A stretch of 64,000 nucleotides of DNA from Eukaryota sp. GEM-RC1. Its lineage: Eukaryota. The stretch covers positions 1,984,001 to 2,048,000 of the forward strand of contig JAUFOQ010000003.1 in assembly GCA_040285855.1 (NCBI GenBank). The letters run 5' to 3'. Shown piece after piece: positions 1 through 64,000 of the stretch; the first letter of the stretch is position 1, and each line of letters opens with the position of its first letter. The notes beneath the pieces were generated by a model. It searched no databases and was not told the origin of the DNA. It saw only the letters and a list, made by a program, of their open reading frames with translations. The position numbers and the translations under genes are program-made.

Positions 1-1018
1 AAGGTTGAAGTTCGATGTTCTTGCATCTATTGATTTCAGCTGATGCTATACATGAATCAAAGACAACACCCACCTTGGAGCAGTTTTCAATGGTGATGTT
101 ACGGGCTTTACCTTCAACTTTAACTGTACAGTTTTTGCAATTAAAGATGGCAACGGTTTGGGAACCAGACACTTCATCAACAACGATGTTTCCTTCAGTG
201 AAGTTCTCAATTCTCCATCTACGTCTTTCCTTTTGTTTAATAGGGGCTTTAACACCTGGTGCGGTAGGCTTTGGTTTCTGAACTTCCTTGGGCTGGGGTT
301 TTGGTGCAGGTTTAGGAGCGGCTTGTACGGCAGGTGCTGGAGCTGCTTCAGCTGAAGCAAACTTGGGGGGAGCTGCTGGCTTGCTTCCCTTGGGGTTCCA
401 TTGGAGGCCTGTGAGATGATGTTCCCCGACGTAGGCAGATAATGCTTTGAAGCAGCTGTCAAGGGTTTTCCACCATTGGGCATCCTTCTCCTTCTCAGGA
501 TTCTTTCTTGCTTCCATGAGAAGTTTATTTCCATGGAACTGGGCTGAGGGCAATGAATCCTTGATAAAAGGAACTGGTGTAGGCTTGTAAGCCATCCAGA
601 GCAAGCAAGAAGCCCCTTCCTGGAGAGCCTTGATGTGAGTGTAGAGAGGATCGCTTCTTACAGGGTTGTCAAATCCAGATTGAACGAGATCACCGATTTC
701 TGCAAAATAGATACCGAGATCAGACTCTGGGGGTGCTTGGTGAGTAGATGCGTATTGTATTAAATTACGAACAGCGTCGAAAATAACCTTGAGATGATTA
801 GTGTTTTTAGCGAGATCAGGGCTGATCTGAGAAGCAATATTGCATGCATCCACGATCATGGGGGTGAGTTTTTCATCCCAGGCAGAGACTGCTGGGGCGA
901 GTTCACCTGATTCAGTAGCAGCCGATCCAGATGAAATAGGTTTTCCAGATGCGAGAGAGCTGTCGATAGATTTCAAGTAGTTTAGAACTTGGTCTAGTTG
1001 AGAAGTGATTCGGTCCAT
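1..1018 (-). CDS. CAP1: Adenylyl cyclase-associated protein (CAP/Srv2), 3' end runs off the window
   Basis: Not in the ORF track because there is no stop in the window. Manual translation from the ATG at 1018 gives MDRITSQLDQVLNYLKSIDSS...ALQEGASCLLWMAYKPTPVPFIKDSLPSAQFHGNKLL...HHLTGLQWNPKG (helical domain), a Pro-rich linker, then RWRIENF...AIFNCKNCTVKVEGKARNITIENCSKVGVVFDSCIASAEINRCK (CARP domain). Confidence 0.93.
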   Translation of the reverse strand, partial: MDRITSQLDQVLNYLKSIDSSLASGKPISSGSAATESGELAPAVSAWDEKLTPMIVDACNIASQISPDLAKNTNHLKVIFDAVRNLIQYASTHQAPPESDLGIYFAEIGDLVQSGFDNPVRSDPLYTHIKALQEGASCLLWMAYKPTPVPFIKDSLPSAQFHGNKLLMEARKNPEKEKDAQWWKTLDSCFKALSAYVGEHHLTGLQWNPKGSKPAAPPKFASAEAAPAPAVQAAPKPAPKPQPKEVQKPKPTAPGVKAPIKQKERRRWRIENFTEGNIVVDEVSGSQTVAIFNCKNCTVKVEGKARNITIENCSKVGVVFDSCIASAEINRCKNIELQP

Positions 1019-1098
1019 ATTGAGGGAAAAGTTGGTTGAAGGTATTGGTAGGAGCTTCTCTCTTGTCAGTCTCTGTTCTATCTGATGTGCCGTCGAGG

Positions 1099-2211
1099 AT
1101 GACATCCTCTTCTGGGTTTCTCCCCGACATTGTCTCCAAGCCTAAATCCAAACCTGTTGGAACTTCACTCACCATTTCCAATAGCAACAAGGCAAAAGCC
1201 AGAGTTCTTTTCCGATAAATGCTCCATTCCTCCTCTATTTCACTATCTTAGTTCAAATAAGAGCCCATCTCGCCTTTATCGTTCCTTAGATTTTTCCATG
1301 GCTTCAGATGAACATCTTGTCCTTGCAAAATCAGTTCTCCAGACCGTTCTCAGTCGCTTTCAAAATTACTCTCAATATCTTTCTGCTGTGTGTGGACCAT
1401 CGGCACTCACAGCATCTCAAGCCATGAACGTAATCCAGAACTACACATCCCCTTTAAAAATCAAACAGAAAGACCAACTCAAAATCCAATACAAGAGGAC
1501 CTTGTCTGTTCCCTTTGCCATCACTGGACACACCCTCTTCATCCGATTACCCTTCCCCAAACTGACCTCCAGCCACGTACTTGCCATGTGCGATCATGAG
1601 ATTGGAACACATTTCCTGAGGAGTCTCAATCAATCAAAACAGTCCCTCAAATCACGTTCTTTGAGAGACGAGTTGGGGTTGTCAGAAGTACTCGCGTTCG
1701 ATACTGAGGAAGGTCTAGCTACGTTGCATACAGTTATCAATAACCAAGTCAAAATCCTTTTCAAGCCTGCTCTCCATTACTATGCTTGTTGCATGGCAGA
1801 GAAGTTACCATTTGTAGACCTGTACCACCATTTAGCTAATTACATGGATAAAGTAGACGATTGTTGGGAAGAAACTGTCAGACTGAAAAGAGGAGTTCCA
1901 GCTCAAGCTTGTGGTGTATGGATCTCTTCTTAATCTCATCTTAGGTGTATGCCAAGGATCAAGTATACTTTAGAGGAGCAATTAAGGTATTGCGGCATCG
2001 ACGTGTGATTAATTGGAAGTTGTTGTATAGTTGTAGAGTGGCATTAGAGGATTTGTATAAGATTGAGCAGCATGTTGATTTGAACAAGGTTGTGTTGCCG
2101 GCGTTTCTCAAAGATGAGCAGAAATATCTCGATCGATTGGATGATGTTGTTGAACAGAATGGTTTATTTGAAAGTGTTGGATATGGAGATCTTCCACTGC
2201 CATATGGATAG
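1099..2211 (+). CDS. MATCAP/KIAA0895-like (DUF1704) metallocarboxypeptidase; one apparent +1 frameshift near 1199 and one intron
   Basis: HEIGTH zinc motif, TEEGLATLH, WEETVRLKRG, and after splicing GVYAKDQVYFRGA. The ATG at 1099 joins the main frame if one base near AAAGCCAGAG is removed. Confidence 0.8.
1916..1944 (+). other. 29-nt spliceosomal intron
   Basis: GTATGGATCTCTTCTTAATCTCATCTTAG; removal restores ACG-VYAKDQVY, matching the family GxxxKDQVY motif. Confidence 0.85.
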
Positions 2212-2641
2212 CATTGTAAACGTCATTGGCTTAATCAACAGATACACAGTCGTCGCACATTAAGTGTCCACAGGCTGGACATAGACTATTGTGAGTCTCC
2301 CACTCTGTTTGATCAAAATCTTGACCACATTGACAGCATATAATTTTAGGCATTGTTTGTTGTTGTTTTTAGGGGATGTTCTTTGTGTGTCGAAATTTTT
2401 GAGAGATGTCTTTAAGGATATCTGTAAAAATTTAAATGCCTACCAGCTAAAAAACGATTACCAAAATAAATGTATAATATTGTACACATTTCACTGAAAA
2501 GTTTTCAGTCTTTCATTGAGGAACAATTTGTAATCTTTTACCGGGTGGTGATGAAGTCGTTTGGATTTAATCTTAGTAGTATTTTCTTGTTTTTGCAATT
2601 TCATAGTTTTGTAGGAAGGTTTTACCTTATTGGGTGCCACA

Positions 2642-3518
2642 CAGGGATCAAAAAAAATATACTGCAATATATTTCTAGCAAAAAACTGTACAATAAATAT
2701 ATTGCAAAATGTGATCATTGCAATAAATATATTGGAAACTGAGATGATTGCAATAAATAATTGCAATATATTGCAATATTTTGGGTCAAATTTGGTTCGT
2801 GAAAATGTCAGAACTTGAGACGTCCTGCTGAAATTTACTGACAGAAAATCAACCACTAGTTCGTCAGAGCTTTTAGTCGGTTACCCTTTCAGATACATAC
2901 ATAAGAACATTAATTATACTTCTTAACGTACTGTAAATCTTGACACCGCTTCTGATCATAATGTACGCTCAGACTTCACAACCCATCTTTCTACTTTGCT
3001 CTTCTGTTGGTATCAATACTTATATACTTCAATGGTTGCTATGATGTGATGTATGAGTGTTGCAACTTTTTAGCGAATCGTCACGTACGTATACCACGTT
3101 CATTACAGTACTACATGATAAGACCTCACGCTTCCTGGTACAGACTCTGGGCAGGGATCGAAAAAATAAATTGTATTGCTGGGTGCCACTATGATTGGAA
3201 CGTGTCTTTATTGATACGTAAATAAACACCTGTACCAGTTTCCACAAATCTCATTGCTTGAAGTATGTGTTGAGTGATGACAATAGAGATGTAGAAACCA
3301 ACTGTAGGTCCCCTTTTAACTTTTTTGGACTTGGAGTGGATATACAGTGAAAGAAAGTGTTCCTATGAAGAAGACTTGTTAGAGTTAATCTGCATAAATC
3401 TCGTTGTGACATATTGCAATATATTGGAAATATATTGCGCATCAAAAGACGTGCAATATTTATTGCAATATAATTTATTTCAATATATTGCAATACAATT
3501 TATTTTTTCCGACCCCTG
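2642..3518. mobile_element. Non-autonomous hAT-type element (MITE) with TATTGCAATA subterminal repeats
   Basis: Termini CAGGGATCAAAAAAA...TTTTTTCCGACCCCTG. 8-bp flanks GTGCCACA (2634-2641) and GTACCACA (3519-3526). Arrays of ATATTGCAATA at both ends, and an extra internal terminus copy near 3152. Confidence 0.8.
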
Positions 3519-3599
3519 GTACCACATAAAGTTTGATTATCCTTGAGGAACATAAACGAATAAAGAAATATAAACAAATTTATTAGTCTAACTGCAGAA

Positions 3600-4974
3600 C
3601 TAAAGAAGATTAGGAATTTCTTCTTCATCTTCAATGTCCAATTTTTTAGACTTGGGTGGAATCTTCATTCTAAACAAGACAACTATCGCCAACAACAGAA
3701 ACAATACAGAAACAGCCCAAATAATAACATATCCTTGACGAGTGTACTGTTGAGGCAAATCTTTGGAAATAGGAACTCCGTCAGAGAAGAAATTCAACAC
3801 GTTACCCAAAATAACAGATCCTAAACTAATACCAATCATCATTAACAAGGAAAGGACAGAAAGGTAAGAACCGGATTGTGTTTGAGAAGGCAAAATACCA
3901 CAAGCCTGAGAATTCTCAGCAGTTCCATAGATAATTTGACCTGAGCTGAAAAAACAACCGACTACAATCATATGCCAAAACTCATAAGCAAACATCATCA
4001 TCACGATAGCAATCCCAAGACTCATAATTCCAATACCCATGATAAGCACCTTGGAGTATTTGTCACAAAACTTACCAATAGGAATAGAAATGAATATTCC
4101 AAAACCAAGCATGATAAGAGCAAGAACAGCCATGGAAGTTGGGGGATCTTCAACTCCAATCATGTCACGTAGGAAGAACTGAATATAGCTCTGACAACCT
4201 AAAGCGATGTAGAAGAGAAAGCGTGTTATGCAAATTTTGATGAAATTGGAGTGCTTCTTGGGATCGAACTTGAGATTACCAAGAATGGATGCAATGCTGA
4301 GTTTCTGGTCAGGTGTTCTCTTGTACTGTTGTTCCTTGGCGTTGATCAACGTTGCTGTATTGGTGACGACGACAAGTGCAATGTAGATGAAGAAAACCTT
4401 GGTGAGGGTAAGATCAAAGACGAAGAGAGCAAAGCCCATGGCAGATCCAAGTACCAAATACAGGTTAACCACACCACTACCCATACCTCTTTGATGTTCA
4501 GGTATGAGATCCACCAGAAAAGCTATAGTAATCGGAGTAGCAATGGAGAGTCCAGCAGTAGCAATGTAGTATCCGGCAAGAATGAAGATACGGTTTGCCA
4601 GAAGAGATGCGTCATCGAGGAATTCAACAGTAAGGAAAGACACCATACCCAAACAGACCAGAAGAGCAGCACCAAATAGAAAGGGACGTCTACGACCTAT
4701 TGTGAGAACAAAATATGACCAAACCTGTACGGAACTCCACTCGATCTGACAAAAGAGCACAAGTAACACCAATCATTTGCACGACGGAACCGATACCAGT
4801 GATGAATCCTAAAGCTCTGGAGCTTCCCTCAAAGTAGTTATCAACGAAGACAGGCACCAAAATGGCATTTACAGAATTGAAGATAGAACTTTGAGCCAGG
4901 AGACAAGCAAAGATGCCGAAAATCCTTTTGGAGGACTTTTCCGGCAAGGGTTTCAAATCAGACGATGGATTCAT
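3600..4974 (-). CDS. MFS transporter, SLC45/sucrose-maltose (GPH)-like, one intron
   Basis: About 12 hydrophobic segments. Splicing restores SDRVEFRTGRRRPF; also DLIPEHQRGMGSG and GKFCDKYSK motifs. Likely start is MNPSSD at 4974. Confidence 0.88.
4697..4724 (-). other. 28-nt spliceosomal intron
   Basis: GTTTGGTCATATTTTGTTCTCACAATAG on the minus strand; removal joins ORFs 4690..5028 and 3600..4772 through the GRRRPF motif. Confidence 0.88.
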
Positions 4975-5786
4975 TGTTGACTCAGCAAGGGGCAAATTCA
5001 ACAGGAATCGACTACATTCACCGCACACAACTCTCTCTCCTCATGTCTTTTTGTCCTCCCCGTTTTCCTAATATAATCGCATCTACTGAGGTCTCTAATG
5101 AGAATGTTGCTGTTTGTGATGGCTCTCCTTCCAAAATTAGATCATCAGATGATCACTTCTATTCTTGATTATTGCAGTTATGTTGAACTCAATGACCCAT
5201 TTCTTGCCACCCATTTGTTGTATCTGACCACAATGCTGAAGCAATCAATGATACTACTGCTCCTGCTGAGAATTCCGCTATGTACCATCCACAATGTAAT
5301 GCCGTTCTAGATTATGTTGCATTTCCTGATACTGCTGAATCTTGGACATAATGTACTGATGATATGTGCGAATTAAATGAGAAATTATATATGGGTGTTT
5401 TGGAAGTATTTATGGAACGCACCAGAAAGTAAAAGGATAAACTAGATTATGTTACATGGACTGACTATATTGGTTTACGTCACACCATGGAACGCAAATG
5501 TTCCGTACCGGAGCTATTTTCGGCGTACCGTACCGTACGTCCGTACGTACGGTACGTGTACCGGTACTGTACTTTTGACCGACTAAAATACATTATTACT
5601 ATTTTGAACATGATGATCCATAAAATCAACAACAATATCATCTTCAACTTATAATGCAATAAACGAGTGAGTACTACGAAATATACCATAACAAAGAGGC
5701 CAAAAACCCAAAAATTGTATCTCTGAGCTATTAGAATGCACAGAAGCCAATTGCAATAGTACTATGTTTGACGATGGAATAAACTT

Positions 5787-6242
5787 CAGGCTTCACTAAA
5801 GTAGTCCAAAATTCAAAAGTAAAGTAAAGTAAAGTACTTTACTTTACTTTAAGCTTTACTTTACTTTGATAAATAAAGTTACTTTAAGGACATTAAAGTG
5901 GGATCCAATCTCAATTCCTCTCCTATACATTCTCTCCTGAAAATTGAAAATAAATTTCCATGACATTCCTTCCTTCCGAACAGCTCCTTCAAATCAGTTC
6001 TTCGACTGGCAACCAGCAGACGCTCACCCATTGCCCGCTTTCCATTTTTACATTCCAGTTTTTGGTGAGTTTCTACAATAAAACATGTATAATAGTGTAC
6101 TTTTGGTGTCAAAGAGTTATTTACTGTGCTCAGAAAGCAAAATAAACAAGATTGAGGTTTGTCACTTTACCGTTGCGAAATTTTAAAGTAAAGTAAAGTA
6201 AAGTAAAGTCACTTTATCACTTTACTACTTTAGTGAAGCCTG
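5787..6242. mobile_element. hAT-type MITE with (AAAGT)n subterminal repeats, nested
   Basis: Perfect 18-bp TIR CAGGCTTCACTAAAGTAG; perfect 8-bp TSD ATAAACTT at 5779-5786 and 6243-6250. Confidence 0.92.
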
Positions 6243-6275
6243 ATAAACTTCCACTCCAAAATTTGTATTTGTAAA

Positions 6276-7060
6276 GAAAATGTCTAAATCCACAACTTAT
6301 TACACAACTTCACTTATTACACAGAACTCAAACACGACAATTCATTGTAGTGCGACAATCCAGATTCTCATCACTTTAATTTCAAGGTTCTTCAATCAGT
6401 ATGCTTGATTGCTATGATTGATGACAACATATTTGTGGAACTTTGCATCACCAATGTTTTCGTCAGCCTACGTGGTTTTATTGTCTTGCCTATAAAAACA
6501 TCACATACATCTCTGTTTCTGTCAACTCATGCTTTGAGGAGGTTTTGAACCTCCAAAACAGGTAACAGTTCTTATAATTTGGCAATACTGCCTGACTAAT
6601 GAGAGCACATCTACGATTGTTTACACCAAGTGCTTCTCCTTTGTTCTTATTCGAAGACAAACGACTGAAGGATCTGTGTGATCCGAATTGACACTCTCTT
6701 TGAATCACATTGCCAGGAGGAACTTGAGGAACTTAGGAAACACACATGATCAGGACAATCAACCAGGGAAAATGTGCAGCCTTCTGTGTTTCAGTAAGTG
6801 ATCTTACAACATGAGACAACTCCGCCAAAAAACTTCCTTGTGCTACTTCTGCAACTGCTTACTCAGTAGAGATTGAGAGTGTGAAGAAGTTCCTCTTTAG
6901 AAATAAGGAATACGGAAGAGTGTTTAGTTATTCAAATATGGTGTTGGGGGTAAGACATTATGAGGTAAAAATCTGGATTGTCGCACTACAATGAATTGTC
7001 GTGTTTGAGTTCTGTGTAATAAGTGAAGTTGTGTAATAAGTTGTGGATTTAGACATTCTC
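6276..7060. mobile_element. Long-TIR (MULE/foldback-like) element, nested
   Basis: About 90-bp near-perfect inverted repeat (6276-6366 vs 6970-7060, GAAAATGTCTAAATCCACAAC...GACAATCCAGATT); flanking direct repeat TTTGTAAA at 6268-6275 and 7061-7068. Confidence 0.85.
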
Positions 7061-7906
7061 TTTGTAAATCATTATAGGTCATTCATAAATAGGCTTCAAA
7101 TAAAAACAAATCACATCGGTACGGATAAACAAAATCGGTATGTACCGATCCGTACCGTACGGTACGTACCACAGATTTGCGTACATTGCGTCACACACAA
7201 AATAAGAAAAACAATTGTCCCTTCTATTTGATTTACAGATTTAGAAGACAGAATTACACTCTTCAGCACAATCATGAGCTAATAGAAGAATAAGCTGCTA
7301 TGGCTTCATTTTGTGCAAAACAGGAGGATAGTGAACTAGCATCCCATAAGAAGAAGAGACTGAGACACTGATTATCGAAATGATGTAAACAGTTAATGGA
7401 GAAGACGAAGAGCACAAAAGAAAGTTTCTTTAACATGCAAAGCGTTACGAGGAAGAACAAAAGGCGTGATTAAAGGAACCAGAGTCTATCGCTTCTTCAA
7501 AGCGTAAGAGGGGATAGAAGGAGGGGATAGCATTTCTTTAGTTAATAAACCAATATGTGGTTGAAAAAAATGTGAATATCAACAAACTGACAATGTGACT
7601 TATGAAACAATATCACTGTCGCCTATTTTGGAGTATGATCGTGTTGCTATTGCAAAAAAACAGAATAGACCTAACTATTGGAATTCATTCAATGTATATT
7701 AGATTGAATTGGGTCTGATACTTCATCAAGTATTGAAGTGAAAACAATAAGAAACTGTCATGGTATAGATGTGATTAGTAGGGAAAATATACTGATGAAC
7801 TTTTGTAATCAATTTTTAAATATTTCAATCAAAGGAAAACAGTTGCTAAAAGTACATAATGTTATAATACATGAATACATTTTGAAAAAAGAGATCAATA
7901 ATCTAA

Positions 7907-10540
7907 CTACTTCTTCTTCTTTCCTTTCTTTGCACCATCTTTCTTCTTACCCTCCTCTTCATTTTCATCTTCAACCTTAGGAGGAGCAAAAGAGGCATAG
8001 CTCGGTATCTTCTGAAGAAACGCTCTGAAGGCAGCATATTCTTCACCAGCCAGAGGATTAAATTCAACAAGAACTTCAATGATTTCATGAGGGTTCAATG
8101 GCATTGTTGACGTGATCTTTTTGAGCCTTGTGGGGGACAGAACAGTTGTGGCTGCCGATATGATTGCATGAGACGAGAAACCTTCCGTAACGTGAGCAAG
8201 GGACGAAACTGACTCGCTTGAAATCACTTTTAAATAATTTTGACTAGCGAGCTGTTCAATTGTAGCAACTAAAATATTACGACGAGTGTCATAGTCAGGC
8301 ATTGAAATAAAGTAGAAATTCGAAAAAACGTATTCATTGACTTGAAATCACCTTCAGAAGGATCATCAGAAACTCCAATAAACACCAGCGGAAGTCCAGA
8401 GAAGTCAGCTTTACCAGACTTCCCTAGTAACTCCTTCTTAAACTTGGTAAAATGATCAGCCAACGTATCTTTCTTCCCTCCCTTCTTTTTCTTTTCGAAC
8501 TAGCAAACATTCGATGTGCTTCTGGTACCATGATAATAGTTGGTCCCATTGTTTTAGGAATAGATAATACAATCTTTACTAGTTCTGCCATTTTTCCAGA
8601 CGCATGATGAGCCAGCAGTTCAGGTGAAAGATCTATTAGAATTGCTCCTAATTCATAAGCCAAGCTTTTAACCAGAAACTTCTTCCCACATCCAGAAGGT
8701 CCAAAAATCAAAATAGATTGACCTAGTACTTTCTCCTGTCTAATGTTTTCAAATCCCAAAGCAAGAGAAACTTGTGAAGTGAGGAGGGCAACTGTAGATC
8801 CAAAACAAGGATCTAGAAGAGGACTTCCTGTTTTAGCAATTATTCCAGAAATTCTAGAATAAGATGTGATTAATTGTTCAAGGTGGAGAGGTTCTTCAGG
8901 TTTGACATGTCCAAATCTAACTAAACGAGCAAAGTTTTCCAGTGGTGATTCTCCTTCTTTAGGTCCCTTGTCTTTGGACTTTTTGCTGTCTTTCTTGCTA
9001 CCTTTTTTGCCTTTCTTTCCTCCTTTTTTGCCTTTTTTACCCTTCTTCCCTCCTTTCTTAGCTTTTCCTTTCTTAGCAGCAGATGCAGATCTCAACTTCA
9101 CAGCGGCCTGGAGATCTTCAAGCTCCTGTTCCAAAACCTTCATCATGTTATCACGAACCTCAGCTTCCCAAACAGGCCTTTCATCTTCCAAAATCAAATC
9201 TCGATAATAAGTGGAATTCTCTGTAACAGAAAGATCTTGAATTTTAGTAGTTGGATCCCTAGCTGTTTGACTACGAGCCTCCCAAAGATTAAAGTACTCC
9301 TCTAGAGAAGTAACAAGATCATAAGCAAAGGAGGAAGATGAATTAGGAGGAGGTGCTTCACTATCATCTCCCTTATCCTTCTTCCCTTTCTTACCTCCCT
9401 TTGCTGCTTTCTTCCCTTTCTTACCAGCCTTTGCTCCTTTTTTTCCTTTCTTCTCTGTCTTCTCTTGTCCATCCTCTTCTTTCTTCTCACCAACCTCTTC
9501 TTCTTTAGGGTCAATAACATCTTTAAATCCATCAATTGCATCAGGAAGTCCTCCCGTCTTTTCTTCAATCATAGCCACCCATTCAGAAAACTGCTCGTGA
9601 AGCTTATCTTCTATAAACTCTTGTTCACGTCCAGATCTCAAGTTTTTTCTTCTCTTTTCAATTCCTTCCAAGTACAACTTCTCATGCTGACGTTGCACTT
9701 CCTTTGTCTTTAACCTATGCCGTAGTTGAGCTTGGTTATACTTAGAAATAGCATTATCATGAGGAAGTTCGTTAAGATTAGGAATCATTGAATAAAGCTG
9801 TAATTCTTCTAAATAACGTTGTTTTTCTTTCTTTCTCTGGGACCAACTCCTAAAGACTCTCTGTATCAAACTAGCAGCACGTTCTTCTGTCCCTTCAGCT
9901 AATCCATTCTCAGCAAGCCAAGCTAAATAAACATATCGACTACGTAGCTTTCCTTGACGAGCTCTTTCTGCACGCTGGATAAGGCGGATGGCTTGGTCCT
10001 CAGTCATAGTTTGGGAAGAAGTGGGAGTGGAAGAGGAAGTTGGGGTCGGAGCGAGAACCAGGGATTCCGAAAGTTGGAACTTTGAAATGAGGTCCATGCA
10101 GAGCTTGTTGTTTCCTTCTACAACATCTCTGCGATCATGTCTTATGAATTTAGGAACGGGGAAGTGAATATAGGAAGGAGTTTTGGAAAGATCTACAAGG
10201 ATATCGTCAAAGATAGGAACTTCTGTTCGAGAAAGTTTGATAAGTTGGGAACGGAGTTCTGCATAGCGACCAGCAATGGATTTAAGAAGACGAAAAACAG
10301 ATTGTCGTTTTTGGGGTTGAATCATACTGAGATTAATGGGGGGAAGATACATACACATCAAAAATGTGACTGATGCGAAGGAAGAGTTCATGATAGCGTA
10401 AGAAGCGGTGTTGTAGAGAATATATGGTTTCTTCATTGTCAACAAGAGCAGGAGCATTGGGAGTTATATCATCTTCTTGAAGTAGGTCAGCAGTATCGGC
10501 TGCAGCCTTTCTCCACTCATCATCAACAAAGGTAGTCATG
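7907..10540 (-). CDS. IQCA1: IQ and AAA domain protein (IQCA1/DRC11, dynein regulatory complex); one intron, two apparent -1 frameshifts near 8493 and 8325
   Basis: FDVMIQPQKR after splicing, IQ motifs IQRAERARQGK and IQRVFRSW, Lys/Gly-rich tracts, Walker A GPSGCGK, and C-terminal PDYDTRRNIL...TEGFSSHAII. Confidence 0.88.
10327..10354 (-). other. 28-nt spliceosomal intron
   Basis: GTATGTATCTTCCCCCCATTAATCTCAG on the minus strand; removal joins ...ISHIFDV to MIQPQKR in frame. Confidence 0.88.
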
Positions 10541-12584
10541 ATGGTGAGATGGTGGTAGATTTTTGTAAGACAACTGTGAGTTGGTTTTTGGGTGCTTAAC
10601 CTAAATTTCCACCCAACCAACCAATTCTCTCCAACCAACCATTTCCATTTTCTGGTCAATCCCATATTTCTTCGTGGCTTCTTGTCATGCTCCGCCTTTC
10701 CACAACTACGAACAGCTTGTGACAGGCTGCTTTACGCTCTTCACAATGAATGGCGATTTATACCTTGGGTCCTTTTGCACTCACTTCCCTAACTGTCTCT
10801 TGCGATGGACTAAGATCAAGTAAGCTGTGGTACCTCTTGGATTGTCTCTGTTTTTTAAACTGTAGAATGTTCATTCCTTATCGTTGTGAAGAGACTGGTT
10901 TATGGATGTTGATGTGCCATAGTCGCTATTTCATAGCATCATCGTTTGTAGTCCTAGGGTGTTTGTACGTGAAACATAGACCTTATTTAACAAGCAGGAT
11001 AAGTTCTTTATCCACATCAACTATCCGCTGTTCATTGTTAGTTGTATAGAGAAAAAGAACAAGAATAAAAGCCCAGCCTGGATAGCGGTCCTCAAATACT
11101 GAATGTCTCGTTTCGTCACAATTAGAGACCATTTGATCGATCTACTTAACAGTGGTCCTTTTGGGACTGATGGAATGAAAGGATCTCTTGTGATCAGGGG
11201 AGGTTGTGGAATACATCGCACAAATACATTCCATAAGGTTTGGGTCCTTCTGGGGAGTCATCAATGGTGTTACCCTCTACTGTTTTGATCTGAATCCATG
11301 GATGGAGTGATTAGTGTATCAGCAAGAGAAGTGTTTAGTGTTTGGAACTGAAGCACAGATTGCCTGCAGAGAGAAGACGCATGTTGTAGGAGACATCAAC
11401 TGTTTGGTTGGTAAATAGGTGGAAAGTGGGAGTTAAGAATCTCCCGTGAAATTCACAGAATGTAAATTTCTGAAGAATCTACAATGTAGATCTTAAAGAA
11501 TGAATCAACACATATCTCGCTACATAACTAGAACGTGATACTACACTACATGTACAATGTAGAACGGATCTTGAGGATTGACACACTTTGATTTGGATTT
11601 GATTAGACCAAACTATTTTGTTTTATATGGGAAATTTGGTTCTTATACCAAGGGTTTTTTGAATATTTTTGAAAGATTGTGACTAGGTTTTGGGAAGAAA
11701 TTTAACGGATCGTTTTGGCGTAATAGACTTGAGTTCTCGTTATTCAGGTCGATGTACCGCTATTTTGGCCAAGCAATGTGGGAATATCTATTCAGTAGAT
11801 TTGGGGAGCCATTGTAGTACTTTTATTTAGTTTGTGTTTTTGCTAATGTTTTAGATAGGGTTTTTTGACCATAAAGCTCCTTTTTTTGTTTTACTTGTAA
11901 TCATAAGCAGGTTGTAGCATGCTTCCACGTGTTAACACGGGGCTTGTAAATGTCGCTGGAAAAAGGTATTGGTTTGGAAAAGAATTCATCGAAATCAAGT
12001 CCATAGTCACAAATATTGTACGACAGATTTAGTTATATTAGAACATCGGTTTTTTTCCCGTTGTATGCTGTCAAACTTCAAAACGGGGTTTTGAAGGCAT
12101 TTGAATGCTTGGATTTCTAAAATCGTTTTAGTTTTACTAAAAATAATAATCCCGTTTTTGCTGCTTTCTTAAATGATATTAACACCTCATCTTTGTTTGA
12201 TCACACAACAACCACGTCGTTTTGGTTTGTATTTGTCTGATGAAGTTTGGACACTATTCATGTGATTACCTTTATTTTTGTTTCCTGCTGAATTGCTCGA
12301 CAAATTTTAAATCTTTCTAAATGTTGTTGATCCACAGTATCATCTCCACCTTTTATGAAGCTGCACAATTTATAGATGTATATGTCTTATATATTTCTGT
12401 AACCAATATTGTATTGCATTGATACAATACAGACTAGTAGTTCCATGATTTTCATTACAATTCATTTATGGGTAACTACAAAATCCACCAAGGTGCAATA
12501 AGTTTAACCAAAATCCACCCAATTTAGTTTCCACCTTTTTGATTCAAATACCACCTTCTTCTAGTGTTCTTCTTCTTAATGACC

Positions 12585-12800
12585 ATGGGTTTGAATCTTA
12601 GTAAACTCAAGTCTAATGATGTTATTTCCATCGAAGTGAATCAAACTTATGAATCACGTTCACAAATGCTTCAAACCCTTCATCAATACGCCATCCAAGA
12701 AAACAAAGAGTTTGTTCTGGCTAACAACAACAACAAAATTCGCTTTAAAATTGGATGTTTGGATCCTAACTGTGGTTTCTTACTGAAAGTCAGACTTGTT
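12585..12800 (+). pseudogene. MuDR/Mutator transposase N-terminal (DBD_Tnp_Mut-like) remnant
   Basis: IEVNQTYESRSQMLQTLHQYAIQENKEFV...RFKIGCLDPNCGFLLKV resembles the MuDR DNA-binding domain; the downstream sequence is broken by stops. Confidence 0.65.
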
Positions 12801-14429
12801 TTTGCCCTTCTTTTCAATGCTTATTTTGTTGGCCAATATTGCAGCTAATATGTATGTTTTAGATGGTGGAAGAATAATTACCTATCGTATGTGTAGAAAA
12901 TTAAGTAAATCAATTTTTAGAGAGAATTGCTGGGTACACTTGTATTGTCCTTCAGACATCAAACGAATTCATCTTAAAACAGTAGTTATTATCAACTACT
13001 ACGACTGTAGCTGTGAAAGAACTTAAAAGTTCCAAAAAGCTATTTATGTTTTCTTCAACAAAGATTGACACAGAAATAGATCTAGAAGACGATTTAGAGT
13101 CCTTTTGGACATGATAGAGACTTTACAAGTTGACAAAGAAATTGACCAAGAGTCTCTTTCGAATAAATATAGACGATCTAGTGTTGGTAAGACTCACATC
13201 GTACCAATCAAAAGTACTGTCACTACCTATATTTTGAATGAAGAAAATTACTTTCATCATCACTTAAACGTTTTAAAAACATAAATCTGAGGGTTCCCTT
13301 ACCTTCAGAAAAGTAGAATAGTCACGAGAGTTCAACCAAAGATACAGAAAAGGCTGCAAAAGACCTTGCTCAACGAAGTGTGGCAATCCAGATCGGGCAA
13401 GAGAGAGAGAGAGGTTAGGAGAACATGAAGTACATAGAAGAGTTACTAGAATGCAAGGATCTAGAAGTAGATTACGAAAGTGAATGTGGTTGGAAGTCAC
13501 ACAAACATGGACACGTAACAAACAACAGAATTATTGCTGAGGGGGAAGAATGATGTGCTAGCAGTAGAGTTGAAGTGAGGTAGATCACTAGTTCTAGTTT
13601 CATTCGCTTTCAATGGAAGACTACAAGCTTGAGTTTGATAAATTGCAACGTACATCATAATTAAAGTCAGTTGTTGTATCTAGTGTATGGTCTCATCACA
13701 CCTAGACAGTAAGATCTGGAGTACGATCTAAGACACATTTATCTACATCAATAAATCAAACATGTTCTACTCTTTCTGCTAATTTCTCCATGAGTCAAAT
13801 GTGGGGAGCAGCTGTCACAAGACAATCTTCCAGTAACTAGAGTATCACTAGATTTCCGTTGATCTCTTCTGATCATAGAGCGACAGGTCACAATGTCTCG
13901 GCTCTTGGAAAGTGTTGTAATACAATGGAAGCCGATTTATTAATGCTTGCTGAACACGTTCGCTTAAGTAAACACTACTCCTAAAAAGAAAACATTGAGT
14001 GTAATGCATTGAGGAAAACATGTACGAGTTATATGGATTGAGATAAGAAGGAATCAATCAGGGGAAGAATTGTTGTGTCAAGGACTCTTTCTTTCTTTCT
14101 TCGACCGACCCAACGACACTTTCATTGCTATTTATGTCCTTGTGTATTCATTTGATATCAAGAAGAAATAAGCGAAGATGCCACTATAATCGGTGTGATT
14201 GCTGTCAACTTGTTTTGCATGGATATATAGGAGATACTTAAAAACCAAAATGATATAGCTTTTTAATCCGTTAATTATGTCTCTTAGACATAATAAGGAA
14301 CCATTTATGATTAGTTTCAAAATGATTGTGTGAGTGGTTTATTGTATAGCATATCTCTGACTTGATATTTTTGTGTTTTATCAAACGTTGGAACAATCAA
14401 AATTGCATTGTTCAAGTCCAGAAGTCATA

Positions 14430-14790
14430 GATTTGATAAGCGTCGTAGTGATTTAATTGCTCCTTGGCTTTCGATTATTATGGATTTCACTACTGTTGAT
14501 CCCTGTAATTGCAGTTCAGTCCACAAAAATTCTAGATGAAAATTTATGACCTCTCAAGACTACGGAAAATGGTAAGGACGCTAAATATGGTGACCCAATT
14601 ATTAGGCTGAATGCTGATAGATATAATTGTTTTGCTTTTCAGCCCTTTGCTATGTCACTTTATGGTAATATTGGTACTGCTGCACAACAGTTTTTAGTCT
14701 CTTTTGGAAAATTGTGTTCAGATTATGGAAAGGTGTTTGATTTTGGCTAAAGATTGACTGTTGCTTTGTTTCGGTCGATGTTTAGATATT
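14430..14790 (+). mobile_element. Degraded 3' end of a non-LTR retrotransposon with restriction-like endonuclease (CRE/R2-group)
   Basis: Manual translation gives KRRSDLIAPWLSIIMDFTTVDP...ENGKDAKY...FQPFAMSLYGNIGTAAQQFL, fitting the REL pattern R-x-D...D-x-T...E-x-x-K-x-x-K-Y...F-x-P...G; interrupted by stops and frameshifts. Confidence 0.6.
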
Positions 14791-15053
14791 TCAATTCTAT
14801 TTAACCTAAATTGTTTGATTCTAGTCAGGTGGAGTTTAGTTCAGTTACTTTAACCAGTTTCTTCTAGTTTTGGTTAGTGTACATTGTACGTGGTAAGTAG
14901 GCGTCTTCAAATAAAATTATCTAAAGTCATTGTTACCTTCGACTAAACCGTTATTAAACCACTATAAACCGGTGTTTACTGAAAGATAAAGTATTGTGGA
15001 TAAAAACATAAACTCAACAAACACATACAAAAATGACAACCAATTAATCACAA

Positions 15054-17287
15054 TCAATTAATAACAGATCTTGGATGAAGTTCTTCTTCTACTTTCTTAG
15101 CAATATCATTACGCCTTTCATTCCTCAATGTTCCTTTTCCCTTCCTATAAAGAGTAGCAATTTGACGAAGAGTTTGAACACTAAGATATTGTCCACTCGT
15201 CAACTTTTTCCAACCAATAAAGTGTTTTAGTTTTTCAAAACACCTAATAACTTCAGACCACGGTTGATTACGAGGGTTCCCTTCAAGAACCGAGGTACAA
15301 CGTTGAATAAGAGAGTCGACGACCAAACATTTAACTCTACGAGGCATTGGAAATGAAGTAGTGGATGTACCATTTGATAAATCGTTAAAAGAATCAGAAT
15401 ATTGTTTCACTAATTGTGACCAGTTATGAGGATATCTGGGGACACCTGAAAGATTGTCTGCAGATACAAAATCCATCACAAACTCACACAAATTGAAGGT
15501 TAAAAAAAGCAGCTTACTCTGAGCATGTGTGGAACCGTCAAATAGTACATCTTTGATAAAATTAAAGATTTCATTAATATCGTTAGACATACCTCTGGTA
15601 GAAGGACAAAAATCCAAAGTCTCTACTAAGAAGACAAACAAGCGTGTGTTAGAGGCGAGTATTAAGTGGTGAAATAGATGAAACTGACAAAGGCAGAAAA
15701 AAGGAATAAATCTAGAAGAAATCTTGGCAAAAAGTCGAACACGGTGGAGATTAGCAGAAGAACACACTGTTGAATGATTAAACTGTTGTCCTAGCATGGA
15801 TGAAGCAAAACAAAAAGCCATGAATACAAAATCAACATATCGTAAATGAACTTCTGGTAGACCTAATTCTTGTTCAAAATGATAACGTTGATAAACATGA
15901 CGGAGCGCAAGAGAGAAGAAAACGATTGGTGATTGAGAATCATCTAATGATTGGAAGAGCTCAAGCCATTCGGGACTAATATCTGGTAAAATCCACTGGT
16001 CACAGGGATCGTCGGCTTGTCTTTTGTGATAACTTTCAAGTATTCTCATTGCTATTTCACAGGGTGAGGCTTGATTGGACAAAAACATTTCTTGAAGTCG
16101 TGGACTCAACATTTGATCAATCGAAGTCTCCTCATCATGAGATGTTCTTTCATTGTTTTCGTTGATTGTAATATCTGTTCGTATTTGAGACATGTAAGTT
16201 CCAGGACCCAATAGTAAAGAAAGACCAGCAGTACCTCGGCGAACCATTTTCATTAGGAAAGAGTTTGTAGGATCACTGCTGGCGTCATACTATACCTTAG
16301 ATGGGGTTGAATGAACTTTTGAATATTCTTTTCCTGGAAAAAATCAAAGACGTTTTCGACAGATTCATAGGTTACACCTGTCCAACGTTCAGTCCCAACC
16401 TTTTGATAATAGCTGATAGTGTCGCAAACTGCCTCTTCCAAGAGTTCGTTAGATTTGACGTAGGAGAGCCATTGAGATTGAAATTCAGAATTGCGGAATT
16501 GGCTGAGAATTCGAGATAAGCGATGTGTGTGATTGCTCGATGGCCAGTCTCTAACCAAATGTTGTGTAGAATCAGATCCAGCCATTGCGGCGAAAGTCAT
16601 CAACTCAAGATCAGTCATTTGATAACGGTTCTTGAATAGGCTCTGGTCAAAGATGTAAAGCGTGACGGATTGTCCTCTCTTGATTTTCTCAAATGCGGTT
16701 TTCCAGTTCAATCGTTTTTTGAAGAAAGCTAGTCTACATCCCGGGAAGAAGCAGAAATCTGAGTCGTTTGAGATTACAGCATAAGCTTCTCCAGAAGCAA
16801 CACACTGTGCAACATAAGGATCTCCTTCATCTTTAGTAAGACGAAGTTTGTTCCCATGTGTAGGATTTGAGACATTGAGTTCAAGAGCTTCAAGTAAAAG
16901 GAGCAAGATGAGTGAACTGGGGTCGTCGTGTTTGTACTCCTTGCTTAAAGGATCTCTCGATTCAGCCAATAGGCGTTCCTGCATGTTGTGTGTGCTAGAA
17001 GTCTTTCTTAAGGCATCTTCAACAGATTTTCCTTCCGAATAGAAAATGAAGAACACATTAGAGTTGTTAAAAGTCTGAATAAAATCGTGAAACCAGTTGG
17101 TGATAGTAAAGGGAGACCACCCGTCACTAAAATCGGGCACTAGGTGGTGAACAATAGATTTGAAGTTACCAAGATCAATTGCGAAGTAGAGAGGTTCAGA
17201 TCTTGGTTCATGGGACAATCGAATGGATGTTATGGCTTCCTGAAGTTCAGCTCCGTGTAACAGACCGAAGAATCCGCGAACTCCCAT
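15054..17287 (-). CDS. Asteroid/FAM120-like XPG/FEN1-superfamily PIN nuclease; apparent -1 frameshift near 16259 joins two ORFs
   Basis: MGVRG start, FAIDLGN, DEGDPYVA, AVISNDSDFCFF and AAMAGSD motifs. The two ORFs abut at CTTTCC-TAATG, and one extra T fuses them. Confidence 0.72.
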
Positions 17288-17783
17288 TTCAACTCCCAAA
17301 ACGAATTTACACTTCCCACGTGCATTTTCTCCTCTTCTGGATCAACATTACGTTACTTGTTTGTCATTGAACTTCTGCTAAGTTAGTGTCGCGAACCTTC
17401 TGTGGAATCTCCAGCGGATAGCAATGCAATTGCTGAAATATTAACGCGGCTTAACTATATAATATATTTATGAATATTCCCTGACAGTGTTTCCCGTTAG
17501 TCCTTCTGTGTGCTTCTCATTGTTCACTAAATGCAATGATAACGTTTGGCATTGCATGAAACACACTGGAAGTTTTGCGCGACAGCATTTAGTAAATACT
17601 ATTTACAATATAAATTGTCTTTACAATGAGAAGAAAGTCCAGGTTGTCCGAGAAACAGTGTTCTAGTTGGATAATAGACTCTAACACGCGTGTCGATATC
17701 GTAAAAACACTCTAAAAAATACACTTTTTTGAAACGCCCCAAACAACCCATCCTCTTAGTTTTCTTTCTACAGTACTTAATTC

Positions 17784-18345
17784 ATGGAAGGCTTCACTAC
17801 CAATACGACTTTGGACATAGACGATAATACTTTGGTTATCACCATTAATACCGACAAATCTGCTGGAGTACGAGATCGTACTGTAATAGCTACTTCTAAT
17901 GGTCCATCTCCTGTTCCTGAAGATCCATCTCTGAAGGTTGACCTTTTCGTTCAGAAACGTCTCGTAGCGGATTCAGCTCATGTCTTCTTTGAAGATGATA
18001 AGCCAGATCCCAGTCAAACCCCCCTCTATTAGACATGTTCAAGTATGGAATTCCAAGGTCGAAGTACAGGACAATCTACTCATCTTATCTGTGAATCTTT
18101 CTAATTCTCCTCCTGGAAGTACTGTCGCCATGAGAGAGCAGGTGGCTTACTTTCTTGCTGAAGAAGGAATCGATGATCTTCCCAATATAAGAATCAAGCT
18201 TGTTTGTTTCCGAGTCCCTCATGCCAAAAGAGAAGAAGATGTTCCGCCAACACTTGAAGATCTTGTAAAGTCCTCAGTCACGTTTAATAGAAAGTTACAG
18301 ACTGATAGAACCCTCAGATATGAAATGAGTTGGGACGAGTACTAA
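17784..18345 (+). CDS. Hypothetical protein with two related beta-rich modules; apparent +1 frameshift near 18010
   Basis: Overlapping ORFs 17784..18032 and 17980..18345 join at GATCCCAGTC; the halves share a pattern (DIDDNTLVITINTD vs EVQDNLLILSVNLS). Confidence 0.6.
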
Positions 18346-18998
18346 CGGTCTTTGTGTATCTCTTAACTGGATCAATGTGATTACGTCTGGTCTGTTTTTG
18401 TATGTATTTAGATCATTTTCTTGATTTCTCTCTAGATGTGTGTTGTTACTAGCAAGTTTTTTATGGTAAACAAGAGGATGAACAAACGCTTTGTCATCTG
18501 TTGTGAAGTAATTTTTTACTTTGTAGTGCTTAGTGTTTTTAATAGAATTCCCCTTATCGTCTCCACAGCTTTTCTAACAGTGAGTTCTTTTTATGAAGAT
18601 AAAACTGTGGTAAGATTTGATTGTGATGGACTTGAGTGTTGTTTTCATTACAAATGATGACATGCTTATCACATTCACTGTATCTATTTTCTTGGATCTT
18701 ATGTTTATTCTCTTAATTTTTTTTTATTACAGTAGGTAGTCTACGGGACGGTAGTAGTTGTTTGTCAAACTGAACATGTTCATTGTTTCTCGAACAAAAT
18801 TTGACGAAGGCCTTTTTGAGCTCATCACTATACTGTTGTAAAGCAGGAATAATCTAAATGTAAAACGCAGAGAATACGATACTGAAGGCAAGAACAGTAT
18901 ATCGATATGTGAATTGACATCAACTCGCCAAAATCCGTAACACTGCTTCTTCTTCAAGTTGATACAAACTCCAACCATCCTGTTTATAGCTACATCTC

Positions 18999-20183
18999 AT
19001 GGACGACTATGATTGTCTCGAAGTCATCGGAGAAGGTACCGGTGGTACAGTCTACCGCTGTATCCATAAACATACTAAACAAGTCGTTGCTTTAAAACGC
19101 ATGAGATCTGGTGATCTCAAAGAAGGCATCCCTTTCTCTGCTCTTCGCGAAATCAAGTTTCTCCGTGAACTATCACATCCTCGCATTGTATCACTATATG
19201 ACGTCTTCTCCCACGGCGATAACATCTATCTAGCATTTGAATTCCTACAAACAGATCTTGACCATTTAATCCACAACAAAACTGTAGTACTCACACCATC
19301 CCACATCAAAGCTTACATGAGAATGCTGCTAGAAGGTCTGAAATTCCTACACTCCAACTTTATTTTTCACAGGGATGTTAAACCTGGGAACTTGCTACTC
19401 TCGTCAACAGGTGAGCTCAAAATCACTGATTTCGGTCTCGCCAGAACTTTTGGATCTCCTCATAAAGTTCTTTCAGGAACCATTGCCACTATATGGTACA
19501 GAGCACCTGAGATCCTCTATGGAGCTCGATTCTACGGCCCAGCTATTGATCTATGGGCAGTAGGCTGTATATTTGTTGAATTAATGACAAGACGACCTCT
19601 CTTCCCTGGCAATAGTGACTTGGATCAACTAAACAAGATATTCTCTGTAGTAGATCCACCTACCAACGATTCCTGGCCTGATGTCACTCTACTTCCTTCC
19701 TTTGTTCCCACGAAACCCTCTAAACTATGTACTCTACAACAGATAGTACCTCCTTTCTTTGGTGAGGATGCTCTTGATTTAGTTACAATGCTGCTCACTG
19801 CTAATCCAAACACTAGGATAACTGCAGAGAAAGCATTGGATCATCGATATTTCACTGAGGGAGTATTGGCAACTCCCATCAATGAATTACCTTTTTCTAC
19901 TAGAGCTCCTGATACTACTCCTGGAACTGGATCCGAGACTGTAGGACGAAGACTTGGATTTTTGAATTTAGACACGCCTAGAACAGAGAAAACACCGTTG
20001 AATTCTGAACAAATTTCAATGTCTCGATCTAAGCCTCCAACGATTTCTTCTGTAGACAGGGCTTTCCTTAGACAGAGGAAGCTTGACCTTGATGCGGAAT
20101 TAACTGATGATGATGAAGATTTTGGATCCCCGCCAGGAAGTAGAAGTGTTGATAGACCAGTCAAACAAGCACGTTTAGTATGA
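18999..20183 (+). CDS. CDK7: Cyclin-dependent kinase, CDK7/CAK-like
   Basis: GEGTGG, VALK, EGIPFSALREIKFLREL, HRDVKPGN, DFGLARTFGSP, WYRAPEILYGARFYG. Confidence 0.82.
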   Translation: MDDYDCLEVIGEGTGGTVYRCIHKHTKQVVALKRMRSGDLKEGIPFSALREIKFLRELSHPRIVSLYDVFSHGDNIYLAFEFLQTDLDHLIHNKTVVLTPSHIKAYMRMLLEGLKFLHSNFIFHRDVKPGNLLLSSTGELKITDFGLARTFGSPHKVLSGTIATIWYRAPEILYGARFYGPAIDLWAVGCIFVELMTRRPLFPGNSDLDQLNKIFSVVDPPTNDSWPDVTLLPSFVPTKPSKLCTLQQIVPPFFGEDALDLVTMLLTANPNTRITAEKALDHRYFTEGVLATPINELPFSTRAPDTTPGTGSETVGRRLGFLNLDTPRTEKTPLNSEQISMSRSKPPTISSVDRAFLRQRKLDLDAELTDDDEDFGSPPGSRSVDRPVKQARLV

Positions 20184-20385
20184 TTGGAATTATTTATTTT
20201 TGGTGTATTTTGTTATTGTATCTTTTAGTCAGACGTGAGGTTAATTCTGAATTTTTTGAATTTTGTTCCATTCTTTGAGAATTGTATTCTGAGAATATGC
20301 GAATAAATAACCTACGTGTTAAGAAATTGTGTATTTTGCTAGGACACATAACAAAACACTACGTAAATTCAAAATCTATTAAAAT

Positions 20386-20659
20386 CATAGCTGTCCATGA
20401 CACCAACAATTCCACTGTCATGACATTCATTGCATAATTACACCCATAGTTGGAAGATAGACGTCGGTTTAACAAAATACACATACAGTACTGCTTAATA
20501 CAGTCGTATTCAAAAACAATTGGTTATTTACTCATCTGTGTAGATTGTACGCGTTGACTATTAATTTTAAATCAAAAACTATCTTGCTGAACGATTTAAC
20601 GATGTTACCATTGTCGTGAACTAAGTTGCCAAATTGTCATGACGTCATTAGCAGCTATG
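20386..20659. mobile_element. Possible old MITE
   Basis: Termini CATAGCTG...CAGCTATG with TGTCATGAC palindromes near both ends; TSD only partial (ATTAAAAT/ATTGAACA). Confidence 0.4.
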
Positions 20660-20805
20660 ATTGAACACACTTTCAAACTACCCAATTCCGACATGTAACC
20701 TACATCTTTGCTTTTACGTAAACTTTCAAAGATTTTTGGTGACGTATCGTAACAATAATGACCAAGCATGTAGCTTAGAAGATCGAAATCGACATTTTTT
20801 TCTTT

Positions 20806-22210
20806 ATGAATCCGGCGTTTCTTCCTGATGCTGTCGTCAACCTAGTCTATTGGACCAAACCTCTCGTTTCAGGACTTGCTGTTCTCGTTGGCTGTGCTGT
20901 CTATTTGTTGTGGAAATTAGGAGGTGCGTCGATCATCAGTATTTTATCTGTGATGAGCTTTGTGTATCTTGTCCTAGGCCATCTTAAGAAACGTACTTTT
21001 CCTGGTCTTATTAGAAGTCGAACTTCCTCAATCAATGATCATTCCCAAAACACTATCTCTTCTGAATCTTTTCACCACTTCCTTCTCGGTATTCAACCCC
21101 TAACCAATCGTCTTTGTCAATTAGGATGGAAGATCTTCACATTTAAGGATACCATTCTGACAATGAAGGCTACTTCAATTTGTTTGATTATGTATGTTAT
21201 GGGCACACATATTACTGGTATTACCATTTTCTTTGCAGTTTTCTTGATCACAATGTTTGTTCCAAAGTTATGTGCTACATTTCCCAATCAAATGTTCTTT
21301 GTTCACACTGTTGTTCCTCAGCAGTTCTGTCGTTTTGTTGACAGTTGTGTATTTTGTGGTAGAAGAGGTGTTGTCCGCTGTAAGTTTCTATGTGTCAAAA
21401 TAATACTGAGGACAAAGCTTGATCATTTCCTTAGAAGAATCAGAATTCTAAAATCCGTACATTCTACTACCAATGACCATCTTCGCGGGAAACGTCAAAG
21501 AAAGAGGAGTAAAAGCTCCAGCCACTATAAGTTGAATCTGCCGTTTCTTCCTGATGCTGTCATCAACCTAATCTACTGGACCAAACCTCTCCTTTCAGGA
21601 CTTGCTGTTCTCGTTGGCTGTGCTGTCTATTTATTGTGGAAATTAGGAGGTGCGTCTATCATCAGCATTTTATCTGTGATGAGCTTTGTGTATCTTGTGC
21701 TAGGCCATCTTAAGAAACGTACTTTTCCTGGTCTTATTAGAAGTCGAACCTCTTCAATCCATAATCATCCCCAGAAAACTATCTCTTCTGAATCTTTTCA
21801 CCACTTCCTTCTTGGTATTCTACCCCTAGCCAATCGTGTTTGTCAATTAGGGTGGAAGATCTTCACATTTAAGGATACCTTTATGACTTTAAAAGCTATT
21901 GGTGTTAGTTTGTGTATGTATCTCATGGGCATTCATGTTAGTGGTCTTACTATCATTTTTGTAGTTTTCTTGATCACAATGTGTGTCCCAAAAATATGCG
22001 CAACCTTCCCAAATCAAATGTTCTTTGTTCACATTGTTGTTCCTCAACAGTACTGTCGTTTTGTTGACAGTTGTGCGTTTTGTGGTGGAAGAGTTGTCGT
22101 CAGATGTAAGTTTCTATGTGTCAAAATAATACTGAAAACAAAGCTTGATCATGTCCTTCGGAAAATCAGAATTCTAAAATCCATAGATTCTACTACCAAT
22201 GACCATCTCC
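20806..22210 (+). repeat. Intragenic tandem duplication, period about 726 bp
   Basis: 20806-21484 and 21532-22210 are closely similar at DNA level (for example TTTCTTCCTGATGCTGTC...CTACTACCAATGACCATCT). Confidence 0.95.
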
Positions 22211-23354
22211 TTGAGAAACTAGTGGAAAGTGGAAACAGCTACAACTACTATGAGTCTGTAGTAGAAGTCAAGAGACGTACTATTGACTGGGATAGGTTAA
22301 GTTCTAAGTTAAAGAATTTGTGTGAAGAAATCACGGAAAACAGGGTTGTTAATGTCAGTCTTCAAAGTAACTCTATTGGTCCTGAAGATGCTATTGCGCT
22401 TGCAGATGCTTTAACAGTGACTTCGTCTGTTAAATACATCTATCTACAACGGAATTCTATTGGATCTGAAGGTGCCATTGCAATTGCAGATGCCTTAAAA
22501 GTAAATTCGTCTGTTACGTTTGTCGATCTTCAACATAATTCTATTGGTTCTGAAGGTGCTTTGGCAATCGCAAAGACTTTAAAATTGAATTCATCAATTT
22601 CTGGTTTATTTCTTGAAAATAATTCTATTGGATCTGAAGGTGCTTTAGCATTTGCTGATGCCTTAAATGTGAATTTTTCACTTACTTATATCAATCTTTC
22701 AAATAATTCCATTGGGTCTGAAGGTGCTTTAGCAGTCGCAGATGCTTTGAAGGTAAATCCTTCAGTTACTTACATTAATCTTTCAAATAATTCCATTGGT
22801 TGTGAAGGTGCTTTAGCAGTCGCAGATGCTTTGAAGGTAAATCGTTCAGTCACTTATATCAATCTTTCAAATAATTCCATTGGTTGTGAAGGTGCTTTAG
22901 CAGTCGCAGATGCTTTGAAGGTAAATCGAACGCTTTCTTCTCTTGTGCTAGTCAACAATTCCATTAGGTCTGACGGTGCTACAGCCCTCGCAAAAGCCTT
23001 AAACGTGAATTCCTCTCTTCTTTTCCTTAATCTAGATGACAATTCTATTGGCTCAGAAGGAGTTATACCTATTGCACAGGTTCAAAAATGGATTCGTCTG
23101 TTACTTTTATGCTTCTTGCTAACAATTCCATCGGCAATATAGGTATTGAAGCCCTTACCGAGGCTAAGAAAATGAACTCCTCTATTGCCGTGCTTGGTAT
23201 CACTGGTAACTTCATTGATAGAGATACGGAAGAGTTGTTCCTGAAAACTCACATTGGACCTGAAATTCAAACAGCTCTCGAACAGTTTAAATTTAAATTG
23301 TTAGCTCAGCGTCCTCCATTTTTAGACAAGAGAACTTTTTATGACTGGTGTTGA
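20806..23354 (+). CDS. Tandem reticulon-like domains fused to RI/NLRC3-type leucine-rich repeats; apparent -1 frameshift near 23086
   Basis: Two copies of VNLVYWTKPLVSGLAV...SIISILS...LITMFVPK (reticulon homology pattern), then about 10 28-aa repeats LSNNSIGSEGALAVADALKVN. Confidence 0.85.
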
Positions 23355-23826
23355 TGTCTAGAAATGGTTAGTGGAAGAAAAGATCTGATTGTATTTATGT
23401 ATTCCAATCAAGAACTTGTGCTGTTCAGATGCCACCGATTTAACCTCAAAAAACCTATTACAGTAGAACTAAACTGCGTAAAGAGTTGAAGTCTTTTTCT
23501 GAAACTTCGCTCAATGCTTTCAACATTCGTTGTATTTGTCCAGTATAATGCAGTACAAGTCTACTGATTTAAAATCCAGTAGTTCTTGATGGAAAGCAAG
23601 TGTTACGGCGACTTCTTACTTAGTGTAGTAAACAGTTTTATAACGAGTTTTCGTAATGTAATTCAGTTTATAAAAGACAATGAATGTGATTAATAATAGA
23701 AACGAAACTACAGATCAGTTTGGATTTGGTGTAGCCTCTGTGCCTGTCAAATCCACGGTGTCATCACTACCAGGTTAATCTACTTTTAGAAGAATCGACA
23801 TTGACTTCCGAAAACAATCTCCTGTA

Positions 23827-24981
23827 ATGTCTGAACATAAATTTTGGAGTACCCAACCAGTACCACAGTCCAAAGCATCTACACTACCTGAAGGTCCCAT
23901 CTCGATTCCTTCAACTGTTTCTTCCAAACCTCTTCCTCTTCCACCAGGTTTTGAGTGGGTTGAACTAGATCTTCTTGATCCATCAGACAAACGTCAAATT
24001 TACGAACTTCTCAGTCATCATTACGTTGAAGATGATGATAGCATGTTCCGATTCGATTACTCATCTGAATTCATCTCTTGGGCTCTCACTCCCCCAGGAT
24101 ATATCAAGGAGTATCACATTGGTATCCGATCTTCTACTGGGGCTCTTCTTGCTTTCATTAGTGGTGTTCCACAAAAGCTGATAGTTCGAGATAATGAAAT
24201 AGAGTCTGTTGATATCAACTTTCTCTGTGTTCATTCCCAGCTTCGATCCAAACGTCTTGCACCGGTTCTCATTAAGGAAATCACCAGGCGTGTGAATCTT
24301 AATGGAGTTTACTTCGCTGCTTTCACTGCCGGTATTGCTCTACCAACACCCTACAGCGATGCCCAGTACTTCCATCGTCCTTTGAACATTCCAAAACTGG
24401 TGGAAATTGACTTCTTGTCTTTGCCTGCACAGAAGGTTTCAACAATGACCAAGCTTTATTCTCACGTTCCCTATCTATCTGATTTCAAGAATATAATGAG
24501 AGAAATGGAAGAGAAAGACGTTGCATCAGTGACCGAAATTCTTAATATCTATCTTGCTAAGTTTGTTGTTCATCCTGTGTTCACACCTGAAGAAGTTTCT
24601 CATTACTTTCTCCCCATTGCTAATGTTGTATCTAGCTTTGTTTTTGTTGATGAGAATGATCACGTCACTGATTTTATTTCTCTCTACCACCTTCCTTCTT
24701 CAGTTTTGAGAGCGACAAAGGAGGAGAATAAGCATTTGAATGCTGCTTACTTGTATTATTATGCTTCTAGCGCCGTTCCATTAGTGGAGATGGTTAAGTG
24801 TGTGTTGAATTGGGCCAAGGATGCAGGTGTGGATGTTTTCAATTGTTTGTCTGTGATGGACAACCGTGAGTTCTTGAAACCTTGCTTATTTGGCCCTGGT
24901 GATGGAAATTTAAATTATTATATGTTCAATTGGAGGTTGAATCCACTTAAGGATTGTGAGGTGGGTCTTGTTTTGCAGTGA
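23827..24981 (+). CDS. NMT1: Glycylpeptide N-myristoyltransferase
   Basis: HKFWSTQPV, HYVEDDDSMFRFDYS, INFLCVHSQLRSKRLAPVLIKEITRRVN, FGPGDGNLNYYMFNW, C-terminal GLVLQ. Confidence 0.98.
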   Translation: MSEHKFWSTQPVPQSKASTLPEGPISIPSTVSSKPLPLPPGFEWVELDLLDPSDKRQIYELLSHHYVEDDDSMFRFDYSSEFISWALTPPGYIKEYHIGIRSSTGALLAFISGVPQKLIVRDNEIESVDINFLCVHSQLRSKRLAPVLIKEITRRVNLNGVYFAAFTAGIALPTPYSDAQYFHRPLNIPKLVEIDFLSLPAQKVSTMTKLYSHVPYLSDFKNIMREMEEKDVASVTEILNIYLAKFVVHPVFTPEEVSHYFLPIANVVSSFVFVDENDHVTDFISLYHLPSSVLRATKEENKHLNAAYLYYYASSAVPLVEMVKCVLNWAKDAGVDVFNCLSVMDNREFLKPCLFGPGDGNLNYYMFNWRLNPLKDCEVGLVLQ

Positions 24982-25188
24982 AGTTTTTAATAAACTTTAG
25001 TTTTTGAAATATATGTCGATGAATCTTGGAGTCTGATCGAATCTTAACTTGAGGTGCTTAACGATTGTATCTCATTTTCGGCATTAGTGTTGTTATTTAA
25101 ATAATAGCACAGGCATTTTTAAGATATTAAAATAACATAATATAGATCGACATTCCTTTTATAATTATATTTACACATGCACGACATT

Positions 25189-26136
25189 TCAAGATTTTTC
25201 GCTTCGATCTTTCTTGGGAAACACAGATTTTGGCACAAAAAATACATTTGATTCTTTTGAATGACTAGAATCAACTGAGGTCGATCCAGTTGACTGTAAC
25301 TTCGACAGTACAAGTGAATCTATAGAGAGAGAATTTACTCCAACTTTCGAGGAAAACGCAAGGTCAAAATCATCTTCTTCGTCTTCAGAACTCTCCAGAC
25401 TAACTTCAAAACTCGAAATGAGAAATGCGGAGTCAACAATTGGAGCACTCTTTGCTTCTTCTGTCTCTTCTTCTGAGTCTGAACTTGTATCAGAATCACT
25501 AAATATCAACAGAGATTGTTTCTTGGGAGTATCTTTTTCAATGAATTACGGTAAGTTTCTATTCCTTGTAGAAGTTGTTGAGTTTCTGATTCCGAAGGTT
25601 GATACTTTGAAGTATCAGCTTCTGTCGTTAACAATTGGAAAGGATTCTCATCTGTAGAGAGAGATGCAGTAGGGGCAGGGGGGAATGGTGGGCCATTCTG
25701 ATTGGTGAGACTCTACAGTTTCTACTGGGGTTTCAGTAGTATCTAGAGAGTCAGAGGTGAAGGAAGTTCGTCTGAGAAGGCGTGTTTTTTCAGTAGACGT
25801 GTCACGGAAGTCAGTGATGGTAGCTCCGTCTTCAGGGTTGTCCCATAAATCTTCGGGATTGTCTGTAGTCTCTTCTAGGGGAAGAGAGGGTTTAGGCTCT
25901 GGTTTAGGATGTGAAGGAGCACTTTTGGTGGTACCGGAGGGCTTTGGTTGTGCTTTAGGATTGGATTTGGGTTGTTTGTTCCCACGTTGTGTCTTCCTGT
26001 TGTTGGATGTCCTTGAAGCAGGTTGGTTGGATTTTAATGAAGAATTGAACATAGGGAAGCTGAAGACTTCTAGTGTAGATTTGCTTGCAAGACTCAGAAA
26101 GTCTTCAGGGGTGTACATACAGGTGGATGATGACAT
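25189..26136 (-). CDS. Hypothetical low-complexity protein; two apparent frameshifts near 25680 and 25536
   Basis: ORFs 25648..26136 and 25189..25509 can be linked through an open intermediate frame at C6 and A5 runs; no family recognised. Confidence 0.55.
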
Positions 26137-26548
26137 TTGAAGGAACTTTCGAACAGGAAATTTTCCCTTTTAAGGTTGAAATTTTGTCTGCTTGTCTACA
26201 TGTTGCATTTCGACACCTCAATTCTATGAATTTAGATGCCATGTGAAAGTGTGTGATCTGTTTCAGCATTATTGAGATTCTACCGTTGATCTACAAATGA
26301 TAACAGATATATTTTGAGTAACACAATCTTTCGCCGTCTGATCAGTGAATCACAGGGAAACGGTACATGTGGCAAAAGTAAGGAAACACACCAGATAGTT
26401 AAGGATTGTTTTACAGTAGAATATATACGACTACAGTAGTAACTTGAACAACCACAAAACAGAAACTTTCTCTGAATCAAAATTACTAGTAAGTTAAGAA
26501 TATTTAGATTCGAACTTCACAATTAAATTTGAACAAAAATTTATTTCT

Positions 26549-28045
26549 TTACAACACTTTTTCAATTATTTCAATCAGATCTACACACGAGTATCCAGCT
26601 CCTGGTCCACATTCAGCTATAATACGAATAATTGGTTCAGTATTTGATGGTCTTAGGTGCACCCACCACTTGTTCTTTCCATCAGCAACAGACGAAATCT
26701 TGACTCCATCCAAAGTTGAAACGACAACTCTATCAGAAAAGCTATTAACTATTGGCTCCAACAGACTTTGAATATCCAGATCTGAAGGTACCGGTTTCTT
26801 AGTCTTGACCATTTCAAACACAGGCAATTGATTTCGAAGCTCTAAAATAGAACCATTGAAATGTGCCAATGCACTGAGAACAAGAGAAGCAGCCACTGGA
26901 GCATCCCTACCAATATGACATTGAGTTACCATTACTCCTCCATTACCCTCTCCTCCAATAACGCTACCAAGTTGACTCATCTTCTGAGCCACGTTGATTT
27001 CACCAACTTTGCTTTCAACTACATTGTACTGATGTTGTTTAGCAACGTAGTCCACAAGACATGAAGTTGAACAGTTTTTGACAATGTCGCGGGAGTCCTC
27101 AGGGTTGGGATTAAGAGAAGATAGGAAATGTTGAAGAGCCAAAACGAGAGTTAATTCTTCACCTAATGGTTTACCATCATTACCAACCAACACACATCTA
27201 TCTACATCAGGATCAGTGGCTATACCTAAATCACATTGATTCTCAACTACTACTTTGCACAGTTGGTCAAGATTCTCAGGAATAGGTTCTGGAGGGTGAG
27301 CAAAGTTACCAGAAGTATCAATGTTTAAGGGAATAACAGTGCATCCAAGAATGCTTAGAAGAGTAGACATAATCGGACCTCCAGCACCATTGACAGTGTC
27401 AAGGGCTACTTTGAACTTGCGTTTCGCGATGAGAGGGGCATCAACACATGGGATTTGTAGAATACTAGTGATATGATCGTGAATAGCATCATCATAGACA
27501 GACAAAGAACCATAATCGTTTGGTGGTGAATCAATGTTCTCAATATAAGTTTCAGAAAGGAGCTTTGCGGCTTTGGAAAAGATTTGTTCACAAACTTGGG
27601 GTGAACAAAAGCAACCATCGTTGTCTACAAATTTAAGTCCATTCCATTCAATGGGGTTGTGAGAAGCAGTGATTACAATTCCACCGGCAGCGTTGTGTTG
27701 CAAAACAAGGAGTTGAACTGTGGGTGTAGGTACTATATCAAGAGATATAACATCACAATTATAGCATCTAAGGGTTTCCACAACAGTGGTGAAGATCTCG
27801 GGACCAGATATGCGAGAATCACGACCTACAACAATTTTGCTGTTTCGTTTCAGTGAAGCGAATGATCGAACATATGCACGGACAACGTCGGTTGTTAGGG
27901 ATTCACCGACAATTCCACGAACCCCTGAAACCGATACCATTAAAGGAGCCTGACTACTGAAGTTCTTGCGCCCTGTGGGAACATCCTGCTCAGATAAGTT
28001 TGTAAGAGATTCTGGCTGTGTTCGTGAAGCAGTTGAGGAAGACAT
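26549..28045 (-). CDS. Alpha-D-phosphohexomutase (phosphomannomutase/GlmM-like, prokaryotic type)
   Basis: SVSGVRG, GRDSR, TASHNP (phosphoserine), DPDVDR (metal binding), GEGNGG, HLRPSNTEPIIRI. Confidence 0.93.
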   Translation of the reverse strand: MSSSTASRTQPESLTNLSEQDVPTGRKNFSSQAPLMVSVSGVRGIVGESLTTDVVRAYVRSFASLKRNSKIVVGRDSRISGPEIFTTVVETLRCYNCDVISLDIVPTPTVQLLVLQHNAAGGIVITASHNPIEWNGLKFVDNDGCFCSPQVCEQIFSKAAKLLSETYIENIDSPPNDYGSLSVYDDAIHDHITSILQIPCVDAPLIAKRKFKVALDTVNGAGGPIMSTLLSILGCTVIPLNIDTSGNFAHPPEPIPENLDQLCKVVVENQCDLGIATDPDVDRCVLVGNDGKPLGEELTLVLALQHFLSSLNPNPEDSRDIVKNCSTSCLVDYVAKQHQYNVVESKVGEINVAQKMSQLGSVIGGEGNGGVMVTQCHIGRDAPVAASLVLSALAHFNGSILELRNQLPVFEMVKTKKPVPSDLDIQSLLEPIVNSFSDRVVVSTLDGVKISSVADGKNKWWVHLRPSNTEPIIRIIAECGPGAGYSCVDLIEIIEKVL

Positions 28046-28317
28046 TTGTCGAAATGTTTTAGAACTGTAAATACATTTTTCAAGTAAATCAACATGGATG
28101 ATCTTCTAAATCAATGCCAAGATAGGTGGACTTTATGTGGCATTCAGTTCAACTGTTCAAAAAACAAAGATGGAAATAATTATTGCTTATAAATAAATAT
28201 CAAATGATCTGAAAGAAATACAAAAGCAAACAATGATACCTCAAACTATGAAATGATATTTTGAAGATATAACCAAAACAATACAAAACTATTCAGTGAA
28301 AGTAACATGAAAGTAGA

Positions 28318-29045
28318 TTACTCTGAATCAAACAAACACTCAGAAACGTCAGCGCTTTCCTCAACAGATTCTTCTGACAGTTGATCAAAATCCTTATAGA
28401 CACTGTCATTTGGCAACTCTATTCGTAAATCTTTGAAAGTTTTAACAAGACTATCTGCATAAAGAGTACCAAAAGATTGAATGACAGCAATTGGAACAAC
28501 GCCGTCGAGTGACCTATCACCAAGTGGCAAAAGATTAACTAGTTCTGCTTTTTGTTGAAACAGATCCACAATTGATTGTAACTCACAAGCTGTTGAGCTG
28601 ATAGAGGTAGCAGAAAAGAAGGTGTTTAGAGAATGTAGGTGAGCAATGACATCAACGGACACATAATCAGTGGAGTTCTGATGATGAGAGGATGCTCCTT
28701 GAGCAATTGAAGAGAGCCAATGACCAAAGGAAACACTGCCACCAGGTTGTAGAACATCCTTGACAACCTCCATTACGCCATCTAATTCAATTTGTGAAAC
28801 AAGCTCAGCCCCCCAGAGGTCATACGAAGCAGCGGTAGAAAGAAAGTCATCAAGTGCAGAACGAGACAGCCGCCCATTTGTAAACTTGAGAAGGTATAGC
28901 ACCGGCAACTCCTTTATCCTAAAGAGAGGGTTGTCCAGAAAGGAAAAACCAATGAGTTCATTGAATCCTATATAGCCATCAGAGGTCAGTGAGTACTCAA
29001 AAGGTCATCAAGCTGTGCGACGAGAAAACTTTGAGCATTGCCCAT
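28318..29045 (-). CDS. Predicted N-myristoylated protein with degenerate EF-hand-like loops; apparent -1 frameshift near 29000
   Basis: The ATG at 29045 gives MGNAQSFLVAQLDDL; one extra T continues into FEYSLTSDGYIGFNEL and ORF 28318..28908 (NGRLSRSAL). Confidence 0.6.
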
Positions 29046-29104
29046 TCACCAAAGACATTGAAAGACACAACAAAGTTCACTTCATCTACCTGACCAGACT
29101 GTTC

Positions 29105-30488
29105 ATGGATGAAGCTTGTCTTTCTCTATGTTCACAATTTACCGACAAGACGCACATAAACTTTGGACAAGATCTTTATCGAACACATACAAAACTCTTC
29201 AAATCCATATTATCCGCTAAACAGCTGCCAAATGAACCATGGTCAGATTCTTCTATCGATCTCTTTATCAATACATTGTCAAATCTTGATACAAATAATT
29301 CTTCATCTGCTGTTCTTATTGGTGAAAGAGAAGGCCGAGTAGCTTCACATTCAGTTCGATCTCGTAATTATAATCTTAGTCATGGAGTTGGAAGAAGTGG
29401 CAATCTTACTGCCTCCCAACCGAAAGCTCCTGGATCTTCTGTTCTTTATCAACTGACAAATGCTCTGGCCTTGGACATTCTAAAGTCCTTAGGTCTCAAG
29501 AAGACAGAGTCATGTTTTATACTTCCAGCAGCAACAGGGATTGCTATCATGATGTCTTTATGCTCTCTTAGGCTCCAGCGTCCTGGTAAAAACACTGTGT
29601 TATGGCTGAGATGTGACCAGAAAAGTGTGCCGAAAGCCATCATCACGGGTGGATTCAATCTAGTTGTTATTGAACAAGTTGTTGTTGACGATGAGTGCGT
29701 GTCTGATTTAGATTCACTGCAGGAGGTGATGTCTAATCGTGAGGATGTGCTAGCTGTTGTTTCAACCACTTCTTGTTTTGTCCCAAGAGGATGTGACGAT
29801 GTTTTGAAAATAGGAAGAATGTGCAGGGAAAATGAAGTTTTTCATGTTGTCAATTCAGCGTATGGTCTGAATTCATCTCTATCTGTTAAAGCACTCGCTC
29901 GCGGACTCAATGAAGCCGTTGTTGATCTTTATGTTCACAGCACTGATAAGAACTTCCTCACGCCTGTAGGAGGTTCCATTGTTGCCGGCAAACGTGATTT
30001 GGTCCAAAATGTTTCAAATTCTTGGCCAGGGAGAGCAAGCATTTCACCCATTCTAGATTTCTTGATAACTGTTCTTTCTCTTGGAAAATCAAAAATAATT
30101 GAACTTTTTGTTCAACGAGAAGAGTCCTTCAAACACTTATGCACAAGCCTATCATCATTTGCTTCCAGAAATAGGAGAACGTCTGCTTTGTCTACCACAT
30201 AATGAGATCGCCTCTGGAATCACACTTAATTCTCTTACACATGAAGAAGTTCAACAACTAGGAAGAATGCTTTATAGAAGAAGTGTGTCTGGGTGTAAGT
30301 TTGTTGGGAATTGTGATAATGTTGTTTTAAATAATGTCACAATCCAGGAATTCGGACATCAAGCAATTGGATATCCTAACTTTTATCTAAATTGTGCTGC
30401 AACAGTTGGTGTACGCACCTCTGATATCGACCAGTTTGTTGAGAAAATGAGGAAAAGTATCAAGGAGATATTGAAGAAACGAAAATAA
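29105..30488 (+). CDS. SEPSECS: O-phosphoseryl-tRNA(Sec) selenium transferase; apparent +1 frameshift near 30165
   Basis: GEREGRVAS, HGVGRSGNLTASQPKAPGSS, RCDQKS, TTSCFVPR, STDKNFLTPVGG (PLP lysine), PGRAS. Confidence 0.96.
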
Positions 30489-30544
30489 CATAAAGGTTAA
30501 TGGTTTTTATGAAGTTTTATAAGTTTAGGTAACCACAAACAGCC

Positions 30545-30967
30545 CTAAAATAGAGCGAAAATACCCATACCAACTAAAACGACATTTGCTAACCAACCAA
30601 TGATGAAGAAGTAACTTCTTGGACTTGGATTTCGTTCAGTTCCGATGACGTAGTAGAGAATCATGTGAATCACTCGTGCAATAAGGATAGTAAACAACAA
30701 TCCGGTAACCCATGAAGGATTTGCTCCGGCAAGAATTGCAAAGAAGCCACCCCCTAGCATCAATCCAAGGTTCTCTAGAGTATTCTGGTGAGTTCTGTAT
30801 GCTCTAAAGACAAAGCTATGGTGGTTTTGGTCCTTTGGAGGATAACCGGGAACTGCATCAGGAAGGCGGCCCTTAGATACCGTAGCAACAACCCATTGAA
30901 CTATAACTAGCACTAGAATGAGGCCAATGGCAAGTAGAGAAAATCTGTAGTCTTGGAGATCGAACAT
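30545..30967 (-). CDS. MAPEG family membrane protein, bacterial type
   Basis: 140 aa with 4 TM segments; SFVFRAYRTHQNTLEN, ARVIHMILYY, ERNPSPRSYFF. Confidence 0.88.
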   Translation of the reverse strand: MFDLQDYRFSLLAIGLILVLVIVQWVVATVSKGRLPDAVPGYPPKDQNHHSFVFRAYRTHQNTLENLGLMLGGGFFAILAGANPSWVTGLLFTILIARVIHMILYYVIGTERNPSPRSYFFIIGWLANVVLVGMGIFALF

Positions 30968-31452
30968 TGAACAAAATTAGCTTGGTGAAGAGCTCAAAAC
31001 CGACTCTCACCAAATTGTTAAAACTGCACAAATCAAAATGAAAACAAAACTGTTGATAGTTTTCTTCATTGAGCTTGGAATAGTTTCTTTTTGTATCTAA
31101 GCCATAATATGAATTGACTTTTTCGTTTTTTAAGTCAATATACAGATATGATTGATTCGATTTTCGCCAAGTTGTTTTGTGGACATTAATAAAACACCAC
31201 TTATACATCTTTGTTGTGTTCTCAATAAATAAGAGCAATCAATGTGACGATTGTTGATCACATCATCACTTATTGTAGCACTACTGATATAGGTGAAGAA
31301 TACATAACAGAGATATCAACTCATAAGATCTGTTCAAAGTAACTTCAACAAACACCATGACCATCATTTCAACAATTGATCCACAAGTGAAATTTTCAAA
31401 AATGATCAGTACAGTGTAGCTATTGTACTTTATTCGAATGTTGCCAGAAGTA

Positions 31453-32034
31453 CACTAATCATGGTAATTAGTCTCACTCAGACTAATTCATATGTCAATG
31501 TCCAAAGGCTCCACATGGTAAATAGTTTCACTCAGACTAATTAGCATGTGAGACTAATTAGCATCTTAGAAAAATAGTCTCACTCAGACTAATTATCATT
31601 GTTGGAAATTAGTCTCACCTCCAAAAAAAAAATTTGTTGTCATTCACTAAGATCAATAGAGTAGGGAAACATTCGTTCGGTACGTCTGCTTGTATTTGTC
31701 CCACAACAATCATATTAGCATGGGTATACCAACTAGAAGCATGTGATAGAACAAGCTCATAATTGAAAAAACGACGTCCTGACTCAATTTCTTGACTTGT
31801 AAACACAAACATCAGCGGAGATGCTATTCACAGGAAAATAGAAGAAAAATCAACGTGGTTCAGTATCTGTATTCATCGAATACTGTTCTATTTTATTGGT
31901 ATTTTATCACAAAAAGTGGTACTAATTTCCAATCGAGTTTCAGTTTAAAGTGTTACGACATGAGAATTAGTCTGAGTGAGATTAATTAACATGTGAGACT
32001 AATTTCCAATACAGACTAATTACCATGATTAGTG
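31453..32034. mobile_element. MITE with CACTA termini, TA flanks and AATTAGTCT/AGACTAATT subterminal repeats
   Basis: Perfect 22-bp TIR CACTAATCATGGTAATTAGTCT; TA on both sides; many AATTAGTCTCACTCAGACTAATT units. Superfamily (CMC/EnSpm vs Tc1/mariner) unresolved. Confidence 0.88.
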
Positions 32035-33529
32035 TATCAATTTACGATAACAAGAAAAAATATATTTGAAAAACTTCATCCCTAATTAGTCTCAATAACC
32101 AGAACATAAATTGGTCTCAGTGAGACTAATTTTCATTTTAGACTAAATGAATTATGTTTCATTATTCGGTACCCAAAACGGAAACTTTCCTACATAAATA
32201 TGTTTGTAAAAACAAACAAATATGACTAAGGCTAAATCCTAACGACTTCATTCCTATATATTATGTGACCTGTGTACTTGTCGCAATTGTTTAGTATGTT
32301 CTTATAGTCTGTTTTCATAGTGCTGATTATACCGTCAAAAGGGGTACTAGTATCAGTATCAGTGAAAGTATAAGACATGGGTTTATTGGACGGAGATTAG
32401 GAAATTCTAATCTATAATTAAGGTAATTAATCAACAATAGTCTGTATTTATATTCAATTTAATTGTGTAGCTCGTTTTACAGTCTGTATTAATATTCAGT
32501 TTCTTGTTGTGTGTTTGTGTTGTGAAACATGGCTCTGTATAACTATCAGTGAGATTACGATTATCAAACATAATCAAATTTGCAGTACATCGTTTGCTGA
32601 GGACAACTTTCCCAAAATGTCAATGCAATATACGAAACTCAAGAATTGCATGAAAACACCAACAGTTATGTCATCAACGAACTTTTTACATGAAATGGTA
32701 AAATCACAAATGAAGAACCCAATATTGGATTTCTAAACGACTAAATAAGCAAAAGCAATTGATAATGATGCTGATTTTTAACTCCAAGATGAATTCTCGT
32801 CAATAAAATGCGTGCATTTTCCATTTTAGTCATGGAAAGTTTGGCATTTTTGGACAAACAAATCTCACATCTTTAGGAACATTGTGTAAGCAGTAAAGGA
32901 ATAACTTTAATGAACGTTATTTAGATTCAGGTCTTTCCACAATAACTTTATCTCAATATGTTCAAATACACCCTGCATCAACAATTTATTACATGCCCAA
33001 AATGAGTACCAATAAGTTTTGATATACTGAAATACATTGTATATTGATACTACAATTTGTATGGTCTTTTGATAGTTAACCCCAAATCAGTGGAATTACT
33101 CTCAATACATGACCTGTTGTTATCGAAGAATGACAAACAGAACTGATACTTGACATTGTAGTAACACATAAAGGTGTTTTCAATTTGTTTTAATTTAGTC
33201 TACTACATGTAGTTTTCTACTGATTTTTAAATGCCTATTCTCCAACGAAAAAAGTAGATTATAGTAGGAAAACTGGATTGGAAACCATCAATCTCAAATC
33301 AAGCCGAAAGGCTCCTCTCTATGGCTAAACTCGTTGTTGATTATACTAGACACACCGAAGCATTTGATTATAGAGTAACTGCTTCTGTTGAAAGACAACT
33401 TATGGAATACAGACACTACCAGGGACTTATATCGATTGAGAAAATTAAGCCAACTCGTGGAAGAAGTTAACCAACCAATTGGTAGTGCTAAGTTTATGTA
33501 TACTTTTGTTACCGTGACACTGCGGAAAA

Positions 33530-33830
33530 ACGTAAAATTGATTTGTATTCCAAAGATGTTGCTAAACTCAATGAAAATTTGTATTTGTTCCATTTGATAT
33601 TTCTAACTTTGGCAGTATTGGTGAAATGGTTTCTTCTAAGTTTTTAACTGATTTTGCATCTACTAGTATGTGTAAGTCTCAGAATATGAGATTTAACTTA
33701 TCACTTTGGCATAACCGTTTGATTTTTTCTTTGTTCCGTTCAATGCCTAAGTTTGTAGATCAATTTTCACAAAGTTGTATAAGAACTGTGGTACTGTTGA
33801 CCAGAAATTTTCTGCGTCTAGTGTTTTTTC
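33530..33830 (-). repeat. Dispersed repeat, inverted copy of about 61300-61585
   Basis: Shared AACTTAGGCATYGAACGGAACAAAGAAAAAATCAAAMGGTTATGCCAAA...GGAACAAATACAAATTTT; the ORF track shows near-identical peptides at 33626..33844 and 61252..61458. Confidence 0.9.
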
Positions 33831-34059
33831 TAGACACTGTGTGATTGACGTATACAAACCTTGTCCCACACCCTTCACAGTTACTTGAAGAACAATTCGG
33901 TCACTAATCGATTTTAAGAGACAATCTGATAGCAAACCTGTATTTCTTCGGTCTAAAACAACCATGGACGGTAAAAATAACGATCTAGGTGTTCAATGTA
34001 ACATTTGTGAAGACCTAACAACAATTTATGGTCAAGGAATTCCTTTGATTTGAGATATT

Positions 34060-34227
34060 TGTTCAGACTAAATATGAATATTCACAAATACTCTGATTCA
34101 GACTAATTTTCCCAGTCGTTAATTAGTCTGAATCATTAATTTGTCTGAATCAGAGTAATTATTGTATGGGGCTGTTTCACTAGACATTCATAATTAGTCT
34201 GATTCAGACTAATTGTTGTGAAGAGTG
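34060..34227. mobile_element. Orphan right end of a related CAC-ended element
   Basis: AATTAGTCTGATTCAGACTAATT repeats ending in ...GAAGAGTG followed by TA; matching left end not found. Confidence 0.55.
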
Positions 34228-34411
34228 TAGTATTTTGTTTACAGGACCATTAAGTGGTTAATTGGTGAAAATTTGTTCGCATAATTTGGGAACCAATCAA
34301 TTGCCAATTCAATTTTGAGTACCAATGGATCCTGGTATCATTTTTGTGTGGATTAAAAAGTCCTTGGAAAAAGAATGCGTTTTTATTCAATGATGTTCTT
34401 TTGTACCTTGG

Positions 34412-35628
34412 TCAACTAAGTCTACCTCTTCTACTGAACAGCCTAACTGATCGGTAGTGAAGTTGTGAGGTTTCCCAATTTTCAACATTTCTATCATACG
34501 TTTCATTCTGTCTTTTTGACTTTGATTTTTGTTCTTGAATATATATTTCTACCTCTTCCACAGAACAGCCTATCTTGTGGGCAATGGAATCATGGGGTTC
34601 TTCCAATTCTAACAGTTCATCCATGAGCTTATTTTGTTCCTTTGTCGCTCGGCGAATGTCTTTTACCTCCTCTATAGAACAGCCTATCTTGTGGGCAATG
34701 GATTCATTTGGTTCTCCTCTAGATAAAAGTTCAGCTATTTGCTTCAACTGTTGGTATAATTGATTAATTTCCGCCCATTTTTCTTCAAAATGGGCTAATA
34801 GTTTTGCTCAATGTTGTCCTTCCATACTTTACCATAAGCTTCTTTCAGAACCTCAGACGTTCCCGCCACTCTTCTGATATCTTTGACTTGCTTGTAGAAG
34901 TCTTTTGGCCCAACATCCGACTGTACAATGTTGGATTCCTTGAATAGATATAGTAATCGGTCATCATCACTGTCCAATTGATCTTCAGTCTTATTAAAGT
35001 ACGTAAGTGCGACAAAGAATACCTTGACCAAATCTCCACCCAATGGTCTTAATCCTTCAGGAGTTTCAGCCTGGAACTTGTATGTAGTGAACAAAGTCTT
35101 TTCAGCAATGATGGGTGTACTTGCATTTGTGATACAGATGACAGCTGATAGTCCCATGTTGTCACTGAGGGAGGCTACTCCTTTGCGGTCTCTGTCATAG
35201 ATTAGCTTTCTTCTTTCGCTATCAAAACGTATCCTGTTCCAATTTGATCTCGTTTCAGCAACTTCAGTTATTAGTTTTTCATAATAGGTCGTGTCGAATT
35301 TTCTTTGCATTTCAAAGCAAATGATTCTTTTGGTAGTGCCTTGACCTTCATCTTCAGCAGCGACCAGATCTGCTGTGAAATCAAAGGTTCTCGGTGATGA
35401 ACTGTCAAATTCCACTGGGAGAAGGGCGACGTTTCTGAAAGGTAAGTCACCATCGTCAGCATTTCTAAGTACCATATTAATAAATTCCCTGGCCAGTGAT
35501 GGATCGTGCATGATTCTTTTGAATGCCCAGTCAAAGCAAGGATTAATGATCTGGAAGGGTGAGTCCTCAGGAATTTTGAAGCCTAGTGTTTGGGGTTGTA
35601 CTTCTGTAGATTTGTCAGCAGATGACAT
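34412..35628 (-). CDS. Rpn family (PD-(D/E)XK nuclease / putative transposase) protein with duplicated C-terminal helical module; apparent -1 frameshift near 34803
   Basis: IINPCFDWAFKRIM, EFINMVL, ADLVA, ICFEMQRK, FNKTEDQLDSDDDRLLYLFK. The C-terminus has QIAELLSRGEPNESIAHKIGCSIEEV and DELLELEEPHDSIAHKIGCSVEEV. Confidence 0.82.
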
Positions 35629-35983
35629 CTATTGAACAAGTTCTTTTCGATAGGATATCTCTAAAAATATCCACATCCTGCTTGATATCTTCATTTGTAA
35701 TACACTGTGATATACTTGGTTCTTGTGCATGTATCAACTTTTGGACAAATCGTAATGTTTTTAGCAGTGTTATCACATGCGCAAACTCTTCAGAAATGAA
35801 ATGTTCACATAAATCATTAATGATTAAAATGTCAAATAATTTTTGATTGATTGTACTAAGAAATGCAGCTGAATTTATTTAGTTAATAAGTCTGATATAC
35901 AAGAGAAAATCTGTTTACAGTATAAGTGTTTTAAAGGCAACACAATAAGATATGAAAACAAATACCTAAACAGACTACACAAC

Positions 35984-36671
35984 CAGCAATGTAAAAATAT
36001 CTTATGGTTATCTTATTGTTTTTCTGACATTCAACAATAAATATATTGTCTCGGTAGATATCTTATCTTATTTATTGGTTATCTTGAGTCAATTCAATAA
36101 ATATATCTTCAATAACGACAGTAACAAACCACTGAAAACCAGAATTTGATCAAATTCATCGACTCTTGCCTGATTTGGTTGAAGTGTGAGGATACTTTTA
36201 AAATTTTCCATTGATTCCACAGATCAACATTGTACAACAAGAAAAGTACGCTTTTTGAGCTCAGACTTGTTTTAGTGTTTCCTGAAGTAATTTTTAGCTC
36301 TACTAAAAGGCATACCAACTTCATTTCTAGATGCAGGTATCCAACGTAAATCTATAAATTCTATATCTTGATTGGTCTGACGCTGTTTACGTTTGTCCAA
36401 TCTTTTATTTAATCCACTGTGACTGCATAGTTCTTTGTTACCTTGGAGCTCAAATGCTTGAATACAATTCTACTATATTCCAAATCGACATCAAGATAAA
36501 ATCAGGTTACAGAAAGAAAAAAATGTTCTTGACTTATCCTATCTTATTGAAATATATCGTATATTGTTGAGTTTTCAAGAGAACTATATCGTTGAGAGAG
36601 ATGTCACAATAAGATAACAATAAATATATTGATTGTTATCGTACAATATATTTATTTATTTTACATTCCTG
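35984..36671. mobile_element. hAT-like MITE with ATCTTATTG / CAATAAATATAT subterminal repeats
   Basis: Termini CAGCAATGTAAAAATA / TATTTTACATTCCTG; TSD imperfect. Confidence 0.6.
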
Positions 36672-36738
36672 ACTACAATTATTAATTCCTAAAAAAGAGT
36701 GGTGGCACATTGCAAATACTTATACGATGTGTTGTAGT

Positions 36739-37067
36739 CAGTGAACGCTAACACATAACATGACCTGACACGTAACACGCGTGTTAACACGTGTTAGGAG
36801 TGTTCGCTGATTTCCAACAGGCAAATATCGGTTATCGTTTTCGGTCTGAATGAGGTGCAAATGTCTTTTGTTGCTAAAAGAATGAAAGACGACGTTTTAC
36901 AAGTCCCCTATAAGAATGTAGAGTATCGTGGGGATGAATGTGTAGAAAAAATGAGCTATCGATATCAATCGTTGGATCAGAAACAAGGAAGAATTCTTGT
37001 AACGCAAACACGCAACACGCGTGTTAACACGGGTTAGATTCAGTTTTGTAACGTGTTAGCGTTCACT
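36739..37067. mobile_element. MITE with AACACGCGTGTT palindromic subterminal repeats
   Basis: Perfect 16-bp TIR CAGTGAACGCTAACAC; no convincing TSD. Confidence 0.78.
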
Positions 37068-37156
37068 GCTTGCTTTTGGTGTGAAAACATAATTGGTCCA
37101 ATATTTATTTCCGCTCTTTGACTAGGAGGTTTGTTTAGTTCAGCTATACTGGATAG

Positions 37157-37525
37157 CAGGGCTCTTCAAAAAATAATTGCATTTTGCAATTATTGCAATA
37201 ACACTGTATTGCAATCGTGCATAGGGTGCATAGGGTTGCAATAGTGCAGTACGGTATTGCATGTTGTTTCGTTATTGCAGTTATTGTAAGCAATACTCAG
37301 CCAATTGCCGAAACTGTTTTTTTGTTGTTTCTTATCATGATCTAGGAGTAGTGTGGTGTATTCAAAGCATAAATTATAAAATTGACGGGTGTTATAAATA
37401 CCAGTGTATAAAATAACATAATGTAGCAATTAAGCAGCAAATTTGTCGTTGAATGATATTGCAGTACAGTATTGCAGCAACACAAATTTTGACAATATAT
37501 TGCAATTATTCTTTGAAGTGCACTG
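37157..37525. mobile_element. MITE with TATTGCA subterminal repeats
   Basis: Imperfect TIR CAGGGCTCTTCAAAAAATAATTGCA vs CAGTGCACTTCAAAGAATAATTGCA; no clear TSD. Confidence 0.72.
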
Positions 37526-37778
37526 GGACGATGTGATAGAGGACCCTTATCTTCTATGTAGTGACTAGTAACTAAATAAAGAACCTCTACTTTTTGAGAA
37601 CAAAAGGTGCACACGTGTCCAAAAGCAAAACGAACGTGAGGCAAAATTTCTAATTATAGACGTCGTTATTATCTGACACCTTTCGAACACTGATTTGAAT
37701 TAATAAAAACCGAATTATATTTTGGACTTTTCATGCTGATCGTTTTGCCTACTTCAACCTCAATAGTCCAACTTAACT

Positions 37779-38698
37779 ATGTTATTGTCACATTCACTAC
37801 GGTTTCACAGTGACTCTGTCTCCTCAATTTGCACCTTGAAGTCAAATCCCGTGACTTCTTCTGCTGACGGATCAGTTGTTCTATGGGACCCCTTTACCCA
37901 CAGGCCTCTCCAAGTAATCAACACTCCTTCTAACTCCACTCTTCCTGGAGGTGTTCTCTCCGTCTCTCCATTGGATACTAGTGATGAACTCTTTATTCAA
38001 CACCGAGGTGGACAATACACTCTATTCAACTGTTCCAACTCTGAATCTACTTCCAGCGTAAAGCAGAACTATTCAGGCTTCTGCAAAGCTAAACTTGTTG
38101 ACTCCAACACTGCTCTACTACCTGGTTCTGATGACAAATCCATTGATGTGGTTGACTTCCGTCTTTCTCAAGTGGTAAACTCCATTCCCCAACCCTCTGA
38201 GAATGGTCATCTATCATCACTAGAGTTCTACAACCAATACACTGTTGGAGTTGGAAACGAAGCAGGGAAAGTAACTCTCTTTGATCTTAGACAGCCCTCT
38301 GTTAACTTAGTTGAAGCTACGTTGTTCTCAGATCCTGTAATGTGTCTTTCTACACATGGAACAACTCTTTTGCCGGCAGTGGTCCCAATCACCCCCTTTT
38401 GCTCCTCAGGGGATCCTCTCCACCTTCTGCTCTTGCTACCACTTCTAAAACATATGCACTACTTCCAGGGGTCTCGGGACTGTGGTGCGATGATTCCAAG
38501 GTAATTGCCTCTCTTTGGACAAGTAAGGTGGTCTGGTGGAGTAAGAGAAAGCAGACATTTAAGTATGGCGGTTGTTTTACTCCTCCAATGGTTGTTAATA
38601 AGAAACCAAATAATGTTTATAATTCTGTTGTTCATTGTGATGGAAAATTGGTTTACATGGGTCTTCCTGATGGTGTAGTTTGTTGTCTTAGTCTGTGA
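37779..38698 (+). CDS. WD40 protein, GNB1L/ASA1-like; apparent -1 frameshift near 38370
   Basis: LRFHSDSVSSI, SSADGSVVLWD, QHRGG, SGFCKA, GNEAGKVTLFDLR, LFSDPVMCL. Confidence 0.7.
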
Positions 38699-39396
38699 GT
38701 CTAATCTATTAGTACTGTCGGGACGGTTCGTTTTACTTTAGTGGTTTATTGTCAAGGATACACTTTACTTTGTGTCTTAGGAATGATCTGTATGAATGTC
38801 TCTTCATTGAAGACTATTTCTGGTTCAGTTGAGATTGTCTTGGATGTTGGTGTTCTTTTGTAACTATATACAAATGTTAAAGTATCTAATAATGTTTGGA
38901 GAATGTCGAAATTTGTTCTGTCGCTTATTGATGAGTAGATACTTTTTTAAAAAAAATAAACTGATTTGTGATTGATCACTCAACAACCACGTCCTTTTGG
39001 TTTACATTTTACTGATGAAATGGTTTCCTATATTTTAATGAAATTAGGGTCTCAGTTTAAGTCATAATCTCAGAATGAGAGATTCAACAATAACTCTATG
39101 TTTGCAACAATAGATCAACACATGTAAAAAATTAAATTCTCCACACCACTATACAACTTCGAGCAAATGGGACTCAAATAGATAAACTGTAGGATTCAGC
39201 GTCTCAGTTTAGTAAAATGAGATCATCATGTCCAGGATTATAAATTCAATTGTCCCCAAGTTGAAACACACCTTTTCACCAGCCAAACCAAGAACGATAT
39301 ACAGTTTTCATCAAAAAATTGCAGCTACACTAATGTAACTTGTAATTTGTTCGCTTCGATTTTTAAGTTTTTGTTTTCAATACCTCTATAATAGTT

Positions 39397-40246
39397 ATGA
39401 CTGTCCTTCTTCCCTCTTCTTTGAGGTCCCACTCTATTATTATTCGAGGTGCTGGTGAACTTGCTACCTCAATTGCACATAGACTGGCCAAAGTGTCTTT
39501 TACTGTTCTTTGTCTAGAAGTAGAACGCCCACTTTGTGTCCGAACTACTATATCATTTGCTTCTACCATACTCTCTTCCTCTGGGTCTTGTACTGTAGAA
39601 GGAATAACTGCTCAAAAGGCATCCAATATCAATGACGTATTTACCATATGGGAACAAAAGAAAGTTGCCGTCCTCAATGCCCCACACCTCTCACCAGAAC
39701 TTCTTTCTTCTATTAAACCTCTTGCCATTGTTGATGCAATGATGACCAAGACTAACTCTAACGGTACTCATCTTTCTCTCGCTCCTTTAACTATTGGACT
39801 TGGACCTGGGTTTACTGCTGGCGAGGATGTGCATTTTGTTATTGAAACCTGTCGGGGTCATGATTTAGGTAGAATTAATTCAAAGGGAAAGGCTATAGCT
39901 AATACTGGTATTCCTGGTGAAATAGGATCTAAAACTCACGAAAGATTATTACGAGCATGTTGTGATGGTGTTGTTACTCCTTTAAAAATCCATTGGAGAT
40001 TTTGTTGATAAGGGGGAAGTGGTAGCTACTGTTGATGGTGAAAACGTAGTATCTGAAATCAGTGGCGTAATCAGAGGAATGATCTCTTCTGGAGTTTGGG
40101 TCGGGAATGGGGTCAAAATTGGTGACGTGGATCCACGTGATGGAGCTCAGAATTACACTCATACTTTGACTGATAAGAGTCGGACCATTTCTGGTTCAGT
40201 TTTGGAGGTGATAATGGCTCACTTATTTAATAATTCAAAACTTTAA
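39397..40246 (+). CDS. yqeB: YqeB-family selenium-dependent molybdenum hydroxylase system protein; apparent +1 frameshift near 39986
   Basis: IIIRGAGELATSIAHRL, ERPLCVRTTISFA, TVEGITA, IVDAMMTK, IGLGPGFTAGEDVHFVIETCRGHDLGR, NTGIPGEIG, ERLLRA. After the shift: SIGDFVDKGEVVATVDG...ISGVIRGMI...KIGDVDPR...TLTDKSRTISGSVLEVI. Confidence 0.92.
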
Positions 40247-40327
40247 CAATTTTAAATCTTGACTGTATTGAAGGATCTTTTAAAACTTAAATGGATTGTT
40301 CTTCAAGCCTGTTTTTCTTTTTTTAAA

Positions 40328-42191
40328 TTATTCATTTGCAAGAATAGAGTTAATGTTCATTTGGCTCGTTCTCCTAGCAGCTGGTGAAATCAAGGGTTTA
40401 TCTCTGCCTAATCTTTTCTTCTTCAAGGACGGTAATAACGTTGTCTGTTTTGAATGAAGTTTCCGAGATAAACTTGGTAATGAAATTGACTGTGACGGGG
40501 TAGACGGAGTTTCAACAGGAAGAGTACCAAATCGAAGTGGTAATGATGGTCCAAGTGATTGCGATGGAGTTGATGGTACGGAAGGTTCAATCACATTTGA
40601 TTGCTCTTGTTCTACACTGTTGACACTCTCAACAATAGTTTTAGACCATTCAACATTACAAGCATGAGTTTTCTGTGCCACACATTGCTTAATTTCAACA
40701 TTATTCGGACTTTCAAACACGCTACCTCGTGCATGAGTTATCATTTTGTTAAATAGACCTTGTGAATCGAAGTTATCTCGCTCAATAAAACTCTGTAAAT
40801 GGTCAACAAAGTCCTTGCATTTAGTTGTTCGTAAAAGGGTTTCCTGATGGTAGAATTTTCCAGTCGTTTGCACATGTGAAAAATCACATATTCAGTTAAG
40901 TCTAAACCATAACTAGCAGAGGATTTGGCCAGAGATTGGGCTTTAGTTAGTGCAGTGAATTGTTTCGGTTTGGAAACAAAGTCGAATAAATCACCATAAT
41001 TGACAACTTTTGACTGGAACTCAGAATTAAGTTTTTCGAGGAAAACAGCGGTAAGTCACCAAAGTCAACCTTGACTCGAGCCATTTGAGTATGAATATAA
41101 ACCGGAATTTCAGTAAGATATGAGTTGAAGCCACTTTCCACACGTGATTGTAATTCTTTCTGTTTAATTTCTTCCCTAATCACATCCATGCGTTCCAAGA
41201 ATTCCTCTGTTTTTACCTTCAAAGTAACACAAATCTCAGCTTCAGAAGGCCTATAATCCCCAAACTCATCGTGTAAGCTCAAATTAAAATAATTAAAATA
41301 TCTAGAATACAATAGCGGAATCCTAGTAATCTTCCGTCTACACTTATTAACCTGTACCAATGAAGCATACTTAATTCCTTGGTTAGACTTATGCATTGAA
41401 GTTGGAACAGGAGAACCAGGTTGAATAATCTCTGGAACTTGATTTGAAACTATATCAGAGAAATGCTCATGGCCCCAGACAATTAGATCAATCAATTCGT
41501 GCTTTTTGATATAATCAGGAGTCATGTAAGCCTTACTTTGAAATCCAGCACGTTGATGACGTGATTGATGAAGCAGTAGAATGTTGAAGACCTCCCCAGT
41601 TGAGTAAGGTTTATCAAAGGCCACTCTATCGTTTTCAAAGAGTCTATGCATTCTGCTTTCATTTACATAGGGTAGGCCATAGAGAGCAATCTTTGTCTGT
41701 CCTTTCTCAAGAACACAAGGTTTGACTAGGATGCTGTTAGGAGTGAGAGAACCTAGTTTACCAAGGTAGTTGATGAGACCAGCTTCTGAGAGAACATCGA
41801 GGGGGCTGATGTTGCTGTCACCTGTGGGTTCGTCATGGTTGCCGTTGATGGTGAATATTGGGAGGGATACGTTGATGTTCTCGTTGAGGAAGTTGACTCG
41901 CTTCGAGACGAGTTCAGATTGGTCAGTTAGGACAGAAAGTTGAATGTGTTTGTCACCGAAACAGTATTTGGTAAGGAGTTGGAAGGTCTTTCGGAGTACA
42001 AATTGAGATGGTTTGCGTTCGTGAAAGATATCACCACCTAGAAGGAGGAGATCAACAGAATGAGCATGTGCAAGGTTGAGAATTTCTTCAAATGCAACGA
42101 AAGGGTCGTTCTGCCGTACCGGGTCTGTACTAGCATGGCCTAAATGAAGGTCAGAAGCTACTAGAATGGATATAGTATCGTTGGGATTCAT
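40328..42191 (-). CDS. MRE11: Double-strand break repair nuclease Mre11; two apparent -1 frameshifts near 41035 and 40815
   Basis: ASDLHLG, GGDIFHERKPS, NFLNENINVSLPIFTINGNHDEP, LLHQSR, VWGHEH, QPGS. Confidence 0.95.
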
Positions 42192-42365
42192 TTGGGAGAT
42201 GAAGAAGAAAGGCCGGCAAAATTTGGATTGGCTTTTCTACATGGATAAACAATTGTTATGAGACGTTGCGTCACGAAACTTTCTAGAACTGAATGTGAAG
42301 CAATACTATTAATGAAAAAAGATAAACATATGAACAAATTTATGGACCGTATCAACAAAAAACAA

Positions 42366-43241
42366 TCAACGACGCTTCGTGGAAGCAAAAGAGGTGGAAG
42401 ATCGGGAGGAACTACCGAAAGAGGAACGAGAAGAACTGCCAAAAGAGGGGCGGGGAGAGGAAGAAAATGAACTAGAAGGAGTTCCACCAAAGTTCCAAGA
42501 AGATCTTGTACGAGAGGGGACATAGGTTCTTCTTCTTCTGCCAAAGAGATATCCAAGACCCATTCCAGACCAGAAACCAGGACCGGAGTCACGGGCACCT
42601 GATGCAGGAGGAGCAGAGGGAGGCGGAGCTCCATGAGAGTATCCATAATCATTACGTTCATTCATTGGAGGAACATGATACTCAGGAACGTTGGGATAGA
42701 GAGGTCTTTGATGTACATTTGGAGAGGAAGGAGCTTTAGGACAGATAACACACAGAAGAACCAGAACAACAGAGAGGACAATCACAAACCCCAGTATTTT
42801 TGAAGGGCTAACTGTGTCATGTTGAGAGGCATGTGAGAAATAAGGTCTACCCTGACCAATGGATTCAAGGGTGTACTCTAAGCCACAACTTCCACGAGTA
42901 ACATAGGGGTCTTCAGGGTAGTCGTAGCCTTCACAGTATACTTCAGTTTTACCAAGACGGACATCAGAAGATAGGTCTGAGGTACATTCCCAAACAACGT
43001 CTGCTCCGTCCCAACCGACGTTCTTACACATAACAGAAGTCGGATGAAGGTTTTTCATACGCTTGGCACTTCCACCAACACACTTCAAGGATGGAACAGA
43101 GAAGGTACGTCGAAAAGAGGTATGGTCACCATAATTGAACACAAGAGTATCCACATCACGAAGTAACACTCTGTCACTGCGGAATGCCGCCGTGAAGGAT
43201 AAAAGTAGAAGGAGAGGAGTCAGTTTAAGTAAGAAACTCAT
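42366..43241 (-). CDS. SARAF: SARAF/TMEM66-like membrane protein
   Basis: Signal peptide, DRVLLRDVDTL, LKCVGGSA, CKNVGWDGADVVWEC, CEGYDYPEDPYVTRGSCGLEYTL, TM segment, GPGFWSGMGLGYLFG, terminal FASTKRR. Confidence 0.95.
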   Translation of the reverse strand: MSFLLKLTPLLLLLSFTAAFRSDRVLLRDVDTLVFNYGDHTSFRRTFSVPSLKCVGGSAKRMKNLHPTSVMCKNVGWDGADVVWECTSDLSSDVRLGKTEVYCEGYDYPEDPYVTRGSCGLEYTLESIGQGRPYFSHASQHDTVSPSKILGFVIVLSVVLVLLCVICPKAPSSPNVHQRPLYPNVPEYHVPPMNERNDYGYSHGAPPPSAPPASGARDSGPGFWSGMGLGYLFGRRRRTYVPSRTRSSWNFGGTPSSSFSSSPRPSFGSSSRSSFGSSSRSSTSFASTKRR

Positions 43242-43289
43242 GGTGCAGAAAAATTGACTTCAAAAAGCTTTTTTCCCTAGACATCTAAA

Positions 43290-45284
43290 ATGGCTCCTCC
43301 TCTTACAAATGTTGTCATTCTTACAGGACTTCCTGTAGTTCCTGAAGGCAAACTCGATAAACTTTCTACTTTTCTGACGAAAACTATCAAGAAGACCGTT
43401 GCAGCTCCCGACAATGTCGATATCCCCATGTCAGAGGGCTCTTCGCAAGGTTTTGCTTTCGTTACATTCTCTGCCAGTGATCATACTGAGCGTGCAGTGA
43501 GAGAACTAAACGACTTCCGATTTGATAAGAAACATACAATTAGATCTTCTCTCCTCGATGATATCCACAAATACGACGATGTTCCCGAGGAGTATCCCGG
43601 TCCTCCAGACCTCAAACAAACCGATTCCACCCCTATTGATCTCCAAGACTACCTCTTGGACCGCCGTGCTCGTGTTCAGTTCCTCACTCACGTTGGACTT
43701 CCCCACGGCTCTAGAACCTCCATCAATAACCTAGACCCCATTGAAGGAATCAAAGAACGTGAAGATGATTCGAGGGAGGACTGGGCTGATGAGAAACTAG
43801 GGGGACGCTGGTCTCCTTATGGTACTTATCTTGCTACCTTCCACGATCGCGGTATAGCTCTCTGGGCCGGCAAATCATTCTCTCTCATAAGGAGGTTCGC
43901 TCACTCTGGTGCTCGTGCTCTGACGTTCTCGGATAAGGAGAACTACCTACTCACTGCCACTGAAGCTGATAGACATGGCCACTACTCCCTCAAAGTGTTT
44001 GAAACTGTTACAGGCAAACTGTTACGTACTTTTGAAATGCATAAGACTGAAGGACATCCTCTCAGAATATTTAAAATATCTGCTTGTGAAAAGTATCTAG
44101 CCCGTGTAATGAAAGACAAGGTCGCAATCTACGACCTTCATAACAACATGGAACCAATCAGAAAGGCAATCATCCGTGAAAGTAACGTTGAGGTTCTTGC
44201 CTGGTCCCCTCGTGAGCCAATTCTTTCCTTATTTGTTGCTGAAGGAAACATCCCCGCTAGAATCATGATGGTTGCTTTCGATGATGATCATGCTATGGTT
44301 CTGCGTACTAAAACTCTTGTTCAGGTTCGTGATGTTCAGCTGTTTTGGTCTGCCCACGGAGATTTCCTATTAGCCAAGGCCAAGAGAACTTCCAAATCAG
44401 GAAAGACTCATCAGTTTGGTTTTGAGCTGATTAAAATCAAGGAACGTGCTATTCCATGTATGACTCTCCCAGACATTAAATCTGTTGAAGTCTCTCACTG
44501 TGCTTGGGATCCTACTGGTGCTACCTTTGCCTACATTGAAGCTGATACCACTAAGACTGGCCTCGTGGTGGTCTGTAGGATTGTTGGAGGGGAAGTGAAG
44601 GAGATTGGTAGGACTCAACCTAGACCTTTCAATACTCTTTATTGGTGTCCTAAAGGTAATATCCTAGTTGGTATCGGTCTTTCTACTCTTGGAAGTACTT
44701 TTGCTGGACATATGGACTTTATTTTGGTTCAAGAAGATTCTATAGAAGTTGTTGAATCACGTCAGCATTCGTCATGTAGTTTTGCTCAGTGGTCACCGTG
44801 TGGTCGCTTCTTTGTCACAGTCGTGTCGCAAATAAGAAGAACTTATGATACAGGATTCAACTTGTTCTCCATGAGAGGTCGTCCGTTGGTAAACGTGCGC
44901 AAGGATAAGTTCTACTACTTTTTGTTTAGACCCACGCCTCCACCAGTGTTACCTGAAAAGAAGTTACAGGAGGTAGAAAGTGGATTAAAGAACTTTGTTG
45001 ATGAGTTCAAGGCTGAGGACGAAGCTCTTAGAAACCTTGGAGTTGGTAAGGAAGCCGAAAAGAGAAGACAACAACGTCAAGAGTGGGTTCACTATCAAAA
45101 GAAATGGTTTGAAACTGCTAGTCATTGGAAAGCTAGAGATGTAGTCACTTGGGATGAGAAGGAAGATGTGGTTGAGACTGTGGTTGATATGCAGGAGGAA
45201 GAGATTGTCGAGGTTGGACTGGTACAAGATGAAGAGGAAATTGTTGAGGTTCAACCGGAGCAAGTAGAAGAGGAAGAGAAGTAG
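43290..45284 (+). CDS. EIF3B: Translation initiation factor eIF3 subunit B
   Basis: N-terminal RRM (GLPVVPEGKLDKL, GFAFVTF, FRFDKKH), WSPYGTYLATFHDRGIALW, eIF2A-type propeller, WSPCGRFFVT, FLFRPTPP. Confidence 0.95.
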   Translation: MAPPLTNVVILTGLPVVPEGKLDKLSTFLTKTIKKTVAAPDNVDIPMSEGSSQGFAFVTFSASDHTERAVRELNDFRFDKKHTIRSSLLDDIHKYDDVPEEYPGPPDLKQTDSTPIDLQDYLLDRRARVQFLTHVGLPHGSRTSINNLDPIEGIKEREDDSREDWADEKLGGRWSPYGTYLATFHDRGIALWAGKSFSLIRRFAHSGARALTFSDKENYLLTATEADRHGHYSLKVFETVTGKLLRTFEMHKTEGHPLRIFKISACEKYLARVMKDKVAIYDLHNNMEPIRKAIIRESNVEVLAWSPREPILSLFVAEGNIPARIMMVAFDDDHAMVLRTKTLVQVRDVQLFWSAHGDFLLAKAKRTSKSGKTHQFGFELIKIKERAIPCMTLPDIKSVEVSHCAWDPTGATFAYIEADTTKTGLVVVCRIVGGEVKEIGRTQPRPFNTLYWCPKGNILVGIGLSTLGSTFAGHMDFILVQEDSIEVVESRQHSSCSFAQWSPCGRFFVTVVSQIRRTYDTGFNLFSMRGRPLVNVRKDKFYYFLFRPTPPPVLPEKKLQEVESGLKNFVDEFKAEDEALRNLGVGKEAEKRRQQRQEWVHYQKKWFETASHWKARDVVTWDEKEDVVETVVDMQEEEIVEVGLVQDEEEIVEVQPEQVEEEEK

Positions 45285-46522
45285 TTAGTTTTTTTAAAAT
45301 TTATAAATTTTTAGGATGATCTTGAGTGTTTTTCGTATTTACTGTTGATGAGTATTTTCATAATAACCAGACTTCCAATCAATCTGAGTGATGATCATGT
45401 GTTCATGTCGTTTGAGTCGAGTTGATCCCTATCGATATCTGTGAGTTATACTAACAAGTTGAGTTGTAGTCGCGATTGAGTTCATGGATGCAAACTTTAT
45501 TCGGCTTCCAAATTGAAACATCGCCACAATTAATGGATTTTTATGAGCATACACAAAAGCCTAATAACAATTAGTAAACCTAACCATATTCATCTCCAAT
45601 TAGACATTGTTAATCAACATTGACATCTAACCAAAACGTGCAAAGTTTCTCCACAAAACGAAATTGGTAAGATCACAGTCTGTATACTATTATATTTATT
45701 AAACAAATCCTTTTTACTTTACTCTTGATTGTTAATTACAACGTCATAACAGCAAATTTTACGGTTGTGTTCAAGGGTTAAACTCAGGTTAACAGAAGCA
45801 TTTGAAGAATTTTCTTAAGTGAATGAGCAAATCAGTACAAACACTTGTGTAATTGTCCTGGATGAACAACACAGAACTACTGTGCTTGTTGTCTCTATCA
45901 CAAATCAGTTGGCACGTGCTTTATGTTCTCCTGATCTCTATCTATTCCGGAGTTGGTAGCGGAGCTCATAATAACATTCTTCAAAACAAATGACAATGAG
46001 GTCTGCGGTTGTGTAGAAAACTGTCGTCATGGATATAAGGTGGAACAAAGTTATTGCTTCAACGAATCTTCTGTTTCGGTTCATTAGTACTATGAGTCTG
46101 ACTGTTGCATTACTTTTTCTGATCACAAGGAAATAACTAGTCACAAGCAACTCAGACCTGGAGAACTTAAGCCGAAAATAACTTGTTAAAAAGTAAGATA
46201 AAAAAATTCAAGTAGTTGTGCAAAATACATTTTGTGTACAAAATAGATTTATTTCCGTTAGCGGAGAGGCGAAACCCCATATTTGGTTAAGTCCAAACTG
46301 CAATCAAACGATTAATCAGTGAGCTACACACTTCACTAGTGATGACAAAGAATTAACAAACATCTAAGACATAACCAACATAATGGATGTCCAAGCATTA
46401 ATCAAAGAATTTACGGATAAAATAGCCAAATGACAACTCCATACTAAGGAACCGTGACAGCAATCACAAAACCCAAAATAAACTGGAATGCAATCAAAAG
46501 AGAGAGATATTAACATTTTTGC

Positions 46523-47567
46523 TTATGTCAACCAAATGTCGAGCTGACTGGACAAAGAAATGATACCGTCACAAATACTCAAAAGCCCATAATTCTTTAA
46601 ATTTTGCAAGACAACCATCAACTTCATTGGACAAATCTCCTCAATAAAGATCTTTTCCACTTTCACCACCTTCTTTTCAAACAACCACTTCAAAACCATG
46701 AGCTCTACTTCAGACAAATCCTTAATCAAATCATCCATACAGCCACCTTCCTCTTTTCCCAATATCTCGACAGCAGTATCAAAAGAAACTCTATCTTCAT
46801 TATTCAAGGCGGAGAAAGATAAACACTTTGAAATCAATGCTAAAACACGTCTGGCATCACCCTTATCTAAAGAAGAAATTGTAACGATGTGATCTAATGC
46901 TTTTCATCAAACAGAACCGTATAGTCATCGACTCCGGCAGACCGAAATCTATCAATAATGATTGACTTGAGCTCTGCTTTAGTGTAATCAACAAATCTAA
47001 TTCGATGAGGTCCTAAACGACTTTGAATTCGAGGATAGAGAGTAGAATTGTCTGAAAGCGAGTTAGCAATTAAGAGAAGAACGAATCCTCTAGAAGAGAA
47101 CCAATTTAGAAGGTTGTAGACGATACCATCATCAAGCGTCATGAGATAATCAGTCTCGTCAACAAGGACTATCGTTTTCCTCTTGGATGACTGTGGTTTG
47201 GCGAAGAAGTTCTCAAGAGTGGCTAATGCAGCAGCAGCGCTGACATTGCGATGGTTGAGGAGGAAGTGGAGTTGTTGATAGAAGGAATTGGCAGAAATGA
47301 CTTCGGCTCCATTGATGGAAATGAAACGAAAGTCAGATAGTTCAGGGTTCGACTCCTTTGAGAGAGATGTTATGACTTCTGTTGCAAGCGAGGTCTTTCC
47401 AGTTCCTGGAGCACCGGATATGAAGCATGATGTCCCACCAACATGTCCTTGTGAGAAAGATTTAGTTCGAGAAACTTAAGAAGTTGTTGTCTTTCGTTTT
47501 CTCGAAGAGATATTCTGGCAGGGGTTCGTGTTAAAGAAAAATATGACAGTACATCATTCAGTGACAT
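46523..47567 (-). CDS. Orc1/Cdc6 family AAA+ ATPase; two apparent -1 frameshifts near 47466 and 46902
   Basis: Corrected reading gives SLRENE, FISGAPGTGKT (Walker A), FISING, IVLVDETDYL (Walker B), YNLLNW, IANS, PRIQSRLG, GDARRVL, and a winged-helix-like end. Confidence 0.9.
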
Positions 47568-47724
47568 AGAAGTAAGTTCAAAACAGTCTAGAGTCACAGT
47601 AGGAAACAACTGAACGCAAAACAGTAATACATAGTTGTTGTTGCGTCTAACTGAATAAGTGAAGTTACAGATTGAAAGGTTTATTGGCTAATTATGAAGA
47701 TAAGAAAAACAGTTGTTGAATTAG

Positions 47725-47874
47725 AACTACCTAGCAGCACGGTGAAAGTGTAAGACCGAGTGCCATGTAGTAGAAACAAATACGATGACAGGAAGCTCCC
47801 CGAAGGAAGCGTATCAGCTGTCAAACTGATAAGAACAGATACTACACTTGATCTAAGCCATATAGGCGAAGACT
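47725..47874 (-). ncRNA. U2: U2 spliceosomal snRNA
   Basis: Minus strand reads AGUCUUCGCCUAUAUGGCUUAGAUCAAGUGUAGUAUCUGUUCUUAUCAGUUUGACAGCUGAUACG, with the conserved branch-recognition GUAGUA and stem IIa. This is followed by a GCUUCC-UUCG-GGGAGC hairpin, an Sm-like AUUUGUUU and one 3' hairpin. Ends are approximate. Confidence 0.95.
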
Positions 47875-48257
47875 AAGTTGTAGTTCAAAAATTTCGAATT
47901 TAAATTAGACCCACTAGTGGAAGAACTAGTGCTGTAAGATTGTGTGGAAGTCGTGTTTTTAGAAGACTGCTACAAATAGCTCCACTGTTTTTGAGAGACG
48001 TGTTCATTCACCTTTACAAATCTGATACAGTACATCAGGCTCAAAACACTCTACAATACAACTGAATTATTCTCAAGAATGTATTACAGTGCGATGAAAT
48101 AAATGCTCATAGCAAATACAATACGAATCTCGTTTTTAAAAAGCTACCACAGAAGCAAGCAATGTACATATACGTCGTCATTGTTTCGATCTTAGAGTGA
48201 CTGTAATACAAATTCGAAAATCTATTTTGGACCAAATAACTCAACACTCTCTCTTTG

Positions 48258-51200
48258 ATGGACACAGACGATGTTATTCATCAACTTATCGAGGATGTCA
48301 ATACGAACCCGAATCCCACTGCGTCTCTGAATGAATTTTGTTCAGTTGTTGATAGATCTCTGTCTACTGATCCCGACAACATACCAATTCTGCAGCACTA
48401 TGTGCACCAACTGTATTGTGCTCTTTGTGATAAACCCACGGTAGCCCCAAACGCTCTTGGCAGTATCTCCAATTTTCTTTGTTGGCTTGCTCTTCATTGG
48501 ATTCGTTTTTGTAAGGAACAATCCCACGCCGAACTCACGGTGGAATTTGCCAAGATCTTCTTCATCCAGGATACCTACCTCCACCATGCTCTCACTAGCA
48601 TTCCTAACTTGAACATTGAACAGTTTCACATCAGTTTAGCTGACCGTGTATTCAAACCAGCCACGATCCAACAACTTTCTGATGCCATTGCCCCTACAAC
48701 CCCCTTCTTTAACATCAATGCCATCCTATTCTTCTGCGTACATGCTGCTGTCTACATGAAACCCGATGTCAAGCAGAAACTGCTCGTATCCTTCATCTCC
48801 CAGCTGAACTCTCTTGCCAACAACATCTCTGATACATTTCTTCAATCTTTCGCTGTTGTTAACATTAAGGAAATCTTGGTCCGTTTCAAGGCATTTATTG
48901 ACAGATCCGTTCACAAGCACCACGCGGACTTCTTTTATCAGTCAGTGTCGTTCTCTTTTGGGACAGCTCTTGTTACTAAATGTCGATCACTGGAAGCACA
49001 ACTACTTGGATTAAAAGAGCTCTCACAACTTTCCAAAACCGTCACCCAGTTAAAAACCATGGGTAGACTTTCACCACCAAACATCCAATCATTTGACGAG
49101 AGTTCCTTGGCACGTTCACTTGTACAGAAGGGGGTTGTGGATCACGTTTTAAATAATTCAGAAATTCATACTGAGATTATTAGAAAATTCAAACCTTTAT
49201 TGTTATTGGTTGCGAGACAAAACGAATTAACTTTTGAAAACGTCCACAAATTAACAACTCTCTTCCAAAACGGCCATCAAAGTGTTCAAGCAGAAGTAGG
49301 TCAAATCATTGGAGAAATCCTCCCAGTACTTTCCCCTTCTCATCAAGAAGAGCTCTGGAATGACTTTTCACAGTCACTTCCTCCTGTAGATACGCTTCTC
49401 CCCGCTGACGTTGAGTTTATTTGTATGATCACCAAAGCAGCCAAGAAGTCTCTTAGTGCTAACCGTCAGTTCGGGATACCCATACTCTTTGATGCTCTAT
49501 GTTGTGGCGGGAGTTATGAGGCCTACGCACAATCACTTGGTCAAATTTTAGTTGAATTGGGCAGGAGTCACGTCATTTTCCAGAACTATTTTGCTTTGTT
49601 TTTGACCCGTTTGTCCAATCATAATCACGTGGTGCCAATCATTTCAGTTCTACTCTACATTCTTCGTGAATCTCCAATCACTGATATGAGCTTTTGGGCA
49701 AATGATTCTAACAATTTATCAAAAGTCATTTTATCAGATCTTCAGCACTATTTTTCTAAAATTTCAATTTCTTCACTTCAATCACTGACTGACGACGAAA
49801 TTCCCTCTCAAATACTTGTCCCACCTTATTCTCATACTGACAATGTTAAACAACGTCTGGCTTTTCTATTGACTTTGAGAAAGACTACGTTCAGACCGTT
49901 AGTTCAATCAGAACTTGTTATTCTGTGGGATACACTACTTAATAATGGTATCTGTCAGTTCGACAACACCATCCTTTACAATTTGTTAATTGAATTAGAA
50001 GAAATGGGCTTAATTGTACCGGAAATGAGTAAACTTTTACTGGAACAAAAGGTTTACCAGTTCAATTTCTCAAAGCTTACTCTGGAAGGTTGGGAGTTCA
50101 TCTGTCACTTTTTTAGAACTGTTAATTTGGAATCACGTGCCCTGATTCCTGAGTCTGCAGATCCAAATGCTTCTGTTTTCGTAAACTCTTTGAGTCTTTC
50201 AGGTGAAGAATATCTATGGAGAACTCTTTTGGAATCTGATGACATACTATCAGAAGTTGCCGCTCAATTCCTTATCGACAACTTGTCCCCCAACACGTCA
50301 GCATTTGTCGTTGATCTCTTCACTTCTTTCATGACCAAGGTCTTGACACATCTCCAGCAGACATGTGATCAGTTCAACAGTGGAAGTCATGATAGTGTAG
50401 TTCAAATTCATCGGATTCTTTCTTTACTTTCTGGTTGTTTGTTGAAGTTTTATTATTATTCTCCTGAAATCCCCCACTCTCAAGAAATGTCTAAATACGA
50501 AGCCTTTAATATTCGCATTAACTTCTTTAATCCATGCCCAACAATCAAACCTCCATCATGTATGTTTAATCTTTCCCTAAGCGGAAACTCAACTGTTTCA
50601 GACCTACGTGAAGCTATTAAGGCTCATGTTGGTGTTGCAGACGGTTCAATTGTTCGTTTGTTTTTAAATTCAACTCCCTTGTTCTGTGGTTCTTTACCTC
50701 TCGGAGCTATTAAACTAAAGAAAGGCCAAATCATTGTAGCCAAGCTATTGTCTAGTATCGCTTTACGTAGGGACGATCACTCCTTGTTATCTATTGAGCC
50801 TCACCTATGGCACCCTAGTATCCTTTTACTCAAGAAGGCTGGCTTTGACACGTTGTGGAAGTTGTTGGATGTTCATCAAGGTAATATCAACTCTGACGCT
50901 TATGAGATTCTCTGTCTTTTGCCTTCTCCTCATGAGTTGGTGACTTCTGTTGTTGGGCTTTCTCAACCGTTAAAGGAAATGTTGGACACTGGGAATCATT
51001 TCAAACTGTCATATATGATTGATTTGATGAACTCTACATGTGGGTCATATCTCCACCAATCACAATCAGAGAACGTGACTGATTTGATGGAACAAAGTCC
51101 TCGAATTGATGAAGAAAGTCGTAAACTTTGGAAGGATCAACTGATTGAAAATGGAGAAATGAATCATCTCATTGATGTTTTCCACCAGCTAATTACTTCA

Positions 51201-54200
51201 GAGTTCTTTGTTTTCTCTGATAAGTTTTCAATGAAAACTCTGACAAGATTTCTTCAATTGATTGGTCGAATCATTTTACATTCGGACTTTGTATTACACA
51301 ACTTCCCTTCATCTGATCCAAATTCAAGTGATCGAGCAAGCTTTCTACCCATCACTCCTTTTGATGTCGAAAATTTAAATATTTCATTTGATGTTTTGGT
51401 CTTTGTCAGTGACCTTTGTACTATTGCAAGACGTGTTTCTGAAGATCAAGCTCTTTTGCTCCAATCATTGTTGATTTGTGTCTCGTGTTGTCAAGTGCTT
51501 TTATTGCTAATTCTAACAAAGTCCTACTCACTCTTTTAGAGTCAAAAATATTTGAAACCTCCTTTACTTCTCTTCTTTCTAGCCCTTCAGCTTCAGTCAG
51601 AGCAGCTACTGCTGATGTATTGTGGTTTCTCATTCAAAACAATCGTGGTACGCTGATTTCCCACGAAGTCAACGCTCCATCATGGGTAACAAACCTCGAC
51701 ATCCACGTTGAGGACTATATTGGTCAAATCTTATTAGACTTGTGTACTAAGATTGAAGCTAACTCAGCCAAAGAACTCTTCAATCTCACTATATCAATCC
51801 TACCAATACTAGTAGCCACCCACTCAGTTGATGGCTTTGGTGAAGTCTTTTGTACTTTACGAGTTCTCCTCAATAGCTTACCCTCTAGTGAACATGACTC
51901 TCATGCATTACCAGACTACAAGCTTTCAGGTATCTTTAGAGTGTTGTCCACTATAGTGTCACTCGGGGGCTCCAAGTTTCTAAATCAAACGTGTGGAGCA
52001 GTGTTTCTTTCCAATCATTCGTCTTAAATGATTGTTTGTTTGATGTTGCCGCCAATAAGTTCAAACCCAAGTGCAAGACCCAGTTCACTCGTAGATGTGC
52101 TTTCGATCTCCTTCTTCATTTCTCTAACCATTGTACTGAGACAGTCCAGACTGTTCTTGGTCGTATGAATGCAATGTTTGTTAACGTTGATCACGTTAGC
52201 CAACATTGGCCTAAGACTTGGGTCTATAATCCTTCTTTGCAAGAGAGATTCAGTGGAACTTACTGTGGGTTACGTAACTTGTCTGCTACTTGCTACTTGA
52301 ATTCCCTTCTTCAACAGCTCTACATGATCCCTGCTTTCCGCCACGACTTAGTCAGAGCAGGAAGTGTTACTGGAGAGCCACTAGACATTGGCAAGAAAGT
52401 CTTTCAATTACAAAAGTTGTTTGTAGACCTTCAACTCTCAGTCAGAAAGTCAGTTGATACCAAGACCTTTGTTGAGAACATGGAGGATCCCGAAGGCCAA
52501 CCTTTGAATCCTTATGTCCAAATGGATCTACATGAGTTCTTGTCTTGTTTGTTTGACAAGGCTGGGGAGGAGTTGAAGAACAGTAACTTAAAGGTTGATT
52601 TGTTTGAAGTGTATTTTGGAGGTAGTATTCAACATCAAATAATACCAAGATGTGAACATAAGTCAATCAGAAGTGAAGGATTTGTTGCTCTTTCCCTTCC
52701 CGTTTATGGAAAGTCTGACCTCCATGGCTGTCTTGAGTTGCTTGTCGAAGCTGACGTTCTTGATGGATCTAATAAGTATCAATGTGATTCTTGTGATTCT
52801 AAAATAACTGCAGTAAAACGCTGTTTATTACACGAACTTCCAAATACCCTGTTGTTACACTTGAGGAGATTTGACTTTAATTTCGAAGTTATGAAGAAAA
52901 TTAAAATTTATGATGAAATTTCCTTCCCCTTAGAAGTCGACTTCTCTGAATGGGCCACTGATGAGTTCTCCGATGACTACTACAAATACGAACTCTCTGG
53001 TGTTATCATCCATGCTGGAACCTCAGACAGTGGACATTATTATGCCTTCATTAGAGAACGAACTGGGGATCGAAAGTGGTATTTGTTTAATGATTCATCA
53101 GTTGATGAAGTTGACTTTCCTAAGAATTACCACAACTGGTGTTTCGGTGGAGCAGCTAGGGAAGGCTTTAGAGACCCCGCTACTCAAAGAGACGTACCCA
53201 AGGGAGAGAATCTTGTCTTTTCTGCTTATGTTTTGGTTTATGATCGGATTAAACCTGTTCCAGAAAAAGGACATTATTTGGACCCAATTGTTCCGTTTAA
53301 TGATCCGTTGCCTAATCATTTTGAGAAAATCGTGTTCCAATCAAATACTTCATTTTTAAAAGATTTGACGATTTATGAGCCTGCATATCATGATTTCTGT
53401 ATTTCTTTCTTTAACAGATTAATCACACAATCATTAGCTCAAATTGACCCAAAACTCGTCACAGTATTAGCTGACTCCTTTGCTGTCGCCACGTCCCTTA
53501 CAAATAAGTTAAAAAAATTGCGGTTAAGCCAGTTTAGCACTTTAGATTCTTCTATTATGGATGTTAATAACGCCAAATTCATGGAAAAATTCAAATCTGT
53601 TCAGCATATTACAGTTACTGTTGATGATCTCCAACAAATTGCACATCTTTTTGACGTCTTGTTACTTAACTTCTATGGATGTGTAGTTCACTCTAGTAAC
53701 AGAATCGTACTCCCTTTCTTTGAGGTTCTCCTCGGGACTCTATGTATGGTTTTCCCTAGTATTGCTGAGTCTTTCATTCTGTCTTTGTCGAATGATGGGA
53801 TTTCGGCACCTTTTTCTCATATAATTCTGTCTTGTCCTGTAGAGTTTGTTAGAAATTGTTTTGCTCGAATTGTTGAATGTGCTTTGCATTCTTGTTGGAA
53901 CAGTATTGATGTGTTGAAGTTCCGGGAGACTTCTCGTTTTGAACAACTAATTTGCTTTAAATTTATTAAATTAGTGGACGGTCTGCTTCAGATATCACGT
54001 CACCACTGGAGAAATTATTCATCATTTTTCAAAATTTTGAATACTTTTGCTTCTTTTTCCCTCGTCACCAAGCAATTACTCTCCTCTATGGATATTCCTT
54101 TCAAACTGGTCAGCTATATCATTGCAGATTGGTTGGATATCTTCTATTTCCCCGTACTTCCACGATTTACTACTAAAATTAAAGATGAAAAAAGTACCGC

Positions 54201-56507
54201 TGACACGAGTCAAATTATTGAAATATTGGCAAATATACTTACCGATTGCTCTAATCTTTTGACATCTCTGAACCTATTGAACCTTTTTCGTCTTCAGATC
54301 TTACTGTCTCTAATCAATTCTCTTCTATCATTTTTGATAAGCACTTTTGGGCAGTTGTTTTCCTATCTGCAAAGAGTACAAGGTCTCTTTATTCCTTTGT
54401 AAGAATCTTCACAAGTTCTGAAGCAGGTTTAAGGTCTGTCTGCCTTGGGTTTCTAGAAGCAGCGCACTATATTGTGGATATATCCACATTTTTGGGATTC
54501 TTTGAATTATTATTTTCCATTGATGATGGTCTCACTGAGTCTCGCTTTTCAATGTTTTCGAGAGTTTTCGTCAAAATTCTTACTGATAGTTTCGCTTCGT
54601 GTACTGTAAATTCACTTTTACTAATGCTTTCCAGTCTTGCAGTTACTTTCCCTTTAATTGTTGATAACTTAGTATTGAGATCGCCATGGTTTGACTTAAT
54701 ATTTTCTAAAAATTATGAAATTAAGTCCTCATGCCTAGAACTGTGTCAAAGTATGTTGACGTCTTCTGAATCTTCAGCCGCGTATTTCACAAATCTTTTA
54801 TTAGATAACTTTCCTGAACTCGTCCCATCACAAGAACACGTTTATCTCAATCAATTTGATTGCTATTTCAAATTGTCACTATCAGTCATCAACTCGTTGA
54901 TTGAAGAAACAAATTTTGATTTACTAATCCACTTCTTTGGTTTGATCTCATCACTTTCCAACTTGTTATCATCTTTCATTTCCGCTGCCGTTTCCATCCA
55001 TTCATTTTCCAATGTATTTGCAATCCTACATTTATGCCTTACAGATGAGAGAATTCTATCAAATGCAGAGTTTCTCGCTGTAGTGGATTTCCAACACTAT
55101 TTCGACATTACTTTGCTTACTTCTCTCATCCATATTCCTATTCCTGGAGTTCAGCTCTGGCCCACACAGGTTCCGTCAGATTTCTTCTCCCAATTCTTTG
55201 ATTTGTTTACTGTGGGACTGGACAAGAAAGTTGTGGAGAATCAAGTTCAAGCAGAGCTTGCTAAGATTGTGATTCAGAAATTTGTACCACTGTTTTGTAA
55301 ATCTTTCCAAAACCTAAATGATACCGCTGCTATTGCATTTGGACGCCTTCTCTCTGAACTTTTTAATTATTCCATTAACATTTGTGATTCTGTCGCCACC
55401 ATCATTCGTAGCCTCCAACCAAGATCTTTTACTACTGTTCAGTCAGGATTCTTTATAATCTACGGGCTACTCTTAAGCCGTAATGGAAAAGTTTTTGACT
55501 GTTTGACTAAGTTAGATACTTGCAAGATCTTGGCGAAGTGTATTCCTTTCTTTGATCTGGACTCCACGTCATCAGTTCCGTTTGTGGAAAGTCTTTGCGT
55601 GTTGGTTCGTCATTCAGTTAATAGTGATATCTTTAAACGATTTTGCAAAACAATTCAATCAGATATCATGTTGTTGCTTAGAAGAGGCTTGAACCCACTT
55701 GACGGCAATCAGAATCAACAACACGTTTACAAGGCAAAATCGGTAATTTTTGATCTAATCATCTTTTTATATGAGCGCAACCTTTATGTAACACCATCTA
55801 TCAGTGCATGCATTGAAGTTTTGTCCTCATGTTGTATCAGATCCTCTAAACAGTTCAACATCCTCCTCTGCCGATTCTTCCTTCAAATGACGGTGCCCAG
55901 AATTCGTGAATACAAAGCTCTTGATTCCAAACTTCAACAGAATTGTTCATACATGCTAGTCGTGGCACTTTGGTTAGCTATCTGCTCTGAAAGTGTTTCA
56001 CTGATGAAACAATCTTTTGATTTGTTAAAGTCTTTAGTGGTTTGTGGAGGTACTTGTACCCATTCAGTTTGTGATGAATATATGAAATCTATTGTTTCAT
56101 CAGCTGTAGAATCTCATTACTCTGGATTCTTCTTTAGAGATATTTTCCCAATTTTAAAAAGTTCAAATCGTGATCCTAATGTGTTTTTCTTGCCGTTTTT
56201 GCCTAAATTAGCCACATCTGTTCGTCAATTTTTGGTCGAAATTGAACTGAAACAAGAATTCACTCAACTCTTTAATACTCAGACTTCTTTTGATGACGTA
56301 TTGTCTTTACTCGAGACAATGTCTACTAATGTTGCTTCAGCAAACTATATCAACTTCTTAAGTAACGTGCTTTTGTTAGTAACTGGGTCTGATCTTTGTT
56401 CAGATGTTCCTGATGACGTGGTGGAAGTTCTTAATCAAATAGAAAATCTCAGAAGTAAAGGTCTTCTTCCAGATATGGTAAAGATTGATCCGAGTTGTAC
56501 AGATTAG
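48258..56507 (+). CDS. Giant ubiquitin-specific protease (USP9X/USP24/USP34-like); three apparent -1 frameshifts near 51455, 52009 and 54258
   Basis: Cys box GLRNLSATCYLNSLLQQLYMIP, QMDLHEF, LHLRRFDF, His box IIHAGTSDSGHYYAFIRER, WYLFNDSSV, SAYVLVY; long helical flanks and a Ubl-like segment (TVSDLREAIK). Four ORFs join by single-T additions. Confidence 0.9.
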
Positions 56508-56809
56508 GTTTCATTTTATAGTGTAAATAAATATTGGTTTGAACTCTTTGTATTGGTTCTCAGATATCACTGTAACAGAATACACTCTCTTTTCTGGTTG
56601 TTGATGTCTTGTCAATAGTTTAGGTATGCTAATTCTGAAATGAAATCTAACCTGAATGGATGGAATCAAACTGAATTAATTTAGGTTTATTGTTAGACTA
56701 ATGATATCGATGAAGATAGAGTACACATGTCGAAATTCATTTTCCAGTCCACAATTGTTGTGATTCATGTGAAGAAACTTTATGATTATTAATGTAAAAA
56801 TTTCTTCCA

Positions 56810-57388
56810 ATGGCTTCTCGAGGTGTTGCAGAAACTGATCGTCTTAAAGCAAACATCGAAGCACAACTTTCACGTCTTTTCATCCAACTAGAAGATCTTG
56901 AAGAACTTCGTGCTGAACTTGATGATGAAGAATATGAGATCACAAAAGCCGATACCATAGAACAAATGAAGGACTTTAAGAAGAACCTTGACAGAACTGT
57001 TGCTGGTAATCTCTCTCTTGTAGATGAACTGGGGTCTATCCAACTTGCCATGCAAGCAGCCATTTCAGAAGCATTCAAAACTCCCAAAGTCATTCAAATG
57101 TTTGCTGCTGCACAACCTGGTCAGCTACGACAACATCTTCAGAATCTCACTCGTGACTGCAAGCTCAACAAACTATCAAAACCACATTTCATTGAACAAA
57201 AACTGGAGATTCTGGTCGCTCTAAAGAAGCTCGGTGAAACTCTAACAGAAAAGGAAGACGGCTTCATCTCTAAACACACCAATCCCAACCTACAGTCCTT
57301 TGAAGGGGTTGGATCTGGATATGCATCAACGCAGTTCCGTCAACAAATTGCCTCTGAGATTGTTGATGCTAACGATATTACAAGCTAG
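56810..57388 (+). CDS. LZIC: LZIC (leucine zipper and ICAT domain) protein
   Basis: MASRGVAETDRLKANIEAQLSRL, QLAMQAAISEAFKTPKVIQMFA, QPGQLR, KLEILVALKKLGE. Confidence 0.95.
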   Translation: MASRGVAETDRLKANIEAQLSRLFIQLEDLEELRAELDDEEYEITKADTIEQMKDFKKNLDRTVAGNLSLVDELGSIQLAMQAAISEAFKTPKVIQMFAAAQPGQLRQHLQNLTRDCKLNKLSKPHFIEQKLEILVALKKLGETLTEKEDGFISKHTNPNLQSFEGVGSGYASTQFRQQIASEIVDANDITS

Positions 57389-57647
57389 CTTATTCTGTGT
57401 TAATTTATTTGTTGTATAAAAGGGGTTCCAGGATTTGTCTTTAAAAAAGCACTGTAACTACATGCAATACTGTTAGTATGATAGTTGCGTTTTGATGCGG
57501 TGATTGTAAGCGATCCAACGAGATGTCTATATGTAGCTGATTCTGTAAATCGAGTTTGATCTTACTTTGAGCTTTTCGACTTAATACGAGTGTTTCGAAA
57601 ATACTGTGTTAAAAAACCAACTACATTGTACTTGCAAGAGTAATGAT

Positions 57648-59060
57648 TAGAGATGGGAAAATACTAGACCTTGGAATCGGATTTTTTATCTCAAATCCGA
57701 TCCGATCCGAATCTGACTGATGGAGATCTGAATCCGATCCAGATCCTGGTGTTCAATATCCGAATCCGATCCGAAAGATCCGATCGGATTCAGCCTTTAT
57801 ATATAATACATTTCTTAGATTCTGTTTTAATTGTTGCACTTATCTTACTGTTTTAGTTCTATAAAGAAATGACGTCCGTTGAACTGATTGTTTGTAATAA
57901 AGAAGGATAACAAAATTCTATTAAGATTCATTAGTCAAAAAGTAACATTCATTGTCATCATCAAGGAAAAGTCCATCATCTGCCATAAATCCAAATTTTG
58001 TTCATGAATTGAGTAAAACCAATACTGTACTTGAACTGTGTCACATTTGAAAGATGTTCTATTTTGGGACACAGCTAACCCAGCACGGGGAAACCGTTTT
58101 TCACAATGGTACAGACGATATCTGTATTGATCAATAATCAAAGAAGATTAGCAGAATCCCAGAGGACGTCTACTAGTACATCCGAAGAGTAAGACATTTG
58201 AAACAGATGCAGTTTCCGAATTAACTTAGAGAGGAGTCATGTTCAACAGTCATATTTTCAAATCAATCGTTTTCAATAACGTGTAATATTAGTAAAGAAA
58301 CGGGGTTTATGATCAATACAGTTAATCAGTATGTACATGTAATAATTTATTGTTGCAAATATACTCTTATATACAGTTAATTACAGGAATTACTTTTGTT
58401 AAAAATAATAACTCAAAGACACCAACTAATGAATCTATATTAGTATTAGTTAAGTAATCAGATGTATTGTGCGTCCACAACAATATCAAAATCATTAGAA
58501 ATCCGATCGGATATTTCGGATCTGATAGGATAAATCCGATCCGAATCCGAATCCGAGCAAAACCAAGAAAATCGCTCCGATCCGAGAAATCCGATCGGAT
58601 TATCCGATCCGAAGTTGATCCGATTCCAAGGTCTAGAAAATACTCTACTCAAGTACTAGTGAGTAGATACTCGAGTAGAGTATATTGAGTATTACTCGAG
58701 TAGTATTTATACTCACTTTTCTTACGTGTGAGTATATGCTCGAGGACTACTTATCTTAGCTTATTTGATTAATCGAAGCGATCGTATGAATCGATGGAAG
58801 TCTTATACTGTAGCGATAAATAAAAGCGGTATACTTAACGTCTAGGAGTTACTAAAAAATGTTGTTCTTCTTTGCTCAGTGTATTCGGATGGCTAATCAA
58901 TGTGAGTGTGTTGAAGCAATTTTCAGTTTAAGCTGAAATTCGTTATCTGATAAATAGATCTTATTGCTACAAATAGAACATTACAGAGAGGTGTTATTTT
59001 CCTGAAAGTCTAATACAAATGTTTGTTGATGGGCACTCCTCGAGTATTTTCTTATCTCTA
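57648..59060. mobile_element. hAT-type element with TACTCGAGTA subterminal repeats, interrupted inside its left TIR by another element
   Basis: Left TAGAGATGGGAAAATAC[insertion]TC, right end reverse complement TAGAGATAAGAAAATACTC; 8-bp flanks GTAATGAT (57640-57647) and GTAACGAT (59061-59068). Confidence 0.85.
57665..58635 (-). mobile_element. Internally deleted hAT element with (ATCCG)n subterminal repeats and transposase remnant
   Basis: Perfect 18-bp TIR TAGACCTTGGAATCGGAT; perfect TSD GAAAATAC (57657-57664, 58636-58643). Internal CEKRFPRAGLAVSQNRTSFKCDTVQ resembles the hAT dimerisation motif ERxFSxAG-x6-R. Confidence 0.93.
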
Positions 59061-59181
59061 GTAACGATACAATTTCAATTACCATAGGTGTTATCTCAGA
59101 TTTGAAATACTGTAAGTAAGTGATAGTATAATAGTGTACAAAACAGGTTGTTCGATATGTACTCAACGATCAAAAAAGTAT

Positions 59182-60616
59182 TTATTCACAAGATTTCAAG
59201 ATGGGTTTTCCATCTTCTAATTCCAAAACAAAAGTTCCAAATGTAGGTAGCTCGATATAAGGCAAATTCTCTCCAATGACTGAAATTGATGGAGAAACTT
59301 CAATCGTGACTTCCTTGCTGAAACCATTAACGCCAAGTCTAGTTGAAATCCATCTTCGATGAAGGTCTAAAATCATTTGTTTGGCAGTCAAGGGAGAATC
59401 AGCAAGACCATCAATAGGGGGGTTTTTAACTGGGGCAAAGAAATCCTTTCGATCAACTACAAAACAAGCGAAATCTTTGATAGAATCAACAAAGCCAAAA
59501 ACATCAAACACGAACATCTCCAGTTTCAAACCATTTGGTTCTGTTGGTACAACTGTTTGCTTGGTAGCAGAATCCCAAAAGGAATTTTCTTCTTGGCTAG
59601 GTGAAAAGGCAAGGGTAAATCTCCTACAGCCACCTTAGCCACCATTGAAAGACTGAAGTAGTGCGTAGCAATGTTAGCAGCATTAAAGACCAAAGATCCA
59701 TCAGCATGTCTCATGTTTTGTTGTTCTTTTGAAAGTTCCGTATACTCCACCACGTGAGGCATTGGTCCCTTGCCTGTATCATTAAGTCCTACCACACCAA
59801 CACTCTCACTGGGATTTGTCTTCTCAATGCAGAAGTTTGCCACGGAGACGTTCTGTTTCTTACAATAGCCAATGAAATGAGGTTCTGCTGGTAAAGCTAG
59901 GATATTATCAACACCCATAACGAAGATTCCCTCTGTACCAGACTCTTGTAACTTACTTAGAACACCGCTTGAGTGGAGGGCATTGAAGAGACCGCCATTG
60001 CCATCAGGAGATCTAGCGATAACACCTGGTTTCTCTAGAATGATTTTACCGTCAAAAGTAAAACAAGGAAGAGTTGACTGTGGAAAGATATGAACTGAAG
60101 ATGGGTTTAGTCCAAAATAGTTGGATTTTTCAAAAAGTCGACGGTTTCATCATGATTCAATTGTGACGTCATTATGCATAATGGTAGCTTTGAACTGTCT
60201 ACATTAGCCAATCGACAAAGTCCCAGTACTTTTTCAGCAAATATTTGAAATAGTGATTTCTTAGACGGTAGATCAATAGAATACATTCCTTTTGGATGTT
60301 CAAAACCCAGTCTAGTGCCCATACCACCAGCCATTATTACTACAGCGACTTCTCCTCGTGCAATAGACTCCAGACCAGTGTTATAGAGATCAGATTTTTG
60401 TTCCTCTGAGCAATTAGGGAGAGAAAGGCAGAGATTTCTATCAAGGGCAGAGACGTTGGTAGATAGAGATTTCTTTTGGAGGTCTATGACATGGGCTGAA
60501 AGATCTAGTTCAGATTGTTTGAAAGAGTTCAAGAAAGAAGATCTTTCAGTGGAGGGAAGAGAGTTCAGACCTTCTAAAAGATGTGCTTGACCGTTGTTGA
60601 TGAGCGAATTGTCCAT
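59182..60616 (-). CDS. UAP1: UDP-N-acetylglucosamine pyrophosphorylase; two apparent -1 frameshifts near 60128 and 59578
   Basis: GQAHL, MAGGMGTRLGFEHPKG, SLFQI, SPDGNGG, GVDNIL, VVEYTEL, HLAKKKIP, KLEMFVFDVF, FAPVKN, EVSP. Confidence 0.95.
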
Positions 60617-61299
60617 ACAGAGTTATTTGGGACAGAGGTTTTGGTGAAGATGGAGTAAAGGATCACAATCCTGTAATGGAGACGAATTTCAATTAAACTG
60701 TAAATGGCCAAACAATAACTCAAATGTCACACACACAACGTATTATTCGGAAGTATACGTAGGAAATCGGTTCAAATGAACCATGTACTGATGTCACTTA
60801 ATGTTTTATAAGTACATACAAATAGGAAACAGTTCTCACTGCAATGTTGTTCCAAATTACAAGCCCCTCAAATTTTTGATAGTAAGGGTGTGAAACGAAA
60901 ATCATGTACTGTATATATTTTGTTAATAATGGTTGTGGCGTTGTCATGGAACAGTTTGATCCACTTTTGATGAAAAGAGAACAACTTTATTCGGTATCTA
61001 AACAGGTAACCGTCCTACCAAAATATAAATTTGCAAAAAACAAACAAATAATACTAAGACTAGATCCAAACGGCAGATTACGCTTTTTAATATTAATCTC
61101 CAAACCAAACTTCTACAATTTCTCAACTTATAGAGAGAAATAGTAACGAATATTCTAGTATATGGAAATCACAATGCGATTTTTCCATTCAGCCATTCTA
61201 AACTTACACTTGTCCAAAAAAAAAATTGTGTGTTCAAAATTAGAAGAAAGTTTATCGATGAAAGGCACAACAATACACATCATAATGGAAGCTACGAAA

Positions 61300-61585
61300 C
61301 ACTGGACACGGAAAATTTGTGGTGAACAGTTCCACAGTTCTTATTGTTATAATTGATCTAAAAAACTTAGGCATCGAACGGAACAAAGAAAAAATCAAAA
61401 GGTTATGCCAAATGGATAGGTTAAATCTCTTATTCTGAGACTTACAACAGAGATCCAAAATCAGTTAAAAACTGAGAAGCCATTTCACCAATACTACCGA
61501 AAATAGAAATCGCAATTGGAACAAATACAAATTTTGATTGAGTTTAGTAACGTCTATGGAATACAAATCTATTTTACTTTTTTCG
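61300..61585 (+). repeat. Dispersed repeat, second copy of about 33530-33830
   Basis: Direct sequence match to the minus strand of 33530-33830, with indels. Confidence 0.9.
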
Positions 61586-61870
61586 GCTAATTCTAGTGGT
61601 TGAAACCTTTTTGAATTTACGCCGTTAACCATAAGTTTGAGCGCATGGATCTACTGTTGTAACATCAAGGATAAATTGACTGGAATCAATAAAAGGACCA
61701 TGTAAGTCGCCTCGACGAGAATTATTAATTAAATCAAGACCCAACTTACTAAATTATGGTTTCACTCTGGCATGAAATCCACCTACAAACATCCAAAGAA
61801 AAATGTTTTTTGTGTAGACAGGCTTTAAACATGTTAAGTTCATTTGGAATTTTCTTTTTACACCTCTTCA

Positions 61871-62512
61871 ATGGACTCAGCACCCGGTTCTAGGTGCCAG
61901 TTTCATCATTGTAGTGTCCACGACTTTCTACCTACACCTTGTCCTCATTGCAACCAATCTTTCTGCGTTAATCACCGTCCTCCGGTGAATCATTCTTGTA
62001 CTAATTTCAATACAGTTATTACCTCAAATTCAACCTCAACTTCATCTTCCTACATACGGAAAGATAAATGTCATTCCTGCAAAACCCTTGTCATGACGTC
62101 TCTTCTTGTTCAGTGTCCTAAATGTCACTATTCCTATTGCTTAGAACATCGACATCCAGATCAACACAGATGCCGTAAACCCCCACCTCCTCCAAGAAAA
62201 CCCTTTCTCCTCCCTGGTAGTTTCAATGCAATAGTAATGAAGAGGAGGCGTAAGGATGCTGCTGTAGGTAAGAAGGATATCCCTATTGCTGAAAGAGTTT
62301 ACTTGGATGTAGTGTATCAAGATCAATGCAAAATGTTCTTTTTCACTCAATCAACGGCGGCTGGAAGAGCTGTTGATGTGATTGCATCTCACTTTAAGGT
62401 CAGGAACTCAGCTGAGCTCAATTTGAAACGTGTCAAATCACGTGAGAGTCTTGTTAAGTCTAGTCTTTTAGGTAGTTTTAATTCATCTGTTTTAGATGTT
62501 GTTCTTGAGTAA
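61871..62512 (+). CDS. AN1-type zinc finger protein (ZFAND1/Cuz1-like)
   Basis: GSRCQFHHCSVHDFLPTPCPHCNQSFCVNHRPPVNHSC, a second AN1 finger CPKCHYSYCLEHRHPDQHRC, and AVGKKDIPIAERVYL...GRAVDVIA. Confidence 0.9.
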   Translation: MDSAPGSRCQFHHCSVHDFLPTPCPHCNQSFCVNHRPPVNHSCTNFNTVITSNSTSTSSSYIRKDKCHSCKTLVMTSLLVQCPKCHYSYCLEHRHPDQHRCRKPPPPPRKPFLLPGSFNAIVMKRRRKDAAVGKKDIPIAERVYLDVVYQDQCKMFFFTQSTAAGRAVDVIASHFKVRNSAELNLKRVKSRESLVKSSLLGSFNSSVLDVVLE

Positions 62513-63179
62513 TACTGTGTTGGTTATGTTTCATTCTCCCAAAAATAGTTTTGACCGTATGAAATTTGAATTGTTTGCTTTAGATTATGATATTGGGCTT
62601 ATTGACTTTCAGCTTAGATGCTTCAATTTAAATGCTATATATATCAAAATTCTGTGTGTTGTTCTACAAATACGACGCTAGTTCGAAATTCTTTTTACAA
62701 CACATTTTGCCCTAATTTCAATGTCACCTTCCACATGAAAATACTATGCGAATCTTCTTTATATTTTTCGTCGTTTACACGATCTTCTCTTAATAGTCAT
62801 CCGTCCGTCTTAAGTTAAGACTCTTAACCTTAAAATTCAAGGCTTAAAATTCAATGTTTCTTCTCTTGACATTTCCTGTTATTGTAAATAATCGAATTCA
62901 CTGGACAATGAAAATTATCATTAATTTTAACCCGCTACAAATCTTTTACAAAAGTTTTCATGATCATGGAGAAACCTCTCACAAACGGTGTTCAAAATTC
63001 GTAAAATCATCTTCATTCATCAGTTTTTCAGTTTCTTGATAGTGACTTACAACATGATTGTTTTAGTTAGTTTGTTCAATACCAATAAATGTAAATATTC
63101 CGGAACACGCAGAAAATATACATGTACCTCGATTGAAGAATTCTGGAGTTCTTCACTTTACTCCTTCACAGATAATAAA

Positions 63180-64000
63180 ATGACCAAGACTAGACCTCCA
63201 TCAAAACGTAAACATGATGTCCTTCGTCTACTACGTAAAGATAACTTAGATCCTGAAATGGAATCTCAACTTAAAGAAGAACTTAAACTTATAGAGGATC
63301 AACTCGTTGTTGTACGTCGCAACGAACTTATTGAACGCAATCTTAACATCTTCAAGAAAATCCGTCACTTTGAACGGACAAAAGCTGCCCGTCAACTTAA
63401 AAGGGCTGAAAAACACCTCAACTCTCTCCCCCTCCGATGCCAGTGACGAAGATATAGCCCTTGCTGATGCTCAGCTGGTAGCTGCTCACTCTATTTGTAA
63501 TTATACTCAACATTTTCCTTTTGTTTATTCTTATATTTCGATCTTCAAAGAACCCAATGATGTTGATGCGGTGTCCAAAAGAGACTCAATCATGGAATAT
63601 TGTAATAAGAAGGCCCTCTTACTTTCTCAAGGGAAAACGGAAGAAGCAGAAGCTCTTTTATCAACTTTAGATGTTCGAGTTCCTACACAACCTCTCAAGA
63701 AAAGGTCTCAAAAACCATCGAATTCAGCTGTAAAGAAACCAAAACCAGTAAAGGAGGATGAGTCAGAAGAAGAAGAAGACGATTCTGAAGAAGAAGTGAT
63801 GTCCAGTGATAGCGATGAAGCTCCTGAAGTACTTTCCAACGAAAAGAAGATCGAATCTGAAGTTTCCCAGGAACCAGTTGAAAAACCAAAGAAGAAGAAG
63901 TTGGTGTTTGATTCGATCACTGACGGTGCTCCTTCAGGAGATGCCTTTGAGAATGACGATTTCTTTGGTGATGCTGACGATGCTTCTAAATGGGTGAAGG
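63180..64000 (+). CDS. EFG1: rRNA-processing protein Efg1-like; apparent +1 frameshift near 63430, 3' end beyond window
   Basis: KRKHDVLRLLRK, KKIRHFERTKAARQLKR, then after the shift NYTQHFPFVYSYISIF and an acidic tail ending DDFF. Confidence 0.82.

What the first reader, a model, noticed from the sequence alone, without database searches (positions are those of the whole stretch)
34412..35628. Bacterial Rpn-type PD-(D/E)XK nuclease with a duplicated C-terminal RpnS-like module in a TE island
Seen: an Rpn-family N-terminus with apparently intact catalytic residues (D-x-x-F-K, A-D-L, E-M-Q) and two 38-aa C-terminal repeats (SIAHKIGCSxEEV). A homopolymer break at about 34803 falls just ahead of the C-terminal part. 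Known: bacterial Rpn proteins have been described as toxic anti-phage nucleases neutralised by a small C-terminal protein translated from an internal start. Inference: this may be a laterally acquired defence or toxin-antitoxin module in a protist, possibly antiviral, with a doubled inhibitor domain. Whether the C-terminal part is made separately is unknown.
Basis: partly seen in the sequence, partly recalled or inferred. Interest (0 to 1): 0.72.

Follow-up and report, generated by a model that had tools for sequence, protein, structure and literature searches.

The report
Symbiont-type Rpn nuclease in a protist
A protist chromosome carries one gene for a bacterial-type DNA-cutting enzyme, likely taken from a bacterium that lives inside protists; its two reading-frame breaks are likely sequencing errors, and it would make one protein with three tail repeats rather than a separate toxin and antitoxin.

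Summary
The gene is real: a divergent Rpn/PDDEXK_2 nuclease at 35628-34387 (minus strand) among intron-bearing eukaryotic genes, on a 2.55 Mb contig. RpnA's D11/D63/E82/Q84/R94 map to D33/D87/E106/Q108/K118. About 14 similar one-base breaks split host genes in the window (SepSecS, YqeB and UAP confirmed by profiles), and the family profile runs through break 1 without a gap. The breaks are therefore likely assembly errors in one ~413-aa gene, not the border of a separate antitoxin. RpnS hallmarks are missing: no start codon or Shine-Dalgarno site at the RpnS position, and no four-residue EG repeats. The closest relative is a protein of another protist (45%). The next are a distinct subfamily from Paracaedibacteraceae and Holosporaceae endosymbionts and unnamed metagenomes, 18 of 30 with signal-peptide-like N-termini (0 of 11 ordinary Rpn). 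Trees do not fix the donor. Best reading: an old lateral transfer, now a single-chain nuclease whose extra tail modules act in cis. Expression, activity and any antiviral role are untested; a decaying pseudogene remains possible.

The parts
34387..35628 (-). Whole Rpn-like gene, about 413 codons when read through both breaks with X
   Evidence: a profile of 21 relatives aligns from residue 20 to about 370 and has no gap at break 1
34795..35628 (-). N-terminal ORF as assembled (277 aa): PD-(D/E)XK core and helical region
35275..35532 (-). Catalytic-motif codons D33, D87, E106, Q108, K118 (RpnA D11, D63, E82, Q84, R94)
   Evidence: Alignment with E. coli RpnA; RpnA mutants in PMC5350276
34802..34805 (-). 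Break 1: A4 run, one base missing; likely assembly indel
34745..34801 (-). Long helix before repeat 1 (position of the RpnS dimerisation helix), without EG tetrad repeats and without an ATG in frame
34661..34744 (-). HTH repeat 1, homologous to the Rpn terminal HTH
34547..34630 (-). HTH repeat 2, preceded by the first in-frame ATG of the tail (34624)
34507..34548 (-). Break 2: one extra base somewhere in this stretch (A5 runs at 34513-34517 and 34526-34530)
   Evidence: Repeat spacing 127 nt
34420..34503 (-).
34382..34389 (-). TGA stop of the last frame, overlapping an AATAAA (weak sign of a 3' end)
   Evidence: 4 of 22 host genes have such a hexamer near the stop; background 76 of 1086 windows
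31451..32036 (.). Non-autonomous element with 24-nt perfect inverted ends (TA then CACTA...) and subterminal TCAGACTAATT repeats; does not contain the gene
34063..34229 (.). Right end of a related element, about 160 nt beyond the gene's stop
36739..37068 (.). Small inverted-repeat element upstream of the gene
37157..37525 (.). Small inverted-repeat element upstream of the gene

Best explanation
This is one protist nuclear gene for an Rpn-type PD-(D/E)XK protein with intact catalytic residues and three C-terminal helix-turn-helix repeats, likely acquired long ago from a protist-dwelling alphaproteobacterium and likely made as a single ~413-aa chain. Shown: the domain, the residues, the three repeats, the eukaryotic neighbourhood, the relatives. 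Inferred: both frameshifts are assembly indels; the protein has no secretion signal and stays in the host cell; it would cut DNA with Mg2+ as RpnA does; because a scanning ribosome cannot use a bacterial internal start and that start is gone, no RpnS is made, and the two extra copies of the tail module would act in cis, restraining the enzyme or binding DNA. Its likely use is against foreign DNA (symbiont, prey or virus), which is a guess from the family's known activity.
For: Family: 21 of 23 aligned proteins match PDDEXK_2, the window's own not among them; Atlas features 0.96 and TM 0.71 to PDDEXK_2 models; model pTM 0.80 whose VIA-align list is rich in restriction-endonuclease-like folds at Z 3-4.7. 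Residues. One gene: profile score 149 bits with X at break 1, 137 for a 38-nt intron model, 133 for the N ORF alone; 14 similar breaks in 22 host genes over 34.5 kb, 0.5 expected in a gene of this size; SepSecS (profile 2-298 and 294-388), UAP (50-123 and 124-289) and YqeB (1-178 and 179-255) continue across theirs. Host residence: contig of 2,548,325 nt; GC 0.41 and GC3 0.39 inside the range of 13 host genes; closest relative RCL1_002677 of Eukaryota sp. TZLM3-RCL, 45%, sister at 100/100. Donor side: named relatives are Ca. Finniella and Ca. Hepatobacter; 6 of 62 genomes of Finniella's order, one copy each, 3 of 301 sampled from its class; a profile of 8 such proteins scores the gene 116 bits, one of 10 ordinary Rpn 52. 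Selection on repeats: dN/dS 0.58, 0.20, 0.27 over 27 codons.
Against: No reads or transcripts could be laid, so neither the indels nor expression are shown. Two breaks in 1242 nt have P about 0.05-0.09 under the host rate, and that rate rests on junctions most of which I judged by eye; several could be introns. The protist relative is annotated as only 191 aa and stops at about residue 172, without the tail. The gene sits in a gene-poor stretch of transposon relics. Codon adaptation (0.665) is at the low edge of the host range 0.668-0.731. AU tests do not reject placing the protist pair as sister to the whole subfamily (p 0.56) or with two Bacteroidota Rpn (p 0.15); its stem is very long (3.3). 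Most relatives are unnamed metagenomic proteins. Repeats 2 and 3 do not score above shuffles against the Rpn tail profile (59 and 26 of 300 as high).
Confidence: 0.5

Rival explanations
1. A laterally acquired gene that worked for a long time and is now a pseudogene: one or both frameshifts are real.
For: Two breaks where 0.4-0.5 are expected (P 0.05-0.09); relative annotated as truncated; position among transposon relics.
Against: No in-frame stop in 277 codons or in the repeats; all five catalytic positions kept; both breaks are in A runs like the host-gene breaks, which also hit genes such as SepSecS, Mre11 and ORC1; dN/dS below 1 between repeats.
Confidence: 0.22
2. One reading: a eukaryotic toxin-antitoxin pair in which the tail is made separately (internal promoter, leaky scanning to the ATG at 34624, or a real stop at 34795) and neutralises the nuclease, for antiviral defence.
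For: Repeat 1 is the Rpn terminal HTH; ATGs at 34624 and 34506 each precede one repeat unit; bacteria duplicate rpnS downstream of rpn (PMC10327210); the two linkers differ by four residues (38 and 42), the step seen in RpnS.
Against: No ATG at the RpnS position, no Shine-Dalgarno match, no EG tetrads; six in-frame and many out-of-frame ATGs lie upstream of break 1; the profile crosses break 1 without a gap; no slippery heptamer at break 1.
Confidence: 0.1
3. A domesticated housekeeping nuclease or DNA-binding protein (repair, recombination, prey-DNA digestion) with no role in conflict; the HTH array targets it to DNA.
For: Apparently low copy (no second 90% cluster among proteins of 152-485 aa; none in the window); kept in two protists; the tail model's best structural neighbours are DNA-binding HTH proteins, all at E above 0.1.
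Against: Fast divergence and repeat gain fit conflict genes; no genome was held, so copy number is not known.
Confidence: 0.15
4. Bacterial contamination or a chimeric join of symbiont DNA.
For: Bacterial gene family, no intron; long-read style errors in the assembly.
Against: Single gene with no bacterial neighbours, repeats shared with other parts of the window on its flank, host-like GC, 2.55 Mb contig, sister sequence in another protist genome.
Confidence: 0.03

Closest known systems
E. coli RpnA-E / RpnP2 (RpnL-RpnS toxin-antitoxin, anti-phage; Zhong et al. 2023, PMC10327210; Kingston et al. 2017, PMC5350276)
   Same: PD-(D/E)XK core with the family's E-x-Q motif; all five tested active-site positions map (R94 as K); long helix plus terminal HTH.
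   Different: Eukaryotic host; no internal start or Shine-Dalgarno site at the RpnS position; no four-residue repeats; three HTH units; very distant in sequence (RpnA branch length above 7).
PDDEXK_2 (PF12784) / TIGR01784 Rpn family
   Same: 21 of 23 aligned proteins match PF12784; Atlas structure matches TM 0.68-0.71.
   Different: The window protein itself is below both curated cut-offs; it belongs with a separate subfamily split from ordinary Rpn (89/93 in the careful tree; 100 SH-aLRT without long branches).
Undescribed Rpn subfamily of Ca. Finniella, Ca. Hepatobacter and related MAGs (P0003-P0029, L001-L003, L009-L011)
   Same: NPC-x-D-x-x-FK, EMQ, K for R94, ITN and Y-K motifs; 21-27% identity over the aligned length.
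   Different: 18 of 30 have hydrophobic signal-like N-termini and many keep EG tetrads; none has more than one HTH unit at 8 bits or more. The window protein has no such N-terminus, no tetrads and three repeats.
RCL1_002677 (KAL0224765.1), Eukaryota sp. TZLM3-RCL (named Skoliomonas sp. TZLM3-RCL, a metamonad, in PMC11316075)
   Same: 45% identity over residues 14-174; sister at 100/100; no hydrophobic N-terminus.
   Different: Annotated 'hypothetical protein', 191 aa, ends before the helical region and the tail; its DNA could not be fetched.

Membership tests
Rpn / PDDEXK_2 nuclease family | Passes the curated PF12784 or TIGR01784 cut-off | tested here: not met
   TIGR01784 21.4 bits against 52.1; no PF12784 hit
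Rpn / PDDEXK_2 nuclease family | Homology through relatives that match the family | tested here: met
   phmmer hits to E 1e-16; 21 of 23 aligned members match PF12784 at E up to 0.01
Rpn / PDDEXK_2 nuclease family | PD-(D/E)XK fold | tested here: met
   Atlas TM 0.71 over 240 residues to a predicted PDDEXK_2 model; VIA-align Z 3-4.7, many restriction-endonuclease-like chains, none clear alone; Foldseek nothing at E 0.001
Rpn / PDDEXK_2 nuclease family | Active-site D, D, E-x-Q, R | tested here: met
   D33, D87, E106, Q108; K118 in place of R94, as in most of the subfamily
Rpn / PDDEXK_2 nuclease family | Mg2+-dependent DNA endonuclease activity | not testable with these tools
   Needs purified protein
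RpnL-RpnS toxin-antitoxin system | Internal start with ribosome-binding site before the dimerisation helix | tested here: not met
   No in-frame ATG in that helix; best Shine-Dalgarno match 3 bases at 8 in-frame ATG/GTG/TTG sites; control RpnA 6 bases
RpnL-RpnS toxin-antitoxin system | Variable four-residue repeats in the long helix | tested here: not met
   No EG tetrad; only a 38 versus 42 residue difference between linkers
RpnL-RpnS toxin-antitoxin system | C-terminal helix plus HTH module | tested here: met
   Repeat 1 scores 10.2 bits, 0 of 300 shuffles as high; predicted helix-turn-helix units. Direct BLAST to RpnAS is not significant (E 0.093)
RpnL-RpnS toxin-antitoxin system | Small protein made separately, binds and blocks the long one | not testable with these tools
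   Needs ribosome profiling and binding assays
RpnL-RpnS toxin-antitoxin system | Protects against viruses; lies near defence genes | tested here: inconclusive
   No defence gene recognised among neighbours; no PADLOC match; protection not testable
Transposon-borne gene (cargo or transposase) | Terminal inverted repeats flanking the gene | tested here: not met
   Best left-right match 12 nt, E 0.35; elements nearby do not enclose it
Signal-bearing endosymbiont subfamily | Hydrophobic N-terminal signal-like stretch | tested here: not met
   Maximum 11-residue hydropathy 0.24 against 1.8 or more in 18 of 30 members; a crude proxy, not SignalP
Signal-bearing endosymbiont subfamily | Nested inside the subfamily in a tree | tested here: inconclusive
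   Falls on the subfamily side in three trees; sister placement not rejected, p-AU 0.56

The most novel reading that the evidence does not exclude
Intracellular symbionts of protists turned the Rpn anti-phage toxin into a secreted nuclease, and a protist host captured the gene and rebuilt the gene-within-a-gene antitoxin as tethered tail copies, giving a self-restrained single-chain nuclease (or decoy against the symbiont's toxin) for defence against symbionts or viruses.
Probability: 0.15. Interest if true: 0.8.

Novelty: new variant of a known kind. Interest (0 to 1): 0.5.

Why it matters
[quoted passage not shown] A toxin whose antidote depends on a bacterial internal start should be hard for a eukaryote to keep. 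This gene suggests one way round that, by tethering extra tail modules, and the idea can be tested in E. coli or yeast. The signal-bearing subfamily in endosymbionts is a separate lead: a secreted Rpn could not work as an intracellular toxin-antitoxin pair and may be a host- or competitor-directed effector.

Tried and rejected
No whole genome is held, so paralogs and synteny could not be counted. No sequencing run was listed, so no reads were laid. Complex prediction of nuclease plus tail modules was not available (queue full; nothing folded). Word-indexed searches found only the protein itself, 2 proteins with the alignment and nothing for the tail; Atlas gave no usable hit for the tail. No relative in viral contigs, phages, plasmids or metagenome contigs (84). 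Foldseek found nothing at E 0.001 for either model; RpnAS (7TH0) was not among the listed rows; the one significant sequence hit for the tail was a 'CAP repeat' chain, 8vd6, made of near-identical HTH repeats. A 38-nt GT-AG intron would also mend break 1 but scores 12 bits lower and is purine-rich, unlike the two 28-29 nt pyrimidine-rich introns I read by eye; rejected as less likely. Programmed frameshifting: no slippery heptamer at either break (hits at 35594 and 34476 only). Internal starts in bacterial relatives: Shine-Dalgarno matches of 4 or more bases in 2 of 6 subfamily loci and 3 of 9 ordinary Rpn loci other than RpnA, so that test says little for these bacteria. No strong basic nuclear-signal cluster in the window protein. 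My notebook called the 31451-32036 element CACTA-like; its 3-nt flanks differ and the shared flank is TA, so a TA-duplicating type is as likely (labels recalled). Searches covered the same 62 genomes and count once. Three look-ups of earlier findings returned nothing.

Full report
Observation. The minus strand holds an ORF of 277 codons at 35628-34795 and, in other frames, 34807-34412 and 34548-34387. Three DNA copies of an 84-nt unit lie at 34661-34744, 34547-34630 and 34420-34503, spaced 114 and 127 nt. They translate as GEPNESIAHKIGCSIEEV, EEPHDSIAHKIGCSVEEV and GKPHNFTTDQLGCSVEEV. Break 1 lacks one base at an A4 run; break 2 has one extra base.

The breaks. The window is eukaryotic (NMT, a CDK, eIF3b, Mre11, ORC1, a USP; two short introns read by eye) and many of its genes are split by a base. 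One search examined 14 host junctions: one I read as an intron (MFS), 11 lack a base and 2 have one extra; a further one (IQCA1-like) was seen. Three are confirmed by profile continuity: SepSecS, UAP and YqeB. The rest are by eye, and GT-AG candidates exist for most. With 14 breaks in 34.5 kb of 22 genes, 0.5 are expected in this gene; P of two or more is 0.09, or 0.05 if only 10 are counted. A profile built from 21 relatives, without the two protist proteins, aligns 'LKEAYGKVWKDNIEQ-X-LLAHFEEKWAEIN' to its consensus without a gap and scores 149 bits, against 137 for a 38-nt intron model and 133 for the N ORF alone. The break therefore lies inside a once continuous frame. Whether it is an error or a mutation needs reads; none were listed.

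Family. Direct matches are weak: TIGR01784 E 1.9e-4, below cut-off, and no PDDEXK_2. The full-library search gave 31 proteins at E 0.001 or better, the first being the query. I aligned 23, leaving out three low-complexity or very long hits and five partial or odd ones; 21 of 23 match PDDEXK_2. The Atlas places the protein with PDDEXK_2 by features (0.96) and structure (TM 0.71). My model (pTM 0.80) gives only middling structural matches, many of them PD-(D/E)XK nucleases (Z up to 4.7). Aligned with E. coli RpnA, D11, D63, E82, Q84 and R94 fall on D33, D87, E106, Q108 and K118; Kingston et al. show that D11A, D63A, E82A and Q84K lose all activity (PMC5350276, passages).

The tail. The fold of 34807-34415 is long helix, short helix, long helix, repeated. 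Repeat 1 matches a profile of 20 Rpn tails (10.2 bits, 0 of 300 shuffles); repeats 2 and 3 do not on their own but are DNA copies of it. None of the 42 other proteins has more than one such unit at 8 bits or more. Between copies dN/dS is 0.58, 0.20 and 0.27 over 27 codons, a small sample chosen by similarity. In Zhong et al. (PMC10327210, parts 1-3 of 4 read, supplements not seen; commentary PMC10400984 read whole) RpnS starts at an internal site with a ribosome-binding site, 8-20 residues before four-residue repeats in a dimerisation helix. Here that helix has no in-frame ATG and no EG tetrads; none of 8 in-frame start-like codons in the tail has a Shine-Dalgarno match above 3 bases, while RpnA's scores 6. 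The first in-frame ATG is at 34624, after repeat 1.

Relatives. The best hit is RCL1_002677 of Eukaryota sp. TZLM3-RCL, 45% over residues 14-174, an organism named Skoliomonas sp. TZLM3-RCL, a metamonad, in PMC11316075 (passages; 'Rpn' occurs 0 times in its main text). It is annotated as 191 aa and lacks the tail. I did not determine the window's own organism. Of 20 hits looked up, named ones were this protein, two clusters of Ca. Hepatobacter penaei (Holosporaceae per PMC11909080, passages) and one EukProt Pedospumella entry; the others are unnamed. The genome scan gave 5 loci, three in the subfamily, one titled Ca. Finniella. In that order 6 of 62 genomes carry one copy each, two of them beside about ten ordinary Rpn matches; 3 of 301 genomes sampled from the class match, one being the centre genome. 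By a hydropathy proxy, 18 of 30 subfamily members begin with a signal-like stretch, against 0 of 11 ordinary Rpn and neither protist protein. Such symbionts are known to encode many secreted proteins and toxin systems (PMC8163844, passages).

Trees. With 43 proteins the protist pair is a clade (100/100) on a stem of 3.3 and falls on the subfamily side (89/93); a 34-protein tree without nine long or partial rows agrees. AU tests do not reject a sister position to the whole subfamily (p 0.56) or a join with two Bacteroidota Rpn (p 0.15). Profile scores favour the subfamily, 116 against 52 bits. Kinship with the subfamily is thus supported; the donor and direction are inferred, not shown.

Context. 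The contig is 2,548,325 nt. GC and GC3 lie within the range of 13 host genes, codon adaptation at its low edge. The gene sits alone in 6.8 kb between MAPEG and a WD40 gene, among non-autonomous inverted-repeat elements; none encloses it and 0 of 71 short ORFs match a transposase.

How it likely works. Shown: domain, residues, three repeats, host context, relatives. Inferred: one ~413-aa unsecreted protein that cuts DNA like RpnA. In bacteria the free RpnS binds the long form through the shared tail. A eukaryote cannot make RpnS from a Shine-Dalgarno start, so keeping an active enzyme would favour restraint in cis; the two added modules are the natural candidates, though DNA binding by the HTH array is as plausible. 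I give this reading 0.5, a pseudogene 0.22, a housekeeping role 0.15, a true two-product system 0.10 and contamination 0.03.

Novelty. Seven paper searches (listings only, apart from the papers named) showed no report of a eukaryotic or signal-bearing Rpn; the library lacks most subscription journals, and the unseen dataset of Zhong et al. may bear on this. It works like, and descends from, Rpn, but fails two defining tests of the RpnL-RpnS system. Verdict: new variant of a known kind, interest 0.5.

Noticed in passing
P0003-P0029, L001-L003, L009-L011, L023-L024: An apparently undescribed Rpn subfamily, one copy per genome in 6 of 62 genomes of Ca. Finniella's order, 18 of 30 members with signal-like N-termini against 0 of 11 ordinary Rpn (Fisher p 0.0008, kinship not corrected). 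Candidate secreted nucleases of endosymbionts.
   Followed up: partly
P0017 and P0028: A second branch without signal-like ends; P0017 comes from a Pedospumella encystans set in EukProt. Could be another transfer to eukaryotes or a symbiont transcript; grouping with the window's pair is neither shown nor rejected (p-AU 0.49).
   Followed up: partly
window 39367-40246 (+) and 28976-30488 (+): YqeB (TIGR03309, selenium-dependent molybdenum cofactor protein, a prokaryotic family) and SepSecS in one protist window; each split by one base.
   Followed up: partly
window 26549-28105 (-): Phosphohexomutase whose best NCBIfam match is archaeal GlmM (TIGR03990, 411 bits, cut-off 439).
   Followed up: no
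window 20779-23354 (+): Two reticulon-like domains (726-nt tandem duplication, 87%) in one frame with a leucine-rich repeat array.
   Followed up: no
window 30545-30976 (-): Intronless MAPEG family gene at the edge of the gene-poor stretch; possibly another transfer.
   Followed up: no
window 33522-33826 and 61297-61587; 32162-32251, 2551-2638 and 60987-61072: Dispersed repeats (78-85% identical) shared between intergenic stretches.
   Followed up: no
window 12543-12848 (+): Short ORF that looks by eye like the N-terminus of a Mutator transposase (recalled); no Pfam match at E 0.001.
   Followed up: no
whole window: About 14 one-base frameshifts in 22 host genes (about 0.4 per kb), mostly missing bases near runs: any 'split gene' finding in this assembly needs reads.
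   Followed up: yes
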